Virus record (IMG/VR): IMGVR_UViG_3300009159_000048
Span: 1 to 64,000 of that record
DNA from: a virus
Length of the DNA: 64,000 nucleotides
Strand: one strand, 5' to 3'
A program made the position numbers and the translations under genes. Of the stretch, positions 1 to 64,000 are shown piece after piece (position 1 is the first letter of the stretch; every line of letters starts with the position of its first letter). The notes beneath the pieces are model-generated. The model was not told where the DNA came from and searched no databases. It saw nothing but the letters and a program-made list of their open reading frames with translations.

Positions 1-921
1 GATATCGAAGGTATCTCTAAAATGGGTATTGATAACTCACCAGAAAAATTCAGATTAATTAGATCTAATAAAGTTGAAGATATAAATATTACATTAACAC
101 AATTATTAGATGAATTAAAAAATCAAAAAATGGCAGGATATGAAATTCCAAAGATTTTAATAGTATTAGACTCTATTGGTATGATGTCTTCTAACAAAGA
201 AAAAGCGGACTTACTAAAAGGTGATATGAAACAAGATATGACTAGAGCTAAACAACTAAATGCTCTTTTCAGAAGTATCAGTTCAGACCTTGGATATTTA
301 GACATCCCCATGGTATGCTGCAACCATACATACTTGACACAAGATTTATTTCCAAGAGAAATAAGTAAGGGAGGTATGGGTCTAGTTTATTCAGCTTCAG
401 TTTTAGGATTTCTATCTAAATCAAAATTAAAAACAGGTGAAGAAGATGATATGGATTTAGGTCAATCAGGTATTTCAGTTTTATTCAAAACTCAAAAGAA
501 CCGTTTAGCTAAACCTAAAAAGATTAGATTTGATATTTCTTTTCTAAATGGTTTAAATCCATACACCGGATTAGATGCTTTTTGTCGTCCAGAATATATG
601 GAACAAATTGGAATCGCTAAAGGTAAAATGGATGTAGATAAAAAAACAGGTGAAATGACTTTTGTTCCAGGTGGTAACAGATGGTATATTAACCACTTAA
701 ACAAATCAATTACAACAAAACAATTATTTACATCAGAAGTATTTACTCAAGAAGTTCTTGAAAAAATGGCACCAATTGTAAATGATTATTTTAGATTTAG
801 ATCGTTGGATGAGATTGAAGATGTTGAGAAGCAATTTAATAGTGTAATCGGAGATGATGAAGATGAAGATGATACAAACGGATTTACAGATTCGGCTGAC
901 GCAGATGATATCTTCGGATAA
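1..921 (+). CDS. uvsX: RecA/UvsX-like recombinase (5' end lies outside the window)
   Basis: Frame is open from base 1. Walker B-like IVLDSIG, DMTRAK, NHTY and GG..LVYSAS are typical of T4 UvsX/RecA; acidic C-terminal tail. Confidence 0.85.
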   Translation, partial: DIEGISKMGIDNSPEKFRLIRSNKVEDINITLTQLLDELKNQKMAGYEIPKILIVLDSIGMMSSNKEKADLLKGDMKQDMTRAKQLNALFRSISSDLGYLDIPMVCCNHTYLTQDLFPREISKGGMGLVYSASVLGFLSKSKLKTGEEDDMDLGQSGISVLFKTQKNRLAKPKKIRFDISFLNGLNPYTGLDAFCRPEYMEQIGIAKGKMDVDKKTGEMTFVPGGNRWYINHLNKSITTKQLFTSEVFTQEVLEKMAPIVNDYFRFRSLDEIEDVEKQFNSVIGDDEDEDDTNGFTDSADADDIFG

Positions 922-972
922 TAAAGAAAAAGTTCAAGAGTACTTTAACTCTAAAAAATAAAATAAAATAAT

Positions 973-1143
973 ATGTCAAAACAAGAAATTTATGAACAAT
1001 TGAAAACCCTTTGGGAACAATTTGAAGCTGGTCACAATGGTACTACTAAAGTATCTGACAGTAGAGCTCGTAAAGCTTTAGGTGAAATTAAGAAATTAGT
1101 TACTCCTTATAGAACAGCTTCTACAGAAGAAGGTAAAAAATAA
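973..1143 (+). CDS. Small histone H1-like (Hc1-type) nucleoid protein, 56 aa (not in the ORF track)
   Basis: MSKQEIYEQLKTLWEQFEAGHNGTTKVSDSRARKALGEIKKLVTPYRTASTEEGKK; RARKALxEIxKL...R resembles Hc1-like proteins. Confidence 0.65.
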   Translation: MSKQEIYEQLKTLWEQFEAGHNGTTKVSDSRARKALGEIKKLVTPYRTASTEEGKK

Positions 1144-1153
1144 TTAAATTAAA

Positions 1154-1366
1154 ATGATTTACAGAATCAAGGAACTTTTAGATGAAAGAAATGTAAGAAG
1201 TGAAAACTTCCCTTTAGAAGAACTGTATAAAGTAGGAATGGAGAATGTTAAAGATAACATTGAATTCTATTTTGATAAAACGTATACCTGTGAATCAGTA
1301 ATTAAAGAACTTTTTGTTAGAGGTATAATCCAACATATCGAAACAAAAAATAGTTTCCTTGTTTAG
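1154..1366 (+). CDS. Hypothetical protein
   Basis: 70 aa ORF co-oriented with the upstream genes and followed by a terminator. Confidence 0.6.
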   Translation: MIYRIKELLDERNVRSENFPLEELYKVGMENVKDNIEFYFDKTYTCESVIKELFVRGIIQHIETKNSFLV

Positions 1367-1409
1367 AAAAATAAGGTGGTGGACCCTCGACCTATCCAGT
1401 CGACCCTAG

Positions 1410-1437
1410 AAAACCCTCTCAATGAGAGGGTTTTTTT
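1410..1437. terminator. Bidirectional intrinsic terminator
   Basis: AAAACCCTCTC-AAT-GAGAGGGTTTTTTT between convergent genes. Confidence 0.75.
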
Positions 1438-1877
1438 ATTGAAATAAGTTTATGTCTGTATATAGTGAGTATCCAATAAATAAGTAAAAAAGAATTATAA
1501 ATATAAGTAAACCACTTGATATCAAATACTAATTTAAGAGTGATGTCTATTATTAATAAAATTACTATTAAAAAAATAAAATAAATAAGTGGTTTATTAC
1601 TTGAAATTAAGTAAAACTTAAATTTGTTTACTAGTGATAACTTACCGTTAAATAATTTATTTATTTTCTCGTCTCGTTTACAAGATTCGCATAAGTTAAA
1701 TTTATTCTTTTTATCTAATAAAACATCAAAGTCGGTTACATCTGTATTTATCTCTTCCTTACAAGAGTAACATTTTTTTCCTATTTTTAAATCATATGTG
1801 ATATAATTTGTCTTTTTAAGTAAGACAGTATAGTAAAACAGAAAAATAAATGTAAATAAAGTAAAAAATATAGACAT
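1419..1877 (-). CDS. Membrane protein with CxxC...CxxC zinc ribbon
   Basis: CYSC and CESC pairs; three hydrophobic segments. Confidence 0.6.
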   Translation of the reverse strand: MSIFFTLFTFIFLFYYTVLLKKTNYITYDLKIGKKCYSCKEEINTDVTDFDVLLDKKNKFNLCESCKRDEKINKLFNGKLSLVNKFKFYLISSNKPLIYFIFLIVILLIIDITLKLVFDIKWFTYIYNSFLLIYWILTIYRHKLISIKKPSH

Positions 1878-2329
1878 TATGAAAGAATTAATTCAAGAAA
1901 TTTATCTCTTTTAGCTTGTCTAGAAAGTGTTTTGATACACTCTGGTCCTAAACCATTCTGAATAGAAGAAGGAACTGTTAATGTTTTACCACATTTACCA
2001 CAACGACCTTCATGCCAAACTTCCACAAATTCAGGTAAAGATTGAGACTTCAGTTTGTCGATAATATACTGAAATACTTTAACTGATTGAGCGTTTTCGG
2101 AAATATGAGACTTCTTACCCCAAGTAAACAAACCGTTGACAATGATTCCTATATAAGAATAAGTATCAGGTGAAGTTAACACACTAACAAAGTAAAAACC
2201 AGGTGTTTTAGATATTTTAACTTTGAATGTAAATCTATTACCAGTTTTATTATTTTCTACTGTAAAAATAGAATTACCAGCGAAGATGAATTTAAGAGCA
2301 TCTTTTTGAGTTAGTTTGTGACCTTTCAT
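1877..2329 (-). CDS. DUF6011-like zinc-binding protein
   Basis: HEGRCGKCGKTLTVPSSIQNGLGPEC motif. ATG at 2329 preferred over the TTG at 2344. Confidence 0.7.
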   Translation of the reverse strand: MKGHKLTQKDALKFIFAGNSIFTVENNKTGNRFTFKVKISKTPGFYFVSVLTSPDTYSYIGIIVNGLFTWGKKSHISENAQSVKVFQYIIDKLKSQSLPEFVEVWHEGRCGKCGKTLTVPSSIQNGLGPECIKTLSRQAKRDKFLELILS

Positions 2330-2333
2330 ATAA

Positions 2334-2364
2334 CAAATATACAAAAAAATAATTAAAAGTCAAA
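2334..2364 (-). promoter_or_regulatory. Bacteroidota-type sigma-A promoter
   Basis: On the minus strand, TTTG (2361-2364), a 19 nt spacer and TATATTTG (2334-2341), 4 nt before the ATG. Confidence 0.6.
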
Positions 2365-2436
2365 ATGAAAATAAACATTATTGATATTGTTATTTTCATA
2401 AAAAATAGGAAAACATGAACTTATACTATATAAGTT

Positions 2437-3144
2437 ATGAATATAGTGGCAATAGATCCAAGTTTAATTTCAACAGCACTTGTTGTATCTTCAGGAGATA
2501 CATTTAAGATGTATAATTATTGTAGAGAATCATCAGCATTTGGTAAAACCGGAATCAAAAAATGGTTCAAACTGGCTGAACAATATGTCACATATAAATT
2601 TGTAGAATATAGAAGTTTTGAGGATTACTCAGAAGGAGAACTCACAAAACTAAAAGATTATGATAAAATCACGGATGATATTATTAAAGATATCTTAGAT
2701 AATATTGACCCTACTAAACAAACTAAGGTTGGAATTGAAGGGTATTCATTTTCATCAACAGCTGGTGATATTATTGACTTAGTTACATTCTCAACTCTTT
2801 TAAGAAAAAAACTATTTGATAAGATATCAGAGGACATTACTGTTCTTTCACCATCAACACTCAAATTAGAATCTTGTAAATTAACTTATCCGCCTATTAT
2901 TAAAGAAATTGGTGGTAAGAAGCCAAGACAAGAGTTTATCTGGAGAAATACTATTGGAATATCTGGTGGTAAATTTACCAAAACTGATATGTTTTTATCA
3001 ATAGTTGATAATAATGAAATAGATGACTTCTGGTCAAAACATTGTAAGTTATCAAAATCAGATATTCTTTCAGTTGCAACAATTCCTAAACCATATGAAG
3101 ATGTTAATGATTCTTATTTAATTTATAAGATATTACAAAAATAA
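2437..3144 (+). CDS. RuvC-like Holliday junction resolvase/nuclease
   Basis: RNase H-fold acidic motifs AIDPSL, GIEGYSF and DVNDSY. Confidence 0.7.
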   Translation: MNIVAIDPSLISTALVVSSGDTFKMYNYCRESSAFGKTGIKKWFKLAEQYVTYKFVEYRSFEDYSEGELTKLKDYDKITDDIIKDILDNIDPTKQTKVGIEGYSFSSTAGDIIDLVTFSTLLRKKLFDKISEDITVLSPSTLKLESCKLTYPPIIKEIGGKKPRQEFIWRNTIGISGGKFTKTDMFLSIVDNNEIDDFWSKHCKLSKSDILSVATIPKPYEDVNDSYLIYKILQK

Positions 3145-3171
3145 AAAACCCACTTAATTAAGTGGGTTTTT
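3144..3171. terminator. Bidirectional intrinsic terminator
   Basis: Perfect inverted repeat AAAAACCCACTTAATTAAGTGGGTTTTT. Confidence 0.8.
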
Positions 3172-3173
3172 AG

Positions 3174-5222
3174 TTATTTACCAATTTTACTTTTCAAGTA
3201 ATTGTTTACTTCATCTTTTTTATCAGATGGTAATTTTTGAGAGTGTGCTATCCACAGAATAGCTTCATTCCAATCTTTTTCTTGGAATTTTCCAGAAAGA
3301 CCAGACTCATCTAAATAATTAAGAATATCCATTCTTCCATATTCAGCAGCCCATTTAACAATCATATTTCTACCTCTATCATCTTGTACTTTCGCACCAT
3401 ATTTTAATAATAGTAAAAAGGCATCATAATAAGACTCACCGATATCACTTACAGAGCGCCAAGTTCCTTTAGTTACTTTTCTCCAAGGTAAGAAATTATT
3501 AAAAGATGGATCTAATCCAGCTTTAAGACAGAAATCTAATGCATCTGGTTGACCCATTACTTGATTAAATACATCACCTGTCATATCAGATCCATATGTA
3601 ACAAGTAATTTAATCATTTCTAAGTCTTTAGCCTTTGATATAGAAGCGTCTGCTCCTTTTTTAAGATTCGGTGAAGCTCCTAACTCTAAACAAACTCTAG
3701 CCTTTTCAACATCACCTTCTTCAACAGCATTTTCAAGAGCTTTAGCATTATCTTTGTTTATGTCAGCACCGTCTTCCTTAACATATTTTTTAATTTGTTC
3801 AATAGTAAGACCTTTTCTAATAATCTCTCTTTCTGCAATTTTAGCTCTTTCTCTTCTGTCAATTTCTTCAGGAGTCATTGCTTTAAGACAATCATTAAAA
3901 ATATTAATTTCTAAATCATTTTCACTTTCAAATTTATTCAATACTGATTTAAAACTATCCGCGACATTTCCATCATTTTTTTGGTGACAAGCTCTACCAT
4001 AACCGTGACTATAAATTTCAGCACCACTATCTGAGCTTTTATATCTATCAGAAGTTGAAGACTTACCAGGAGCAATTGTAACACCAATAACAGATAAATT
4101 ATCTGTTTGTGAAATATTAAAGTTATAAACATAATATTGTTTATTATTATGATTAGATACATAACTTTGCCATTGAGACATAGAATCTTTTATACAGTGT
4201 CTTGTATGACCATTTAAGAATTGATTTGCTTGAAAAGACTTAACTTCTAAAACTAATATACCATTCTCATCAAATACAATATCAGCTCCCAATCGACCAA
4301 ACTTTTCATTACAAGAATTAATCTTATCATAAAATGCCATAATACTATCATTCTCAGAAGATTTTAAGTGGTTCTTAGCCGCTTTTATTAATTCTCTAAT
4401 AGGATTATCCATATGCTCAAATCTTCTTAAAGATGAAGACCAAACCATTTTATTAAAGTTAGGATTAGGTTTACCATCAGGTAAAACTGGATTAGTATCT
4501 AATTTCATTTCACCAAAGAATGACTTCCAAACTTTTTCTTTTTTATCAGCAGGTACTTGGTCAAAACCACCGGCAACCTCAGCCATTTGTTCTTTGAGAT
4601 TCTCAGGAGCCTTGTTATACTCAGATTTTAATTTAGATGAAAAAGTATCAATTATTTTTTTGACCTTTCTATATTCTTCTAAATAACTAAGACCATCAAT
4701 TAATATCTCAGCATTATTATCAACATTAGTATCGATAAAGTTAGCATCAAACTTCTTAGGTAATCTATCTAAAAGGCCTGAATAATCTATCAGTTTAGCA
4801 AAAATATTGGTCTCTTCTCCAGTAGCAACATCTTTGCTCGTAAATAAGTCTTCCATAGAAACCATTTCAACAAAGTAAAAGTAAGTAAATGCATAAGTCC
4901 ATCCAATATACTTAGAACCTAAGTATTCTCTGATTTTTAAGAAGTCTGGATCTCTCTCAACTCTTCTTACATCTTCATCAGGTAATCTTAGTTCTCTTAA
5001 CTTAGTTCTAATTTCAGTTTGTTCTTCTTCTGAAAAGTCTTTTAATTTAAGACTTCTTTTTTCTTTATGATCTAATTGGTCTTTTAATTCACCTTTAATA
5101 AGACCTAATTCATCAGATGCAACTTTTAATAGTTCTCTTTCTTTCAAGAATTTTTTAGCCTTATCAAGATTCTCATTAATTGATTTATCTCCTAAAAATT
5201 GATTATACTTATATAACTTCAT
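3174..5222 (-). CDS. Protein with C-terminal ankyrin repeats and a capsid-targeting-like N-terminus
   Basis: GADIN...ALENAVEEG...LELGASPN, LLKYGAKV and WAAEYGRMDIL ankyrin-like units. Confidence 0.7.
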   Translation of the reverse strand: MKLYKYNQFLGDKSINENLDKAKKFLKERELLKVASDELGLIKGELKDQLDHKEKRSLKLKDFSEEEQTEIRTKLRELRLPDEDVRRVERDPDFLKIREYLGSKYIGWTYAFTYFYFVEMVSMEDLFTSKDVATGEETNIFAKLIDYSGLLDRLPKKFDANFIDTNVDNNAEILIDGLSYLEEYRKVKKIIDTFSSKLKSEYNKAPENLKEQMAEVAGGFDQVPADKKEKVWKSFFGEMKLDTNPVLPDGKPNPNFNKMVWSSSLRRFEHMDNPIRELIKAAKNHLKSSENDSIMAFYDKINSCNEKFGRLGADIVFDENGILVLEVKSFQANQFLNGHTRHCIKDSMSQWQSYVSNHNNKQYYVYNFNISQTDNLSVIGVTIAPGKSSTSDRYKSSDSGAEIYSHGYGRACHQKNDGNVADSFKSVLNKFESENDLEINIFNDCLKAMTPEEIDRRERAKIAEREIIRKGLTIEQIKKYVKEDGADINKDNAKALENAVEEGDVEKARVCLELGASPNLKKGADASISKAKDLEMIKLLVTYGSDMTGDVFNQVMGQPDALDFCLKAGLDPSFNNFLPWRKVTKGTWRSVSDIGESYYDAFLLLLKYGAKVQDDRGRNMIVKWAAEYGRMDILNYLDESGLSGKFQEKDWNEAILWIAHSQKLPSDKKDEVNNYLKSKIGK

Positions 5223-5232
5223 CTTATTACTA

Positions 5233-6786
5233 TTATTTTATTCTTCTATGAATTGAATGAGATTCATTAATTCTTAATAATTCTCTTTCCCATATTTTTT
5301 TAGACTCACCTTTAAGATATTTTTTAGTAAGTTCAGCTGCTAATTCATAATTTTCTTCTTCAACAGCTTTTTCTATCTCATCTTGTATCTCACTTATTGT
5401 CATATCATCATAAGACTTTTTAGATACAGGTTCTTCTTCTCCTTCTCCATATAATGTTTGTTTAACAAGTTTATCAATATCAGATTCTTCTTCATCAGTC
5501 ATCTGTCTATTATCTTTTTTGCTATTTTCCCATTCACTAACTTGTCTCTCATATTCTTCTAATTCATCAACCGATTCTTTAATTAAATCATCGATAAGTT
5601 TTCTACCTCTCGGACTTTCAAGAAAAACATTTTTAAGATTCTCTAAACAATCTTCATCAGACCATCTATCAGAATCTATAAGTTTACCAAAAACAAATTC
5701 TTTGATATTAGGATACTTTTGAGCATCAGGGTTTTTCATCACAAAGTCATTTAAATCTTGTGCTAAATAAGGACCATATCTGAAATCCTCAGCCTCGTCT
5801 AAAAATGTAGAAGTTTGTCTATGAACTTCCTCAGCCATTTCTTTATCTCTACTCATACCAACATCAGCAATTAATTCGTAAATTCCTTTAACTGCTTCAT
5901 GTAGTAACATCGGAAAATCAATAGCTCTTACTTTAACAGTAGGATTAAGATGACCAAGTACTTCAGAAATTTTCTCTTGCATTTCTTTATCTTTGATATC
6001 TTTACCTTCTTCGATAGCTTGATTAATCTCTTTTATTAAGTCTTCTTGTTCTTTTTTCTTTTTCTTACTATGAGCTTTCTTCTTAAATCTACCAGAACAA
6101 GCACCAGCCATTCCCTGTGGGGATCTCTCCATCATATCAGCTTTATCTTGAATAGGAATAACCCAGTCTAATTTATCAGCGATTTTAGAAATATCATTCC
6201 ATATTCTAATTGCCTCAGTAGATCTATCTCCATAAATTTCTCTTAAACCATTTGTTGTAACTTCTTGGTGTAAAATAAATTTAGTGTTTTTAGCTTCTCC
6301 TTGAATTATATTATTAGCAAACTTTCTCTTATCTAAAGCCAATCTAAGAGCTTCTTTATCTAATTCTCTCTTAGGTTCTTCTTGTTGGTCATCTTCTTGT
6401 CCTTCTTCCTCTTCTTCAGATTGATTTTTATCTTCTTCCTCTTCTTGAATTTCCTTTTTCTTTTCCTCTTCTTCTTTTTTCATGAACTCATGTACTTTCA
6501 TACCATCAGTAACAAGTTGTAAATCTAAATCTACATTTTTTAGAATTAGTGGATAAGTGTCTTTAAGAACTTCTTCAGCAAGTTTTTCTAACTTTTTTTG
6601 ATTACCAGTAATGAATCTACCAGAATCACGCATTAAACCCATAATCTGACCGATTAAACCACCAGGATTTTCACCTCTGATTTTCTCAGCACCTTTTCTT
6701 TCGATATCTCTTAATTTCTCTTCTGGTAATCCTTTATTACCTTTAATGGAGATTTCTTCTTTTAAAAATTCTGAAAAACTTTTCAT
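5233..6786 (-). CDS. Hypothetical protein, possible head-internal protein
   Basis: 517 aa; MKSFSEFLKEE leader; FPMLLHEAVKG motif; C-terminal UVR-like EIEKAVEEENYELAA. Confidence 0.6.
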   Translation of the reverse strand: MKSFSEFLKEEISIKGNKGLPEEKLRDIERKGAEKIRGENPGGLIGQIMGLMRDSGRFITGNQKKLEKLAEEVLKDTYPLILKNVDLDLQLVTDGMKVHEFMKKEEEEKKKEIQEEEEDKNQSEEEEEGQEDDQQEEPKRELDKEALRLALDKRKFANNIIQGEAKNTKFILHQEVTTNGLREIYGDRSTEAIRIWNDISKIADKLDWVIPIQDKADMMERSPQGMAGACSGRFKKKAHSKKKKKEQEDLIKEINQAIEEGKDIKDKEMQEKISEVLGHLNPTVKVRAIDFPMLLHEAVKGIYELIADVGMSRDKEMAEEVHRQTSTFLDEAEDFRYGPYLAQDLNDFVMKNPDAQKYPNIKEFVFGKLIDSDRWSDEDCLENLKNVFLESPRGRKLIDDLIKESVDELEEYERQVSEWENSKKDNRQMTDEEESDIDKLVKQTLYGEGEEEPVSKKSYDDMTISEIQDEIEKAVEEENYELAAELTKKYLKGESKKIWERELLRINESHSIHRRIK

Positions 6787-7040
6787 TTCTTTTCTACATA
6801 TTTTTTTACGTCATCTCCTGCTTTATGAGCAAGTTCGATAAATCTATGAGCAACATCTTCTGCTGTAGCCTTTTTCAACTCAGCCTTAGCTGGTGACGGC
6901 ACTGGAGATGTTCTGTCTCTTCTAATTGGATTAGGTGGTTGTGGCTTTTCAATGGTACCTGGTTTAACATCAGGCTTAACATCGGGTTTAACAGTTGGTT
7001 CGGCAAATGTAAACTCTTCATATTTTCTTACATATTTCAT
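6783..7040 (-). CDS. Small Pro-rich protein
   Basis: MKYVRKYEEF leader; VKPD repeats; ATGA overlap with the next gene. Confidence 0.65.
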   Translation of the reverse strand: MKYVRKYEEFTFAEPTVKPDVKPDVKPGTIEKPQPPNPIRRDRTSPVPSPAKAELKKATAEDVAHRFIELAHKAGDDVKKYVEKK

Positions 7041-7126
7041 AAATATAGATTATTTTAAGTGATTTATATATTAAAAATTAAAATTTACTTTTAGTATTTG
7101 ATAATCTCAAATTAATATATACTAAG

Positions 7127-8236
7127 ATGATAATTTGTAAATTTAACGAGTTTATGCCATTAAATGAAAAAATGGGAGTGGCCTTACCAGCCATTTGCTA
7201 TGCAGAACCTATACACGATTTAACTATTTCGGAATTTTCTAAATATTTAGAATCTGGTTCTAAAAAATCTAATTTGAAATTTGAGATATCAAGTAATAAT
7301 TTTTCTGATTTTATATCAAATAAAGAAGATTATAAAAAGTTTCCAGTAGTCAGTATTTTAATTAATTTATTTTTTACTAAAATATCTGATGATAAATTTA
7401 TTAAAGAATATCCAAATAAGTCTAGAAATAATATACCACACACAGTTGGTGGAGCGGCTTATAAATTTGGTCACAAAAATTGGAAAGAATACTCAAAGAA
7501 AACAGAATCAATAATAGAAGATTTAGACTTTGGTATAATTATTAAATTAGATGTTGCTATAATAATACCAGAAAGTTATGGTAAGATATCAGATGATATT
7601 ACTTTATCAGATGATGTAAACGAAACTATTTGGCATGAGTTAAATCACCTTTACGAATACTATGGTAGACTACTTTCACAAAAAAATATTCCTTTATATA
7701 AAAGAGCTCCAAAATTATCTATAACATTTTCAGATGAAAACAAATGGGGAATACCAAAGGGAATATTTAAGACTTGGTCTAGTTTTATTTTTTATTTTTA
7801 TCTATCCGAACCTTATGAAATAAGTGCTCAAGTTCAAGAAGCTTCCTATTTTGTTATAAAATACGGATTTGATAAATTATTTGAGACAACAGCTTGGAAA
7901 TACGCAAATGATATGGTGAATTTTAACCCAGATGATTTTATTGATATATTAGAAAATGATATAGATGATTATATCTCAAGTAAACCAGAAGAAAAGACAG
8001 CTCTTTATAGTGGTGTCTTATCAAAACCACTAAAAGAAAGATTAAAATCAATGTGGTTAAGTGTTTATAAGAAAGAATTAGCTCTAAATAAAGAAGAATC
8101 TAAAATAGATATTGAAAAACTTGAGAAAAACGATTGTGACTACTTTATTAATTATATGTCAAGAAGAGTCAATAGAGGTGGTAATAAGTTAAAAAGAAAG
8201 TTAACCAAACTATACGACTTTGGATCAAAAAAATAA
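7127..8236 (+). CDS. Zincin-like metallopeptidase
   Basis: IWHELNH (HExxH) with downstream EPYEISA as the likely third ligand. Confidence 0.6.
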   Translation: MIICKFNEFMPLNEKMGVALPAICYAEPIHDLTISEFSKYLESGSKKSNLKFEISSNNFSDFISNKEDYKKFPVVSILINLFFTKISDDKFIKEYPNKSRNNIPHTVGGAAYKFGHKNWKEYSKKTESIIEDLDFGIIIKLDVAIIIPESYGKISDDITLSDDVNETIWHELNHLYEYYGRLLSQKNIPLYKRAPKLSITFSDENKWGIPKGIFKTWSSFIFYFYLSEPYEISAQVQEASYFVIKYGFDKLFETTAWKYANDMVNFNPDDFIDILENDIDDYISSKPEEKTALYSGVLSKPLKERLKSMWLSVYKKELALNKEESKIDIEKLEKNDCDYFINYMSRRVNRGGNKLKRKLTKLYDFGSKK

Positions 8237-8243
8237 ATTATAA

Positions 8244-8477
8244 ATGAAGAAATTTAGTAAAATATTAGAATCCAAAAGTGAAAAATCACTAAAGGTAAAA
8301 ATAAAGTCAGAACTAGAAGATAATAATGACTATCAAATGGTTTCTGGTATTATAGATATACTCAAGAAAGTAAAGGATAAAGAAAATAGAATGGAAATAG
8401 CAAATGATATGGTCGCTCAATTTAAAAGAGAGAAAATTAAATTTGACTATGATAACTTTATAAACACTCTAAAGTAA
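8244..8477 (+). CDS. Hypothetical protein
   Basis: 77 aa ORF; MKKFSKILES leader. Confidence 0.6.
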   Translation: MKKFSKILESKSEKSLKVKIKSELEDNNDYQMVSGIIDILKKVKDKENRMEIANDMVAQFKREKIKFDYDNFINTLK

Positions 8478-8519
8478 TTTATAAAATTAATATATAAACC
8501 ATAAAATTAAAATTAGAAT

Positions 8520-9107
8520 ATGAAAAGATTTTCTGAAATACAAAAAAACTCCAAAAGTATCAAAAGAGTATTCGAAGCAGAAGGAGATGAACTAAAGTCA
8601 AACTTACCTTCAAATTATGAAGATATGTCTAAAGAAGAGTTAATAAAATTAATGTCTGGTAAACAAAAATCAGAAGAAGAGAGAGAAGAAAAATCAGAGG
8701 AAAAAGAAGAAGTTCAAGTTTCTGAAGGTGGAGATGTTTCTAAATTCATTTCTAAATTATTAGAATCAAGAGAAATGGCTCAAGTTTATCACTGGACTGT
8801 TAAAGGTGATATGGGTTCACACGCAGCTCACTTAGCTTTACAAACTTATTATGAAGAAGTTATTGAATTTATTGATGACATCGTTGAAATCTATCAAGGT
8901 CAATATGGTCTTATTGAAGAATATGATGTAATTGACACAACAGATTCTAAATCAAAAGATAAATTAGACTATTTTAAGGAAACTGTTGAGTATGTTAAAA
9001 GTGAAAGAACCTGTATTAAATCGGAAGACACACACATTCACAATATTATTGATGAATTAATTGCTTTACAATATAAGACAATTTACAAATTAACTTACAA
9101 TAAATAA
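8520..9107 (+). CDS. Ferritin/Dps-like (DUF5856-like) protein
   Basis: QVYHW...HAAHLALQTYYE...IDDIVEIYQG...NIIDE...KTIYKL four-helix metal-binding pattern. Confidence 0.7.
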   Translation: MKRFSEIQKNSKSIKRVFEAEGDELKSNLPSNYEDMSKEELIKLMSGKQKSEEEREEKSEEKEEVQVSEGGDVSKFISKLLESREMAQVYHWTVKGDMGSHAAHLALQTYYEEVIEFIDDIVEIYQGQYGLIEEYDVIDTTDSKSKDKLDYFKETVEYVKSERTCIKSEDTHIHNIIDELIALQYKTIYKLTYNK

Positions 9108-9120
9108 ATTACTTTTAATA

Positions 9121-9150
9121 AAAAAACCACTCTTAAAGAGTGGTTTTTTT
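9121..9150. terminator. Bidirectional intrinsic terminator
   Basis: AAAAAACCACTCTT-A-AAGAGTGGTTTTTTT. Confidence 0.75.
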
Positions 9151-9466
9151 ATTTAGTTTCAGTGTATAAGTATTTCCTTCCACTATCATTATAATCTTTA
9201 AGATTAGAAACAACATTATCTAATTTATCTAAAATATTATCAACATCTTTTTTAGCAACTTGTAAAGAAGCTATAGAATCGTCGATTTGGTCATTTCCTT
9301 TACTTGATTCATTTTTATAGTTATTTAACTCATTTAATAACGACTCTAAAAAATCACTTTTATCATCAATAAAAGCCATCATTTCTTTAACACTCTCAAC
9401 AATCTCACCTATTCTTTCTATAGAAATATCTAATTGTTCCGATTCATTAAATCTTTTAATTTTCAT
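9149..9466 (-). CDS. Coiled-coil hypothetical protein
   Basis: MKIKRFNES leader; heptad pattern. Confidence 0.6.
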   Translation of the reverse strand: MKIKRFNESEQLDISIERIGEIVESVKEMMAFIDDKSDFLESLLNELNNYKNESSKGNDQIDDSIASLQVAKKDVDNILDKLDNVVSNLKDYNDSGRKYLYTETK

Positions 9467-9483
9467 AATATACTTTTAGGATT

Positions 9484-9497
9484 TAATATATATATTA
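9484..9497. promoter_or_regulatory. Bidirectional TAATATATA putative phage (late) promoter
   Basis: Palindrome TAATATATATATTA between divergent genes; the motif recurs about 20 times upstream of starts. Confidence 0.55.
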
Positions 9498-9500
9498 ATT

Positions 9501-10181
9501 ATGAAAATTAGAAATAGACTTATTCTTGAGTTTACAGAATTCAACATACAAAGAATGAATCCAGATTCAGCAAGAGCTTCTATTCATGTCGATGATCCAC
9601 AATTATCAATTGATGCTTTTGATAAACACCAAGATGGTATCAGACAAGCACTTTCTAGAATTAATGATATCCTTTATAAGGTAAAAGGATCTACCGCTTA
9701 TAGTAACTTAAGAAGTAAATTATCATTAGATGATCAAGATATTCAAAGTATGAAAATACTTAGAATTGTAAAAAATGAAACTCTAAAATACACAGCTTAC
9801 ATTACATTAGTAATTGATGACGAGGAATATTGGGGAGAAGTAGAAGATGTTGTTGGCCTAAATCCAATTTTCTCATCTGAATTGTTTAAGGATTTTGATT
9901 TATTACAACCAAAAGAATGGGTTATCAAAATAAAAGGGTTAGTAATTAAAACTTTAAGAACTTGGTTAAAACCAGAAAATGGTAATTATAAATTATTAAA
10001 TAATGAAGTAATTTGTTACTCTACAGAAACTGGTAGACAATTAAGTATGCAACAAGGTATCGAAATAGAGGTATTAAAGTCATATGATAACAAAATTGTT
10101 ATTAAACACGAATCTGATACATATAACCTAATCGGAGATAATTTTATTTACTTTAATTGGTGGTTTGAAAAAGTAGATTAA
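9501..10181 (+). CDS. Hypothetical protein
   Basis: 226 aa ORF. Confidence 0.65.
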   Translation: MKIRNRLILEFTEFNIQRMNPDSARASIHVDDPQLSIDAFDKHQDGIRQALSRINDILYKVKGSTAYSNLRSKLSLDDQDIQSMKILRIVKNETLKYTAYITLVIDDEEYWGEVEDVVGLNPIFSSELFKDFDLLQPKEWVIKIKGLVIKTLRTWLKPENGNYKLLNNEVICYSTETGRQLSMQQGIEIEVLKSYDNKIVIKHESDTYNLIGDNFIYFNWWFEKVD

Positions 10182-10378
10182 TCTAATCTTCCTTCTCTTA
10201 TTACTATTTTTGAGAACCCCATTTCAGCACCAATAATTGGTAAATCAATAAACTCTGGTTTTATATCTAGTAAAAACCCAATTTCATTTACTTCTATAAT
10301 TATACCCTCTGCATATTTTTTATCCCAATTAAAATACACCTCGTCACCAACAATACAATCAATAGTTAATTTTTTCAT
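10178..10378 (-). CDS. Small hypothetical protein (SH3/KOW-like)
   Basis: VGDEVYF...GIIIEV beta pattern; A-rich upstream region. Confidence 0.5.
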   Translation of the reverse strand: MKKLTIDCIVGDEVYFNWDKKYAEGIIIEVNEIGFLLDIKPEFIDLPIIGAEMGFSKIVIREGRLD

Positions 10379-10393
10379 TTTAATTTAATTTTT

Positions 10394-11956
10394 TTATATA
10401 CTAAAAACAGCAACTGATATACCAACCGGGTCATTATTATCCCAGTCAGTAGTACCTCCATTAATCCTAGCTGAAGCGATTATTATTATCTCAATATATG
10501 TAGTAGTTTTGAGTTTAACCAAAGTTTGAAATTTATAGTCGTTAACATTACCATTATTGTTATCACAATTAACAAAACAAAAATAATTTGTATTAGGTAA
10601 AGCTGTTGGAAAAGTCAACCTAAATGTAAGACTTTGATCTGTCACAGCACTCAAGTATGTGTAGGTAACAACACCACCAAGATAATCGGATCCGGTTGTA
10701 TTAGCAACACCATATGCAGCATTAGCTGCATTTCGTTTTACTTCTGTATGAATTATATAAGTATTTTTTACAACAGTACCAACTCCAGTTGATAAACCAG
10801 AAACTAAATGAGCTCTTCCATTTAATACAGTTTTTCCATTCACATAAAAACCATTACCACCAATAAGTGGTAAGTCACTTCTACCACTCATATACATTCT
10901 AAATTCATATCCACCAGGAGCACCACCAATATTTATAACACCAGATGTTGAATGAGTATTAATATAGTGTGTATCTCTAACTTGATAAACTGAATAGGTA
11001 TCATAGTTCTGAAAAGTTAACCTAAGTGAAGATCCAGCAACTGAATTATAGATAGCAAAACTAACACCACCACCAGTAAATGGGAAAAACTCAAATTGTT
11101 TTGATCCACCTATCTGAACAGCACCAGAATTATATGCACCGTTAGTACCAAGTGGAACGGAGTTAAACCAACATCTATTTGCACCACCTGTTATTGCAAC
11201 ATTTGATCCAACAGTAAGAGATCCATCTACAGTTAATTTATTAGCGGGTGTTGTATATCCCAAACCAAGAGATCCATAAACATATAAATTACCAGAACTA
11301 GGGATAAATTGTAATCTACTAGATGATACTTTATTAGTACCACCAGAAACAGCTGAAAAGAAAGAAATATAATGTGTAGTAGCAGAAGCGGTATCATTAG
11401 TGACCGCAATATATGATGCGGTTCCAACACTTATCTGTGAAGTATTTTCCCATTGAGGGGAACTAGCTCCAGTTATTAAAACTTTACCAAGAGAATCATT
11501 TTGAATTCTTGCAATCGCTAATGCACCAGTTGCTACATTGGTAGCATTTAATTGTGTAATACTTCCACCAAATCCTATAAATCCAGTCACACCGTTTGAT
11601 TTTATATTACCATTGACATCTAATTTTTCAGATGCAAGTGTTTCATTTGCATACCCAATACCAACATAAGTACCATTATCAGTCATTAATGAATCACCTA
11701 ATCCAGTAGTAAGTGTAAATTTAGGTATTCTAGCTACTGTACCATTACCTGTAATGGCAACAGTGTTCTCACTTGAATAGGTAGTACCAGTCCAATAATA
11801 CGGCAATGTGTCATTTAAGTCCCAAATTCTCATACCGGCATATTTATAAGGAATCAAATCTCTATGTGTATAGAAACATGATGGACCAACTACAAATCTA
11901 TTATCGATTGGATTGGCCGTGTTTACTTGAAAATTATCTACTAATTGTATTGACAT
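10394..11956 (-). CDS. Tail fibre / virion structural protein
   Basis: G/T/S/N-rich; NGTYVGIG, EKLDVNGNI and GLGYTTPANKLTVDG fibre-like repeats. Confidence 0.65.
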   Translation of the reverse strand: MSIQLVDNFQVNTANPIDNRFVVGPSCFYTHRDLIPYKYAGMRIWDLNDTLPYYWTGTTYSSENTVAITGNGTVARIPKFTLTTGLGDSLMTDNGTYVGIGYANETLASEKLDVNGNIKSNGVTGFIGFGGSITQLNATNVATGALAIARIQNDSLGKVLITGASSPQWENTSQISVGTASYIAVTNDTASATTHYISFFSAVSGGTNKVSSSRLQFIPSSGNLYVYGSLGLGYTTPANKLTVDGSLTVGSNVAITGGANRCWFNSVPLGTNGAYNSGAVQIGGSKQFEFFPFTGGGVSFAIYNSVAGSSLRLTFQNYDTYSVYQVRDTHYINTHSTSGVINIGGAPGGYEFRMYMSGRSDLPLIGGNGFYVNGKTVLNGRAHLVSGLSTGVGTVVKNTYIIHTEVKRNAANAAYGVANTTGSDYLGGVVTYTYLSAVTDQSLTFRLTFPTALPNTNYFCFVNCDNNNGNVNDYKFQTLVKLKTTTYIEIIIIASARINGGTTDWDNNDPVGISVAVFSI

Positions 11957-11974
11957 AAACTATATATAAAATTT

Positions 11975-13477
11975 TTAGAACATGAATTGAAAATTTTGTG
12001 ATGGTGGTCCTATCTGAGGAACAGAACTCCATTTATAAACATAAAAGTCTTTACCAGCCCATAAACCAGTAGGTGATGATAATATAGAATAAGTTGCTGA
12101 GAAAGAAGCTGAGCAAGTATTTCCTAAACCATCATAAATATTTGATAAGGTTCCATAATCAAAATCATAAATAAAGTAATAGTTTCCGATTCCAGAAATA
12201 TCAATAAGTTTATCACTCTTAGGTTCAACTATTTTACTTAAATTAATAAGTTCTATTGATGTCATATTGTTAACTGAGCTAAATCCATAAAAGAATGGAT
12301 AAACTCCACTAATACTTGTAGTAGCACTATTGGACTGAGTACCATCAGAGACAGTAATTGTAAAATTAGTAGTACTGGCAGTAATTGGAGAAATTACTAT
12401 TCCATTAGATGTTGATGTAACACTTGTTGGTGTGTAACCAGCAACTGGTGGATAAATACCAGGTATCATATTTGATAATGATGTTGTTAATGTAGGATGA
12501 GTTCTCTTTTTAATAGTAAACTCAAGAGTTGGAGTAGGAAATGTACCAACTTCAACATAACCAGAATTATAAGGGGGTAAAAGTTTTATTAAACACAATG
12601 GAGGTAAGTAAGGATAAACAACTCTTCTAACCATATCAGATAAAGACTCAACGCTAAAAGTCTCTCCTATTAATACACCATTAACTTGTTGGGGTACTTT
12701 ACGAGAGTCTGAAAACTCAATTGGAAATCCATTTAAGTTTACTGGAGAACCATAAATATTTATTGATGATCCAGTTGTTCCGATATAACTCAACGAAGGA
12801 AGTAATACATCACCCCATTCTAATATACCATTTTGATAAAATAATGTTTTACTATTTGATGCGGACGCACTTGATTCCAAAATTGTTGGTAAACTAAATG
12901 TATTTATTTTAACATAATCATAATCACTTTGTAAAGTAATATCACCATTAACAGATACAAAGTCCAAAGACAATGATTGACTAAAACCAATTACAAGTTG
13001 TGAACGAAAATAAGGAGCAAATTCATAAAGAGCAGATGATGTACCAGCTAAAATAGAAACTTTTGTTGTGTCATTATCTACTGAATCAGTTTTAGTATTG
13101 TATAGAAAAATATCAACATCACTATTTAATAAAGAACTATTCATTATATCGTGTAGTTCAAAATAACTATATGTTCCAGAAAAAGCTCTTTTACCTAAAA
13201 ATATTTTTCTTTTCTGGTCTTTATTTGATGAATCTAAAGTATCAATACCAATATACTCAATATTTGATCCAGAAGCGGTTGTTTCTTTAAATGGAACACT
13301 TGAATATAAAGATAAAATTGTACTTCTTAAAGCATATGGTGATATTTGTTTATTATTATTGTCTTCTAAAGAATTTAAGATATCATTTATATAATCAGGA
13401 GACGGACCAGTTCCGCCCACAAGAGAGTAAGCCAAACTTTCAGTTGAGGTTCCGTTATTTATACTAAATGTTGCCAT
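11975..13477 (-). CDS. Virion structural protein (paralog of 13481-15094)
   Basis: S/T/G-rich; shares EYIGID, KIxLGKR, SILAG, SASN and NIYGSP blocks with its neighbour. Confidence 0.6.
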   Translation of the reverse strand: MATFSINNGTSTESLAYSLVGGTGPSPDYINDILNSLEDNNNKQISPYALRSTILSLYSSVPFKETTASGSNIEYIGIDTLDSSNKDQKRKIFLGKRAFSGTYSYFELHDIMNSSLLNSDVDIFLYNTKTDSVDNDTTKVSILAGTSSALYEFAPYFRSQLVIGFSQSLSLDFVSVNGDITLQSDYDYVKINTFSLPTILESSASASNSKTLFYQNGILEWGDVLLPSLSYIGTTGSSINIYGSPVNLNGFPIEFSDSRKVPQQVNGVLIGETFSVESLSDMVRRVVYPYLPPLCLIKLLPPYNSGYVEVGTFPTPTLEFTIKKRTHPTLTTSLSNMIPGIYPPVAGYTPTSVTSTSNGIVISPITASTTNFTITVSDGTQSNSATTSISGVYPFFYGFSSVNNMTSIELINLSKIVEPKSDKLIDISGIGNYYFIYDFDYGTLSNIYDGLGNTCSASFSATYSILSSPTGLWAGKDFYVYKWSSVPQIGPPSQNFQFMF

Positions 13478-13480
13478 ATA

Positions 13481-15094
13481 TTAAAAAATAAATTCAAATT
13501 GACCATTACCTGTATAACTACAAGTTGCCATAGTTCTGTAAATTCTATAAGTTGTATAAAAAGAAGACAACCCAGCGGTAGAGTAAGTAAATGCTGAAAA
13601 AGTAAGAGAACTCACATCATGTATTATAAATCCATTTCCATCTTTTATTAAAGATAATTCTGGATAACTATATGGATAAGCAAAATATAAATATCCACCA
13701 CCAACAGCAGGCATAACAACCGACTGAGAAGGTCCTGTATAAGGAAAAATAGTTCTACTGGATGTTTGACTAATATGTATATCTTGAATCATATTACTAT
13801 TAAAAACACTACCATAATCACCAAATAAAAGTAAAAACGGATGAACAAATTGTATAGAAGCAGTAGCACTATGTGAGAATCCTGTAGGATAACCAGATGC
13901 AGTAAAGACAGTAGGTACCCACTGGTCAGATGCTGAAAAAACATAATCAATTACACCTGATGCTAAACTCGAAGTAGTACCAGCAGCAGTTCCGCTAAAT
14001 CCATTACCTGGACTTGCTGAAAATGAAAATCCTCCAAATGGAGCAGAATATGTAGTACCAGATATAACAAAATCAGCAATATATTCATTATCATCTCTAG
14101 CATATGAAGTCAAATTATAAGTAACCACTACAGAAGGAGTTGTACCTACTTCTGCAAATGTCGTACCAGTAAAAGGATTCACAACACTAAGGCTTAAAAC
14201 GGGAGGCACATAGGGATAAAGTAATTTTCTCATAACCTCTACAATAGGCCAATTCTGGTAATTACCAGTTACTGATGTAGCGTCATAAGTAAAAGCCGAA
14301 AAAGAAGATCCTATTCCAATACCACCAACTGTTTGAGGTACCATTGCATCTTCAATAAATTCTAAAGAATATCCATTAACATTACTTGGACTACCATAGA
14401 TATTAGTAACTGCCGTTGGACTACCTATATTAGCAATTGTAACATTTGTATCATCCCATCTAAGATATCCATTTGGATAAGTTCCATAATATCTTAAAAT
14501 TCTACCATTAGAAGCAGAAGCAGCAGTTTCTGCAATTGTTGGAAATACAATACCATTAATAGCGACTCTACCTTGTTGAGAAACTATACTTATTGGTCCC
14601 TCAAATAAAGAAGGATTTCTTATCTCTAAATTTATACCTAATGATGATGTTCCAACAACAGATTCTATATAAGGAGCATATGTATGTAAATTTGAATTAG
14701 TACCAGCTAAAATTGAAATCTTGGTTGAACTTTGTGTGGCTGAGTCATCTTTAGTATTAAAGAAATAAATATCAGAACCTAAGGTACTAAGTAAAGTATT
14801 ATCTAAAATATCTAAATTACCAAAAGACCTCTTACCTAGAAGTATCTTTTTCTTGATATCTCTATCATCTGGATTACCAGAATCAATTCCTATATACTCA
14901 TTACTTGTTAATATACCGGGAGTTGTTATCTTAAATGCCGAATTAGCCCATGCTGATAAAAAAGCATCTCTCACATCTCTTGGTGATATTAACTTTTGTG
15001 TATTATCTGGTAATTCTTGAACAACAGAAAAAACATTCTGTTTTCTCACACTCTCGATAATTGTTCCTACGTTTATACTATAAGTAGCCGGCAT
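13481..15094 (-). CDS. Virion structural protein (paralog of 11975-13477)
   Basis: LPDNTQKLISPRDVRDAF motif; beta-rich composition. Confidence 0.6.
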   Translation of the reverse strand: MPATYSINVGTIIESVRKQNVFSVVQELPDNTQKLISPRDVRDAFLSAWANSAFKITTPGILTSNEYIGIDSGNPDDRDIKKKILLGKRSFGNLDILDNTLLSTLGSDIYFFNTKDDSATQSSTKISILAGTNSNLHTYAPYIESVVGTSSLGINLEIRNPSLFEGPISIVSQQGRVAINGIVFPTIAETAASASNGRILRYYGTYPNGYLRWDDTNVTIANIGSPTAVTNIYGSPSNVNGYSLEFIEDAMVPQTVGGIGIGSSFSAFTYDATSVTGNYQNWPIVEVMRKLLYPYVPPVLSLSVVNPFTGTTFAEVGTTPSVVVTYNLTSYARDDNEYIADFVISGTTYSAPFGGFSFSASPGNGFSGTAAGTTSSLASGVIDYVFSASDQWVPTVFTASGYPTGFSHSATASIQFVHPFLLLFGDYGSVFNSNMIQDIHISQTSSRTIFPYTGPSQSVVMPAVGGGYLYFAYPYSYPELSLIKDGNGFIIHDVSSLTFSAFTYSTAGLSSFYTTYRIYRTMATCSYTGNGQFEFIF

Positions 15095-15139
15095 TAATAT
15101 ATTCCTTTTTTGTATATATTAAAATATCCAACTACAAAT

Positions 15140-15170
15140 AAAAAAGTCTGATAATTAATTACCAGACTTT
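15140..15170 (-). terminator. Intrinsic terminator
   Basis: Minus strand AAAGTCTGGTAATTAATTATCAGACTTTTTT. Confidence 0.6.
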
Positions 15171-15253
15171 CTAAATATTTTTTCAATTGATTTTTTTCTT
15201 CTATTTACTCTTAGAATAGAATTATACCAGACTCTAAAATATGGTAAAGGCAT
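15155..15253 (-). CDS. Putative 32 aa peptide (not in the ORF track)
   Basis: MPLPYFRVWYNSILRVNRRKKSIEKIFRKSGN; starts 3 nt after the upstream stop; C-terminus matches the tag in ORF 52991-53191. Confidence 0.45.
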   Translation of the reverse strand: MPLPYFRVWYNSILRVNRRKKSIEKIFRKSGN

Positions 15254-15256
15254 AAT

Positions 15257-15658
15257 TTAATTAAATAAAAAATCTATTCTTAATAAATCTTTTACTTTTG
15301 CTGTTGATAAATTCAAGTCATCAAAGTTAACCCTATCGTGATTAATAGTGATATCAATATCCATCAACTCACTCATTTCTTTTGTGAAACCATCAGGATT
15401 ATTCAAATTTACAGCTCCTTGTATAATATTATTATCTTTGTCTTTAGCAACAGTAGGATTACCATCCTCATCTTTTTCTGTATATTTTTCTAAAATTCTT
15501 TTTTCAGCCTTTAATTTATCCTCAACAATAGAAGAGATTTCTTTTAAAATTCTAGTAAGCCTAAAAGCAGAACCCGCATTTATATCCATTTCAATTAACT
15601 GATTAAGAGCTTCAATAGTTTCAGCGTTTAATTGTGAATTTTTTATTATTATAGACAT
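15257..15658 (-). CDS. Hypothetical phage protein
   Basis: 133 aa; ILEKYTEKDEDG pattern. Confidence 0.65.
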   Translation of the reverse strand: MSIIIKNSQLNAETIEALNQLIEMDINAGSAFRLTRILKEISSIVEDKLKAEKRILEKYTEKDEDGNPTVAKDKDNNIIQGAVNLNNPDGFTKEMSELMDIDITINHDRVNFDDLNLSTAKVKDLLRIDFLFN

Positions 15659-15680
15659 AGTTTTTGTTTTATTTTTTATA

Positions 15681-16388
15681 TTATAAATTATTTAATAGGT
15701 TTAATCTTTTATCAATAATGTCAAAATAATTTTTATCCTTTTCGATTAAAATAAAATTTCTATTAAGATTAACACAAGCATGGCCGGTTGTACCAGTACC
15801 AGCAAAACAATCCAAAACAATATCTCCTTCATTACTGTGTTTTTTTATTAAATCAGAAATTAAACTTAAAGGTTTTTGTGTTGGATGTGAATATCTTTCT
15901 TTACCATGACATATTGGATAACTATAATAACCATTATCATATTCAGAGTTAAAAGTTGGTTTTTTTCCCTTTACGAATGTAAAGAAGTACTCAGCAGCAT
16001 TAGATAAATAATTGATTTTAGAATTAACAGGAACAGGATTTGTTTTCATCCAACAACAAACTCTGTGTTGATTGAACTTATATTTATCAGCACATTCTTT
16101 AAGTTCAGTAGATTTCCAAACATCATAAAAAATTACTAAAGTTCCACTGTTTTTTAATACTCTTTTAAATTGTAAAAATAAATTTTCCCAATCAATTTCT
16201 TTTTTATCCCAATCACCAAAATCTATCGAGATATTATATTTAGTCTTTAATTCATCAGGTGTGTTTAAAGAATGTTTTTTAAAATTAGAAGACTTTGATA
16301 TGTTATAAGGAGGGTCAATAATAATAAGACTTACTGAATTATCGTCTACTTTAAGAATTTCTTCATAACAATCACCAAAAATAATCAT
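15681..16388 (-). CDS. N6-A/N4-C DNA methyltransferase (beta class)
   Basis: DPPY, HPTQKP and LDCFAGTGTT motifs. Confidence 0.9.
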   Translation of the reverse strand: MIIFGDCYEEILKVDDNSVSLIIIDPPYNISKSSNFKKHSLNTPDELKTKYNISIDFGDWDKKEIDWENLFLQFKRVLKNSGTLVIFYDVWKSTELKECADKYKFNQHRVCCWMKTNPVPVNSKINYLSNAAEYFFTFVKGKKPTFNSEYDNGYYSYPICHGKERYSHPTQKPLSLISDLIKKHSNEGDIVLDCFAGTGTTGHACVNLNRNFILIEKDKNYFDIIDKRLNLLNNL

Positions 16389-16450
16389 AATTTATATATT
16401 AGACGACATGAGGCTTCTATAAAAAAATATATAAAATAAAAATATACTAT

Positions 16451-17215
16451 ATGAGTATATCAGGATTCTTAAAAGGAATTTTAAACTTACAAAAGAAAGT
16501 AGATTTGAAATTACTACCTTCACAAGGTTTATTTTATAAAGATGATTTTCAACTTTACATAAAGAAGGTAGATTTAACAGATATAATCGAATACGAATAT
16601 AAATATGTAAAAGAAGATTTAGGATTAATCATATCCAAAGTAAAAAAAATTGTTGAGAAAAGTATAATTATAAAAAATGATTATACATTTGATGATATAA
16701 AAAGCGTTGATATTATTTTTTTATTCTTAGAAATAGTTAGATTCTCAAAAGGTAAACCAATAGAAATAGATTATATAGATTCAGGAATAGATAAGAAAAT
16801 TGAATTTAACCCAATATTTTTTAATTACTACAAAATTGATGAATCTACAATGAATCATTATGATGAGGTAAACAAAGAATTTTTTATTGATGATTATAAA
16901 TATTCATTACCAACTATCGGAGTTGAGAACTCACTTACTAACTTTTTAATACACAAGTCAAAATCAATAGACTCAGCATCATACAATAACTATTCATATG
17001 ACTTTACATTTTTTGTTAACGGTAAAAATGTACTATCGTTTTCGGAAATTGAAAATCTAATACAAATATTTAACTTTGATTTAGAAGAAGATGAGAAATT
17101 GAAAATTAAAAAAATAGTAAATAAATTCCAACCTTTACAAAAATACTCACTTATCAAAAATGGAAAATTTATTGATATAAATTCTAAAATAGATTTAGAA
17201 AATATTTGGAAATAA
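16451..17215 (+). CDS. Baseplate hub assembly (T4 gp26/gp51-like) protein, tentative
   Basis: LPSQGLFY start and DIIFLFLEIVRFSKG motif. Confidence 0.45.
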   Translation: MSISGFLKGILNLQKKVDLKLLPSQGLFYKDDFQLYIKKVDLTDIIEYEYKYVKEDLGLIISKVKKIVEKSIIIKNDYTFDDIKSVDIIFLFLEIVRFSKGKPIEIDYIDSGIDKKIEFNPIFFNYYKIDESTMNHYDEVNKEFFIDDYKYSLPTIGVENSLTNFLIHKSKSIDSASYNNYSYDFTFFVNGKNVLSFSEIENLIQIFNFDLEEDEKLKIKKIVNKFQPLQKYSLIKNGKFIDINSKIDLENIWK

Positions 17216-17238
17216 AAAAACCCACTAATAGTGGGTTT
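17214..17238. terminator. Bidirectional intrinsic terminator
   Basis: AAACCCACTA-A-TAGTGGGTTT. Confidence 0.7.
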
Positions 17239-17242
17239 AATT

Positions 17243-18697
17243 TTAGTTAAGTTTAATAGCATTAATCTCATTGTAAAGAGCCTTCTTGTCTAACTCCATC
17301 ATCTTCATTATATCAAAGACTTTGTCGCTGAAGCCAGCTAAAGCAAAGACGTTTTGTTCTGGAAATTGAAGTGTAGAATATCCAGCCAAATCCCAAGAAT
17401 AAACATAAGGATTAGCTCCAAACTTACTCTTATAAGACTTAAACTCAGAAGCTGGTGAAGTATAACCAACCCAACCTTGCATATCAGAAAGGATTATAAT
17501 TCGGTCGTACTTTTTGTTAGCCTTTTGGAAAATAGAACGGAAGTTTGTACCACCACCAGAATATCTGAATGAGTTTCTAATAGTCATAACAGAATCCATT
17601 GGATTATAAGACTTATAATCAGCATTGGTAGCAAATGTCATAACATCACAGCTATTAGCCTTTGCAACAATAGATCCAAATAATGAATCTATTTCAGAAG
17701 GTCTACCACTCATAGAACCAGAAACGTCCATAACAAGTAATGTTTCACCATCAAATTTAGGAACATTCTGGACCGAAACTTCAAGTGCTCCATTAATAGC
17801 AACAAGAACGTCACGAACTTCTTTAGAAGAACCAATTTTGTTGATTTCTTCATAAGCGGTCGCAAAACGGAATGGTAAAACTCTAGATGATTTAATCATC
17901 TTTTCATCTACCAACATTTCACAAGCCGCCTTTACAGAAGAAGGTGATTGATTAATAATATTTCTTAGATTTCTAAGAAGTGCAAAATAACCAATCTTTC
18001 TTGTTGAAATAAGTTCAGACCAAGCATCTGACTTCAACTGAGCCAAATCTTGTTCGGAATCGGATTGTTGACCTACAGCAGATAACTTAGATTCCCAAGT
18101 ATCTGTTGATTTCAACTCACCTTTTATAAGAAGTTCAAGAGCTTCTTTATTTCTTTGAGTTGGAACAGGATGAACGATGTTAACAATGTCAACCAACTTA
18201 ACTTCTTTATTCTCTCCTTTATATTTGGACAATTGATATCCATCAAATTTATCAAAAGCTTTAGCAAATCCTTTCTTTAAGGAGTTTGGAAACTTTGGAT
18301 TTTCTTTATCGGTTTTATAAGCCAAATAGTAAGAAAGAATCTCAGTCATATCATCAACACGAACAACTACTTTGTTGTAAAAATCTTTACCCCACTCAGC
18401 TCCATTCAATTGTGAAGTTAATTCAGCAGCAAGTGCATGTGTCACAGAACGCATTCCGAATTTGTCTCTTGCAAAAATAGCAGATTTAGCAATAAATTCC
18501 TTGTCTTTAATCTTTTCTGATAATTTTTTCAAATCACTCAATGTTGTTTGAGCATTTTTGTAGAATTGGTCATTAACAAAAGAAGTTAGCAATAAAGATA
18601 CAAGAGCCAATTCATTTGACTGTGAATAAGCTTGACCACCGGCTAAGTTTTCGGTAAGTGTTTTTTGCTTTGGTAATGTTGTGTTAAATTTTGACAT
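17243..18697 (-). CDS. rsr: Ro60/TROVE-domain RNA-binding protein with C-terminal vWA domain
   Basis: NLAGGQAY, ARDKFGMRS, YQLSKY, TWE, ALLRNLRN and LPFRF TROVE motifs; vWA MIDAS DVSGSM, GGT and ILSDMQ. Confidence 0.92.
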   Translation of the reverse strand: MSKFNTTLPKQKTLTENLAGGQAYSQSNELALVSLLLTSFVNDQFYKNAQTTLSDLKKLSEKIKDKEFIAKSAIFARDKFGMRSVTHALAAELTSQLNGAEWGKDFYNKVVVRVDDMTEILSYYLAYKTDKENPKFPNSLKKGFAKAFDKFDGYQLSKYKGENKEVKLVDIVNIVHPVPTQRNKEALELLIKGELKSTDTWESKLSAVGQQSDSEQDLAQLKSDAWSELISTRKIGYFALLRNLRNIINQSPSSVKAACEMLVDEKMIKSSRVLPFRFATAYEEINKIGSSKEVRDVLVAINGALEVSVQNVPKFDGETLLVMDVSGSMSGRPSEIDSLFGSIVAKANSCDVMTFATNADYKSYNPMDSVMTIRNSFRYSGGGTNFRSIFQKANKKYDRIIILSDMQGWVGYTSPASEFKSYKSKFGANPYVYSWDLAGYSTLQFPEQNVFALAGFSDKVFDIMKMMELDKKALYNEINAIKLN

Positions 18698-18746
18698 AAC
18701 TTTTATTTATTTTTATTAATTTTATTTTTGTTCTTAAACTTTTTAT

Positions 18747-18789
18747 AAAAAAAAAGACCAGACTAACATCTCTGTTAAATCTGGTCTTT
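18747..18789 (-). terminator. Intrinsic terminator between the ncRNA cassette and the Ro60 gene
   Basis: Minus strand AAAGACCAGATTTAACA-GAGA-TGTTAGTCTGGTCTTTTTTTTT. Confidence 0.75.
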
Positions 18790-18799
18790 ATATAATGTT

Positions 18800-19020
18800 G
18801 CAAACAAGATAATTTAGCCTGAGCGTTACAAAGAATTCTCCCAAAAACTTTGCCGATAGTTAGTGACCATCTCACTTGACCCTTACGTGGTATCTTTCGG
18901 ACTTTTTCACCTCAGTCCATCTTTCAGGATCTTTTCGGTAGTCTTAGCTGTCGCCATAGACACTCTTCATCATAGTTGTAAATTTAAGTACGAAGTATCT
19001 CAAACTATCGCTATGTTTGC
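18800..19020 (-). ncRNA. Putative long Y-RNA-like ncRNA (~221 nt)
   Basis: Ends pair (GCAAACA/UGUUUGC, UAGUUUGAG/CUCAGGCUA, UUACAA/UUGUAA) around several internal hairpins; GC-richer than its surroundings; adjacent to Ro60. Confidence 0.6.
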
Positions 19021-19039
19021 TTAATAAACTATATATTGA

Positions 19040-19102
19040 CCAGAGTAAACTGATAAAGAGTGTTTTTTCAATCCGCGAAGTAACTCTCTATCTCACTACT
19101 GG
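19040..19102 (-). ncRNA. Putative short Y-RNA-like ncRNA (~63 nt core)
   Basis: CCAG-U-AGUGA-GAUAGAGAGU-[21 nt loop]-ACUCUUUAUC-AGU-UUACU-CUGG: a helix with a 1-nt 5' bulge and a 3-nt 3' bulge. Confidence 0.6.
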
Positions 19103-19122
19103 AGTAGTTTCTTTTATTAGTA

Positions 19123-19134
19123 TGTTAAAGAACG
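19123..19134 (-). promoter_or_regulatory. boxA-like antitermination element
   Basis: Minus strand CGTTCTTTAACA versus rrn boxA TGCTCTTTAACA, 20 nt 5' of the first ncRNA. Confidence 0.45.
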
Positions 19135-19265
19135 TTTTACTTTTAGTTGACAAAATTAAAAAGTTTAATCAACGTTGACAAAATTTTTAATTTTTTTTCT
19201 TAAAAGTAGATTATATATCAACCCTCAAAATTTCGATTTTTTCGAGGGTGGATTTTTTATAGCAC

Positions 19266-19292
19266 AAAAAAAGGAGAAAGTTTTTTCTCCTT
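19266..19292 (-). terminator. Intrinsic terminator
   Basis: Minus strand AAGGAGAAA-AAAC-TTTCTCCTTTTTTT after ORF 19311-19700. Confidence 0.6.
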
Positions 19293-19310
19293 AAATATTT
19301 TATTTTAATT

Positions 19311-19700
19311 TTATTCAAAATTCTTTAATATAGAATCTAAAAGAGGACTATCAAATTGACTATCAATATAAGCCATTTCAATTAAACCACCTCTATAATC
19401 ATCCACCTCATTAAAAAGGTTAATCAAAGCAGGTGAAGCATTACCAGCATATTCATCATCTAAAGAAGCTCCTGTTTTTGATTTGAATTCATCTTTTGAT
19501 GAATAGATATCAAATTTTTTATTACCGGCTCTTCTTTCATATATCTCACCATTATTCATTAATAAGATAAGGTTTGTATCAGAAAGTAAATCAGTTAAAA
19601 AAACATTAATTCTAACTCCATTATTTAAGAATTCATTTATTTCGTTTTCATTGATTTCTTCGTCTTCAATTGATTCATTGAATTTTCTCAAGTGTTTCAT
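19311..19700 (-). CDS. Hypothetical protein with capsid-targeting-like leader
   Basis: MKHLRKFNES leader; TAATATATA upstream. Confidence 0.65.
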   Translation of the reverse strand: MKHLRKFNESIEDEEINENEINEFLNNGVRINVFLTDLLSDTNLILLMNNGEIYERRAGNKKFDIYSSKDEFKSKTGASLDDEYAGNASPALINLFNEVDDYRGGLIEMAYIDSQFDSPLLDSILKNFE

Positions 19701-19732
19701 ATTTATAATTGTTTTTTATAAGAGTATATATT

Positions 19733-19767
19733 AAAAAAAAAGAGAGACTTTTCAGTCTCTCTTTTTT
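19733..19767. terminator. Intrinsic terminator after nrdA
   Basis: AAAAGAGAGAC-TTTTCA-GTCTCTCTTTT. Confidence 0.7.
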
Positions 19768-19772
19768 AATGA

Positions 19773-22319
19773 TTAAGCTCCACAAGCCAAACAATCGTCT
19801 GGGTTATCAAGTGAACACGAGATTTCAGACATTTGGTCTTCAACTGATTTCTTAGACTCTTCTTGAACAGTGAACTTAACAGCATCTGATGCTGATTTGT
19901 TTCTCAAGTAGTAGATACCAGTTTTTAGATTGTTTTTCTTTTCTCTATAGAATCTTGGTTTACCATCTTTATCATAAACAACTTCAATATTATCTCCTTG
20001 TGGAATAATTGGTTGTCCATTAGAATCCATCATAAAGTTTCTACGACCCCATCCATAAAAGTGCATTGAAGTTAATTTAGCAAAATTAGGAGAATCCATA
20101 AAGATATTCATTGATTGTGTTTGGTCAATGAAAGCTCCTCTATCAGCAGCCATATCAATAACATCTTTTTGTTTAATCTCATAAACAGTTTTGTAAATCT
20201 CTTTCAAACTAGTTGGTACTTCTTGAATATTCTGAACAGATCCATTTTCAACAACAATCTTTCTTCTTAAATCATCACTCCAAACTCCTAACTTAACTAA
20301 TTCCTTAACTAAGTATTTGTTTACTAAGATAAATGTACCAGAAAGAACACCTCTTGTGTACATATTTGATGTTTGTGCCTCACAAGATGCTTCATTACCT
20401 AAGATAGATGCTGTAGAAGCAGTTGGCATGATACAAGTTGTTAAAGAGTTTCTAACACCGTGTTTCTTAATGTCTTCTCTTAATTTATCCCAATCCCATC
20501 TTTTAGTAGGTTTAGTATGCCATAAATCAAATTGGAAATTACCTTGAGAAATTGGAGAACCTTTATATGTTGGATAAACACCTTGTTCTTTAGCTAAATC
20601 ACAAGAAGCTTTCATCGTAGCGTAATAGATAGTTTCAAATATCTCTTTGTTTATAACTTTTGCTTCTTCTGAATCATAAGAAATACCAGTCATAAAGAAT
20701 ACGTCTGCTAATCCTTGAACACCTAATCCAATAGGTCTGTGTAATAGGTTAGAGAATCTAGCCGCCTCAGATGGATAATAATTAACATCAATTACATTAT
20801 TCAAGTTAATAGTAGCTGAATAAGCAACTTCATACAATTTATTGTGATTATAAGTTTTATTTTTATTAACAAACTTAGGGAGAGCGATTGAAGCCAAGTT
20901 ACAAACAGCAGTTTCATTCACAGATTCTCTACCATAGAAATCACCTAATCCAATACTTTCAAGTAATTCTTTATTATTAAGAATTTCTTTTTGTATTTTG
21001 GTGACACCTGTTGCCTCAACGATTTCAGCACATAAGTTAGAACTTCTAACAATACCAATGTTAGATTGATTAGATTTCTCATTGATAGAATCTTTATAAA
21101 GAATATAAGGAGTTCCTGTTTCAATTTGAGATTCTAAAATTTTATTCCAAACTTCTCTAGCTTTAAGAGTTCTCTTAACTTTACCTTCTTGTTCATACTT
21201 AATGTAAAGATTTCTAAATTCTTCACCGTAAGTTTCATTCAATCCAGCACACTCATGAGGACACATTAAAGACCAATCTTCATCTAAGTCAACTCTTTCC
21301 ATAAATAGGTCATTCATCCACATAGCTAAGAAAAGGTCACGAGCTCTAATCTCATCTTTACCTTGATTTTTTCTTAAATCTAAGAATTCCATAATATCAC
21401 CATGCCAAGGTTCCATATAAATAGCGATTGAACCTTTTCTTTTACCACCTCCTTGGTCAACCGCTCTTGCAGTTTCATTGAAGATTTTCAAGAAAGGTAT
21501 AATACCATTTGATGAACCATTTGTACCAGCGATATAAGTTCCCTTAGATCTAACTTTATTGAAAGAAATACCAATACCACCCGCGTTTTTAGAAATCTGA
21601 GCTGATTCTTTAAGAGTATTGAAAATACCTTCGATTGAATCAGATTCTGTGTCTAATAAGAAACAAGAAGACAATTGAGGTCTACCTGTACCAGAGTTGA
21701 ATAATGTTGGAGTTGCATGTGTGTAAAATCCTTCTGATAATGTGTTATATGTTTCGATAACTTTTTCAAGATTCTCACCCCATATCTGTAGAGCGGTTCT
21801 CATATACATATATTGAGGACGCTCAGCGACTCTGCCATTGATTTTCAACAAGTAAGATTTCTCTAAAGTTTTAAATCCAAAGTAGTCAAAGTTGTGGTCT
21901 CTAGAGTGAACGATCGCAGAGTCTAATTCATCAGCGTGTTTTTTGACAATGTTACGAAAATCCTCAGATACAATTGGTGAGTGTTTACCCGTATTAGGAT
22001 CCACATACTTATACAAATCAGAAACTGTTTCCGAAAAACTCTTCTTTGTTTCTTTGTGTAAAGCGGTGATTGCTAATCGAGCTGCCAATACCGAATAATC
22101 TGGGTGTTTTGTAGTCAACGAAGCCGCTGTTTCCATTGCTAATTGGTCTAACGTAGATGTTAAAATATCTGGAGCTACTCCCGCGATTACTTTTTGTGCT
22201 ACATCAAAAGGTGAAATCCACTTCTGATCCAATCCATAAGTTTGTTGAGTAATTCTGTCTAAAATTTTGTCTAACATTACCGGTTCTTTCTTTCCATTTC
22301 TTTTTATTACTTTTATCAT
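19773..22319 (-). CDS. nrdA: Ribonucleotide reductase class I large subunit with ATP cone
   Basis: VIKRNG ATP cone, ATPTLFN, SSCFL, SNLCAEI, MPTAS, KTGIYYLR and C-terminal CxxC. Confidence 0.95.
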   Translation of the reverse strand: MIKVIKRNGKKEPVMLDKILDRITQQTYGLDQKWISPFDVAQKVIAGVAPDILTSTLDQLAMETAASLTTKHPDYSVLAARLAITALHKETKKSFSETVSDLYKYVDPNTGKHSPIVSEDFRNIVKKHADELDSAIVHSRDHNFDYFGFKTLEKSYLLKINGRVAERPQYMYMRTALQIWGENLEKVIETYNTLSEGFYTHATPTLFNSGTGRPQLSSCFLLDTESDSIEGIFNTLKESAQISKNAGGIGISFNKVRSKGTYIAGTNGSSNGIIPFLKIFNETARAVDQGGGKRKGSIAIYMEPWHGDIMEFLDLRKNQGKDEIRARDLFLAMWMNDLFMERVDLDEDWSLMCPHECAGLNETYGEEFRNLYIKYEQEGKVKRTLKAREVWNKILESQIETGTPYILYKDSINEKSNQSNIGIVRSSNLCAEIVEATGVTKIQKEILNNKELLESIGLGDFYGRESVNETAVCNLASIALPKFVNKNKTYNHNKLYEVAYSATINLNNVIDVNYYPSEAARFSNLLHRPIGLGVQGLADVFFMTGISYDSEEAKVINKEIFETIYYATMKASCDLAKEQGVYPTYKGSPISQGNFQFDLWHTKPTKRWDWDKLREDIKKHGVRNSLTTCIMPTASTASILGNEASCEAQTSNMYTRGVLSGTFILVNKYLVKELVKLGVWSDDLRRKIVVENGSVQNIQEVPTSLKEIYKTVYEIKQKDVIDMAADRGAFIDQTQSMNIFMDSPNFAKLTSMHFYGWGRRNFMMDSNGQPIIPQGDNIEVVYDKDGKPRFYREKKNNLKTGIYYLRNKSASDAVKFTVQEESKKSVEDQMSEISCSLDNPDDCLACGA

Positions 22320-22440
22320 GCTTATTATTTAATTTTTTTTGTTTGTTATATATTGTTGTTGTTTTATATCCAAAAAACTTCAAAATTGATTTTTAAGAGG
22401 TTTTTTATATTGACAATTTTTAATTTTTTTCAATTAGTTT

Positions 22441-23403
22441 TTACAAAAAGTCTATGTTGTTTAATTTATTTAAGTTATACTTAAATTTAGTATTATTTAA
22501 AATTTTTGTTATTTTTTCCAATTCAACTTCATAAATATTTTCATAAGAATCTACTTTAAATACTGAAGATTCATAATCAGTTTCTATCACAACTCCAGTG
22601 ATAAGTTTCTCTTCTTCAAACTCATCAATCCAAAGAAATTCTATTTCTGTACCTTGGTAAATATTTCTATTTGTAATTTCTTTTGAGTTTTGAGTTTTAC
22701 CAATATGGTCTTGTAATTCTGAAATAATTAAATTTCTCCATTTGTTATCTAATAACTTAAACATATTGAATAGATTATCAGAGAAGTAAATAGCTAACTC
22801 ATTGAATAATTCAATATTTGTAAAACTCTCATCTTTTAAGTCACCTTTTAATAACGAGTAATAATTGTTAAAATCGACTCTAGATGGCTTTCTTCTATTA
22901 TTAAGAAAGTTAATAGAAGTGTTTTGTTTTAATACATCATAAACTCTTTCTTTAACCAACTTAGCTCTTACATAAGACTCATTGTCAATAGATTCGGTGT
23001 GATAAGATGATGATTTATCTACTTCAATGCTATCTTTTCGATAGTTAACATAACCATCCAAAGAATCATCTTCTGTATTTTCTTCTTTTTTACCCTTAAA
23101 AATAGAATCATATTTTAATGAGTGTTTACCTTCGATTTTGTGTTTAGATAAAACAATACTCTCATCCTCTTCTGTGGTCGGTTTTGGTTCATCTTCCTCG
23201 GTTAATTCCAATTCATCTTCATCAATTTCAATTATGATATCCATATCAGAATCATCCTCTAGTAGTAAAGAATCACTATCCGAGTCTTCATCTTCCGATT
23301 CATCAGAATCCGGTTCATCCACAAATTCAGAACTTGATTCTTCATTTTCATTATCGAAGTCAGAGTCGAAGTCTTCTTCATCGTCTATACGCTTTTTTGC
23401 CAT
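22441..23403 (-). CDS. Hypothetical protein with long acidic N-terminus
   Basis: 320 aa; lies between the helicase and nrdA. Confidence 0.7.
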   Translation of the reverse strand: MAKKRIDDEEDFDSDFDNENEESSSEFVDEPDSDESEDEDSDSDSLLLEDDSDMDIIIEIDEDELELTEEDEPKPTTEEDESIVLSKHKIEGKHSLKYDSIFKGKKEENTEDDSLDGYVNYRKDSIEVDKSSSYHTESIDNESYVRAKLVKERVYDVLKQNTSINFLNNRRKPSRVDFNNYYSLLKGDLKDESFTNIELFNELAIYFSDNLFNMFKLLDNKWRNLIISELQDHIGKTQNSKEITNRNIYQGTEIEFLWIDEFEEEKLITGVVIETDYESSVFKVDSYENIYEVELEKITKILNNTKFKYNLNKLNNIDFL

Positions 23404-23444
23404 AGAAAAATTTTTATTTTTATATAATCCTAAAATTATTTTGT

Positions 23445-24773
23445 TTATTGATCTAAAAACTGATCATTCTCAAGTGTTAGGTAAGTTGAGTTGAGATTAA
23501 TCCTTATCTGTGATTTCAAGAAATCACCATCTCTTTGTTTCAGTAATTTAAATCTGAATAAATTTTGCCTTTTCATTTCTTCTGTTCTAATTATAGCAAA
23601 AAATGTATCAGCAGTCTCAGCAATTGCCTTAGATTCAGGAACACTTTCTAATGTAATATCAGATGAGTTCCAAGCATCTTTTGCAACTTGAACACCAGTA
23701 ATAACTGGACATTGATATTTTGCTCCTAATGCTCTTAATCCCTCTGCTAAGTGTTTACCCTTAGTGTAAAGATTATCAGCACCTAATCCTTTAGGAGCAG
23801 CGACTAATGTTATATAATCAACTATGATTAAGTCTATCTTTATATCTCTTTTTTCTTTTAACTTCTGAATATAATTATCAAAGTCAGCAACTGTAGCCGT
23901 ACCAGCCGCCCAAAATTTACTCATAATCTTACCAACTTTCTTATCAAAAATATCACCACCTTCTGAATGACTCAAAGCAGTGATTTTCTTTTTGATTAAA
24001 TCAGTATCTTTTGATACTGTATCATAATCATTGATAGGAATTTTAAGTCTCATAGCTCCTAATCTTTTCATGACCTTTCTCTCACTCATTTCAAGTGTTA
24101 TGTAAAGAACATTATAACCAGAATCTGCTGATTTAACAGCAAAATTTTGCATCCATAAAGACTTACCATTATTAGTTTCAGCCATAATACAATTAAGTGT
24201 TTGTATATCCCAACCACCACCTAACATATGGTCTAATGTTTCAAAACCACTTCTGATTTTAAATTTAGAACTATCCTGAACGTGTACCTCCGGGTCGTCA
24301 AAGTCAGCACCCATATCTTCATCTTGTACGAAATTTAATGAAGACATTTCATTAACGATAGATTTTATTTTATCAGCGGCTTCAATTGCCTTTTCAAAGT
24401 CAGAGATACTATCAAGATTTCGAGTCTCATCAATAATATCAACAGTTCCAGTTTTTAGTCTATTAGAAAGAACCCAAGCATTAAACTTAGGCTCGATGAA
24501 TTGTTTTTCATCGTATTCTTTTAAGTCTACATGAAGTATTGATTTTAAGATTTCTTTTGTGATGATTCCTTCTTTATCTTCTAAGTTGACCATGTCAAGT
24601 ATCTGTCTAGGAGTAGGAACAGCAATATCAGATGACTGAACCATATAACTTCTAACAACACCATAAACAAATTGTATTTCAGAATTTCTGAAAAAATATG
24701 GTTTAACTACATCAAAAAACTTTTTGTACTTTAGAATATAATTGAAGAAAACTTTCTCTAACTGAGGGGTCAT
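23445..24773 (-). CDS. Replicative DNA helicase (T4 gp41/DnaB family)
   Basis: AETNNGKS Walker A, YITLEM, IVDY, ESKAIAETAD and KQRDG. Confidence 0.9.
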   Translation of the reverse strand: MTPQLEKVFFNYILKYKKFFDVVKPYFFRNSEIQFVYGVVRSYMVQSSDIAVPTPRQILDMVNLEDKEGIITKEILKSILHVDLKEYDEKQFIEPKFNAWVLSNRLKTGTVDIIDETRNLDSISDFEKAIEAADKIKSIVNEMSSLNFVQDEDMGADFDDPEVHVQDSSKFKIRSGFETLDHMLGGGWDIQTLNCIMAETNNGKSLWMQNFAVKSADSGYNVLYITLEMSERKVMKRLGAMRLKIPINDYDTVSKDTDLIKKKITALSHSEGGDIFDKKVGKIMSKFWAAGTATVADFDNYIQKLKEKRDIKIDLIIVDYITLVAAPKGLGADNLYTKGKHLAEGLRALGAKYQCPVITGVQVAKDAWNSSDITLESVPESKAIAETADTFFAIIRTEEMKRQNLFRFKLLKQRDGDFLKSQIRINLNSTYLTLENDQFLDQ

Positions 24774-24825
24774 TAATTAATAATTTTTTCTTATTGTTAT
24801 ATGAAATCAAATTATTAAGTTTATT

Positions 24826-25629
24826 TTATTGCTCTTTGATTAAGTCACCCTCTTCAGAACTCGTTGCATCTCCAAAAGTCATGTCTCCAAATTTTTGTAT
24901 TAATGGCGTCTCGATCTCATCAATGACTTCTTTAGCTACTTTATCTCCAATTCCTAGTTTAGACTTAATTTTTTTAATCAAATCAATTATACCATGTTTA
25001 GCAATTATTGTACCAACACCTACACCAAGACCAATAAAGTTCTGAGGTAAAGTTTCTAAATTTAAATCATATTTACCTATCAAATAAAGTACACCATTCA
25101 TTATTGGAATAAACATTGAAGTATAAGCAAACATATCAATAAATCCACCAACAACAGCTCCTATGTGTTTCGTGATTAAGTAAAATATTGGTTTTACAGA
25201 TTTTAGAGATTTAATAAGCTTTTTAATTATACCATTACCAACTCCTCTCATTTTTAGTTCTTCGAGTAATGATTTAGAATCATTGGTAATAGAATCCTCT
25301 TCTTTCTCATCTTTGTATTTTCTTTCTTCAAGATATATAATAGAAATTGCAGCAATTGTCATCATTACTATAATCTCTGGTGTCTTTTCTATTTCTAGTG
25401 AAGTATTTCTGATTATAGCGTCTACAATAGGATAAAAAGATCCAATACCAGCACCAAAAGTTGCAATAAGTCTAAAGTTTAATTTTAAATCTGAAATGAT
25501 TTTGTTTTGGAGGCTAACATATTCATTATCTAAATTATCTGATTCATTTAATAAACCATCCAAAGCATTTATAAATTCCAACGCTAATTCTTCATTATGT
25601 AAGTCGCTATATCTTTTTATCCTATTCAT
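24826..25629 (-). CDS. Hypothetical membrane protein
   Basis: Several hydrophobic segments; MNRIKRYSDLHNEE leader. Confidence 0.65.
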   Translation of the reverse strand: MNRIKRYSDLHNEELALEFINALDGLLNESDNLDNEYVSLQNKIISDLKLNFRLIATFGAGIGSFYPIVDAIIRNTSLEIEKTPEIIVMMTIAAISIIYLEERKYKDEKEEDSITNDSKSLLEELKMRGVGNGIIKKLIKSLKSVKPIFYLITKHIGAVVGGFIDMFAYTSMFIPIMNGVLYLIGKYDLNLETLPQNFIGLGVGVGTIIAKHGIIDLIKKIKSKLGIGDKVAKEVIDEIETPLIQKFGDMTFGDATSSEEGDLIKEQ

Positions 25630-25655
25630 AAACTATATATTAATTTCAATTTTTA

Positions 25656-26609
25656 TTAATCTACTTCTTCATAATCTGAGTTAAATTCCTCATATCCACC
25701 TTCAACGTCAGTTAACTTAAAGTATTTACCTTCTGGTTCGTAATTCATAGCCCACTCACCTTGAGCATAATAAAATGTATCCATATAAGGAAATCCATCT
25801 TCACTAAATTTAAATACATCAGGAACTCTTATTTTAGTTAATAAATGATTTTCTTCTCCATCTTTAACAAAGGCAGAACAACCACTTATATTTCTTTTTT
25901 TATAATACCAACCATTATTTTGAGCATATCTAACAAATTTATGATAATCTTTATCATACACATAATAAACTCTATCCATAATAGTTCTATTCATATGGTC
26001 TATCCAAAATAAAGCTCTTCCTAAAATCTCATCGTTATCATTTAATAAAACCAAAATACTACAAGTAGGACAATATCCATAAAACTCAACCAGATTTAGT
26101 TCATCATTCATACAAGAGTTTATAAGAGGATTAGATCTATCTTCACCAAAGTGATAAAAATTAGACTTGTATGTGTTTTTAATATCTGTTCCTGTGAATA
26201 TTTCAAATCTTGAATTATCATCTACTGAAGACTTCCATTTATTTACAAAATCTTCAACAGATTTATCCGTGAATGTACTCGGAAAAAACTTATGTATAAA
26301 TCTACCGACTTTTATATCAGTTCGATTTTTTTCCCATAACTCATCATTAGACTTTATTGTTCTAATATCACCTTGATATGATGATAACTTATGAGAGTCT
26401 GTGTAAGATATTGTATCATCTGTGTTACCAACAGATATCAAAGTATATTCTTTATAAGCATTAGAATCATATAGTTGCTTAAATGCGGATGATATAAAAG
26501 AATTTCCAATGTTGTCCAATTTTATCATAAATTCATCCGAAAATACTACTGGTAAAACTATTTTTGTTTTTGATTCACTGATAAAGTCTAAATATCTGAA
26601 CAATTTCAT
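25656..26609 (-). CDS. Conserved-type phage hypothetical protein
   Basis: NSCM, GRALFW, MDRVY and FPYMDTF motifs; MKLFRYLDFISES leader. Confidence 0.65.
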   Translation of the reverse strand: MKLFRYLDFISESKTKIVLPVVFSDEFMIKLDNIGNSFISSAFKQLYDSNAYKEYTLISVGNTDDTISYTDSHKLSSYQGDIRTIKSNDELWEKNRTDIKVGRFIHKFFPSTFTDKSVEDFVNKWKSSVDDNSRFEIFTGTDIKNTYKSNFYHFGEDRSNPLINSCMNDELNLVEFYGYCPTCSILVLLNDNDEILGRALFWIDHMNRTIMDRVYYVYDKDYHKFVRYAQNNGWYYKKRNISGCSAFVKDGEENHLLTKIRVPDVFKFSEDGFPYMDTFYYAQGEWAMNYEPEGKYFKLTDVEGGYEEFNSDYEEVD

Positions 26610-26683
26610 ATTATATATATTAAATACAGAAAAATGAAATTAAAACTTAATATATATAATTACAGAAAAAAATAATACACCTT

Positions 26684-27277
26684 ATGAAATACCTTAAAAA
26701 ATTCGAAAGCTTTGACCAATCACTGAATCTTGGAAGATTCTCCGAAGAGGAAGAAGAGTTAAACATGAATCCTAACATGATGGAAGAAGAGGAAGAAGAG
26801 TGTGCAACTTGTTCTGATGATGAGGATGAAGATGATAATTATGATGAATACACTTTTTCAAGTGAACTTGAAAATGATGATGATAATGACGATGAGGATG
26901 AAGATGATGAGGATGTACAAGCTCATAGAATCAGAAGATGGGGTGACGAAGTTGTTGAAAAGAAAAAGGTAAATGCGGGTCTTCAAGCTTATTTAGATAA
27001 GAAAGCAGGTAAAAAAGAAGATAAGAAAGAAGATAAGAAAGAAACCGGAAAATCAACTGAAAAAGAAACAACTTATGGTAAATCAGAACTCAAAAATCCA
27101 GAAAAGGCGGATTTAAACAAGAATAAAAAAATATCTGGTTACGAAAAAGCGAGAGGAAAAGCTATTCAGAACGCAGTTCAGGATGAAAAAGAAGAAAAAA
27201 GTGGTAAAGGTTTGACTGCAGCACAAAAGAAACTTCCAGCTGGTTTACAAAAAGCTATCGCGGCTAAAAAGAAATAA
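26684..27277 (+). CDS. Low-complexity acidic/basic protein, possible prohead core or internal protein
   Basis: MKYLKKFES leader; D/E tract, then K-rich tail with DLNKNKKISGYE and LTAAQKKLP. Confidence 0.6.
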   Translation: MKYLKKFESFDQSLNLGRFSEEEEELNMNPNMMEEEEEECATCSDDEDEDDNYDEYTFSSELENDDDNDDEDEDDEDVQAHRIRRWGDEVVEKKKVNAGLQAYLDKKAGKKEDKKEDKKETGKSTEKETTYGKSELKNPEKADLNKNKKISGYEKARGKAIQNAVQDEKEEKSGKGLTAAQKKLPAGLQKAIAAKKK

Positions 27278-27292
27278 TCTTAATATAAAATT

Positions 27293-27321
27293 AAAAACCC
27301 ACCAATCGGTGGGTTTTTTTT
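27293..27321. terminator. Bidirectional intrinsic terminator
   Basis: AAAAACCCACC-AATC-GGTGGGTTTTT. Confidence 0.8.
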
Positions 27322-28987
27322 ATGCCTTAACATTAACATTTATCTTTTTAATAGCTTCTTGAATCCATTCAGGAATAAAATGAGAAGAGTGTTTCATCAC
27401 ATCACCAAATCCACCATCAATAATAATAGTATCTGCGTAATCCATATCAGATCTAACAGGACGACCAGTCATTTGTATCAAACCAGCAACTGTTTTCCAA
27501 GAATACCAATCAGGATTATTAGACTGTCTTAGTTTATTTTTTTGAGAACCAAGACTTGGATAAGGAACTTTAGCAATAATCTGAAATCGAGCATCATCAT
27601 TATCAAAACTAACACCGGTATCCATCGACGGACTAACAATAACTGTTGGTTTATCAGACTCTTTATGAAATTTCAACATTTCGTCTTTATTAGAAGAATC
27701 ATGAAATATCAATCTAGGATCCTTAATTGAGTTTTCTATCCATTTAGCCAACTCAAATGAGTTAGTATGAATAATACCTTTTTTATTCTTATACTTATCC
27801 AATAACTTCTTTATATAAGGAATATATTTCTTAAATGTTTCTTCTTTTGACTTATAAGACATCTTACCCAATGGCATATAAAAGATAGGTCTGTTTCTTA
27901 ATGGAAAAGGAGATGGTATAGAGTAGTAAACTGCTTTACTAACATCAAGACCATTAAGTTGACAAAATAAATTTTTATCAAGTATTGTACCAGACATTAA
28001 AAAAACCATATCATACTGAGAGAAAACATACTTATCAAGGTAATCGTAAGCCCAAATAGGCTCAAGTGATAACTCTTTTTGTCTTGTCTTTTCATTCCAA
28101 TTAGATTCAAGTACCCAATTATTTGTATTTTCTTTATACTCTTTAAGAAAAACCTCAATCTTCAACTGATACTGTTTTAAGTCAGTAACCAATTGCATCA
28201 CCTTAACATCGGTATTTTTTGTTTTCAATAATTTAGATATCTTTAGATCTCGTTTATCTTCTCTTATGTTTCTTCTTTGAGTAGAAAGACCACCTTCCAT
28301 TTGTTCAACAGTTGTAACAATCTCACCAGATAAGTATTTTAGAAAATCGACATAATCCAAGATAGAAGACACAGATTTAAGTTTTTTAATAACTTCACTT
28401 TCATTTGAGAACTTAAACTTCTTTACGACTGTTTCGGTTATCTTGATACTAATAAAGTCAGACATAACATCATCAAACTCGTGAGATTCATCTACAATCA
28501 AAACTCTAGCATCTCTACTTTCCATTAATTTTGGATTATAAATAGAATAAAGAATGTATAAATAGAAATTGGTTAGTGAAATACCACCACTAATAAAATT
28601 TTCTCTAGAGTATGAGTAAGGACAAGACTCACAAGAAGTTTTATTTAATCTATTAAATTCCGAACCCTGAGCACAAGAACAAGAATAAGACTCACATTCG
28701 TAATTATCTTTACCTTTTAAGTCAGAAATTGATTCATAAGTACCAGAATATTGGTCTTGTAAAATCTTACTATTTGTAATTATATCTACTCTAGCTGTTT
28801 TATTAACATTTCTTTTATACCAATCAGATATCATAAGAGCCAAATGACTTTTACCAGAACCTACAGGTAAGTTCAGTAAAAAGAATTTGTTTGTTTTATT
28901 CTTTTGATACTCTGATTCTATGAAACTTAGGGCGTCTTTTTGTTCTTTTCGAGGTTTGTACTTAGACAAGTCTTTCTTTAATGACAT
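27320..28987 (-). CDS. DinG/XPD-like SF2 helicase
   Basis: Q motif PRKEQ, LPVGSGKS, Cys cluster (possible Fe-S), DESH, MSGT, KVPYP and QMTGRPVRS. Confidence 0.85.
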   Translation of the reverse strand: MSLKKDLSKYKPRKEQKDALSFIESEYQKNKTNKFFLLNLPVGSGKSHLALMISDWYKRNVNKTARVDIITNSKILQDQYSGTYESISDLKGKDNYECESYSCSCAQGSEFNRLNKTSCESCPYSYSRENFISGGISLTNFYLYILYSIYNPKLMESRDARVLIVDESHEFDDVMSDFISIKITETVVKKFKFSNESEVIKKLKSVSSILDYVDFLKYLSGEIVTTVEQMEGGLSTQRRNIREDKRDLKISKLLKTKNTDVKVMQLVTDLKQYQLKIEVFLKEYKENTNNWVLESNWNEKTRQKELSLEPIWAYDYLDKYVFSQYDMVFLMSGTILDKNLFCQLNGLDVSKAVYYSIPSPFPLRNRPIFYMPLGKMSYKSKEETFKKYIPYIKKLLDKYKNKKGIIHTNSFELAKWIENSIKDPRLIFHDSSNKDEMLKFHKESDKPTVIVSPSMDTGVSFDNDDARFQIIAKVPYPSLGSQKNKLRQSNNPDWYSWKTVAGLIQMTGRPVRSDMDYADTIIIDGGFGDVMKHSSHFIPEWIQEAIKKINVNVKA

Positions 28988-29094
28988 TAAATATAATTTT
29001 TTTTACATGAATTATACTTTTTTTTAGGTTTTTGTTTGGAAAATCGATTATTTGATGGTTTTTTATAATATATAAGTAAAACATCCTCAAAACC

Positions 29095-29274
29095 ATGATT
29101 ATACTACATTATGATGAGTTCGGCTCATATCTGACAACAGAAGACATCAGAGATTACATAATTTCACTTTTTAATGAAGGAATTAATACTGAAGAAGAAA
29201 TTTTAGATATGTGTATAGAAAACTTCGGATTCATGCATTTGTCTATGATAGAATCGGCATTATATGAAGACTAA
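29095..29274 (+). CDS. Small acidic hypothetical protein, 59 aa (not in the ORF track)
   Basis: MIILHYDEFGSYLTTEDIRDYI...SALYED; overlaps the next start. Confidence 0.45.
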   Translation: MIILHYDEFGSYLTTEDIRDYIISLFNEGINTEEEILDMCIENFGFMHLSMIESALYED

Positions 29275-29917
29275 CATATTAAACTTCACAGATTTTAGTA
29301 ATAATCAAACTTTATACGTCTTTGACTTTGACGATACATTAGTAAATACTCCAAGTTTTGAGGATAAAGCTAAAGAGTTTATTGGTGAAAATTTATCAAC
29401 AAAAGATCTTCTTATCAAAGCAGTAGATGAAATTGGTGTAAATCTTCTACAATTGAATTATCAAGATGGTAGAATTTACTTAAATGATCCAAAGGAACAA
29501 ATACCAGTAGGTAGAAATTGGGTGAGAAAAGGAAGTAGAATATATCTAATCACACCAGATGAATTTTGTTATACCGAAGATAGTTTACCAAATACATTAA
29601 AAGAATGGTCTGAACTTTATAAAAAAGTAGAAAACAAATGTATAGTTACAGCTAGACCAGAAGGTGTTAGACAAATGATAATTGATACACTTAGTAAGTT
29701 AGGATTAGAGTTACCAAAATATGGACTACATATGTTACCAAAAGGCAGATCGAATTCAGGAATTTGGAAAGGTGAGAAAATCGTTGAAATAGTAAACCAA
29801 ACAGAATTCAAAAAGGTTATATTCTTAGATGATAATCCTAAATATATTAAAAAAGCGACTAAGGTAGTAAAAGAAAAACTCCCAAATTTAATCTGGGAGC
29901 CAATAAGAGTTCATTAA
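29264..29917 (+). CDS. HAD-superfamily phosphatase
   Basis: FDFDDTL, VTAR, K and FLDDN HAD motifs I-IV. Confidence 0.75.
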   Translation: MKTNILNFTDFSNNQTLYVFDFDDTLVNTPSFEDKAKEFIGENLSTKDLLIKAVDEIGVNLLQLNYQDGRIYLNDPKEQIPVGRNWVRKGSRIYLITPDEFCYTEDSLPNTLKEWSELYKKVENKCIVTARPEGVRQMIIDTLSKLGLELPKYGLHMLPKGRSNSGIWKGEKIVEIVNQTEFKKVIFLDDNPKYIKKATKVVKEKLPNLIWEPIRVH

Positions 29918-31440
29918 ATCTCAGCTTCTAGTTTCTTAATCTCATCTAGAATTTCTTTTAACTCTTCTTTTTTATTCATCATAATCTTCTTGTTCTTTTT
30001 ACGATCAGCGTAAACATCCTCCAACATCCTCAAAGTTGGTGATGGTCTTTTTTCAAAAACAACACCATTGACACAAACAACGTGCTTATCCAAATCAATA
30101 GGTCGATTATTTGAGCATTTAGATTTATCCTTTTCATCTTGAACACCCACAAATGTTTCAGGTGCTATAAAGAATTGTCTTTGTGTTGTAGGATACAAAG
30201 AAGCAAAGTCATAACAAACAACCCACTGATTCAACCCAACAACTGGATCCTTTACCCAACCACCAGCAATTGTGGATTCTGCATCTCCTTTCTCATCTCT
30301 AAAAAGAACAATGTTATCCATCTCACGGAATCTGTTTCTTAAAACGCCTTCTGTAATAGCAAGTGAACCTAGGGCATTATTCATTTGTGAAACAACATCA
30401 ACAATTCTAATACGAGCCAATGATGAAATCGCATAAATAATTGAAATGTAGTTACGAGATTCATGAATCTTTTGCACTAGAACCGAATCGACCGCGTTAT
30501 AATACATAAAAGTCTCAAAATCATCTTCATAAAGTTTCTGTAAAGATCCGTTATATTTAATCTTTTCAACACCAACAAGTTTACTAGCAACAAAGTCTAA
30601 TGATGATGACTCTTTTACTTTAATAGAAGTATCACAGATTTCATATAACTGCATGTAATCAAAAATCATTCTATGAGCAGGTACCTCAAATTCAGTAGAC
30701 CATATTTTATTCATCTTTTTAGTTAAAGAAGAAACAGCAGGATCGATTTTATATTCTTTGCCATTAACCCATTTAGATATCTTTCTAGAACGATTTACTA
30801 AATATAACCAGTCATATTTAAGGAAGTTCCATCCAGTTAAAATAGGCATTTTAGGAATCATCTTATAAAAGAAAGAATACAACATATCAAATTCATCATC
30901 GTATTTGATGTATTTAAATTTGTACTCAGTGCCAAACTTCTCAAAATACTTATTAGTATTTTTTGTGATTCTGTCTTGCATATCTTCTGGCATATCTTTC
31001 AACCCAAGAAGTATTATTTTATCATCATAAACAATAGAAATAGAAAGAACTTGTGTAGAAGCTCCTTCTTTTGTTACATTACCGTTTATGTCTTTTATAT
31101 CAGCTGCTTCCGGAAAACCATCAACGATTTCCGTTTCAATATCTATAAAATATATCTTAGGTAAATTGAACTCAAAGATTTCATCTTTTTCATGCTCAGG
31201 TAAAGCATCTAAAAACTCATAAATTGCATATCTATCTGGGTGATTTACTTCAATCTGTTTAACCGACTTATCATCCCAAGAACGGAAAGTAGGATGTCTC
31301 TGAGGATCATTATCTTCACAGGAAACATATTTCATTGGATTATCCCAAGAAAAATATTTTAATTTAATATCACCAGTTTTATCAACATAACTAACTACTA
31401 GTTTTTTACTATTCGATAAATATTGTGTTTCTACAAGCAT
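29914..31440 (-). CDS. Family B DNA polymerase, N-terminal part (3'-5' exonuclease plus motif A); apparently a split gene
   Basis: DIET, GWNFLKYD and YNAVD exonuclease motifs; GGWV...DFASLYP. Ends in the fingers helix with no motif B or C. Confidence 0.85.
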   Translation of the reverse strand: MLVETQYLSNSKKLVVSYVDKTGDIKLKYFSWDNPMKYVSCEDNDPQRHPTFRSWDDKSVKQIEVNHPDRYAIYEFLDALPEHEKDEIFEFNLPKIYFIDIETEIVDGFPEAADIKDINGNVTKEGASTQVLSISIVYDDKIILLGLKDMPEDMQDRITKNTNKYFEKFGTEYKFKYIKYDDEFDMLYSFFYKMIPKMPILTGWNFLKYDWLYLVNRSRKISKWVNGKEYKIDPAVSSLTKKMNKIWSTEFEVPAHRMIFDYMQLYEICDTSIKVKESSSLDFVASKLVGVEKIKYNGSLQKLYEDDFETFMYYNAVDSVLVQKIHESRNYISIIYAISSLARIRIVDVVSQMNNALGSLAITEGVLRNRFREMDNIVLFRDEKGDAESTIAGGWVKDPVVGLNQWVVCYDFASLYPTTQRQFFIAPETFVGVQDEKDKSKCSNNRPIDLDKHVVCVNGVVFEKRPSPTLRMLEDVYADRKKNKKIMMNKKEELKEILDEIKKLEAEI

Positions 31441-31528
31441 TTTAATTTGTATTATTTTTATAAATATTATACAATTTAATGAGATTAAGTTTTTAATAGA
31501 TACTCAATATTAAAAAAGTTATTATAAT

Positions 31529-31559
31529 TTTGATTATTAGATAAAATAGCTTATCTTTG
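31529..31559 (+). promoter_or_regulatory. Bacteroidota-type sigma-A promoter
   Basis: TTTG, a 19 nt spacer and TATCTTTG upstream of 31586. Confidence 0.6.
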
Positions 31560-31585
31560 TTAGACAATTAAAAAATCACTACGAC

Positions 31586-31906
31586 ATGAAAACACTTTTT
31601 GAAATCAAACAAAGTCTTTTAGAAAAAAATTACACAAAGAAAAATCTTAAAGTTAAGATTAATTTGGCTAAATTAGCAATCTTAATCACTTCTGAAATGA
31701 CTATCACATTGATTACCACAATTCCATTTATTATTGGATTCTCATTTTTTGAATTCAATACACAAATTGCTATCATTTATGTAGTTGCTCACTTTTTATT
31801 TTATGCTCTTTACTTAAAGAAGTCATACAAAAAAGAATTATTACCAACTCACTTAGAAGCTAAATTAGAACTTCAAGCTTTGAGAGAAATCAAATCTACC
31901 AAATAA
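31586..31906 (+). CDS. Small two-TM membrane protein
   Basis: Two hydrophobic helices. Confidence 0.65.
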   Translation: MKTLFEIKQSLLEKNYTKKNLKVKINLAKLAILITSEMTITLITTIPFIIGFSFFEFNTQIAIIYVVAHFLFYALYLKKSYKKELLPTHLEAKLELQALREIKSTK

Positions 31907-31938
31907 AAAAAACCCCACTATAAATAGTGGGGTTTTTT
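31905..31938. terminator. Bidirectional intrinsic terminator
   Basis: AAAAAACCCCACTAT-AA-ATAGTGGGGTTTTTT. Confidence 0.8.
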
Positions 31939-31952
31939 AATATTAAAATTAA

Positions 31953-32516
31953 TTATAATTCACCAGATAACGAAGCACCAGTAGTAATTAAAATTGGACC
32001 AACTAAAACAGCTGTAATAACAGCAACAACAGGAACCCAAGCAACTGAATATAACATCACACCACCAATAGCACCTAACATACCATATCCTTGTAAACAA
32101 GCAACTCCCCATGTTAATAAACCAGCTAAAGAAGCACTTAATCCCAAATATCTAATAACTCTACCAGTAATAAACTTCCAGTCAATTTCTTCATTTAATC
32201 GAAGACTTTCAGTGACTTCGTCTTGTACTTCTTTAAGAGCTTCAATAGTTTCTTGTGGATTACTTTTCATTTCTTCAAGTTTAGCTTTATCTTCAGCAGG
32301 TAGATCGCTAATTCTTTTTTGTAATTCTTTTAAGAATTCTTGAATTTTAGGGTCTTCTTTTCTACTTTCTAACTCGGATTTAATTTTTTCACCAACTTCT
32401 TGAGCAGCTTTATCTTTTAAGCCTGAAAAAAAGTTTTTAATTTTTTGGTAAATATCACCAAAAAATCCTTCTTCTTCATTAATTGAGAAATTTTCAAAAG
32501 TTTTAACATATTTCAT
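31953..32516 (-). CDS. Protein with capsid-targeting-like leader and C-terminal TM helices
   Basis: MKYVKTFENFSINEEE leader; hydrophobic C-terminus. Confidence 0.7.
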   Translation of the reverse strand: MKYVKTFENFSINEEEGFFGDIYQKIKNFFSGLKDKAAQEVGEKIKSELESRKEDPKIQEFLKELQKRISDLPAEDKAKLEEMKSNPQETIEALKEVQDEVTESLRLNEEIDWKFITGRVIRYLGLSASLAGLLTWGVACLQGYGMLGAIGGVMLYSVAWVPVVAVITAVLVGPILITTGASLSGEL

Positions 32517-32582
32517 GTCTAATAGTTTAATTTTTATAATGTATATATTAGATTGAAAAAGTCATTTTTTATAATTAAGTTA

Positions 32583-33086
32583 TTAGAAAGTACAATCAAA
32601 GTAATCTAACGTGATATCATTTTTTTTATCAATAAATAATAGTTCTGTTCTACGCATTATCTGATACTCATAATGATAACCGGTTTTAAATAATGTTCTA
32701 ATGAATGGAATCTCATCACTAAAATTAACTTTGGAACTGTCTATCATCAAACAAAGACATTTTTCGTCATCTTCAGAGTTATAACCAGTAATTTCACCTT
32801 CATAATCTCTATCCATGTTTTTCTTACCGAAACAAATAAATTTAGTTTCTAATTCCTCGACTACATCTTCACTACGATTTGGTTTGTGACAAATAGTAAT
32901 ATCAGAACCTACTTCAACAGAAGGAGAATTTTCCGTCAAATAAAGTCTAATCCAAAAATAAACTTTTTGTTCTTCTATTACTTTTGTAATAGACCCTTCT
33001 TCGTAATTCCAATCACTTGTAGTATCTATATCTTTAATAGATTCTAATAACTGTTCTCTATAATCACCTTTAACTAACTGATTCAT
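32583..33086 (-). CDS. Hypothetical protein
   Basis: 167 aa ORF in the thyA operon. Confidence 0.65.
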   Translation of the reverse strand: MNQLVKGDYREQLLESIKDIDTTSDWNYEEGSITKVIEEQKVYFWIRLYLTENSPSVEVGSDITICHKPNRSEDVVEELETKFICFGKKNMDRDYEGEITGYNSEDDEKCLCLMIDSSKVNFSDEIPFIRTLFKTGYHYEYQIMRRTELLFIDKKNDITLDYFDCTF

Positions 33087-33102
33087 ATATTTAATTTATT
33101 TT

Positions 33103-34200
33103 TTAATTTGATAATGGGAATTTAACCGTTTTAGAAGAGTTATATCCCACAACTTTTATATCATCATACCTTAATTCATCAATAGAAGAATTTGATAATT
33201 CTAACTTTGGGAGCTTAAATGTCTCATTATTTAATTGTTCCTCAACTCCACTTACTTGATTCGAGTAGATATGACAATCACCTCCAGAAAAAATTAGTTG
33301 GTTTGGAATCATATTGACTTCTCTACATAGTAAGTGTAATAACAAACCATAAGATGCAATATTATAAGGAATACCCAAAGGAACATCACAAGATCTCTGA
33401 GTCCATTTAAGACTTAACTTTCTTTTTGGAACATTAAGTTCATCTAATCTATCACTACTCAAATCTTCAGCGTAGCTTATATGTTTATCTAACGAATCAC
33501 ACAAAAGTTTTTTTCTTTCTTCTAAATCAATTTCGGTTGTATAACACTGAAAACCGTAATGACAAGGTGGAAGAACCATTTGGTCTAATTCACCTACATT
33601 CCAAGCTGAAACCATTAATCGTCTACTATCAGGATTTGTTTTAAGATCGTTGATTAGGTTTGCGATTTGGTCTATACTCGATTCATATACTCCAGGTTCA
33701 ACAATCTTTTCAACTCGTGTAGTTTTTCTAACCCAACTTCTCCATTGCTTACCATACACTGGACCTAAATCACCCCACTTCTTAGCAAACTCCGTATCTG
33801 TTTTGATTTTGTTGATAAATTCTTCTTGTGTATATGCTCTATTAGAAGAACCATTCATTCCATTAATAACAACATCTTCTTTTACATTATCTTTATTAGA
33901 AAACCTATCTCTAGTCTTTAAATAATTGGAGAAGCAGTCACCATCCCAGATATGAACACCATTATCAACAAGATATTTAATGTTTGTATCTCCACGTAAA
34001 AACCAAATAAGTTCATGGAAAATTCCCTTAATAAACATTTTCTTCGATGTTAAAAGAGGAAATCCTTCAGACATATCAAATTTCATAGTATAATCAAAAA
34101 CAGAAATAGTTCCTGTTCCTGTTCTATCTTTTTTTAACACACCATTATCTAAAATGTATTTTAAGAATTTTAGATATTGTTTATCTACATTATTTTTCAT
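33103..34200 (-). CDS. thyA: Thymidylate synthase
   Basis: DRTGTGT, ELIWFLRG, GPVYGKQWR, SRR, LPPCH and QRSCDVPLGIPYN. Confidence 0.95.
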   Translation of the reverse strand: MKNNVDKQYLKFLKYILDNGVLKKDRTGTGTISVFDYTMKFDMSEGFPLLTSKKMFIKGIFHELIWFLRGDTNIKYLVDNGVHIWDGDCFSNYLKTRDRFSNKDNVKEDVVINGMNGSSNRAYTQEEFINKIKTDTEFAKKWGDLGPVYGKQWRSWVRKTTRVEKIVEPGVYESSIDQIANLINDLKTNPDSRRLMVSAWNVGELDQMVLPPCHYGFQCYTTEIDLEERKKLLCDSLDKHISYAEDLSSDRLDELNVPKRKLSLKWTQRSCDVPLGIPYNIASYGLLLHLLCREVNMIPNQLIFSGGDCHIYSNQVSGVEEQLNNETFKLPKLELSNSSIDELRYDDIKVVGYNSSKTVKFPLSN

Positions 34201-34648
34201 CCAATAATAAATTTATTTTTTTATCTCTTATTTTTTCTTTAAGCAATTCAGACACAGATGAAATTTGCAAAGGTTCTATGTCTAATTCTTTTGGCTTATT
34301 TAGAATTACAAACTCAGTAAATGTGAATAGTTTCTTCACCGGAATTTTAATAAGCTCTAAAATGCAATCTTTTGTTAAAAAGTCTATGTCATCCACTACT
34401 AAATAATCAAATCTTCCATCTTTAACCAATTCATCAATTACCTGAATAGTCTTTTTATTATTATATTCTGTTGAATAAAGACTTTTAGTTGTATCAAATA
34501 TTTTACCCATATAATCTACACTATCAGAACAACTAACAAAACAAATTTTTGATCCAATAGAATTAAGATACTTAGCAAACTCGTAAATAAATATACTTTT
34601 ACCTGAGTTTCTTTCTCCTTGAATCAATATCAAATCTTCATCAAACAT
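34190..34648 (-). CDS. Small P-loop NTPase-like protein
   Basis: GERNSGKS Walker A and LVVDD Walker B. Confidence 0.6.
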   Translation of the reverse strand: MFDEDLILIQGERNSGKSIFIYEFAKYLNSIGSKICFVSCSDSVDYMGKIFDTTKSLYSTEYNNKKTIQVIDELVKDGRFDYLVVDDIDFLTKDCILELIKIPVKKLFTFTEFVILNKPKELDIEPLQISSVSELLKEKIRDKKINLLLDEK

Positions 34649-35465
34649 TAAGACTTATATTAGACTTTGATAAATTAGTTTTATATGGACAACTATCTAT
34701 CCATTTTTCTTGAAACCAAAATGTTCTACCAGTTGAATCTTTACAGGAAACTCCCTTTTGATAATAAACCCATTTTATAAATTCATCATAGTCGGTATCA
34801 AAAGGATTTTTCCAATCAGATAATTGACCACCGTTTAGATTATAAGCCATAATCGGAATATCTCTACACATAGATAATATCTTATCATTATTTTCTATAA
34901 CATCTCTAGCTTTTAAGAATGGATCGATATCTAAATAATAAAGTATTGTACTTCTTAAGTAATTACCTATACCATTAAAATACTTTTGATTTAACAGAAC
35001 TTCACAAATTGGACCATCAAAATCTTTTCTGTGTAAATTAGATTTGACATTCTCATAGAAATCTGAAAATTCCTTTGTAGGGTCTGGTCCTCTTTTAACA
35101 CCAGTAAATTCACCAATTCTATATTTAGGACCCATATATGATCCATAAAGAAGTAGTGAATAACCATCAGTTGAGTCTAATCTCATTCTAACAAATTTAG
35201 TATCACTCCAACTTTCGGTAGGCACCCACTTCCAGTTACCAGACATACCCATAAAAACTGAAATTTTATGAATTTCAGAATCATTATAAAATCTTAATTT
35301 TAGTTCTTTACCAAATGATTCAGCATCGATGTTAAAATTTTCTAATAAAGTGAATTGCTCAGGATTATTTCCTTTTAGAACGTGGTATGATTTGTTAAAT
35401 GTTTTTCTTTTAGTATTATGATTGATATAATCAGCCATAATTTTTAATTCTGGTCCTTCCGGCAT
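34641..35465 (-). CDS. nei: Fpg/Nei-family DNA glycosylase (NEIL1-like)
   Basis: N-terminal PEGPE, GKEL, GMSG, H2TH LLNQKYFNGIGNY and GRTFW. Confidence 0.85.
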   Translation of the reverse strand: MPEGPELKIMADYINHNTKRKTFNKSYHVLKGNNPEQFTLLENFNIDAESFGKELKLRFYNDSEIHKISVFMGMSGNWKWVPTESWSDTKFVRMRLDSTDGYSLLLYGSYMGPKYRIGEFTGVKRGPDPTKEFSDFYENVKSNLHRKDFDGPICEVLLNQKYFNGIGNYLRSTILYYLDIDPFLKARDVIENNDKILSMCRDIPIMAYNLNGGQLSDWKNPFDTDYDEFIKWVYYQKGVSCKDSTGRTFWFQEKWIDSCPYKTNLSKSNISLNV

Positions 35466-35514
35466 ATCATTATTTTAATAATCATGATATGAATTAAATA
35501 ATAAATTGTTTAGA

Positions 35515-35940
35515 TTATTTTAGACCTTTAAGACAAGCTACTACATTTGATATAATGTAAGCAATAACAGCTACTTTCAACACAGTCATATTATCGACTC
35601 CAAAACCGAAATAACCTACTAATCCACCAATGAAGGTCACTATACTTGCGATTCTTAGGTACTTACTTACTTTATCTACAACCGTATACCAATTTTTAGA
35701 AAACCATTCACCAAATCCCTCATCAACTCCTAAAAGTAACGATTTAACCAACTCAGGATCTTGTAGATCATCAAAAGTAACACCATGGTCTTTTGCAAAT
35801 TTCTCTAAATCTTGTTTTATTTTGTTTTTATCAACACCATCTAATAAGTTAAAATACTCAGATGTTTTATTTTCGATATTAGAAAGATCAGTAGTTGGAA
35901 TTTCTTGATTATATGATTCAAATTTTGATAAATATTTCAT
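35515..35940 (-). CDS. Protein with capsid-targeting-like leader and two C-terminal TM helices
   Basis: MKYLSKFES leader; hydrophobic C-terminus. Confidence 0.65.
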   Translation of the reverse strand: MKYLSKFESYNQEIPTTDLSNIENKTSEYFNLLDGVDKNKIKQDLEKFAKDHGVTFDDLQDPELVKSLLLGVDEGFGEWFSKNWYTVVDKVSKYLRIASIVTFIGGLVGYFGFGVDNMTVLKVAVIAYIISNVVACLKGLK

Positions 35941-35958
35941 AAAAACAAATTTAAGTTT

Positions 35959-35970
35959 TAATATATATTA
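35959..35970. promoter_or_regulatory. Bidirectional TAATATATA putative promoter
   Basis: Palindrome TAATATATATTA between divergent genes. Confidence 0.55.
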
Positions 35971-35988
35971 AAATTTTAATTAAAAAAT

Positions 35989-37080
35989 ATGAAAAGACTA
36001 AATAGTTATCAAAAGTTTTTTGAACAAAAACAATTAGAATCAATTCTGGAAGAATTTGGTAGTATTTTAGAATCCGATGAAGCGGCTGCCGCGACCCCAA
36101 AAGAGTCTCAGTCAGAAAAAGAGATTTTAGAAGAAATGCCAGAAGACCAAAAAACTAAAATAGAAGATATTTTAGCTAAACACTTTCCGGAAAGCAAAGG
36201 AAAACTAGATGTTGATGATTTAACAAAAGGTGAAGGTGAGAAAAAAGAAGGTGAGAAAAAAGAAGGTGAAGAATCTGAGAAAACAAATGAAGGAGCTATT
36301 CTATTAGCTATCACAATAGCATCACTAATACCAGTGTGTATGGAAGCAGTTGGAGGTTTATCTAATCTTCTAAAACAAAAGTTCTCAATAAATCTAGATG
36401 ATAAACAAATAGCTAATCTAAAAAGAATGAATGATGCAATAGCAACATACAATAAAATATTATCAAAAGGTACTGGTAAGTTTTCAGGTAAAGAATATGA
36501 TATGAAAACATTTTCAGAAATTTCTAACATATTATCTAAAGAATTAACGAATCCAGAATTAGCATTTGGTAAAGGATATGAAGATGACCATGGACATGGG
36601 TCAAAAACAAATGAAGAGGCTGAAGTAGCTACTGAAGAAACAAAACCTGAAGGAGATGATACAGAGTCATCAGTCAATAAACTAAAAAGTGTTGAATCTC
36701 AAATTAAAAAAGAAATAGCTAAATTAAAAAAATTCAGAGACAAAATCTTTGGAAGTAACTTTGGAAACTGGATGAAAGAAAAAGGACATGCTTTACATCA
36801 CGCATACACAGCTCCAATAAGAGCCGTACTTTGGACTATATCTAAAGCAACTAAAAGTTCAAGTAAATTGAGAGATGAAAAGTTTAGAGAAAAAGCGGCT
36901 AATGTTATCTATGCAATCACAATGGTTGGTTTAGCTGGATATGGAATATGGGCGACACTTGGACATATGGCTGGTGTTGGTGAAGTAGCACAAATTGTAC
37001 TAAAAGGATTAGAAAGTGGTGTAAACACAAAAGAACTAATAAAAACTGCACTTACAGCTCTTATGGGAGGAACAGCTTAA
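35989..37080 (+). CDS. Hypothetical protein with hydrophobic segments
   Basis: MKRLNSYQKFFE leader; GEKKE repeat; HALHHAY. Confidence 0.65.
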   Translation: MKRLNSYQKFFEQKQLESILEEFGSILESDEAAAATPKESQSEKEILEEMPEDQKTKIEDILAKHFPESKGKLDVDDLTKGEGEKKEGEKKEGEESEKTNEGAILLAITIASLIPVCMEAVGGLSNLLKQKFSINLDDKQIANLKRMNDAIATYNKILSKGTGKFSGKEYDMKTFSEISNILSKELTNPELAFGKGYEDDHGHGSKTNEEAEVATEETKPEGDDTESSVNKLKSVESQIKKEIAKLKKFRDKIFGSNFGNWMKEKGHALHHAYTAPIRAVLWTISKATKSSSKLRDEKFREKAANVIYAITMVGLAGYGIWATLGHMAGVGEVAQIVLKGLESGVNTKELIKTALTALMGGTA

Positions 37081-37099
37081 TCTTTACAAAATATCTAAT

Positions 37100-37131
37100 A
37101 AAAAAGTCTTATCATATGATAAGACTTTTTT
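37100..37131. terminator. Bidirectional intrinsic terminator
   Basis: AAAAAGTCTTATCATATGATAAGACTTTTT. Confidence 0.75.
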
Positions 37132-37133
37132 AT

Positions 37134-37484
37134 TTAATTACATTTTATTTTAACCCACTTAACTAGTATATCTCCGTGACATGATTTACCACCACCTCCT
37201 AAATTTTTACACCAACATCCAAGAACTTTATCTTTTAATTCGTGTAAATCATTCATTAGGTCTTCATTAGAAAGTAAATACTGTTCATAAGCATCTACAA
37301 TGACTTTTCTTGAAGTTCCTTCTGGAAAACTTTCACGTAATTCTTTTGGATAAGCCCATTTATTGTATTTACCACCAGGTAGACGACCAATATAAATATC
37401 AAAATCTTCCTTCTTAAAATGAACTACTCTGACTTTATGTTCGTATTTAGGATTACCCTTGAAGCTATCAAAAAAATCATCCAT
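37134..37484 (-). CDS. DUF4326-like protein
   Basis: DIYIGR, LHELKDKVLGCWC and CHGDIL. Confidence 0.75.
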   Translation of the reverse strand: MDDFFDSFKGNPKYEHKVRVVHFKKEDFDIYIGRLPGGKYNKWAYPKELRESFPEGTSRKVIVDAYEQYLLSNEDLMNDLHELKDKVLGCWCKNLGGGGKSCHGDILVKWVKIKCN

Positions 37485-37487
37485 ATT

Positions 37488-37961
37488 TTACAGATTGAAT
37501 CTTATACATTGGTCTAAAATATATTTAGAGTGTTCTAATTGTAAGTGAGTAGCCAAACCAATAGTAATGTGGTAACCAAAATAAGGGTCAGGATTTAATC
37601 CAATAACACTTCTGATATTTCTAGCATCATCACTATCAGCTTTTATCCACCAGTGACCTTTGTCATTAGCTCTAATGATAGCAGGATCATACATTACTGT
37701 AATTTCTTTACCATGAAAAAGTTCCCGAGCTTGTCTGTAAAGTTCATCACTTTCAAATTTATCATTGATAATAGTTAAGTGAGTTCCTCTAAGTGGTTTA
37801 TTTAGTTTTAGATTAAATCTTTTTTCAAGAAACCAAGAGTAGTAAGCGAAAAGATCACAATCAAAGCGAACCATAGCAGTTCTCTTCCAAGAAGACTGAG
37901 ATAAGTGCTTCTTAGTCACGTTAACTGGGTCAAATTCTAATATACCTTTCAATTCAAACAT
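37488..37961 (-). CDS. 2H phosphoesterase-family protein
   Basis: Two HxT motifs (THLTII, YHITIG). ATG at 37961 directly follows TATATTTG (37965-37972). Confidence 0.6.
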   Translation of the reverse strand: MFELKGILEFDPVNVTKKHLSQSSWKRTAMVRFDCDLFAYYSWFLEKRFNLKLNKPLRGTHLTIINDKFESDELYRQARELFHGKEITVMYDPAIIRANDKGHWWIKADSDDARNIRSVIGLNPDPYFGYHITIGLATHLQLEHSKYILDQCIRFNL

Positions 37962-37998
37962 ATACAAATATAAGAAAAAAAATTTAATATATAAAATA

Positions 37999-38433
37999 AT
38001 GATACTAACAACATTGATAATAACTAATCTTCTTTGGATAATATATTCAATTACTGAAGGAGTAAGAGAGGGTTTCTACTGGAATTATGAAAATAAAAGC
38101 AAAAGAGTTTGTGATTTTAACATAAATCCTGTTTTTAATTTACAAAGAATTATAGTTCTTACACTTATGGGTGGATTTTTAGTTCACTCACTTGGATTGT
38201 TTTCATTACTTTCATTAGCATGTATGATATTAATGTTTAGTTTTTTTCACAATGGAACTTATTACTATACAAGAAATAAACTACAAAGTGGAGTTTATCC
38301 AAAAGGTTGGTTTGACGAATCAAAAAGTTTTCCACCATTTCACACATCACTATACACATATAAGAAAAGAACAATTTCTTTAATATTAGGATTGGCAACT
38401 CAGATTTTTGTATATATATTCTTATTATCTTAA
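37999..38433 (+). CDS. Membrane protein
   Basis: About four TM segments. Confidence 0.65.
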   Translation: MILTTLIITNLLWIIYSITEGVREGFYWNYENKSKRVCDFNINPVFNLQRIIVLTLMGGFLVHSLGLFSLLSLACMILMFSFFHNGTYYYTRNKLQSGVYPKGWFDESKSFPPFHTSLYTYKKRTISLILGLATQIFVYIFLLS

Positions 38434-38435
38434 TT

Positions 38436-38591
38436 ATGAGCAAACAACAACAAAATAAAGAAAGAGTCAGAATCTCAAAAGAAAAATTCATCTACGAGTT
38501 CTGTAAACAACGAGGATGGAATCCTAAAGAACTGACCACAGGTCAAATGTTATTTATTATAACACAATCTGATTTTAAGAACATCAAGTAA
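38436..38591 (+). CDS. Small hypothetical protein, 51 aa (not in the ORF track)
   Basis: MSKQQQNKERVRISKEKFIYEFCKQRGWNPKELTTGQMLFIITQSDFKNIK; fills the gap exactly. Confidence 0.55.
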   Translation: MSKQQQNKERVRISKEKFIYEFCKQRGWNPKELTTGQMLFIITQSDFKNIK

Positions 38592-39680
38592 TTAACTGAT
38601 TATAAAAATCTCCTCCATTGGAATTTGAGATAAATCCTCAATGTAAGTAGATAAATCACCACGATTACCAATCATTTCTTCATGTCCACTTTGCTTAACA
38701 CCATATAGTATATCACCATTCCAATTAACATCAGAATACTCAATTAATCCAAAATGTATCATCCAAGATCTAATCTGAGATTTTTCATCTTCAATTTGTC
38801 TATCAGAAATCAAAGCCTTTACAGTTTTATCGTTATACATAACATATGTATAATTTGACTCAGTAAATCCAAGTGGATAAGCATCATCACCACCAGGAGC
38901 GTCAAAGTCAAAATCATCATCCTCATCGTAATAATCATATGATAATTCTTGATTTCTTTTAATTGGAAGTGTTTCCCAGTCTATTTTACAAACAGCTTTA
39001 CAAAGTTTTCGTAAGTGATTCAAATCTTGAAGTTCAGAATAACCATGTTCACCATAATAACCAACAGAAATATTTGTACATTCTTGAACCGAACTCATAA
39101 ACTGAGCAGAGTCGGTGTAAATACCAGTTGGGTCAGGTTTGTAATTAAATGTAGAGTCTACTGAATTTAATCTTTTTGACAACTCAACAGCGAAGTCATT
39201 TGAGCAACAAACTCCAGTCCATTGTTCAGTAATAACAGAATCTGTACCTCGTCTATCAAATGAAACGACTTTTGTAATATTTTTTGATAATGGATTACCA
39301 GACCAAACTCTAGAAACTTGTTTCGATCCGACACAACCACACTCTTCACCAATAAAAAAGTAATAAAGACCTGGAATACCTTTTTCAATCATATAAAGTA
39401 TAACAGTCATACCTGCCTTATCATCAGCCGAAAGAACAGTAGTACCATCAGTAGTAACTAAATCTTTCTCCTTAAAAACGTGGTTTATTTTTGATTGTGT
39501 AGAACAAGCGGTGTCTAAGTGACAAGTAAACATTGTAGAAGGATTATCACCTATTAGAATATAATAGTTTCCGAATTCATCTTTTGTATATCCTTGTGGT
39601 AAATAACTCTCGAGTTGAGACTCGGTCCCGTGCGGGTATGTTTTTTTTGTTAATTGTAAAAATTTTCTCGTAATACGCAT
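38592..39680 (-). CDS. M20/M28-family zinc peptidase-like protein
   Basis: HLDT, ADDKAG, GEE, FDRRG, TDS and H metal-ligand motifs. Confidence 0.75.
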   Translation of the reverse strand: MRITRKFLQLTKKTYPHGTESQLESYLPQGYTKDEFGNYYILIGDNPSTMFTCHLDTACSTQSKINHVFKEKDLVTTDGTTVLSADDKAGMTVILYMIEKGIPGLYYFFIGEECGCVGSKQVSRVWSGNPLSKNITKVVSFDRRGTDSVITEQWTGVCCSNDFAVELSKRLNSVDSTFNYKPDPTGIYTDSAQFMSSVQECTNISVGYYGEHGYSELQDLNHLRKLCKAVCKIDWETLPIKRNQELSYDYYDEDDDFDFDAPGGDDAYPLGFTESNYTYVMYNDKTVKALISDRQIEDEKSQIRSWMIHFGLIEYSDVNWNGDILYGVKQSGHEEMIGNRGDLSTYIEDLSQIPMEEIFIIS

Positions 39681-39696
39681 GTTATATAGATTTAAG

Positions 39697-39728
39697 CAAA
39701 TATAGTGATTAAATTACAAATTTCCAAA
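39697..39728 (-). promoter_or_regulatory. Bacteroidota-type sigma-A promoter
   Basis: Minus strand TTTG, a 20 nt spacer and TATATTTG upstream of 39680. Confidence 0.5.
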
Positions 39729-40247
39729 TAAATGCTCAATTTTTTTATCTCTGATATAAGACTTTTTAAGAGAATCAATAGTTGCGGTTGATCCATTTAT
39801 TCTATCAGTGAGCCAAATATCACTTTTATGTAACTCTTTATACTCAGTTTGTAATAAGAAGTCATTGACATCATCGGTTGACTTATATTGAAATTCTTTA
39901 CTAACTATTATAAAATTTTGAGGTAGGTCTTTTATAACTTCTAAATAAAAACCCCAATTCATTTTTCTTTTACTCCAAAAATCAAATACAATTAAATCAA
40001 CACGAAATAAATTAGATTTATCAAGAATACTTTCCTTGAAATCATCAATATTATCAAATTCTATTTTATTATTTAAATAATGATATAAACAAAGATCGTG
40101 TATTTTATTTGATTCGGATGGCTTTGGTGGAGTAAAAAGTATATAATTATAACCAGCTAGGTCTAAAAAGTTCACAATGCTACTAACACCAGAAGCAACT
40201 GATGAAACGTCACCGGTGAAATAGTTATATTTTTTCAGATCTATCAT
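39714..40247 (-). CDS. Hypothetical protein
   Basis: 177 aa; ends YIRDKKIEHLF. Confidence 0.6.
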   Translation of the reverse strand: MIDLKKYNYFTGDVSSVASGVSSIVNFLDLAGYNYILFTPPKPSESNKIHDLCLYHYLNNKIEFDNIDDFKESILDKSNLFRVDLIVFDFWSKRKMNWGFYLEVIKDLPQNFIIVSKEFQYKSTDDVNDFLLQTEYKELHKSDIWLTDRINGSTATIDSLKKSYIRDKKIEHLFGNL

Positions 40248-40629
40248 GTATGTTCTTTTTCTTTACATCAACGATGTAGTTATATTTATATAAAAATCTT
40301 CTTCCAATTAAACAAGGAAATTTCATACCTTTTCTATTTGTCAAAGATATAAAAACTTTATGAGATTTTTCACCTAGTGTTAATTTTGTTTTAATCAAAA
40401 ATCTTTTCTGAACTCTACCAAAAGAACTTTTAACTTTAACCTCTTTAAAGTTATCAAAACATATTTTTTCACCCCCCTCAAACCAAAAGAATAGTTTATC
40501 TTCATCCACTTGAAATCCATCAACATGTAGTGCAATATTGAATGCACCAGTATCTACTTTAGCGTCTAAAGAACTTATTCCAAGTTCAGGTAATGAAATT
40601 TTTTCAAATCTTCCTACTTTTTTACTCAT
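40225..40629 (-). CDS. Retropepsin-like (RimB/RimK-associated) aspartic protease
   Basis: AKVDTGA and TNRKGMKFPCLIGR; probable start at ATG 40629. Confidence 0.75.
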   Translation of the reverse strand: MSKKVGRFEKISLPELGISSLDAKVDTGAFNIALHVDGFQVDEDKLFFWFEGGEKICFDNFKEVKVKSSFGRVQKRFLIKTKLTLGEKSHKVFISLTNRKGMKFPCLIGRRFLYKYNYIVDVKKKNIHDRSEKI

Positions 40630-40683
40630 TAGAGATGATTTTTTATGATATATATTACATAAGTAATAATAAAGTTTAATTTT

Positions 40684-43341
40684 ATGTCTAGACATCTCGA
40701 ATTACAAAAAAAATATAATGAGTTAAACGCTCAGAATAAAAAGGAAGGAAGGGAAAAATTTTCTAAAGATCTTGGAAAGCCAAAAGTTAAAATTACCAAA
40801 GGAACAACACCAACATCAACAAAAGTAATTAGAAACAAAAAGTTAGATGTGGTTATAGTCTCTGTAAACTACAACGATTATTTATCAGTCACTTTATCAC
40901 ATAATAGTAAAATATTTGATAATATAACAGTTGTTACCTCATCAGAAGACATACTTTGTCAAAAAATGTGTGAAAAATTTGGTGTAAATTATGTAGTTAC
41001 TGATATTATGTATGATGGTAATGCAAAATTCAATAAGGGGAAAGCCATAAATGAAGGAGTAAGAAGTATTGAAAATCCTGATTTTATACTTTTAATAGAT
41101 GCTGATATTATTGTTAGTGACAAAATAGATTTAGACTCAATTGATAAAGATTATCTTTACACCTCAAATAGACATATTTGTAAGTCTTATAATCTACTAC
41201 AAAGTTATATTAATGGTGAGAAAAAAATTGAAGATGTATTTAAGTGTGAAATTGATAAAGGAATGGGATTTTTTCAACTTTTTAATATAAATCACAATTC
41301 AATTGATAAAGATAAAGTATATCCAGAATTCTCCAATGACGCATCATGGGATGATTTATTATTCAGAGATAAATTTCCAAAAAGAGTAACTCTCGGTAAT
41401 ACAATAATTCACTTAGGAGATCCATATCAGAATTGGACAGGAAGAGTAACTAGCAGATTTTTATCAGATGAGGAACTTTTTAAGATTATCAACTCATATG
41501 TAGATAAAAAAGAATTAAGTCAAAATGATTGGGGTACATTTGATAAAAACATAAATACTTCAAGATATGGAAAATTCAATATAGTAAACACAATATCATT
41601 TGATTATCACTACTCAGGATGGTCATACTGCTTAGAACAAATATCAATATTAAACTCAAAAGATGGAATAGATTTTGACCCATATCTAGAAAAAAACTTT
41701 TGTTGGTATGGATCAGAAAAAAAAATATATCAAAATCCTTGGGTTGGTATACTACACACACCGATAAACACAGATAAAGAATATATCAAAAAGGTGAATA
41801 ATGTAGAAATTTTTAATATTCCAGAATTCATTGAAAGTCTAAAATACTGCGTGGGTCTTTATACATTTAGTGACTATGAAAAATCAAAAATTGAAGATAA
41901 AATTAAAAAATTAGAAATTAATTTAGATATAAATGTTATTAGACACACAACAAGAGAAAGTAATAATAAATGGAGTATTAATCTTTACAAAAAAGATAAA
42001 AAAATACTACATGTTGGTTGGTGGTTAAGAAATATTGACAGTTTCTATAATCTTAAGGTAGATTTAAAAAAGATAAGATTAAAGTTAAAAAATCCAATAG
42101 AAAAAACAATAAGTAGAATATTTAATATGCAAGGAAATTGTCAGGAACTTTCATATCTAAATAAAGATGAATATGAAAGTATATTGAACTCATCAGTTTT
42201 ATTTTTAGATTTAATAGACTCTGTTGCTGTTAATACTTTAATTGAATGTATCGAAAATAACGTACCTATTATAGTAAATAAAACAAAATCAGTAGAGGAA
42301 TATCTAGGAAAAGATTATCCACTATATTATCAAAATTTAGATGAGGTAAACGATCTACTAAATGATGATAAGATTTTAGAAGCATCTGAATACTTGTCAA
42401 AAATACCAAGATTTGATAGTCTAGGAAAACAAATTCAAATGTCAAATATTTATAAAAAGATAGATGGCTTACAAACTTACAATATTTTTAACCCTGGAGA
42501 TTTAGGATTAGATTCATTAGGTGGAATTTATAATCCAGGCTATATAAAATTTAATAATAAAGAGTATATTTTACCAAGAGTTGAAAAATTTACCGAAAAC
42601 GAGAGAGGTCAAAACAATCTCTGGAGAAAAACCAGTTCTGTACCATACTTAATAGAAATTGATAATGAATTTAATATTAAGGAAATAAACAAACTAAAAC
42701 TAATTGGATTCAGTGAAAAAAGAATAGAAGATTTTAGAATATTTGAATATAAAAACGAATTATACACAAATCATATATTAGTTGATGATGATAGTATTTA
42801 TCCAGTAATATCGAAAATAGATATAAAAAATAATAAATTACATTTTATAGGAAAAATAAAAATACCAATTGACATAAAAAATGTAGAAAAAAATTGGACC
42901 TTTATTTCTATGAATGATGAACTTTTTTTAATCTACAATATAAGTACTATGACAATATTCAAGGTCAATTTAGATAATTTAACTTCCGAATTATACAAAA
43001 ATATTGATAGTAATATTGAGTGGTCAATAAGAGGATATGTATCAGCAAGTACAAATCCTATAAAAATAAATAAAGATTCATATATAATGGGGTTTCACAC
43101 TAGAGATAAAAATCTTATTTATCATCAAGGATTTTTGGAATTTGACTCAAACTTCAATATAATAAATTACTCAAAAAAACCTGTTATATCATCAGGTGAT
43201 TATCAAACTATAAATCCAAAAGTAATTTACACAATGTCATTAAAATTAAATAAAAAAGACGAGGAAATTGAATGTTTTTGTGGAGATGGTGATAGTAAAA
43301 CAACAGTGATATCATATAAAATAAAAGAATTATTTAGATGA
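40684..43341 (+). CDS. Multidomain glycosyltransferase (GT-A plus GT-B-like) with C-terminal beta-propeller glycosidase-like domain
   Basis: FNKGKAINEG and IDADI (GT-A); NTLIECI...VPII (GT-B-like); YNPG, IEDFR and EKNW (GH130/GH43-like propeller). Confidence 0.6.
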   Translation: MSRHLELQKKYNELNAQNKKEGREKFSKDLGKPKVKITKGTTPTSTKVIRNKKLDVVIVSVNYNDYLSVTLSHNSKIFDNITVVTSSEDILCQKMCEKFGVNYVVTDIMYDGNAKFNKGKAINEGVRSIENPDFILLIDADIIVSDKIDLDSIDKDYLYTSNRHICKSYNLLQSYINGEKKIEDVFKCEIDKGMGFFQLFNINHNSIDKDKVYPEFSNDASWDDLLFRDKFPKRVTLGNTIIHLGDPYQNWTGRVTSRFLSDEELFKIINSYVDKKELSQNDWGTFDKNINTSRYGKFNIVNTISFDYHYSGWSYCLEQISILNSKDGIDFDPYLEKNFCWYGSEKKIYQNPWVGILHTPINTDKEYIKKVNNVEIFNIPEFIESLKYCVGLYTFSDYEKSKIEDKIKKLEINLDINVIRHTTRESNNKWSINLYKKDKKILHVGWWLRNIDSFYNLKVDLKKIRLKLKNPIEKTISRIFNMQGNCQELSYLNKDEYESILNSSVLFLDLIDSVAVNTLIECIENNVPIIVNKTKSVEEYLGKDYPLYYQNLDEVNDLLNDDKILEASEYLSKIPRFDSLGKQIQMSNIYKKIDGLQTYNIFNPGDLGLDSLGGIYNPGYIKFNNKEYILPRVEKFTENERGQNNLWRKTSSVPYLIEIDNEFNIKEINKLKLIGFSEKRIEDFRIFEYKNELYTNHILVDDDSIYPVISKIDIKNNKLHFIGKIKIPIDIKNVEKNWTFISMNDELFLIYNISTMTIFKVNLDNLTSELYKNIDSNIEWSIRGYVSASTNPIKINKDSYIMGFHTRDKNLIYHQGFLEFDSNFNIINYSKKPVISSGDYQTINPKVIYTMSLKLNKKDEEIECFCGDGDSKTTVISYKIKELFR

Positions 43342-44372
43342 AAAGAATTATTATAAATGGTTTCTTCGGAAAGGGCAATTGCGGAGATGAGGCAATTTTA
43401 CAAACATGGCATGAAAAGTTATCTAACAGATTTAGGATAGTAGCTTCTATGGATTCTAATGTTGTTGATCAAAAAGAATATGTAGATTTTGATTTTTATA
43501 GTGAAATCGATGTAATACAAAATAGAAGAGTTGACATATTTTGAAGAGAGGACATATACGCATACATAATAGGTGGTGGAGGCTTAGGATTAGGATTCGG
43601 GGTAGAACAATGGCTACACACCATATTAAGAAGTAAAAAAAGACTTTATCTAGGAACAATTGTACATAATGAGTTCTTTAATAATAATCAAGATTTGATA
43701 AACATTAATAAGTTATTTTTTAAGTCATTCGATATGATTTCCGTAAGAGATAAAAAATCAAAGGAAAATCTGAAAGATATATTTGACACCGAATCAAGTT
43801 TCTATCCAGATATAGCAACTGCTTTATCACTAGAAGAAGAAGAAATAAAAACTAATAAAAGATTTATAACAGTAACTGTAAGAGATAACAATGTAAATGA
43901 TTTAGTGTCAATAAAAAAATGGATAGATAAAATTAAAAAATACGCAATTAAAAATAAGTTTGATATTATTTATTTACCATTTGACAAGACAGACGAAAAA
44001 CTGATGGAATCTTTATCTCTAGATATTAAATACGAAAAGATATATTGGTATCCTAAAAAGACAAAATATATCATATCAAAATCAGAAATGTGTTTTTCAA
44101 TTGGTAGATTTCATCCGATAGTTTTTGGTCTATCAACCGGAGTAACTTCATACTTTATAAATTGCCAGGAACAAGATAGTAAGTGGAGATATATCGATGG
44201 GGATAAAGATAAAAACTTTGAGATTCTTAATGATTACAACTCGTTGGAATTTTATCTAACAAATGATGATATTAAGAAAGAATTCAAGAAAAATTCAAGA
44301 TCGAAGGAAATATCAAAAGAAATACAAAATAATATAAATGAATTCTTTGAGAAACTAAATGAAATATTATGA
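43338..44372 (+). CDS. Polysaccharide pyruvyltransferase-like protein interrupted by one in-frame TGA (43542-43544)
   Basis: GFFGKGNCGDEAI, IIGGGG, ISVRDKKS, PDIA and RFH are all in one frame across the TGA. Confidence 0.7.
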
Positions 44373-45592
44373 CAGTACACCAAATAAAATCTGAGATAAA
44401 CTATAGTTTTTTAATGTCTCCATTTTATTTGATAGGAGACGATGAGTTATTGAAATCTCAACTACTAAATTTAAATAATCAAACTGATAAATCATTTGAG
44501 GTTATAATTCCAGATCCACATTATTCTAAAAGAGAATGGATAAAAGATTTTTGTAAGAATCTTGATTATAATCTAATACACTATAAATACGAAACAAACT
44601 TTAAAATACCAAGAACATTCGATTATGGAATATTTAACAATTCTTCTTTGATAAGCAATTCCGAAAATCTCATAATTTTTCAAGACTGGAGATTTTGTCA
44701 TCATGAACTAGTAGAAAGACTTAAAAAAACTAATTATGAATTTGTAGGATTTAACTGGCAGATTCTTTATACAGAGGAAATTCCACTCAACTCTTGCGAT
44801 CCTCTTGGGAACTCTCAAGAATCGACGGTCACACATCACCCAAAATCAACAATAGAAATATCAATAGTAGAATCTAAGATACTTTATGAGAATGGTATAT
44901 TTCCAATTATAAATATAGAAGAAAGTCTAGTAAACACATTTCATAATAGTTGTTGGGGTCATTATTGCATCTCAAAAAAACTTTGGATGGAAATAAACGG
45001 GATAGATGAAGTAGTAACAGGCACAAGACATTATGCAGATTTAGATATTAACGCAAGATTACAGGAATATTTTAGAAGAAATAATAAAATTATTGAAATT
45101 CCAATGTTGAAAAATGCAATGGTTAGATTAGCGCACATTAGAGGAAACTTCTTTGGTGGTTCAAATGTAGAATTGGATTACAAAGTAAATATTGAACACA
45201 CAAAGTGTTGTTTTGTCGCAACACCAAATATAAGTATCGACGAATTTACACATAATAAAAAATTTACACACTACGTTGTCGATAAAATTAAAAATGGAGA
45301 ATATTCTAAATTATATGAAATAGAATATTCAGAATATTTTAGAAATAATAATAAGAATGAAAGTTTGGATGATGAGTATTGTATCATAGGATTTCAATGT
45401 AATAAATGTAAAGTAGTAGGTGAGACACCACACTGGTATGATAAATCACCAAATTGTAGAGTAGAAGCTATGTTTGATATTGGTACTGAAAACTTTAAAA
45501 TTGGAAAAAATATTAAATCTATAAATAATAATCTATTAGGCGAAACAATTCAGAAAAAAATAGAATTAGTCACTAATTACTGGAATGAATAA
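44369..45592 (+). CDS. GT-A-fold glycosyltransferase-like protein
   Basis: LNNQTDKSFEVII and INGIDE...DLDINARL. Confidence 0.6.
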   Translation: MTVHQIKSEINYSFLMSPFYLIGDDELLKSQLLNLNNQTDKSFEVIIPDPHYSKREWIKDFCKNLDYNLIHYKYETNFKIPRTFDYGIFNNSSLISNSENLIIFQDWRFCHHELVERLKKTNYEFVGFNWQILYTEEIPLNSCDPLGNSQESTVTHHPKSTIEISIVESKILYENGIFPIINIEESLVNTFHNSCWGHYCISKKLWMEINGIDEVVTGTRHYADLDINARLQEYFRRNNKIIEIPMLKNAMVRLAHIRGNFFGGSNVELDYKVNIEHTKCCFVATPNISIDEFTHNKKFTHYVVDKIKNGEYSKLYEIEYSEYFRNNNKNESLDDEYCIIGFQCNKCKVVGETPHWYDKSPNCRVEAMFDIGTENFKIGKNIKSINNNLLGETIQKKIELVTNYWNE

Positions 45593-45641
45593 TTTTTGAC
45601 TAGAATAAAAACTTTCATAATAATTAAAAATACAATCAAAT

Positions 45642-46271
45642 ATGGCACACGGAGTTTATAAAGTAACAGAAGAATTTGAAAAAGCATTAGGAGACTACAC
45701 AGGAGCTTCCTATGTTGTAACGGTAGACAATCAGAGCAATGCTCTTTTTCTATCCATGATGTATGAAAATGTAAAGGGTAAAGAACTAACAATTCCATCC
45801 AGAACATATCCATCAGTACCTTGTGAAATTATACACGCAGGAGCTAAGGTAAAATTTAAACCAGTTCAGGGAAAAACAATTAAAGGAGCTTACCAACTAG
45901 AAGGTTCCAATGTCTGGGATTCTGCTTTAAGATTCACTGCTGATATGTATATACCAGGAACTCATATGTGTGTATCATTCACTGGACCATATAAACACTT
46001 CAAGTTATCAAAGGGAGGAGCTATACTAACCGATAATTACGAAGCCTATCTTTGGTTTAAGAGAGCAAGATATTCAGGTAGAAGAGAGTGTTCTTATCAT
46101 GACGACCACTTTGATATGTTAGGTTGGAATTTTTATATGATGCCTGAATTAGCAGCGAGAGGTCTACTTCTGATGAGTCAATTTTATAACACTGATGGTA
46201 CAAAAAAGATTAATGAAGATTTAGAATTACCTTATCCAGACTTATCAAAATTTGATATTTATAAACAGTGA
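45642..46271 (+). CDS. Short DegT/DnrJ/EryC1/StrS-family sugar aminotransferase
   Basis: TYPSVP, WDSA, SFTGPYKH, KGGAILT and GWNFYM. Confidence 0.8.
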   Translation: MAHGVYKVTEEFEKALGDYTGASYVVTVDNQSNALFLSMMYENVKGKELTIPSRTYPSVPCEIIHAGAKVKFKPVQGKTIKGAYQLEGSNVWDSALRFTADMYIPGTHMCVSFTGPYKHFKLSKGGAILTDNYEAYLWFKRARYSGRRECSYHDDHFDMLGWNFYMMPELAARGLLLMSQFYNTDGTKKINEDLELPYPDLSKFDIYKQ

Positions 46272-47038
46272 AAATAGAACAATTTATAACGTGTCCCTCT
46301 ATAGGATTCTTTGAATATGAGTTTCAAAAAAAATGGAGTTTGTCAAAATATTTTGATGATGATAAACCATTATTCTTCTTTGGATTTAGTGGGCTAGAAA
46401 ATATTTTTGAATCCCACAAAGGATATAAAGTAGTTTTACCATCTACACCGACTGACTTACCAAACTTTGGAATACTTAAAAATATAGAAAAGACTATACT
46501 TATAACCGAATGTTCTTTACCGAAAGACTATTATCTACCAGAAAATGTAATTCACAAACAAGAGGTTATAGAAATAAAAGACTATAACATGTTTAATCCT
46601 AGTACATTAGGAGACAAAATATATTATTACTCTGGATTTTCAAATGGTTGGACTCCAAGCCCAAAAGAAAAAATAGATTATATTCAATCTAAAATAGACT
46701 ATGAAATTATAACAACTCAACATATCAACAAGTCAGATATGTATAACATAGAATTTTTAATTGAAAATTATTATAGAAAATGTTTTCTAAATCTCAACTT
46801 TTCACAAGGACACGGAATGACAACTACAAGAGAATTTTCATTAATGGGTGTAAAAACATTGACATTTGAAAATCCATATCCATACGAATCATTAATTAAA
46901 TGTAAAGATGTTGATGAAGTCTTAGAGAATATAAAACTTGAGTCTAAAAAAATAAACACAATACAACCAAGCATTAATCCACACACAACAGGAAAAGACT
47001 GGTTGGAACTAGACTACTGGATAAAAAATAAAAGATAA
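46268..47038 (+). CDS. Hypothetical protein in the glycosylation cluster
   Basis: 256 aa; GTGA overlap; weak GT-B-like EFSLMGVK. Confidence 0.55.
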   Translation: MKIEQFITCPSIGFFEYEFQKKWSLSKYFDDDKPLFFFGFSGLENIFESHKGYKVVLPSTPTDLPNFGILKNIEKTILITECSLPKDYYLPENVIHKQEVIEIKDYNMFNPSTLGDKIYYYSGFSNGWTPSPKEKIDYIQSKIDYEIITTQHINKSDMYNIEFLIENYYRKCFLNLNFSQGHGMTTTREFSLMGVKTLTFENPYPYESLIKCKDVDEVLENIKLESKKINTIQPSINPHTTGKDWLELDYWIKNKR

Positions 47039-47043
47039 AAACT

Positions 47044-47565
47044 ATGATATTGAAAATGAGAGGAAGTTCTAACACAAAAGGTCTATTAGACTTAATTGAC
47101 TACATACCTAATAATTTAATAATGGCTGAAGTAGGTTGTTACGCAGGCGAAAGTACTAAAATGTTTTTAGAATCAGGTAAAATTACCTTACTATATGCAA
47201 TAGATATTTGGAAAGACGAAATGGACAACTTTAAAAAGATACAACCAAGTCACGACTTTTCAATCGTTGAGAAAACTTTTGACGAATCTATGAAAGAATT
47301 CAATATAAAAAAACTTAAAATGTATTTCTCAGAGGCATTAGAATCTCTACCAACACTAGATTTTATATATATCGATGCAAATCATGATTATGAATTTGTT
47401 AAAGATGATATTACCAATGCTCTAAAAAAAATTAAAAAAGATGGTTTGATAGCTGGACATGATTACAACAATGAAAGTCCTGGTGTTATAAAAGCAGTTA
47501 ATGAATTTTTTGGTAAACCAGATATCATTTTTTCAGACTCTAGTTGGTTAGTAAAAATAAATTGA
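47044..47565 (+). CDS. Class I SAM-dependent methyltransferase (Methyltransf_24-like)
   Basis: EVGCYAGES, AIDIW, DFIYIDANHDY and GHDY. Confidence 0.85.
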   Translation: MILKMRGSSNTKGLLDLIDYIPNNLIMAEVGCYAGESTKMFLESGKITLLYAIDIWKDEMDNFKKIQPSHDFSIVEKTFDESMKEFNIKKLKMYFSEALESLPTLDFIYIDANHDYEFVKDDITNALKKIKKDGLIAGHDYNNESPGVIKAVNEFFGKPDIIFSDSSWLVKIN

Positions 47566-48344
47566 AAAAATGTATGATAGAAGCTGAAGAAATAATTATT
47601 GGTAAAAATGTGATTATATCACCAACTGCAAAAATAAGAGGTATAAACGGTAAAGCAAAAAAAATCGTAATTGGTGATAACACTTTTATAGGTGATGATG
47701 TACAAATAATAGTAGACGAATTCCAGATAGGAGACTACTGTAAAGTGCAACATCACACAAACATACATGGATATAAACCAATAAACATAGGACATAATGC
47801 ATGGATAGGCCAGTATACAATAATAGATGGAATCGGAGGGACAACTATAGGAAACAATTGTGGAATCGGAGCTCACTCACAACTCTGGTCTCACATTTTA
47901 TATGGAGATGATTTAGAAGGTTGTAACTACAACTCGTCAAGTGAACTTAGAATAGGAAATGACTGTTGGTTTGTTGGACATTGTATAGTTTCACCAATAG
48001 TAGCAGAAGACAAATCGATGGCATTAGTTGGTTCTGTCATAACAAAAGATATGAAGAGCAATCACATATACGGAGGATCACCCGCAAAAGATTTGACTGA
48101 TAAAATAAAACCCCAGTTCAGTGAGGTTAAACTGGAGGACAAATTATTAAAAATGAACAAACATTATGAACAGTTTGGTTCACCAAAAAATATCAAAATA
48201 GTAACAGATTTTTCTGAAATAATAAGTGAACATTACACCTATTTTAATATATCAGATAGAAAATATACTAAGAGGTTGACAGAAGAGGAAATATCATTCA
48301 TGAAATTTCTATTACCAACTAAAGCTAAATTCACACCATATTAA
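47544..48344 (+). CDS. Hexapeptide-repeat (LbH) acyltransferase
   Basis: IGDNTFIG, IGHNAWIG, IGNNCGIG and GGSPAK; true start may be a little downstream. Confidence 0.8.
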   Translation: MVSKNKLKKCMIEAEEIIIGKNVIISPTAKIRGINGKAKKIVIGDNTFIGDDVQIIVDEFQIGDYCKVQHHTNIHGYKPINIGHNAWIGQYTIIDGIGGTTIGNNCGIGAHSQLWSHILYGDDLEGCNYNSSSELRIGNDCWFVGHCIVSPIVAEDKSMALVGSVITKDMKSNHIYGGSPAKDLTDKIKPQFSEVKLEDKLLKMNKHYEQFGSPKNIKIVTDFSEIISEHYTYFNISDRKYTKRLTEEEISFMKFLLPTKAKFTPY

Positions 48345-48361
48345 AAAATATTATATAAATT

Positions 48362-48997
48362 ATGCCAATAAAAAAACATAACCCCTATAAAATTGTTCAG
48401 ATGTTTGAGGAAGAAATTGCTCTATACACAAATGCACCCTACGCTGTATCAATAGATAGTTGCACAAATGCTCTATTTTTGTGCTGTAAGTATTTAGAAG
48501 CCGAAGAAGTAACTATACCATCGAAGACTTATTTGTCAGTTCCAATGAGTATAATTCAGTCCGGTGCTCAATTAAGATTTGACAAAAGACCAGAATCAAA
48601 CCATTGGACTGGAATTTACCAACTAAAACCATATCCAATATATGACGCAGCTAAAAGACTTACTTCCAACATGTACATTCCAGGAACATTTATGTGTTTA
48701 TCTTTTCATATAAAGAAAAATCTTGGAATAGGAAAAGGGGGAATGATTCTCACTGATAATAAAGAAGCCGTTGATTGGTTCAAAAAGGCCAGATATGAAG
48801 GTAGAAGTGAAAAATACTACAAGGAGGACAATATATCATCTTTAGGTTGGAATATGTATATGACTCCACAAGAAGCCGCACAAGGACTTTGTTTATTACA
48901 AAATTATCCAGAACATATGTCCGATCAAGGAGAATTAAATGGATATAGAGATTTAACTGAATTTGATATATTTAAGAATTGTAAAACTATAGAATGA
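48362..48997 (+). CDS. Short DegT/DnrJ-family sugar aminotransferase (paralog of 45642)
   Basis: DSCTNAL, YDAA, SFHIKK, KGGMILT and GWNMYM. Confidence 0.8.
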   Translation: MPIKKHNPYKIVQMFEEEIALYTNAPYAVSIDSCTNALFLCCKYLEAEEVTIPSKTYLSVPMSIIQSGAQLRFDKRPESNHWTGIYQLKPYPIYDAAKRLTSNMYIPGTFMCLSFHIKKNLGIGKGGMILTDNKEAVDWFKKARYEGRSEKYYKEDNISSLGWNMYMTPQEAAQGLCLLQNYPEHMSDQGELNGYRDLTEFDIFKNCKTIE

Positions 48998-49578
48998 AAA
49001 AAGCTCTAATAGGATACGGTGGACATGCTAGAGAAGTAATGTGTCAGATGAATCAAAAACTAGATTGTTTTGTAGATGATGAATTTTTAGATTCTAATAC
49101 ACTTTCATTTTCTAAATTTGATCCAAACCTATATGAGGTAATGATTTGTATATCAAATCCAAAGGATAGATACGAAATAGTAAATAAGTTACCAAAAGAA
49201 ACAAAATACTTTTCATTTATACATCCAACTGCATTGATATTAAGTGACGATGTCTACATTGATGAAGGAAGTTTTATCGGAGCTTACAGTATACTCACAA
49301 CAAATATAAAAATTGGAAAACATTCAATATTAAATAGATACTGCCAAATAGGACACGATTCGCAATCAGGAGATTATCTAACAATGATGCCTGGTTCTGT
49401 AATTTCAGGTAATTGCAATATAGGAAACAGAGTTTATTTTGGAACAAATTCATCAGTAAAAGAAAAAATAAATATTTGTGATGATGTAACTATTGGATTA
49501 AACTCCGGAGTTGTTAAAAATATCAATGAATCAGGGATATATGGAGGAGTTCCTTGTAAGTTAATAAAACAAATCTAA
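48994..49578 (+). CDS. NeuD/PglD-like sugar acetyltransferase
   Basis: GYGGHAREV, IHPTA, IGHD and GVP. Confidence 0.85.
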   Translation: MKKALIGYGGHAREVMCQMNQKLDCFVDDEFLDSNTLSFSKFDPNLYEVMICISNPKDRYEIVNKLPKETKYFSFIHPTALILSDDVYIDEGSFIGAYSILTTNIKIGKHSILNRYCQIGHDSQSGDYLTMMPGSVISGNCNIGNRVYFGTNSSVKEKINICDDVTIGLNSGVVKNINESGIYGGVPCKLIKQI

Positions 49579-49613
49579 AACAAAAATCTATAATAAGAAA
49601 AATAATTATTAAA

Positions 49614-50375
49614 ATGACACCATTAAATTCTTTTACATACATAATCGGGTACAGACACTCAACAGAAAGACTAAATAATCTAAAAAGAGTTTTAGATTGG
49701 ATTAACGGATTTCAAGGAGTTGATGTTATTGTCATTGAACAAGATACACACAGTAAGATTTCTCATCTAAGTCTAAAATGTAGACATATATTTCTTAAAT
49801 CAAATTTACCATATAACAAATCTTGGGCATTCAATGTAGCAACTAAAATGTCAAGATCCAATATAATCGTGTTTGCAGACTCGGACTTAATTATGGATCC
49901 AAATAATTTTATTGAAGGTCTTAGATTACTAGAAAAATTTGAAATGGTAAATCCATATCAATCTGTAATAGATTTAGACCCACAAGAATCAGGTTCTCAA
50001 CTTGAACAAATGACAAAGATCGAAAGATCTGGTAGAGGAGAAACAGACCATCAAAAAGTTCCAATCTGTGGAGGCATTTGTATGTTTAGAAGAGAAGCAA
50101 TTATGAAAGTTGGTGGATGGAATGAAGACTTCATTGGTTGGGGAGCAGAAGATGATTTTGTATCTCATAAAGTAAAACAATTCTTAAATTGGCATCAATT
50201 GCCACATAAGTGCTATCATCTTTACCACACTAGAAATCAACCAGATATGACTGCATATCAAAGAAACTTACAATTACTAAATCAGTTAATTGCGCTTCCA
50301 AAAGAAGAACTTGTTAAAACAATTAACAAGTCTATTCCAAAACAAGCTATGTTAAATAAGTATGATAATTTCTAA
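49614..50375 (+). CDS. GT2/GT7-like glycosyltransferase
   Basis: YNKSWAFN, DSD, GGWNEDFIGWGAEDD and HLYH. Confidence 0.85.
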   Translation: MTPLNSFTYIIGYRHSTERLNNLKRVLDWINGFQGVDVIVIEQDTHSKISHLSLKCRHIFLKSNLPYNKSWAFNVATKMSRSNIIVFADSDLIMDPNNFIEGLRLLEKFEMVNPYQSVIDLDPQESGSQLEQMTKIERSGRGETDHQKVPICGGICMFRREAIMKVGGWNEDFIGWGAEDDFVSHKVKQFLNWHQLPHKCYHLYHTRNQPDMTAYQRNLQLLNQLIALPKEELVKTINKSIPKQAMLNKYDNF

Positions 50376-51138
50376 GAATCATTTACAATCAATTTGTAAC
50401 TACACCGAAGTCAGTTCTATTAAAAATCCTCAATTTTCTTACATTGAAATGGAAGAGAGTAATTCTGATGATTATAAAAGAAGAATACAATCTATAAATA
50501 GAGGACTTGCGATTGATGCTCTCCTAGACAATAAAGAAGAAGAGTATAAAAATAGAGAAAATTATTTAGAAGAAGATTTTGATTCAGAGAGTTATGTAAG
50601 TACTGTAACCCCAAAGATTAAAACTATAAGTCTAAACAATCCTATTAAGTATAATTCATTAGATAGTATTTTTGATTACACTCTAAATCAATTAGAATCA
50701 CTAACATCAAATTCGATGACTGGTAAAAATATAGATTTAACACTATCAATAGATCCTTCTTTATCAGATTATGATAATTTTCAAGCAAACACTAGGAGAG
50801 TTTTGACTAGAATTATGTTAGTTAATAATATGATTACTCAGACATCCAGAATAGGACCTGCTTCATCTATAATATTAGGAGAAGATGTATTTAAAATTAT
50901 TTCTCAATCATCTAATTTCTCATATCAAGTATCAGGAACCGGACCGATAAACGGAACAATTGCTGGACTATCTGTTATTTTTTCAGAAAAATTAACAAAA
51001 AATAAAGTGATTTTAATTAGAACTAATTCCAACTCTGATAATGGACTAAATGTAATTAATGATACACAAAATGGTGAGTTTTATATAAAAGAAACACCTA
51101 ACTGGCAGAAAATGATACACTGGTTTAGTGTTATTTAA
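50362..51138 (+). CDS. Protein containing a T4 gp23-like major-capsid fragment (tentative)
   Basis: RRVLTRIMLVNNMITQTSRIGPASSIIL...GTIAGLSVI resembles the gp23 segment ...EIARQTGRGEGNFII...AGVLGGKYRV. Confidence 0.45.
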   Translation: MIISKNHLQSICNYTEVSSIKNPQFSYIEMEESNSDDYKRRIQSINRGLAIDALLDNKEEEYKNRENYLEEDFDSESYVSTVTPKIKTISLNNPIKYNSLDSIFDYTLNQLESLTSNSMTGKNIDLTLSIDPSLSDYDNFQANTRRVLTRIMLVNNMITQTSRIGPASSIILGEDVFKIISQSSNFSYQVSGTGPINGTIAGLSVIFSEKLTKNKVILIRTNSNSDNGLNVINDTQNGEFYIKETPNWQKMIHWFSVI

Positions 51139-51667
51139 GAGCAACTCTTAACTTATCATACTTAGATAATAACTTAAACATACGATCCCACTCATCTCCA
51201 GGATTCTCAATCTTCTTTTCAAACCACTTGTTATTATTAAGATATTCAACTATCATACCAACCTTAAAGTCTTCTAACTTTGTTGGTTTCCAATATCTAA
51301 CTTGTTCAACAAAAGAAAATGAAAGTCCATTATAAAGGTAGGAAACATTATCAGAGTCTGTATTATATAAAACTATACCTAACGGTTTTTCAGAACCATC
51401 TCTGAATAGTTTCTTCGCTCCTGTCTCACCTTTATATTTTATTATACCACACTCTTGATTAAAATGATTCAGTAGAAAAATTAGTTCTTTTCTTAACACA
51501 TCATTATCAACATCAGAAAAAGCTAAAGCAGAATCTTCATATTGGTCTTTGTAGAATCCTTTTATAGGTAAAATTTGATAATCTTTAGCATATAGTATAG
51601 ATAACATACTTTCTATCTTATCAGAAGAAAGCAAAATAAAAGAAAGATTCTTATTAGTTAGATCCAT
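51131..51667 (-). CDS. Hypothetical protein
   Basis: 178 aa; TAATATATA upstream. Confidence 0.65.
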   Translation of the reverse strand: MDLTNKNLSFILLSSDKIESMLSILYAKDYQILPIKGFYKDQYEDSALAFSDVDNDVLRKELIFLLNHFNQECGIIKYKGETGAKKLFRDGSEKPLGIVLYNTDSDNVSYLYNGLSFSFVEQVRYWKPTKLEDFKVGMIVEYLNNNKWFEKKIENPGDEWDRMFKLLSKYDKLRVALK

Positions 51668-51693
51668 ACTTTATATATTAAAATATCAATATG

Positions 51694-52944
51694 CTAATTG
51701 ACATCGACAAGTCCAAACTCTTTTTGTATCTCAGAATTAAATAAATTTGATACTTCGTCTTTGTATTTTTTTGGATAAACTATACTATCATGTACAGTAA
51801 TGACTTTTATATCTGGATATAACACCATCATCTTTTTGATGACTTTATTATAAATTAATCTAGATTCAGCTCTTTGTAAATCATATGATAAAGATTTATA
51901 ATCACCTGAGTCTTTTTTGTATAATTTAATGAAATTATGTATGGTTGGGAAAATAGAAGCAAACTGTTTATCTATTTTACTATTTGATGAGTTTCTACCA
52001 AAAAGAACTTTATAAGTCATTTCCTTAACTAATTTTCTATCTTTGACATTAAGAGAAGTCATCATAAACTCATAGTAAGTTCCATTCAACGTAAGAGACT
52101 TAAAGAACTCAAATTCTTCTTTCTTAACCCATGATGTTTGTGTATCTTCTATCAAACGACAAAGGAATAAAGGTTGTGAATTTTTAATATCTATTTCGCA
52201 AGTTTCTTCACCGTCAATTAATAAACAATTTTTTCTAATAAAAGATCTTAATATTGTAAAATTCGTGTGCATTCTACCATATGAATCAAAATGAAAGAAT
52301 ATATGTTTATCTGAAATAGATTCAACCGAGTAAGAATTTCTATTATAAATATCGATATCTTTTCTTTTCAATCTATTTAGAAAATCCATAGATCTTTCTT
52401 TATCAATACCAACAGTATATAAATCAGATACTAACTTTTGCCTTACTTCTAAATTTATAGGACTTAAATCAACAGAATCATAATCAATTGTTTGTATGAT
52501 TTTATTCTTATATTTTTTCAACAATATCTTATCTTGATTATTGTATCTAAGAATTCTGTTTCTAAAAAATCTTGGATTAAGTGAATAAGTTCTACTTTTT
52601 TGACCAGCCTTATAATTTCTTTCCATTTTAATAAAACCTTTCTCAACTAAATATGAAATGTAAAAATTATAAAGATGACCATACTTCTTTTTAAGAATAG
52701 TTGCATTGAGTACAAATCCATTTTCTTTCTTAAAGAAATATTTTAATACCATATTGTGAACGATATCAATCAGATAATCTGATTTTAGTTTTTGATTATT
52801 GAAAAAAATATGTTTAGAATTTTTGAGGTATTCTAAATCTTCTGGTAAAAATTGCAATGAATTTTTTTTATTTTTTATCTTACTACTTATTAATCTTGTA
52901 TAGTCTATATATCGAATTTCTTCTATATTATCGTAATGTCTCAT
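51694..52944 (-). CDS. Minimal family A polymerase-like protein
   Basis: YGRMHT, motif A EIDIKNSQP, motif B RKLVKEMTYKVLFG, LQRAES and motif C TVHDSI; no exonuclease domain. Confidence 0.65.
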   Translation of the reverse strand: MRHYDNIEEIRYIDYTRLISSKIKNKKNSLQFLPEDLEYLKNSKHIFFNNQKLKSDYLIDIVHNMVLKYFFKKENGFVLNATILKKKYGHLYNFYISYLVEKGFIKMERNYKAGQKSRTYSLNPRFFRNRILRYNNQDKILLKKYKNKIIQTIDYDSVDLSPINLEVRQKLVSDLYTVGIDKERSMDFLNRLKRKDIDIYNRNSYSVESISDKHIFFHFDSYGRMHTNFTILRSFIRKNCLLIDGEETCEIDIKNSQPLFLCRLIEDTQTSWVKKEEFEFFKSLTLNGTYYEFMMTSLNVKDRKLVKEMTYKVLFGRNSSNSKIDKQFASIFPTIHNFIKLYKKDSGDYKSLSYDLQRAESRLIYNKVIKKMMVLYPDIKVITVHDSIVYPKKYKDEVSNLFNSEIQKEFGLVDVN

Positions 52945-52990
52945 ATAGATTTATATCAAAAATTAAAGTAGGTGTTTGTATAAAAAAAAA

Positions 52991-53191
52991 TTAATTATTA
53001 AAAATTTTGTTGATGGAATTTTTTCGATTTTGTCTTCTTAATTCCTTAGCAAAATATCCCTCAAAAGAACTAATGTCAATATCACTAAATACCTCTAAAT
53101 CTTTAGCCATCTCTCGAGTCCAAGAAGCCTTCAATGTTCTTGTTTGAGATTTAACTTCAACAGAAGTCATGCTAATATCAATCGATTTCAT
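52991..53191 (-). CDS. Mini-protein resembling a T4 gp23-type major-capsid segment
   Basis: VEVKSQTRTLKASWTREMAKDL versus gp23 IEAKSRQLKAAYSIELAQDL. Confidence 0.6.
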   Translation of the reverse strand: MKSIDISMTSVEVKSQTRTLKASWTREMAKDLEVFSDIDISSFEGYFAKELRRQNRKNSINKIFNN

Positions 53192-54534
53192 TACTTAGTT
53201 GGTGTTTTAGGAGTTTCTTCTTCGGTCTCAGGTACAATAGGTAGTTTACCACCTTTGCCTTTTTTCTTCTTATCAGATTCAACACCTTTCTCGAATTCAG
53301 AATAAACATCTGGATAAACTTGACCCTCAGCATCTTGGTCATATTGAATCTCAAAGAAATCACCAAAGTCTAAAAGACCAGCTCTACCAAGTTCAATTTG
53401 TTGCATCTTATTAAGATAAGTTGAAATATAACTATCTATATCTGCTACAAATTTATTAAATAAAGTTACTGTATTATCAGTAAATATACCAATTGCTTTT
53501 TTCTTCTTTTTATTGAATGATCCCAAAACAACCTTGAAGATATATTCTAATTTCTCATCTTCTTTTATGTAATCTTTTGTTAATTTATTATTAATTAACT
53601 CTGTATTAATTTTAAATTTATCTTTATCAAAAAAATCAGGAACAGTAAAATCAAAATTTAGTAAATCTTCTTTTACCTCAGAAACATAAATATTGAAAAG
53701 TTTACTAATCAAGTAAATATAGATATCGTCTTTTTTATCACCTTTTAATTTAATATCTTCTAAATTGACTGACTGACAGAAGTTTAAGAAGTTAATTAGA
53801 ATCAATGTGTATATTTCAACAAACTCTGTGTTATTTGTCTCACTTAATCTTTTATATAAAGGATTCAATAACTCAAATGACATATCTTTACTTTGACATC
53901 TTATTATCATTTTTTCCAAGTTTTTCTGAAAATCTTCATCCATTAAGAACGAATTATCAATTTTAGGATTTAATATCTTATAAAAGAAGTATGAGAATGA
54001 TTTTTCACCAAAGATATATTCTAAATCATTTTCTGATGTATTGATAAAATACTTTATAGCCTCTATCATATTTTCTGTTAATTTACCCTGATATATTATA
54101 GGAAGTAAATCCACGTTCAATAATCTTGAATACTCGGTGAGTTCATCAATGTTCAACTCATACTTATTTGATTTATAGATTCCAGTAAGAACTAATTGAT
54201 TTTTAGGAACTCTATTATACTCAATATTAGCTGGTTGATTGTCGGGAAAATACTCAAAACAAAACCACCACTTTTTATTTAATAATCCTTTTATTCTATC
54301 ATCTAAAGAATTAAAAAAGTCAATTGCTGGATTATAATAATTTTGCATAGCCAAGTCTATAAGATTTATAGACTGTGATGTTACTGACTTTGGTTTAATT
54401 TGAAATTCTTTCCCGTTCCAATTAACCCATATTTTACTACCTTGTACATCTTCATATACAAATATCTCATCAGCAAATAGGTCATTTAGAATTTGGTCAT
54501 CGGTTAGACCATTAAGTGTAATTAATTTACTCAT
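53191..54534 (-). CDS. RNA/DNA ligase-fold protein, apparently lacking the catalytic lysine
   Basis: YEDVQGS in place of EKxDG; FCFEY, LVLTGI, PIIYQG and LEKMIIR are in ligase motif order. Confidence 0.5.
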   Translation of the reverse strand: MSKLITLNGLTDDQILNDLFADEIFVYEDVQGSKIWVNWNGKEFQIKPKSVTSQSINLIDLAMQNYYNPAIDFFNSLDDRIKGLLNKKWWFCFEYFPDNQPANIEYNRVPKNQLVLTGIYKSNKYELNIDELTEYSRLLNVDLLPIIYQGKLTENMIEAIKYFINTSENDLEYIFGEKSFSYFFYKILNPKIDNSFLMDEDFQKNLEKMIIRCQSKDMSFELLNPLYKRLSETNNTEFVEIYTLILINFLNFCQSVNLEDIKLKGDKKDDIYIYLISKLFNIYVSEVKEDLLNFDFTVPDFFDKDKFKINTELINNKLTKDYIKEDEKLEYIFKVVLGSFNKKKKKAIGIFTDNTVTLFNKFVADIDSYISTYLNKMQQIELGRAGLLDFGDFFEIQYDQDAEGQVYPDVYSEFEKGVESDKKKKGKGGKLPIVPETEEETPKTPTK

Positions 54535-54573
54535 AAATTGATTTCTGTTTTTATCAAGTTTATATATTAAAAG

Positions 54574-54855
54574 TTAGGAGTTCTGTAAAAAATCTAATAT
54601 TTTGTCAATATTTTCTTTACAATAACCTCCTTGAAATGGAATTCCACCTGATTTTAGATAGTTATTATAAAGATCATTAAATTCATCTTCACTGTAAAAT
54701 TTATTATCTAAATCTGAAAATACTACTGTAGTATCAGAAGCGTCTACTGTTTTATTTTGTAGTCTTGTTTCACCATATGCTGGACCAATCGGACCAACCA
54801 ATTCAGTACCAGAAATCTCTTCTGTGATAAATTTGTTAAATTTTTTAATCTTCAT
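54574..54855 (-). CDS. Hypothetical protein with capsid-targeting-like leader
   Basis: MKIKKFNKFITEE from ATG 54855. Confidence 0.6.
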   Translation of the reverse strand: MKIKKFNKFITEEISGTELVGPIGPAYGETRLQNKTVDASDTTVVFSDLDNKFYSEDEFNDLYNNYLKSGGIPFQGGYCKENIDKILDFLQNS

Positions 54856-55303
54856 TACTAACATTTAATTTTTCAAAGTATTCATCTTGTTCTTGAAGAG
54901 AATATTGATTCTTCTTAATATTATATATTATATTATAAAGAAACTTATCATGCATTTTGTGTTTTTCATCAGACTTCATAATAATTAAAGACTCTTCACT
55001 TTCAAAATCGTCAGTGATATCAATTATTTGCAATCCAAACTTACCATTTCTATCATGTAAATCACAAATAATTTTTTTATCTTTTTCTAACAATTCTTTA
55101 ACTTTTTTAGAAGTTGAATTTTTAGAAAGCATCATATAATCTCTATCCTCTATCTTAGAAGTTTGATTATAAAGGTCAAGAAATTCTCTTTCTCTCTTCG
55201 TTATACGAACCCTTTTTGAGATTTTATCCAATATTCTATTCATCTCGATTTCTTTTATTGATTCACCAAGTATGTAGTATTTAAATAATTTAGATATCTT
55301 CAT
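54845..55303 (-). CDS. Hypothetical protein
   Basis: 152 aa; ILDKIS...REREFLD motif. Confidence 0.65.
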   Translation of the reverse strand: MKISKLFKYYILGESIKEIEMNRILDKISKRVRITKREREFLDLYNQTSKIEDRDYMMLSKNSTSKKVKELLEKDKKIICDLHDRNGKFGLQIIDITDDFESEESLIIMKSDEKHKMHDKFLYNIIYNIKKNQYSLQEQDEYFEKLNVSNED

Positions 55304-55383
55304 CAGATTGGTAAATTTTTATAGTTTATATATTATACATGTAATAACGGTTTTTATATATACTATCGAAATAAAAGTTTTTT

Positions 55384-58300
55384 ATGGATAAACAGTTATT
55401 AAAAGCTCTTGATAATTTAGGAAATGCTTTAGAACTTCTTACAGATGCTCTAGCGAGTAAAAAAGAAGCTAAGTCTGATACTGCTCAAGCCATTAGTGGC
55501 GGTGACTTTGGTAAACAATTGGAGTCCATAAACTCAGGTATAAAGTCTATTAAAGCAGACACTCAAGCAATACTTAATAATCAGAAGACAATTGTTGATT
55601 TACAGAAAAAAAAGAACTCAGATAAAAAAACAGATGAGTTTGAGTCAGCTGAAACAGACAAGAAAAAAGAATCAAATATAAAGAAAGGTGTTGGTACAAT
55701 ACTTTTAATAGCAATTGCGGTATTAGCAATCGGTATGGCATTTAAGATTGTCGGAAAAGTAGATTTTCTATCAGTAATAGGACTTAGTTTGGCGATATTA
55801 TTAATCGCAGTTGCTTTTGAGAGAATCGCAAAAAGTGGTCTTACTCCTAGATCAGCATTGGGTGCGTCTATAGTAATGGGAATAATTTCACTTGGAGTTC
55901 TCATATCATCATTTATTCTTTCTAAGATTCAGAAAATAACCATTATGCAGTTCCTAAGCGCGGTAATGATAGCTACACTATTTTACTTTATCGCACCAGT
56001 AATGGCAGATGTCATAAATAGACTTCAAGATGAAACTGAACTTTCGATGGATGATGGAAAGGGAGGTAAAACGAAGATGAGGACAAAAAAAATGTCTTGG
56101 GGTAAACTATTTGGCATGGTCATCGGGTTACCACTAATAATGCTTGCTATGTCAATAGGTATAACTGTATCATCTTGGATATTATCTAAAATAAGACCAA
56201 TGACTATTCCACAAATAATAACTGCTATTTTAATAGCAGGTATGTTTACTGTTGTCGCATCAGGCATAAAAGGTTTATTACACGCATTGACTGAAGAAAC
56301 TGAAGTACAAGCAAAAGGATTTGGAGGTAAACAAAAAGGTATTAATATGGGTAAACTATTCCAATTATGTTTGATTTTACCAGTATTAATGGCATCAATA
56401 GCAGCGGGTATAACTTTATCATCTTGGATATTAAGTTTAATTAAACCAATAAGTTTTAGTCAGGCTATAACTGCAATTGCGATTGGTTTTATGTTCGCTG
56501 TTATATCAATTGGTATTAAAGGTTTATTAACGGCTCTTGCTGTCGTACTACAATTATTCGGAATGGGAACTATGTTAAAACTAGCAGCTGTTGTAGTTTT
56601 GATACTACCAGCGATGGCATTGGCAATAACAGCCTCTTCTTGGATATTATCTAAAGTTAAACCGATGTCATTTATGCAAATATTTGTGGCTATCGTTATT
56701 ACGCTTATGTTCGCAATATTGAGTTATGTAATGCCTTATTTAGCAGCTGGTATTATCGCAATTGACAAAATACTCGGAACTAAAAAACTGTTCTTAATTC
56801 CACTAACACTTGTGGCCATCTCGACCGCGATTTGGTTATCATCTCACATATTAGCTGAGATGAAAGAGATTCCTTGGATGAAGATGTTAAAGATATTAGT
56901 TTATGGTATAATTATGGCACTTGTAGTAACCGCATTTACACCAGCGGTCATATTCCTGGGACTATTACCACTTAGTAGTTTAATAAAAGGTGTTGTTGGT
57001 ATTGTTCTTATATCAATGGCAATTGTAATAAGTTCAATGATACTAGCTAAAGGTAAATATGAAAAACCACCTAAATGGTCTTGGACTCTTCAAGTAGCTC
57101 TAGCATTTGCGGTATTCGCACCAGCAGTTGTTCTTTTAGGATTGTTACCACTTCCTGTTATTATACTCGGTCTAGTCGCAGTAGCTATTGTTGCAGTTGC
57201 AATAGTTCTTACTGATAAAATATTAGCAAAAGGTCAGTATAAAAAATATCCACCAACTAAATGGACGTTAGGTGTAGTCGCTGTACTAGCACCATTTGCT
57301 TTAGGAATGGCATATTTAGGTCCATTAATAATTCCAATAGTACTAGGAGCTGTAGCAATATTAGTAGTAGCAGCGAGTATAGTCGCGGTTTCTAAAATAA
57401 TATCAAAAGGTAGTTACGATAAATTCCCTCCTTTAGAGTGGACCAAATCAGTTACTCTAAGTATGGGAGTCTTTGGAGTTGCTATGTTAGGAATGGGTTC
57501 TCTTATTGTTGGGAGTTTAGGTTTAGGACTAGTAGCACTAGCAGCTGGTGGTGAAGCTGTACTGATGATAGCACAAACAGTCGTAGACACAGCAGCAGTT
57601 CTTGGAAGAGGTAGTTTTAATGGTGGACCAACAAAAGAATGGGCTCAAGGTGTATCAATAGCACTTGGTGCTTTCTCAATAGTTTATAAAATGTTAGCAG
57701 ATAATGCCTTCTGGTCATTCTTTGGAATGGGTGGAATAGGTCCAAATGAATTTGCTGCTGGTATTAAAGTAGTTACAAAAGGAATTATCGTGGCTGCAAA
57801 AGAATTTGAGTTAAACAAAGCGGCATTTAAGGAAGGTCCTTCAGAAAAATGGGCCAAAGGTGTTGCTATAGCAATCGGAGCATTCGCACCAGTTTATAAA
57901 GTTCTACTTGGTGAAGGAAGAAGTTTATTTGATAAAGTATTCGGAGGACCAGCACCTAAGCCAGAAGATATGGCCAAAGCAATTAGAACAATATCTTCTG
58001 GTATTATAGTTGCCGCTCAGTTCTTTGCGAAAAATAAAGTTGCATTTAAGGAAGGTAACTACCCATCTAAAAAATGGGGTGTTGGTGTAGGAAAAGCAAT
58101 TGGAGCATTCGCACCGGTTTTTCAATTATTATCAGGAAAAAGTTGGTATCAGTCAAGTGATGATGTGATACGTGGAATGGGCAAAGCAATAAAAGCGGTC
58201 AGTAAAGCGATTATTTCTTCAGGTGAAATATTTGGAAAAGCAGAGGATGGAGTTTTTAACTGGAAAAAAGCACCAAATAAAAAATGGGCATCGGGAGTAT

Positions 58301-59415
58301 CAGCAGCGATAGAAGCATTCGCTGGTGTATTCGAGTATATGTTTGCCAACTCAGGATGGTTCACAGATGGAGATGAGGTGATAGATAACATGACATATGC
58401 CATAAGAAAGATTTCTTATGCAATTGCTGATGTGGCAAGAGAATTTGGTTCCGTTGGTGAACAAAACTGGAAAGCTTATCCATCAGACTCTTGGGGATCA
58501 ACTATTAAATCATTAAATGAGACAATGACCTACTCCGCAAAGTTCTTAGTTGATCAATGGGGTGAAGGTGATTACGAAATAGGATGGGGTCTTTATACAA
58601 TGGCTAATAAAATGAAAAATGTAGCTCATGAATTTGATGGATCTGATAGTTGGCAGGCACCTGACAAGAAATGGGGAGCTTCAACATCATGGAATATGAA
58701 ATTCTTCTCAAAATTAGCAGGATGGATGATTGTTAATGGAAGTTTCGTTGGTACAGAAATGTTAGTTTACACTGCTGATAAGATGAGTAAAATAGCTAAT
58801 AAGTTATACTCAACTAGAAAAGCATTTGATTATAATATACCAGAAAATTTCATACCTAATCTAAGAAAAAACATGTTAGACTTCCAATCGTTGGTACATG
58901 AACTAGCTAAAAATGAAGAGAAAGGTATGTTAGAGTTGATGGGAGACGCATTTGGTAAAGCGATGGGTGAAAAAGATCCTATTATACAAATGGCTAATAG
59001 AATGGTGGCTCTCGCAAAAGGATATTCAGCCTTAGCTAGATCTCTTACTGAATTAGGATCAGCAATGAAATCAGTGAATGCTAAAAGTCTTACAGAACTT
59101 GGTTCTATAACAAAAGGTGTTGCTGGTAAACCAATAGAAGGTAAAAAAGAAGAAAAACAAGGTCTATTTCAAAGTATAAAATCTTCATTCACTAATTTTG
59201 GAGGAGATGATAAGAAAGAAAAATCTGGATTCCAACCACCACCTAAGAGTAAGAAAAACTCATTGGGTTATGTATCAGAAAAACTTGAGGAATTAATAAA
59301 AGTAATGCAAAGTATTAAGAAAGATACAAATAGCTTAGACGCTCAAGTAATGAAGATGGGTGATGGTAAAATCAAAACAGAGGTAGACAGTAGTGGGTTT
59401 GGATTAGACAATTAA
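55384..59415 (+). CDS. Tape-measure-like large repetitive hydrophobic protein
   Basis: 1343 aa, A/G/I/L-rich; repeated ITxSSWILS and PxxxW units. Confidence 0.6.
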   Translation: MDKQLLKALDNLGNALELLTDALASKKEAKSDTAQAISGGDFGKQLESINSGIKSIKADTQAILNNQKTIVDLQKKKNSDKKTDEFESAETDKKKESNIKKGVGTILLIAIAVLAIGMAFKIVGKVDFLSVIGLSLAILLIAVAFERIAKSGLTPRSALGASIVMGIISLGVLISSFILSKIQKITIMQFLSAVMIATLFYFIAPVMADVINRLQDETELSMDDGKGGKTKMRTKKMSWGKLFGMVIGLPLIMLAMSIGITVSSWILSKIRPMTIPQIITAILIAGMFTVVASGIKGLLHALTEETEVQAKGFGGKQKGINMGKLFQLCLILPVLMASIAAGITLSSWILSLIKPISFSQAITAIAIGFMFAVISIGIKGLLTALAVVLQLFGMGTMLKLAAVVVLILPAMALAITASSWILSKVKPMSFMQIFVAIVITLMFAILSYVMPYLAAGIIAIDKILGTKKLFLIPLTLVAISTAIWLSSHILAEMKEIPWMKMLKILVYGIIMALVVTAFTPAVIFLGLLPLSSLIKGVVGIVLISMAIVISSMILAKGKYEKPPKWSWTLQVALAFAVFAPAVVLLGLLPLPVIILGLVAVAIVAVAIVLTDKILAKGQYKKYPPTKWTLGVVAVLAPFALGMAYLGPLIIPIVLGAVAILVVAASIVAVSKIISKGSYDKFPPLEWTKSVTLSMGVFGVAMLGMGSLIVGSLGLGLVALAAGGEAVLMIAQTVVDTAAVLGRGSFNGGPTKEWAQGVSIALGAFSIVYKMLADNAFWSFFGMGGIGPNEFAAGIKVVTKGIIVAAKEFELNKAAFKEGPSEKWAKGVAIAIGAFAPVYKVLLGEGRSLFDKVFGGPAPKPEDMAKAIRTISSGIIVAAQFFAKNKVAFKEGNYPSKKWGVGVGKAIGAFAPVFQLLSGKSWYQSSDDVIRGMGKAIKAVSKAIISSGEIFGKAEDGVFNWKKAPNKKWASGVSAAIEAFAGVFEYMFANSGWFTDGDEVIDNMTYAIRKISYAIADVAREFGSVGEQNWKAYPSDSWGSTIKSLNETMTYSAKFLVDQWGEGDYEIGWGLYTMANKMKNVAHEFDGSDSWQAPDKKWGASTSWNMKFFSKLAGWMIVNGSFVGTEMLVYTADKMSKIANKLYSTRKAFDYNIPENFIPNLRKNMLDFQSLVHELAKNEEKGMLELMGDAFGKAMGEKDPIIQMANRMVALAKGYSALARSLTELGSAMKSVNAKSLTELGSITKGVAGKPIEGKKEEKQGLFQSIKSSFTNFGGDDKKEKSGFQPPPKSKKNSLGYVSEKLEELIKVMQSIKKDTNSLDAQVMKMGDGKIKTEVDSSGFGLDN

Positions 59416-59456
59416 CGCAGTTACTAAACTTTGTTAATAAATTAAATATAAATGTT

Positions 59457-59885
59457 ATGGACGTTGGTTTTATAAAAAAATTAAAACTGTTTGGAACTTT
59501 TGGTAAAGTTCTTAGAAAAAACAAAGTTGAATTAAGAAGTAAATTCTTTATAAGAATAGATAATGCTCGTAGATTGTATACGGTTGTAAACATACCCGAA
59601 GAGTTAATAGGAGAAGCTTACTCTCTAAAAAAATCAGATATAGATAGAATATCACAAACCTATATTCAAGAATACACAAAGGATTTGGCAAAATTTCTAA
59701 ACGAAAAAGGATTTGGTGAGTTGTATGAGGTTTATGAAATAAAAAAAGTTGATAAATATTCTTATTTAGTAATTATTGGATTCAGTGGATTCAAATCAAC
59801 AATTTTCTTCAATTGGTTTTATTACGCTATTATTCCAGTAAGTATTTTATCTGGAATAATAATTTCTCTACTTTTATTAATATAA
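59457..59885 (+). CDS. Hypothetical protein with C-terminal TM helix
   Basis: 142 aa. Confidence 0.65.
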   Translation: MDVGFIKKLKLFGTFGKVLRKNKVELRSKFFIRIDNARRLYTVVNIPEELIGEAYSLKKSDIDRISQTYIQEYTKDLAKFLNEKGFGELYEVYEIKKVDKYSYLVIIGFSGFKSTIFFNWFYYAIIPVSILSGIIISLLLLI

Positions 59886-59936
59886 ATCTAAACAATTCAA
59901 GTCAATTATATTATAATAAATAAAATAATTACTTAT

Positions 59937-60365
59937 ATGGATAATTTTTACGAGATATCAGAAGATACAACAGGTAAATTCTTTGAAATTTTTAACAAAA
60001 AATCATTTCCACTTTCAATTAAATTTCAATTTATTGGAGATGAAAAACAAAAGGAGCTTATTAAAGTTTCACTTATCAACCCAAAAATTTCTTTCCTTTT
60101 AGGAAAAGAGATTTTAATCTCAGTAAATGAGGACATCATGAACGCATTTGATGATGAATCAGTTACAATCTTAATGGAACAAGAAATTGACAAAATTTAC
60201 ATTAATATTGAAACTGGTAAAATGAAACTTATTAAGACCGACTTAAATACATTTTCTTCACTAGTAAACAAATACGGAGTAGAAAAAGTAGCAAGAGCTA
60301 ATAAAGTTGAAGAACTTTACCAAGATCAAAAAAGAGACGCAAGAGACGAAGAATTTATAGCTTAA
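59937..60365 (+). CDS. Hypothetical protein (degenerate phage metallopeptidase-like)
   Basis: Layout ...LMEQEIDKI...D...F...V.KYG resembles phage putative metallopeptidases, but HExxH is absent. Confidence 0.55.
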   Translation: MDNFYEISEDTTGKFFEIFNKKSFPLSIKFQFIGDEKQKELIKVSLINPKISFLLGKEILISVNEDIMNAFDDESVTILMEQEIDKIYINIETGKMKLIKTDLNTFSSLVNKYGVEKVARANKVEELYQDQKRDARDEEFIA

Positions 60366-60382
60366 AAATAATAATAATAAAC

Positions 60383-60613
60383 ATGATAACTAATAATCAA
60401 AATCACGGACAAAATTACGTTCAAGCACTTAAGAAAAAATATGAGTTTCAGATGGAAGAAGCTAAAGCAAATTTAGCTCTTTATTTTTCTAGCTCAAATT
60501 TAGCAGCAATTGGAGAACACTCTGATTTACTAGCTGAACATGACAGATGGGTTGAACAATATGCAAACGCAAAAGATAAACTAGAAGCTCTTATGAGCCT
60601 ATATGAAAATTAA
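60383..60613 (+). CDS. Small coiled-coil phage protein
   Basis: ALKKKY...AIGEHSDL...DKLEAL pattern. Confidence 0.65.
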   Translation: MITNNQNHGQNYVQALKKKYEFQMEEAKANLALYFSSSNLAAIGEHSDLLAEHDRWVEQYANAKDKLEALMSLYEN

Positions 60614-60627
60614 AAATAAAAAATAAC

Positions 60628-61281
60628 ATGGGACAATTAGAAAGTAACGTAGTAAAACCACAAGTTTCATTCGTAGAAAACGAACAAGAAATAAGAACAA
60701 TTGACTTAAATGTCGAGGAAAACTTAGATAGTAGGATAAGTGACATCAAACGTCATATTACTGATAAAAACGGAAAAGGGCAATCTGATAAAATTAAAGA
60801 TGAACTTTATTTAGAAGCACAAAGATTGTGGAAAGAATTCGCAACAACTTTAAAGGAATCTAAATACAATTTCTATTTAGACAGACCACAACACAAATTC
60901 TTAACCGATTTGATTCTTAATAAATTAGAATATGATATTAATTCAGTGTTCTTTGCAATTCAATTAAAAGATTTATTTGATGTTATGAAAGATTCTAAAT
61001 ATAAAGATGATAGTCAATTAATTAGTTACAATGTAAATGCAACTGAAATCACTTATATTTATCACTTGATTTCTACTCATAAAGTAAAAGGACTAACAAA
61101 AGATTCTTATCTTTTTGCTGAAATTCTTATGAAAATAGGAAACATCAGTAAAGTTATCAACTACTATGACGCAACTGGTAAAAACTTATCAGTAGAAATC
61201 AATGATTGGGTTGTAACATTCGAAGATGGAGTTATTAGAGAAGTTCGAGAAGAAGAATCAGTTTCTGGTGTATCTTTGTAA
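60628..61281 (+). CDS. Hypothetical protein
   Basis: 217 aa. Confidence 0.65.
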   Translation: MGQLESNVVKPQVSFVENEQEIRTIDLNVEENLDSRISDIKRHITDKNGKGQSDKIKDELYLEAQRLWKEFATTLKESKYNFYLDRPQHKFLTDLILNKLEYDINSVFFAIQLKDLFDVMKDSKYKDDSQLISYNVNATEITYIYHLISTHKVKGLTKDSYLFAEILMKIGNISKVINYYDATGKNLSVEINDWVVTFEDGVIREVREEESVSGVSL

Positions 61282-61299
61282 TAAACGAATAACATAAAT

Positions 61300-61333
61300 A
61301 AAAAAGACCAAAATTAATTTTGGTCTTTTTTTT
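61300..61333. terminator. Bidirectional intrinsic terminator
   Basis: AAAAAGACCAAAATTAATTTTGGTCTTTTT. Confidence 0.75.
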
Positions 61334-61336
61334 GTT

Positions 61337-64000
61337 TTAATAAACTGGAGAAATTGGTTCAAAAGGACCAATAGGATCTATATAAGCATATTCTTCAGGT
61401 AAATCTTTTAACCCCTTTAAGTAATAACTTTTCTTATCAGTGTAAATTTGCCCATATCCATTATCAGACGTAACTTCAATTACTACAAATGGATCAATAT
61501 TACTATCTGCGGTAAAATTAAATGGTTTAAGACTCGTACCTTCTCTATACTCATGTATAGTTTGTACTGGTTCTAGACTAATTCTCTTCCATTCAGTTAC
61601 TTTTAACCAATTCTGAGGATCTAAATTAGGAGGAAAATTTGGAGTTGGTGGTACTGTTAAAGAAACAGAGGCTGTTGAACCAAGACCACTATAAACATAA
61701 AAATCATCTTCATATTTAACTACAGAACTGACCGAATAATTATCACTAGATGACCACAAAGCAGAATTTTCAAACTTTCTTGGATTCTTAACTCTATTAT
61801 TATCGATTACAGACTCATACAACAATTCAAAATAAATAACTTTATCTCCTTTTTCATATGTAGTAAAAGGAGCCCATTCTTTATATGTCTTATAAGTTCT
61901 AATTCTAACATTAAAGTAATCAGGAGCACTCAGTGTAGCTTCTCTATAAGGAGCAACCTCAGGTCTAGGAAACTCAAAGTATGGACTAGTCAAACCTGGA
62001 ATTATTGAATAAAAGTCAAGTACACAGTTATAAACAGTAGAACCACTATTAACCGGTGATAAATAAGCCTCATTCATTTTAAATGTAACCGGAGTCATCT
62101 CTTGTTTCATGTTGAATATAGAAACATCAAAAGTTTGGTGTTGAATAGATGATCCAGAATTTAAGTAAGTCCTACCAGTAACATCCATTATTTTATGAGT
62201 CAATGGTATTATATTTCTTTTTAACCAATACTTTAATCCTTGAAGTTTAATAATAATCTCATCGAGTGTATAGTCAAGTATAAAGTTACCGTCAAAATCT
62301 GTTATAAAATAAGTTAAATTAAATAAATTAGTATCCTCATAATTTGGATTAGGAAGAGTCATTTTTAGAAAATCTTTCTCATTCCAACCCTTTATAGTAT
62401 TATCAAAAATATCAGGAATTTCAACTTTAAATAACTGACCAAATTGTTTAGACTCAGCATTTATATTTCTATAATACTCATTTAATTGTAAATCATTATA
62501 ACCAAAGTAGTTTATAGCATTTATCAAAGATTTATAAGAACCTATATAAGGATAAATCTGTGATTTATTCATCAACATTTCCTTTCTCTTTTTATTCAAG
62601 AAAGGCCAATCAATACCACCTTCATTTATATCATATTCTTTGAATATGAATACCTCATCAGGACTTATTAACTTACCAAGATTAGATAACTCAATTTTAA
62701 ATCTGATATCTTCTTCTTCAGTTTGACCATATGTTACAAATCTTCCAACCTCTTTATCTTTTACCTTAAATGTACATTTCAGATAAGTAGTCTTACCAGT
62801 TTGTGGATAATTCTGTAAAACAGTATTTTCTTGCAACATAACATCAGTATTAACATTGAAGAAATCAACAATTAAATACTTAGTAAATACATTTCTTATT
62901 TTTACAATTATTGAATTATTTCTTGAGATGTATTGATTTTTATTATTTGTATTATCCCTTATATAAATAACTAAATTTTGACCAGGTTTTAATCCTCTTC
63001 CAGTAAAAGTCTCACTAGATGTTTCATTTATAAAAATCTCACCTCTTCTATCTCCGTTCACATCAGTAGTTCTAAATGTAATATTTGTATACTGATTTGA
63101 TAGTATATTAAATTCAATTGGTTCACTTTTGAATAGTTGCAATACTGTTCTTAAAGCTCCTTCATTTTCTGACCTATATCCTATAAAAGTCTCAAGTGCA
63201 ACTGGAGAAACCGTAGTATCATTACTATCATCAATATAACTCAATTCATACTCAACCTTATCAAAAATAGTTTGTTGATAAGCAGCATAGTTAACTTTTG
63301 TTATATCCTTATTAGCAATTCTATTTAGTACAGGACTATCCAACGGCTTCACACCGGTATAAGCATAAGAACCAGTAGCTGGTAGTAAATCTCCAGAAAA
63401 ATCATATAAAAAGAACTCAGTAGCTTGATCAGTAAGCCATCTCCAGTAGTATTTTACCTTTACATCACCCTCAAAATTTTCTCTAGGTCTTCTAAAGAAT
63501 TCTCTTGTTTGTAACCAAATACTTTCACGAGGAACATAAGTTGGGTCAAAAATACCATAAGATCCATCATCGATTGAAGAGAAAGTAGCTGGATTAATTA
63601 TTATAGAACCATTCAATACAACTTGAACTTCAGCAACTGAATTTATAGACGGTTGTATTGACCAAACCGAATCCCTTTCTGGATTGTATATTATTTTAGT
63701 TGTAGGAGCACCAGTTGATTGATTCCACTTTACAGTACCATCTAAAGCATCAACTGCGATTATTTGACCATTCGATCCTGTATATCCTTGTAACGAAACA
63801 TATACATCACCATCATGTTGATTTAATACTAAATATCCATGACCTGCTGTTCCTTGAATCTGAGTTGACGTATTTGACAATAAATCTAATCTATATAAAC
63901 CTGAGTTATTAGATACATTCATCTCACCAGTCAAATTATTAAAAATTATATCATTAAAGTTAGTAGTAGTAATTGATAATGACTGCGTAACTCCATTATC
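61337..64000 (-). CDS. Large virion structural (baseplate/tail-like) protein; 5' end lies outside the window
   Basis: Frame open to the window edge; beta-propeller-like region, YIGSYKSLINAINYFGY, and two W...Y..GD/S.V.Y carbohydrate-binding-like repeats. Confidence 0.6.
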   Translation of the reverse strand, partial: DNGVTQSLSITTTNFNDIIFNNLTGEMNVSNNSGLYRLDLLSNTSTQIQGTAGHGYLVLNQHDGDVYVSLQGYTGSNGQIIAVDALDGTVKWNQSTGAPTTKIIYNPERDSVWSIQPSINSVAEVQVVLNGSIIINPATFSSIDDGSYGIFDPTYVPRESIWLQTREFFRRPRENFEGDVKVKYYWRWLTDQATEFFLYDFSGDLLPATGSYAYTGVKPLDSPVLNRIANKDITKVNYAAYQQTIFDKVEYELSYIDDSNDTTVSPVALETFIGYRSENEGALRTVLQLFKSEPIEFNILSNQYTNITFRTTDVNGDRRGEIFINETSSETFTGRGLKPGQNLVIYIRDNTNNKNQYISRNNSIIVKIRNVFTKYLIVDFFNVNTDVMLQENTVLQNYPQTGKTTYLKCTFKVKDKEVGRFVTYGQTEEEDIRFKIELSNLGKLISPDEVFIFKEYDINEGGIDWPFLNKKRKEMLMNKSQIYPYIGSYKSLINAINYFGYNDLQLNEYYRNINAESKQFGQLFKVEIPDIFDNTIKGWNEKDFLKMTLPNPNYEDTNLFNLTYFITDFDGNFILDYTLDEIIIKLQGLKYWLKRNIIPLTHKIMDVTGRTYLNSGSSIQHQTFDVSIFNMKQEMTPVTFKMNEAYLSPVNSGSTVYNCVLDFYSIIPGLTSPYFEFPRPEVAPYREATLSAPDYFNVRIRTYKTYKEWAPFTTYEKGDKVIYFELLYESVIDNNRVKNPRKFENSALWSSSDNYSVSSVVKYEDDFYVYSGLGSTASVSLTVPPTPNFPPNLDPQNWLKVTEWKRISLEPVQTIHEYREGTSLKPFNFTADSNIDPFVVIEVTSDNGYGQIYTDKKSYYLKGLKDLPEEYAYIDPIGPFEPISPVY

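What the first reader, a model, noticed from the sequence alone, without database searches (positions are those of the whole stretch)
17243..19250. Phage Ro60 locus with two related, non-canonical Y-RNA-like RNAs
Seen: in an otherwise gene-dense genome, ~550 nt upstream of the Ro60/TROVE gene is non-coding and holds two minus-strand stem-loop elements with the same architecture. Element 1 (19040-19102): CCAG-U-AGUGA-GAUAGAGAG-UUACUUCG...AACACUCUUUAUC-AGU-UUACU-CUGG. Element 2 (18800-19020): GCAAACA-U-AGCGA-UAGUUUGAG-AUACUUCG...AACGCUCAGGCUA-AAUUAU-CU-UGUUUGC. The outer stems differ in sequence yet both pair, while UAGYGA, GAG-W-UACUUCG and AACRCUC are kept. Known: Ro60 binds Y RNAs at a terminal helix with a single bulged nucleotide and a larger bulge on the opposite strand, and bacterial Y RNA genes usually lie next to rsr. 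Inference: these are phage Y-like RNAs of a family distinct from the tRNA-like YrlA (I see no cloverleaf), giving the phage its own Ro60 RNP for RNA decay/quality control or counter-defence.
Basis: partly seen in the sequence, partly recalled or inferred. Interest (0 to 1): 0.85.

Follow-up and report, generated by a model that had tools for sequence, protein, structure and literature searches.

The report
Two phage Y RNAs beside Ro60
Just upstream of its Ro60 gene, this huge uncultured phage encodes two conserved folded RNAs that share one docking stem. They are very probably the protein's Y-RNA partners: one is a bare hairpin, and the other carries a roughly 170-base knotted domain where known bacterial Y RNAs carry a tRNA look-alike.

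Summary
Window 17243-18697(-) encodes a Ro60/TROVE protein. The 613 nt upstream have no conserved reading frame. They hold two minus-strand RNAs, E1 (19040-19102) and E2 (18800-19020), followed by an intrinsic terminator (18747-18787).

Both RNAs have the same "handle": P1, a bulged U, the conserved 5-pair helix AGYGA/UWNCU, a 3-nt 3' bulge, a 9-bp P3, and the invariant motif UACUUCG.

A covariance model built from E1 finds this handle in every related huge-phage locus. It also finds it upstream of TROVE genes in crAss-like phages and in 30-odd MAG contigs, always on the gene's strand. In a 44-sequence alignment, 15 of 18 pairs show compensatory changes, and 0 of 500 shuffles reach the observed score.

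In relatives, the same handle encloses YrlA-type tRNA-like domains. These match Rfam YrlA significantly by E-value but below its gathering score. E1 and E2 themselves have no tRNA-like part and no Rfam match.

E2's insert is a covariation-supported multi-hairpin domain with a pseudoknot. I found it only in this phage clade.

A further conserved helix (P0) links E1's 3' strand to the terminator's 5' arm, which suggests a switch or a processing stem.

Verdict: a new structural variant of the known Ro60/Y-RNA system. Ro60 binding and function are inferred, not shown. The scan has reached the same reading on sister phage genomes.

The parts
17243..18697 (-). Ro60/TROVE protein gene (484 aa), with a vWA domain carrying a DxSxS MIDAS motif (DVSGS)
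   Evidence: Pfam TROVE E 2.6e-19 and a sub-threshold Ro60 vWA match. Full-length match to phage phiLo Ro60 structures 9KOP/9L5Y (E 5e-26), and matches to X. laevis, human and D. radiodurans Ro60.
19040..19102 (-). E1, a short Y-like RNA. P1 19099-19102/19040-19043; bulged U 19098; P2 19093-19097/19044-19048; 3' bulge AGU 19049-19051; P3 19084-19092/19052-19060; UUACUUCG 19076-19083; A-rich loop 19061-19075.
   Evidence: Sequence, fold, covariation in 14 loci and in 44 family members. Model R1 scores it 80.4 bits.
18800..19020 (-). E2, a long Y-like RNA. It has the same handle: P1 19014-19020/18800-18806; U 19013; P2 19008-19012/18807-18811; bulge AAU 18812-18814; P3 18999-19007/18815-18823; AUACUUCG 18991-18998. 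The handle encloses a ~170-nt cargo domain (18824-18990).
   Evidence: P1 covaries, with four fully compensated variants. P1 and P3 appear in the RNAalifold consensus. The element is present in all related loci.
18941..18961 (-). Cargo hairpin a4: a 4-bp stem (GUCU/AGAC) around GGC-GACA-GCU, with a GNRA-type loop
   Evidence: Per-sequence folds. The outer stem varies as GUCU/AGAC, GCUU/AAGC, GAUU/AAUC and GUUU/AAAC.
18908..18940 (-). Cargo helix UACC/GGUG enclosing a hairpin of variable length, often GAAA-capped in relatives
   Evidence: RNAalifold pairs 122-125/180-183, with CG to UA compensation in 4 of 12 sequences, and folds.
18855..18876 (-). Cargo hairpin a7 (AGUG 18873-18876 / CACU 18862-18865) and an H-type pseudoknot: loop GAUGG 18867-18871 pairs with CUAUC 18855-18859
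   Evidence: On alignment A4 (19 sequences) the hairpin is 96% paired and the pseudoknot 84-95%, with compensatory changes (GAUGA/UUAUC, UAUGG/CUAUA, GGCC/GGCC, GGUC/GACC). For the whole structure, 0-1 of 500 shuffles do as well.
18829..18852 (-). Cargo hairpin a9: CAAAG/CUUUG plus an inner UUY/GAA helix capped by GGGA (a GNRA loop in most relatives)
   Evidence: 92% paired, with 3 pairs changed on both sides.
18747..18787 (-). Intrinsic terminator between E2 and the Ro60 start: AGACCAGA...UCUGGUCU, an inner UAACA/UGUUA helix, and a U9 tract
   Evidence: Sequence, MFE fold, conserved in relatives. The simple scan missed it because of the long loop.
19028..19044 (-). 5' strand of long-range helix P0: UCUGGUC (which overlaps E1's P1/P2 3' strand) plus UAUAUAGU in the E1-E2 spacer
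   Evidence: It pairs with 18780-18796. Duplex energy is -12 to -20 kcal/mol in 13 of the 14 loci, z from -3.8 to -7.8 against shuffles. In the 14th, L012, the scored segment was cut short (-7.7, z -2.0), but an 11-bp contiguous pairing is seen. The AU-rich half differs in sequence between loci but still pairs.
18780..18796 (-). 3' strand of P0: AUUAUAUA plus GACCAGA, which is also the 5' arm of the terminator
   Evidence: With full P0 enforced the transcript folds at -87.2 kcal/mol, against -92.7 for E1-P1 plus the terminator.

Best explanation
The gap upstream of the phage Ro60 gene is a small non-coding RNA unit that makes two Y RNAs. Each RNA closes with the same handle: P1, a single bulged U, a sequence-conserved 5-pair helix with a non-canonical centre, a 3-nt bulge on the 3' strand, a 9-bp P3, and the single-stranded motif WUACUUCG at the junction. 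I infer that this handle docks onto the ring protein Ro60 encoded 50 nt after the terminator.

E1 is a bare handle with a short A-rich loop, comparable to YrlB or Yrn2. It would act as a gate or competitor for the Ro60 RNA-binding surface.

E2 mounts a ~170-nt compact domain on the handle, with several hairpins, GNRA loops and at least one pseudoknot. It sits where YrlA-type relatives mount a tRNA look-alike. I infer that it is the effector module that tethers Ro60 to another factor, by analogy with the Y RNA-PNPase tether of Deinococcus and phage phiLo.

Shown here: the sequences, conservation, covariation, synteny, and the link to YrlA-type RNAs through the shared handle. Inferred: transcription as discrete RNAs, Ro60 binding, and the cargo's partner. 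A conserved helix (P0) between E1's 3' strand and the terminator's 5' arm may additionally couple Ro60 expression or E2 processing to the folding state of E1.
For: The TROVE/Ro60 identity of the gene is secure. E1 and E2 are present with invariant UACUUCG in all 16 related IMG/VR and GenBank loci (71-87% aa identity). Three modules are present in a 49%-identical locus.

E1 covariation: 96% paired, 10 pairs with double changes, 0 of 500 shuffles as good, and slid controls 26-50% paired.

Model R1, built from E1 only, finds untrained hits upstream of TROVE in several places: L014 (three hits), crAss-like cr111_1 (E 3e-7), csAssE-Sib (E 1e-6), L052 and L055-57. It also gives 33 hits in 32 bacterial or MAG loci, all on the TROVE strand and upstream.

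Family alignment A7: 92.5% paired, 15 of 18 pairs with double changes across 193 cells, 0 of 500 shuffles as good. P1 and P3 vary freely, while AGUGA/UUUCU and UACUUCG stay fixed, as expected for a protein-binding site.

Handles with 58-79-nt inserts contain a T-arm, an acceptor-like hairpin and a D-arm. They match Rfam YrlA at 27-42 bits, with E down to 3e-6.

E2 cargo helices and the pseudoknot are supported by covariation. No conserved ORF is present.

Precedent in the literature: bacterial and phage Y RNAs lie within a few kb of Ro60 on the same strand, often two per locus and processed from one precursor (PMC4201824). Phage phiLo Ro60 binds two upstream Yrl RNAs and host PNPase (PMC12135203).
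Against: There are no expression, end-mapping or binding data for this uncultured phage. No Rfam Y_RNA or YrlA match to E1 or E2 at E<10. The bacterial GNCGAAN0-1G motif and the vertebrate GGUCCGA motif are not present at the handle; WUACUUCG stands in that position. R1 cannot span E2, so E2's membership rests on manual alignment and on P1/P3 covariation. No promoter was identified with confidence. No PNPase, RtcB or other known Ro60 partner gene is seen among the neighbours tested.
Confidence: 0.8

Rival explanations
1. The region is mainly a cis-acting leader of the Ro60 mRNA. Under this reading, E1, E2 and the terminator form an attenuator in which Ro60 binds its own leader. The choice between E1-P1 plus terminator and the P0 anti-terminator then sets how much Ro60 is made. 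No free Y RNAs are needed.
For: The terminator lies 50 nt before the ATG, with no recognisable promoter after it. The terminator's 5' arm GACCAGA is complementary to E1's 3' strand UCUGGUC, extended by a covarying AU-rich helix. The two conformers differ by only 5.5 kcal/mol. In L012 (UCAG/CUGA) and L035 (CCG/CGG), E1's P1 and both terminator arms changed in concert.
Against: This reading does not explain the same handle in arrays carrying tRNA-like cargo far from any terminator, nor E2's large conserved cargo. In L017, E1's P1 changed without the terminator changing. L033 and L049 lack a separate terminator hairpin. The terminator may simply be a degenerate copy of a handle (R1 8.8 bits), in which case the shared sequence reflects ancestry. 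This rival is compatible with the Y-RNA reading rather than exclusive of it; the confidence given is for it being the sole function.
Confidence: 0.1
2. The stems are processing or stability scaffolds, for example RNase III-type leader-trailer helices. They would excise or protect different cargo RNAs (tRNAs, tRNA mimics, the E2 domain) independently of Ro60. Linkage to Ro60 would then be only genomic.
For: In csAssE-Sib two handles enclose RNAs annotated as tRNA-Tyr and tRNA-Lys. Handles sit inside tRNA arrays. P0 is a 15-17-bp duplex flanking E2, like an rRNA processing stalk.
Against: E1 has no cargo, yet it is the best conserved member. The invariant bulges, the AGUGA/UUUCU helix and UACUUCG point to a specific protein site rather than generic dsRNA. 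Every fetched locus was chosen for having a TROVE gene, and all hits lie upstream on its strand. Handles with tRNA-like cargo match the Ro60-bound YrlA family.
Confidence: 0.06
3. The region is protein-coding, or the hairpins are chance features of AT-rich DNA.
For: Short ORFs of 53-63 aa exist in the region. E2's single-sequence fold is not exceptional (z = -1.6).
Against: No open frame is conserved in strand, frame or position across 17 loci. Indels are not multiples of three. Compensatory changes are far beyond the shuffled and slid controls.
Confidence: 0.01

Closest known systems
YrlA / YrlB, the bacterial and mycobacteriophage Y RNAs bound by Rsr (Ro60) (Chen et al. 2014, PMC4201824; Rfam RF02553)
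   Same: They are encoded just upstream of Ro60 on the same strand, usually two or more per locus. Their 5' and 3' ends form a long bulged stem, with a conserved motif at the top of the 5' strand. One RNA is a plain hairpin (YrlB-like, as E1 is) and one carries an effector module. In relatives of this locus the identical handle encloses a T-arm, an acceptor-like hairpin and a D-arm, and scores 27-42 bits on RF02553.
   Different: E1 and E2 give no RF02553 match at E<10. The motif is WUACUUCG, not GNCGAAN0-1G. The handle has two extra lower helices with a fixed bulged U and a 3-nt bulge. E2 carries a ~170-nt pseudoknotted domain with no T-loop or D-loop in place of the tRNA-like module.
Thermus phage phiLo Ro60 with Yrl1/Yrl2 (PMC12135203; PDB 9KOP, 9L5Y)
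   Same: It is a phage-encoded Ro60, and the best structural-database match of this protein (E 5e-26). Two Y-like RNAs lie directly upstream. In that system binding to Ro60 and to host PNPase was shown.
   Different: R1 finds no hit in the phiLo locus at E<=10, so the RNAs are not alike in sequence. The phiLo RNAs were picked by a CGAA motif and are small. None has a cargo like E2's.
Metazoan Y RNAs (Rfam RF00019) and the Ro60-binding bulged helix (Green 1998 and Stein 2005, as summarised in PMC12135203)
   Same: The topology matches: a terminal helix, a single bulged pyrimidine on the 5' strand, a few base pairs, a larger bulge on the 3' strand, an upper stem, and then a loop or effector region.
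   Different: There is no sequence similarity at the binding site and no Rfam match. The spacing is different (5 pairs between the bulges), and these RNAs are bacterial-type transcripts ending at an intrinsic terminator.

Membership tests
Ro60 / TROVE protein | TROVE domain followed by a vWA domain with a MIDAS motif, and full-length similarity to solved Ro60 rings | tested here: met
   PF05731 E 2.6e-19. The vWA_Ro60 match scores 23.6 bits, just under its cut-off. The alignment to 9KOP/9L5Y covers residues 12-476 and includes the DVSGS motif. Matches to 1YVP, 9NEN and 2NVO were also found.
Y RNA (functional class) | Encoded next to Ro60 on the same strand | tested here: met
   E2 ends 103 nt and E1 343 nt upstream of the ATG on the minus strand. 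The same arrangement holds in all related loci.
Y RNA (functional class) | The 5' and 3' ends pair into a conserved bulged stem | tested here: met
   P1, bulged U, P2, 3-nt bulge and P3, with 92-96% of cells paired and 10-15 covarying pairs.
Y RNA (functional class) | Physical association with Ro60 and stabilisation by it | not testable with these tools
   This needs RIP, EMSA or Northern blots. The phage is uncultured.
Bacterial Y RNA (Chen 2014) | GNCGAAN0-1G motif near the 5' end | tested here: not met
   The handle carries GWUACUUCG instead. cmscan aligned AUACUUCG of a relative to AUGCUUGG of the YrlA consensus, so the positions probably correspond but the motif differs.
YrlA (Rfam RF02553) | tRNA-like module (T-arm, acceptor-like stem, D-arm), and a score at or above the 69-bit gathering cut-off | tested here: not met
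   No match in the window or in the whole 94-kb record at E<=10. ARAGORN finds nothing. There is no T-loop motif in E1 or E2. Relatives sharing the handle reach only 27-42 bits.
RNase P RNA (considered for the E2 cargo because of GAAAAAGUCCG) | CR-I paired with CR-V to form P4, and an Rfam RNase P match | tested here: not met
   No RNase P hit at E<10. No CCGGCUU-type partner is present, and GUCCG is not invariant among relatives.

The most novel reading that the evidence does not exclude
E2's pseudoknotted ~170-240-nt cargo is a new functional RNA domain, restricted to this huge-phage clade. It would recruit a partner other than those engaged by tRNA-like Y RNAs, or act as a decoy for a host factor. 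In addition, the three mutually exclusive helices (E1-P1, P0, terminator) would form a Ro60-sensing attenuator that sets the RNA-to-protein ratio.
Probability: 0.25. Interest if true: 0.75.

Novelty: new variant of a known kind. Interest (0 to 1): 0.55.

Why it matters
Ro60-Y RNA particles are conserved from bacteria to humans, yet what the variable Y-RNA module does is known in very few cases, chiefly PNPase tethering. This locus belongs to a large, uncatalogued handle family found in huge phages, crAss-like phages and many environmental bacterial bins. One constant docking stem presents interchangeable cargo: nothing, tRNA mimics, whole tRNAs, or a large knotted domain. That gives a natural series for testing how the cargo directs Ro60. 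It also provides a covariance model that would annotate RNAs the Rfam YrlA model misses, and a candidate RNA switch controlling Ro60 synthesis.

Tried and rejected
- Rfam at gathering score on the window and on 17 loci found nothing. At E<10 on the region it gave only noise.
- ARAGORN found no tRNA or tmRNA in the window.
- The boxA-like CGTTCTTTAACA at 19123-19134, proposed by another first-reader note, occurs only in the window, L007/L015 and L014, and is not conserved.
- The UUACAA/UUGUAA helix said to close the cargo is not conserved in relatives.
- The resemblance of the E2 cargo to RNase P CR-I was rejected.
- The a7 hairpin as a D-arm was rejected, because GG is not conserved in its loop. 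The loop forms a pseudoknot instead.
- R1 with filters off does not span E2.
- R2, a model of the E2 3' half, finds only the window's own copy among 47 sources, and not even the diverged subtype-B E2 of L010, L029 and L034.
- An all-against-all column covariation scan of E2 was too noisy in this AU/GU-rich RNA. mafft-qinsi is not installed.
- The search for related loci with the 8-protein alignment A5 failed for lack of a conserved stretch.
- Relatives of the csAssE-Sib TROVE protein were all 97-99% identical and added no diversity.
- I did not resolve the full fold of the E2 5' half.
Full report
**What is there.** Window 17243-18697(-) encodes a 484-aa TROVE protein (Pfam PF05731, E 2.6e-19). 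Over its full length its best match among solved structures is the Ro60 of Thermus phage phiLo (9KOP/9L5Y, E 5e-26). It also matches frog, human and Deinococcus Ro60, and it keeps the vWA DxSxS motif. Neighbouring genes are a class I ribonucleotide reductase, a DNA methylase and a DnaB-type helicase. No PNPase or RtcB was seen among the ORFs tested.

The record is a 94-kb IMG/VR fragment estimated to be 17% complete. The nearest GenBank record is a 634-kb uncultured phage, LR745206.1, with 80% aa identity for Ro60. The genome is therefore that of a huge phage.

**The gap.** Positions 18698-19310 hold only ORFs of 63 aa or less. Across 17 related loci the longest open frames differ in strand, frame and position, so the region is non-coding.

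Read on the minus strand, it contains the following, in order:
- A conserved hairpin plus GATATATAA (19211-19251).
- E1 (19102-19040).
- A 19-nt spacer.
- E2 (19020-18800).
- An intrinsic terminator (18787-18747).
- The Ro60 ATG, 50 nt further on.

**The shared handle.** E1 and E2 both show the same architecture: P1, one bulged U, a 5-pair helix AGYGA/UWNCU, a 3-nt bulge on the 3' strand, a 9-bp P3, and then WUACUUCG.

All 16 related loci (71-87% aa identity for Ro60) carry both elements with an invariant UACUUCG. A 49%-identical locus (L014) carries three such modules.

In a 14-sequence E1 alignment, 96% of cells pair and 10 of 18 pairs have changes on both sides. None of 500 shuffles does as well, and slid registers give only 26-50% pairing.

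E2's P1 exists in four fully compensated versions: GCAAACA/UGUUUGC, GCAGACA/UGUCUGC, GAGGACA/UGUCCUC and ACAAAUA/UAUUUGU.

**A wide family.** I built covariance model R1 from E1 only. It recovers sequences that were not used in training:
- The three L014 modules.
- One hit upstream of TROVE in crAss-like cr111_1 (E 3e-7) and one in csAssE-Sib (E 1e-6).
- Hits in L052 and in the GC-rich L055-57.
- 33 hits in 32 bacterial or MAG contigs whose TROVE proteins are 40-55% identical (Saprospiraceae, Verrucomicrobiales, Sericytochromatia and others). Every one lies on the TROVE strand and upstream of the gene.

Rfam at gathering score finds only tRNAs in these contigs.

The 44-member alignment is 92.5% paired, with 15 of 18 pairs and 193 cells compensated, and 0 of 500 shuffles as good. 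This alignment was fitted to the model's structure, so its pair counts lean towards that structure.

P1 and P3 vary freely. AGUGA/UUUCU stays fixed, with a non-canonical centre in 32 of 43 sequences, and so does UACUUCG. That pattern is what a protein-binding site looks like.

**Link to YrlA.** Handles with 58-79-nt inserts contain a T-arm (GGUUCGAAUCC type), an acceptor-like hairpin and a D-arm, in the permuted order that defines YrlA. They match RF02553 at 26.8-41.6 bits, with E down to 3e-6, below the 69-bit cut-off.

In csAssE-Sib, two further handles enclose RNAs annotated as tRNA-Tyr and tRNA-Lys. Their acceptor stems start at the CG of UACUUCG.

E1 and E2 are therefore cargo variants within a YrlA-related handle family, not an unrelated family. 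They themselves have no tRNA-like part.

Chen et al. 2014 (PMC4201824) describe the same general layout for bacterial Y RNAs. These lie within a few kb of Ro60 on the same strand, and the three species characterised each have at least two. One is tRNA-like and one is a long hairpin, and in M. smegmatis both are processed from one precursor. The phiLo study shows a phage Ro60 binding two upstream RNAs and host PNPase (PMC12135203).

**The E2 cargo (18824-18990).** Covariation supports the following elements:
- A GNRA-capped hairpin a4 (18941-18961).
- A UACC/GGUG helix around a variable hairpin.
- Hairpin a7 (18862-18876), whose loop GAUGG forms an H-type pseudoknot with CUAUC (18855-18859).
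- A GNRA-capped hairpin a9 (18829-18852).

On 19 sequences these elements are 91% paired, with 8 pairs compensated and 0-1 of 500 shuffles as good. This holds even though two rows are misaligned by one column.

Relatives insert extra hairpins at fixed points. Model R2, built from this part, finds nothing in 46 other TROVE loci. I therefore found this cargo only in the huge-phage clade, where a diverged subtype B also exists (L010, L029, L034).

I did not resolve the whole fold.

**An extra helix, P0.** I followed a lead from earlier notes of this scan. E1's 3' strand plus the spacer (19028-19044) is complementary to the post-E2 spacer plus the terminator's 5' arm (18780-18796). The pairing is 8 + 7 bp around an AA/AA loop.

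The duplex is present in all 14 loci. In 13 of them its energy is -12 to -20 kcal/mol, with z from -3.8 to -7.8 against shuffles. In L012 the scored segment was cut short, but an 11-bp contiguous pairing is seen. Its AU-rich half differs in sequence between loci yet still pairs.

In the MFE fold the AU-rich half coexists with E1 and the terminator (-92.7 kcal/mol). Enforcing the GC half, which breaks E1's P1 and the terminator, costs only 5.5 kcal/mol.

L012 and L035 changed E1's P1 and both terminator arms in concert. L017 did not, and L033/L049 have no separate terminator.

P0 is real. Whether it is a Ro60-sensing attenuator, a processing stalk for E2, or the trace of a degenerate third handle (R1 8.8 bits on the terminator) is open.

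**Mechanism and confidence.** The most likely reading (0.8) is that E1 and E2 are the phage Ro60's Y RNAs, docking through the handle. E1 would be a cargo-less form. E2 would carry a novel effector domain. Binding, discrete transcripts and the biological role (RNA decay, quality control or counter-defence) are inferred by analogy only.

**Novelty.** Phage Ro60 and phage Y RNAs are already in print (PMC4201824, PMC7824862, PMC12135203). I found no paper or Rfam family describing this handle or E2's cargo. This is a new variant of a known kind.

Earlier notes of this scan reached the same reading on sister phage genomes. My tests here were made independently on this window.

Noticed in passing
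L021:2640-2920 (phage csAssE-Sib, OR575929.1): The two genes annotated tRNA-Tyr and tRNA-Lys directly upstream of its Ro60 gene are each enclosed by a complete Y-type handle (GGUGA ... UUACUUCG ... UUUCC). The acceptor stem starts at the CG of the motif. They may be Y RNAs with whole-tRNA cargo, or pre-tRNAs presented to Ro60.
   Followed up: partly
window 19211-19251 (-): An inverted repeat (CCACCCUCGAAAA...UUUUGAGGGUUG) is followed directly by GATATATAA, about 110 nt upstream of E1. It is conserved in nearly all related loci. A second conserved word, AAACTTTTT, lies about 50 nt upstream. These are candidate phage promoter or operator elements for the RNA unit.
   Followed up: partly
L138-L169 (genome contigs): The closest cellular-bin homologues of this Ro60 (40-55% aa; many Saprospiraceae, also Verrucomicrobiales and Sericytochromatia) mostly sit right after long tRNA arrays interleaved with handle RNAs. 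Many of these MAG contigs may therefore be phage or prophage DNA.
   Followed up: partly
L033 and L049 (IMG/VR relatives): In these relatives E2's own closing stem is followed directly by a U-run, with no separate terminator hairpin. The handle itself may serve as the terminator there.
   Followed up: no
window 18896-18904 (-): The E2 cargo contains AGUCCGA, 6 of 7 identical to the vertebrate Ro-binding word GGUCCGA and similar to RNase P CR-I. It is common but not invariant in relatives, so it may be coincidence.
   Followed up: partly
L019:2330-2700 (crAss-like cr111_1): Between the handle RNA and the gene before TROVE lies about 350 nt of unannotated, GC-richer sequence. It ends in a T-arm-like GGGUUCGAAUCCC followed by CACAGACCA and a terminator. 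This could be another large cargo or a tRNA-like RNA.
   Followed up: no
window 19123-19134 (-): CGTTCTTTAACA resembles rrn boxA, as another first-reader note says. It recurs only in L007/L015 and L014, so it is not a conserved feature of the unit.
   Followed up: yes
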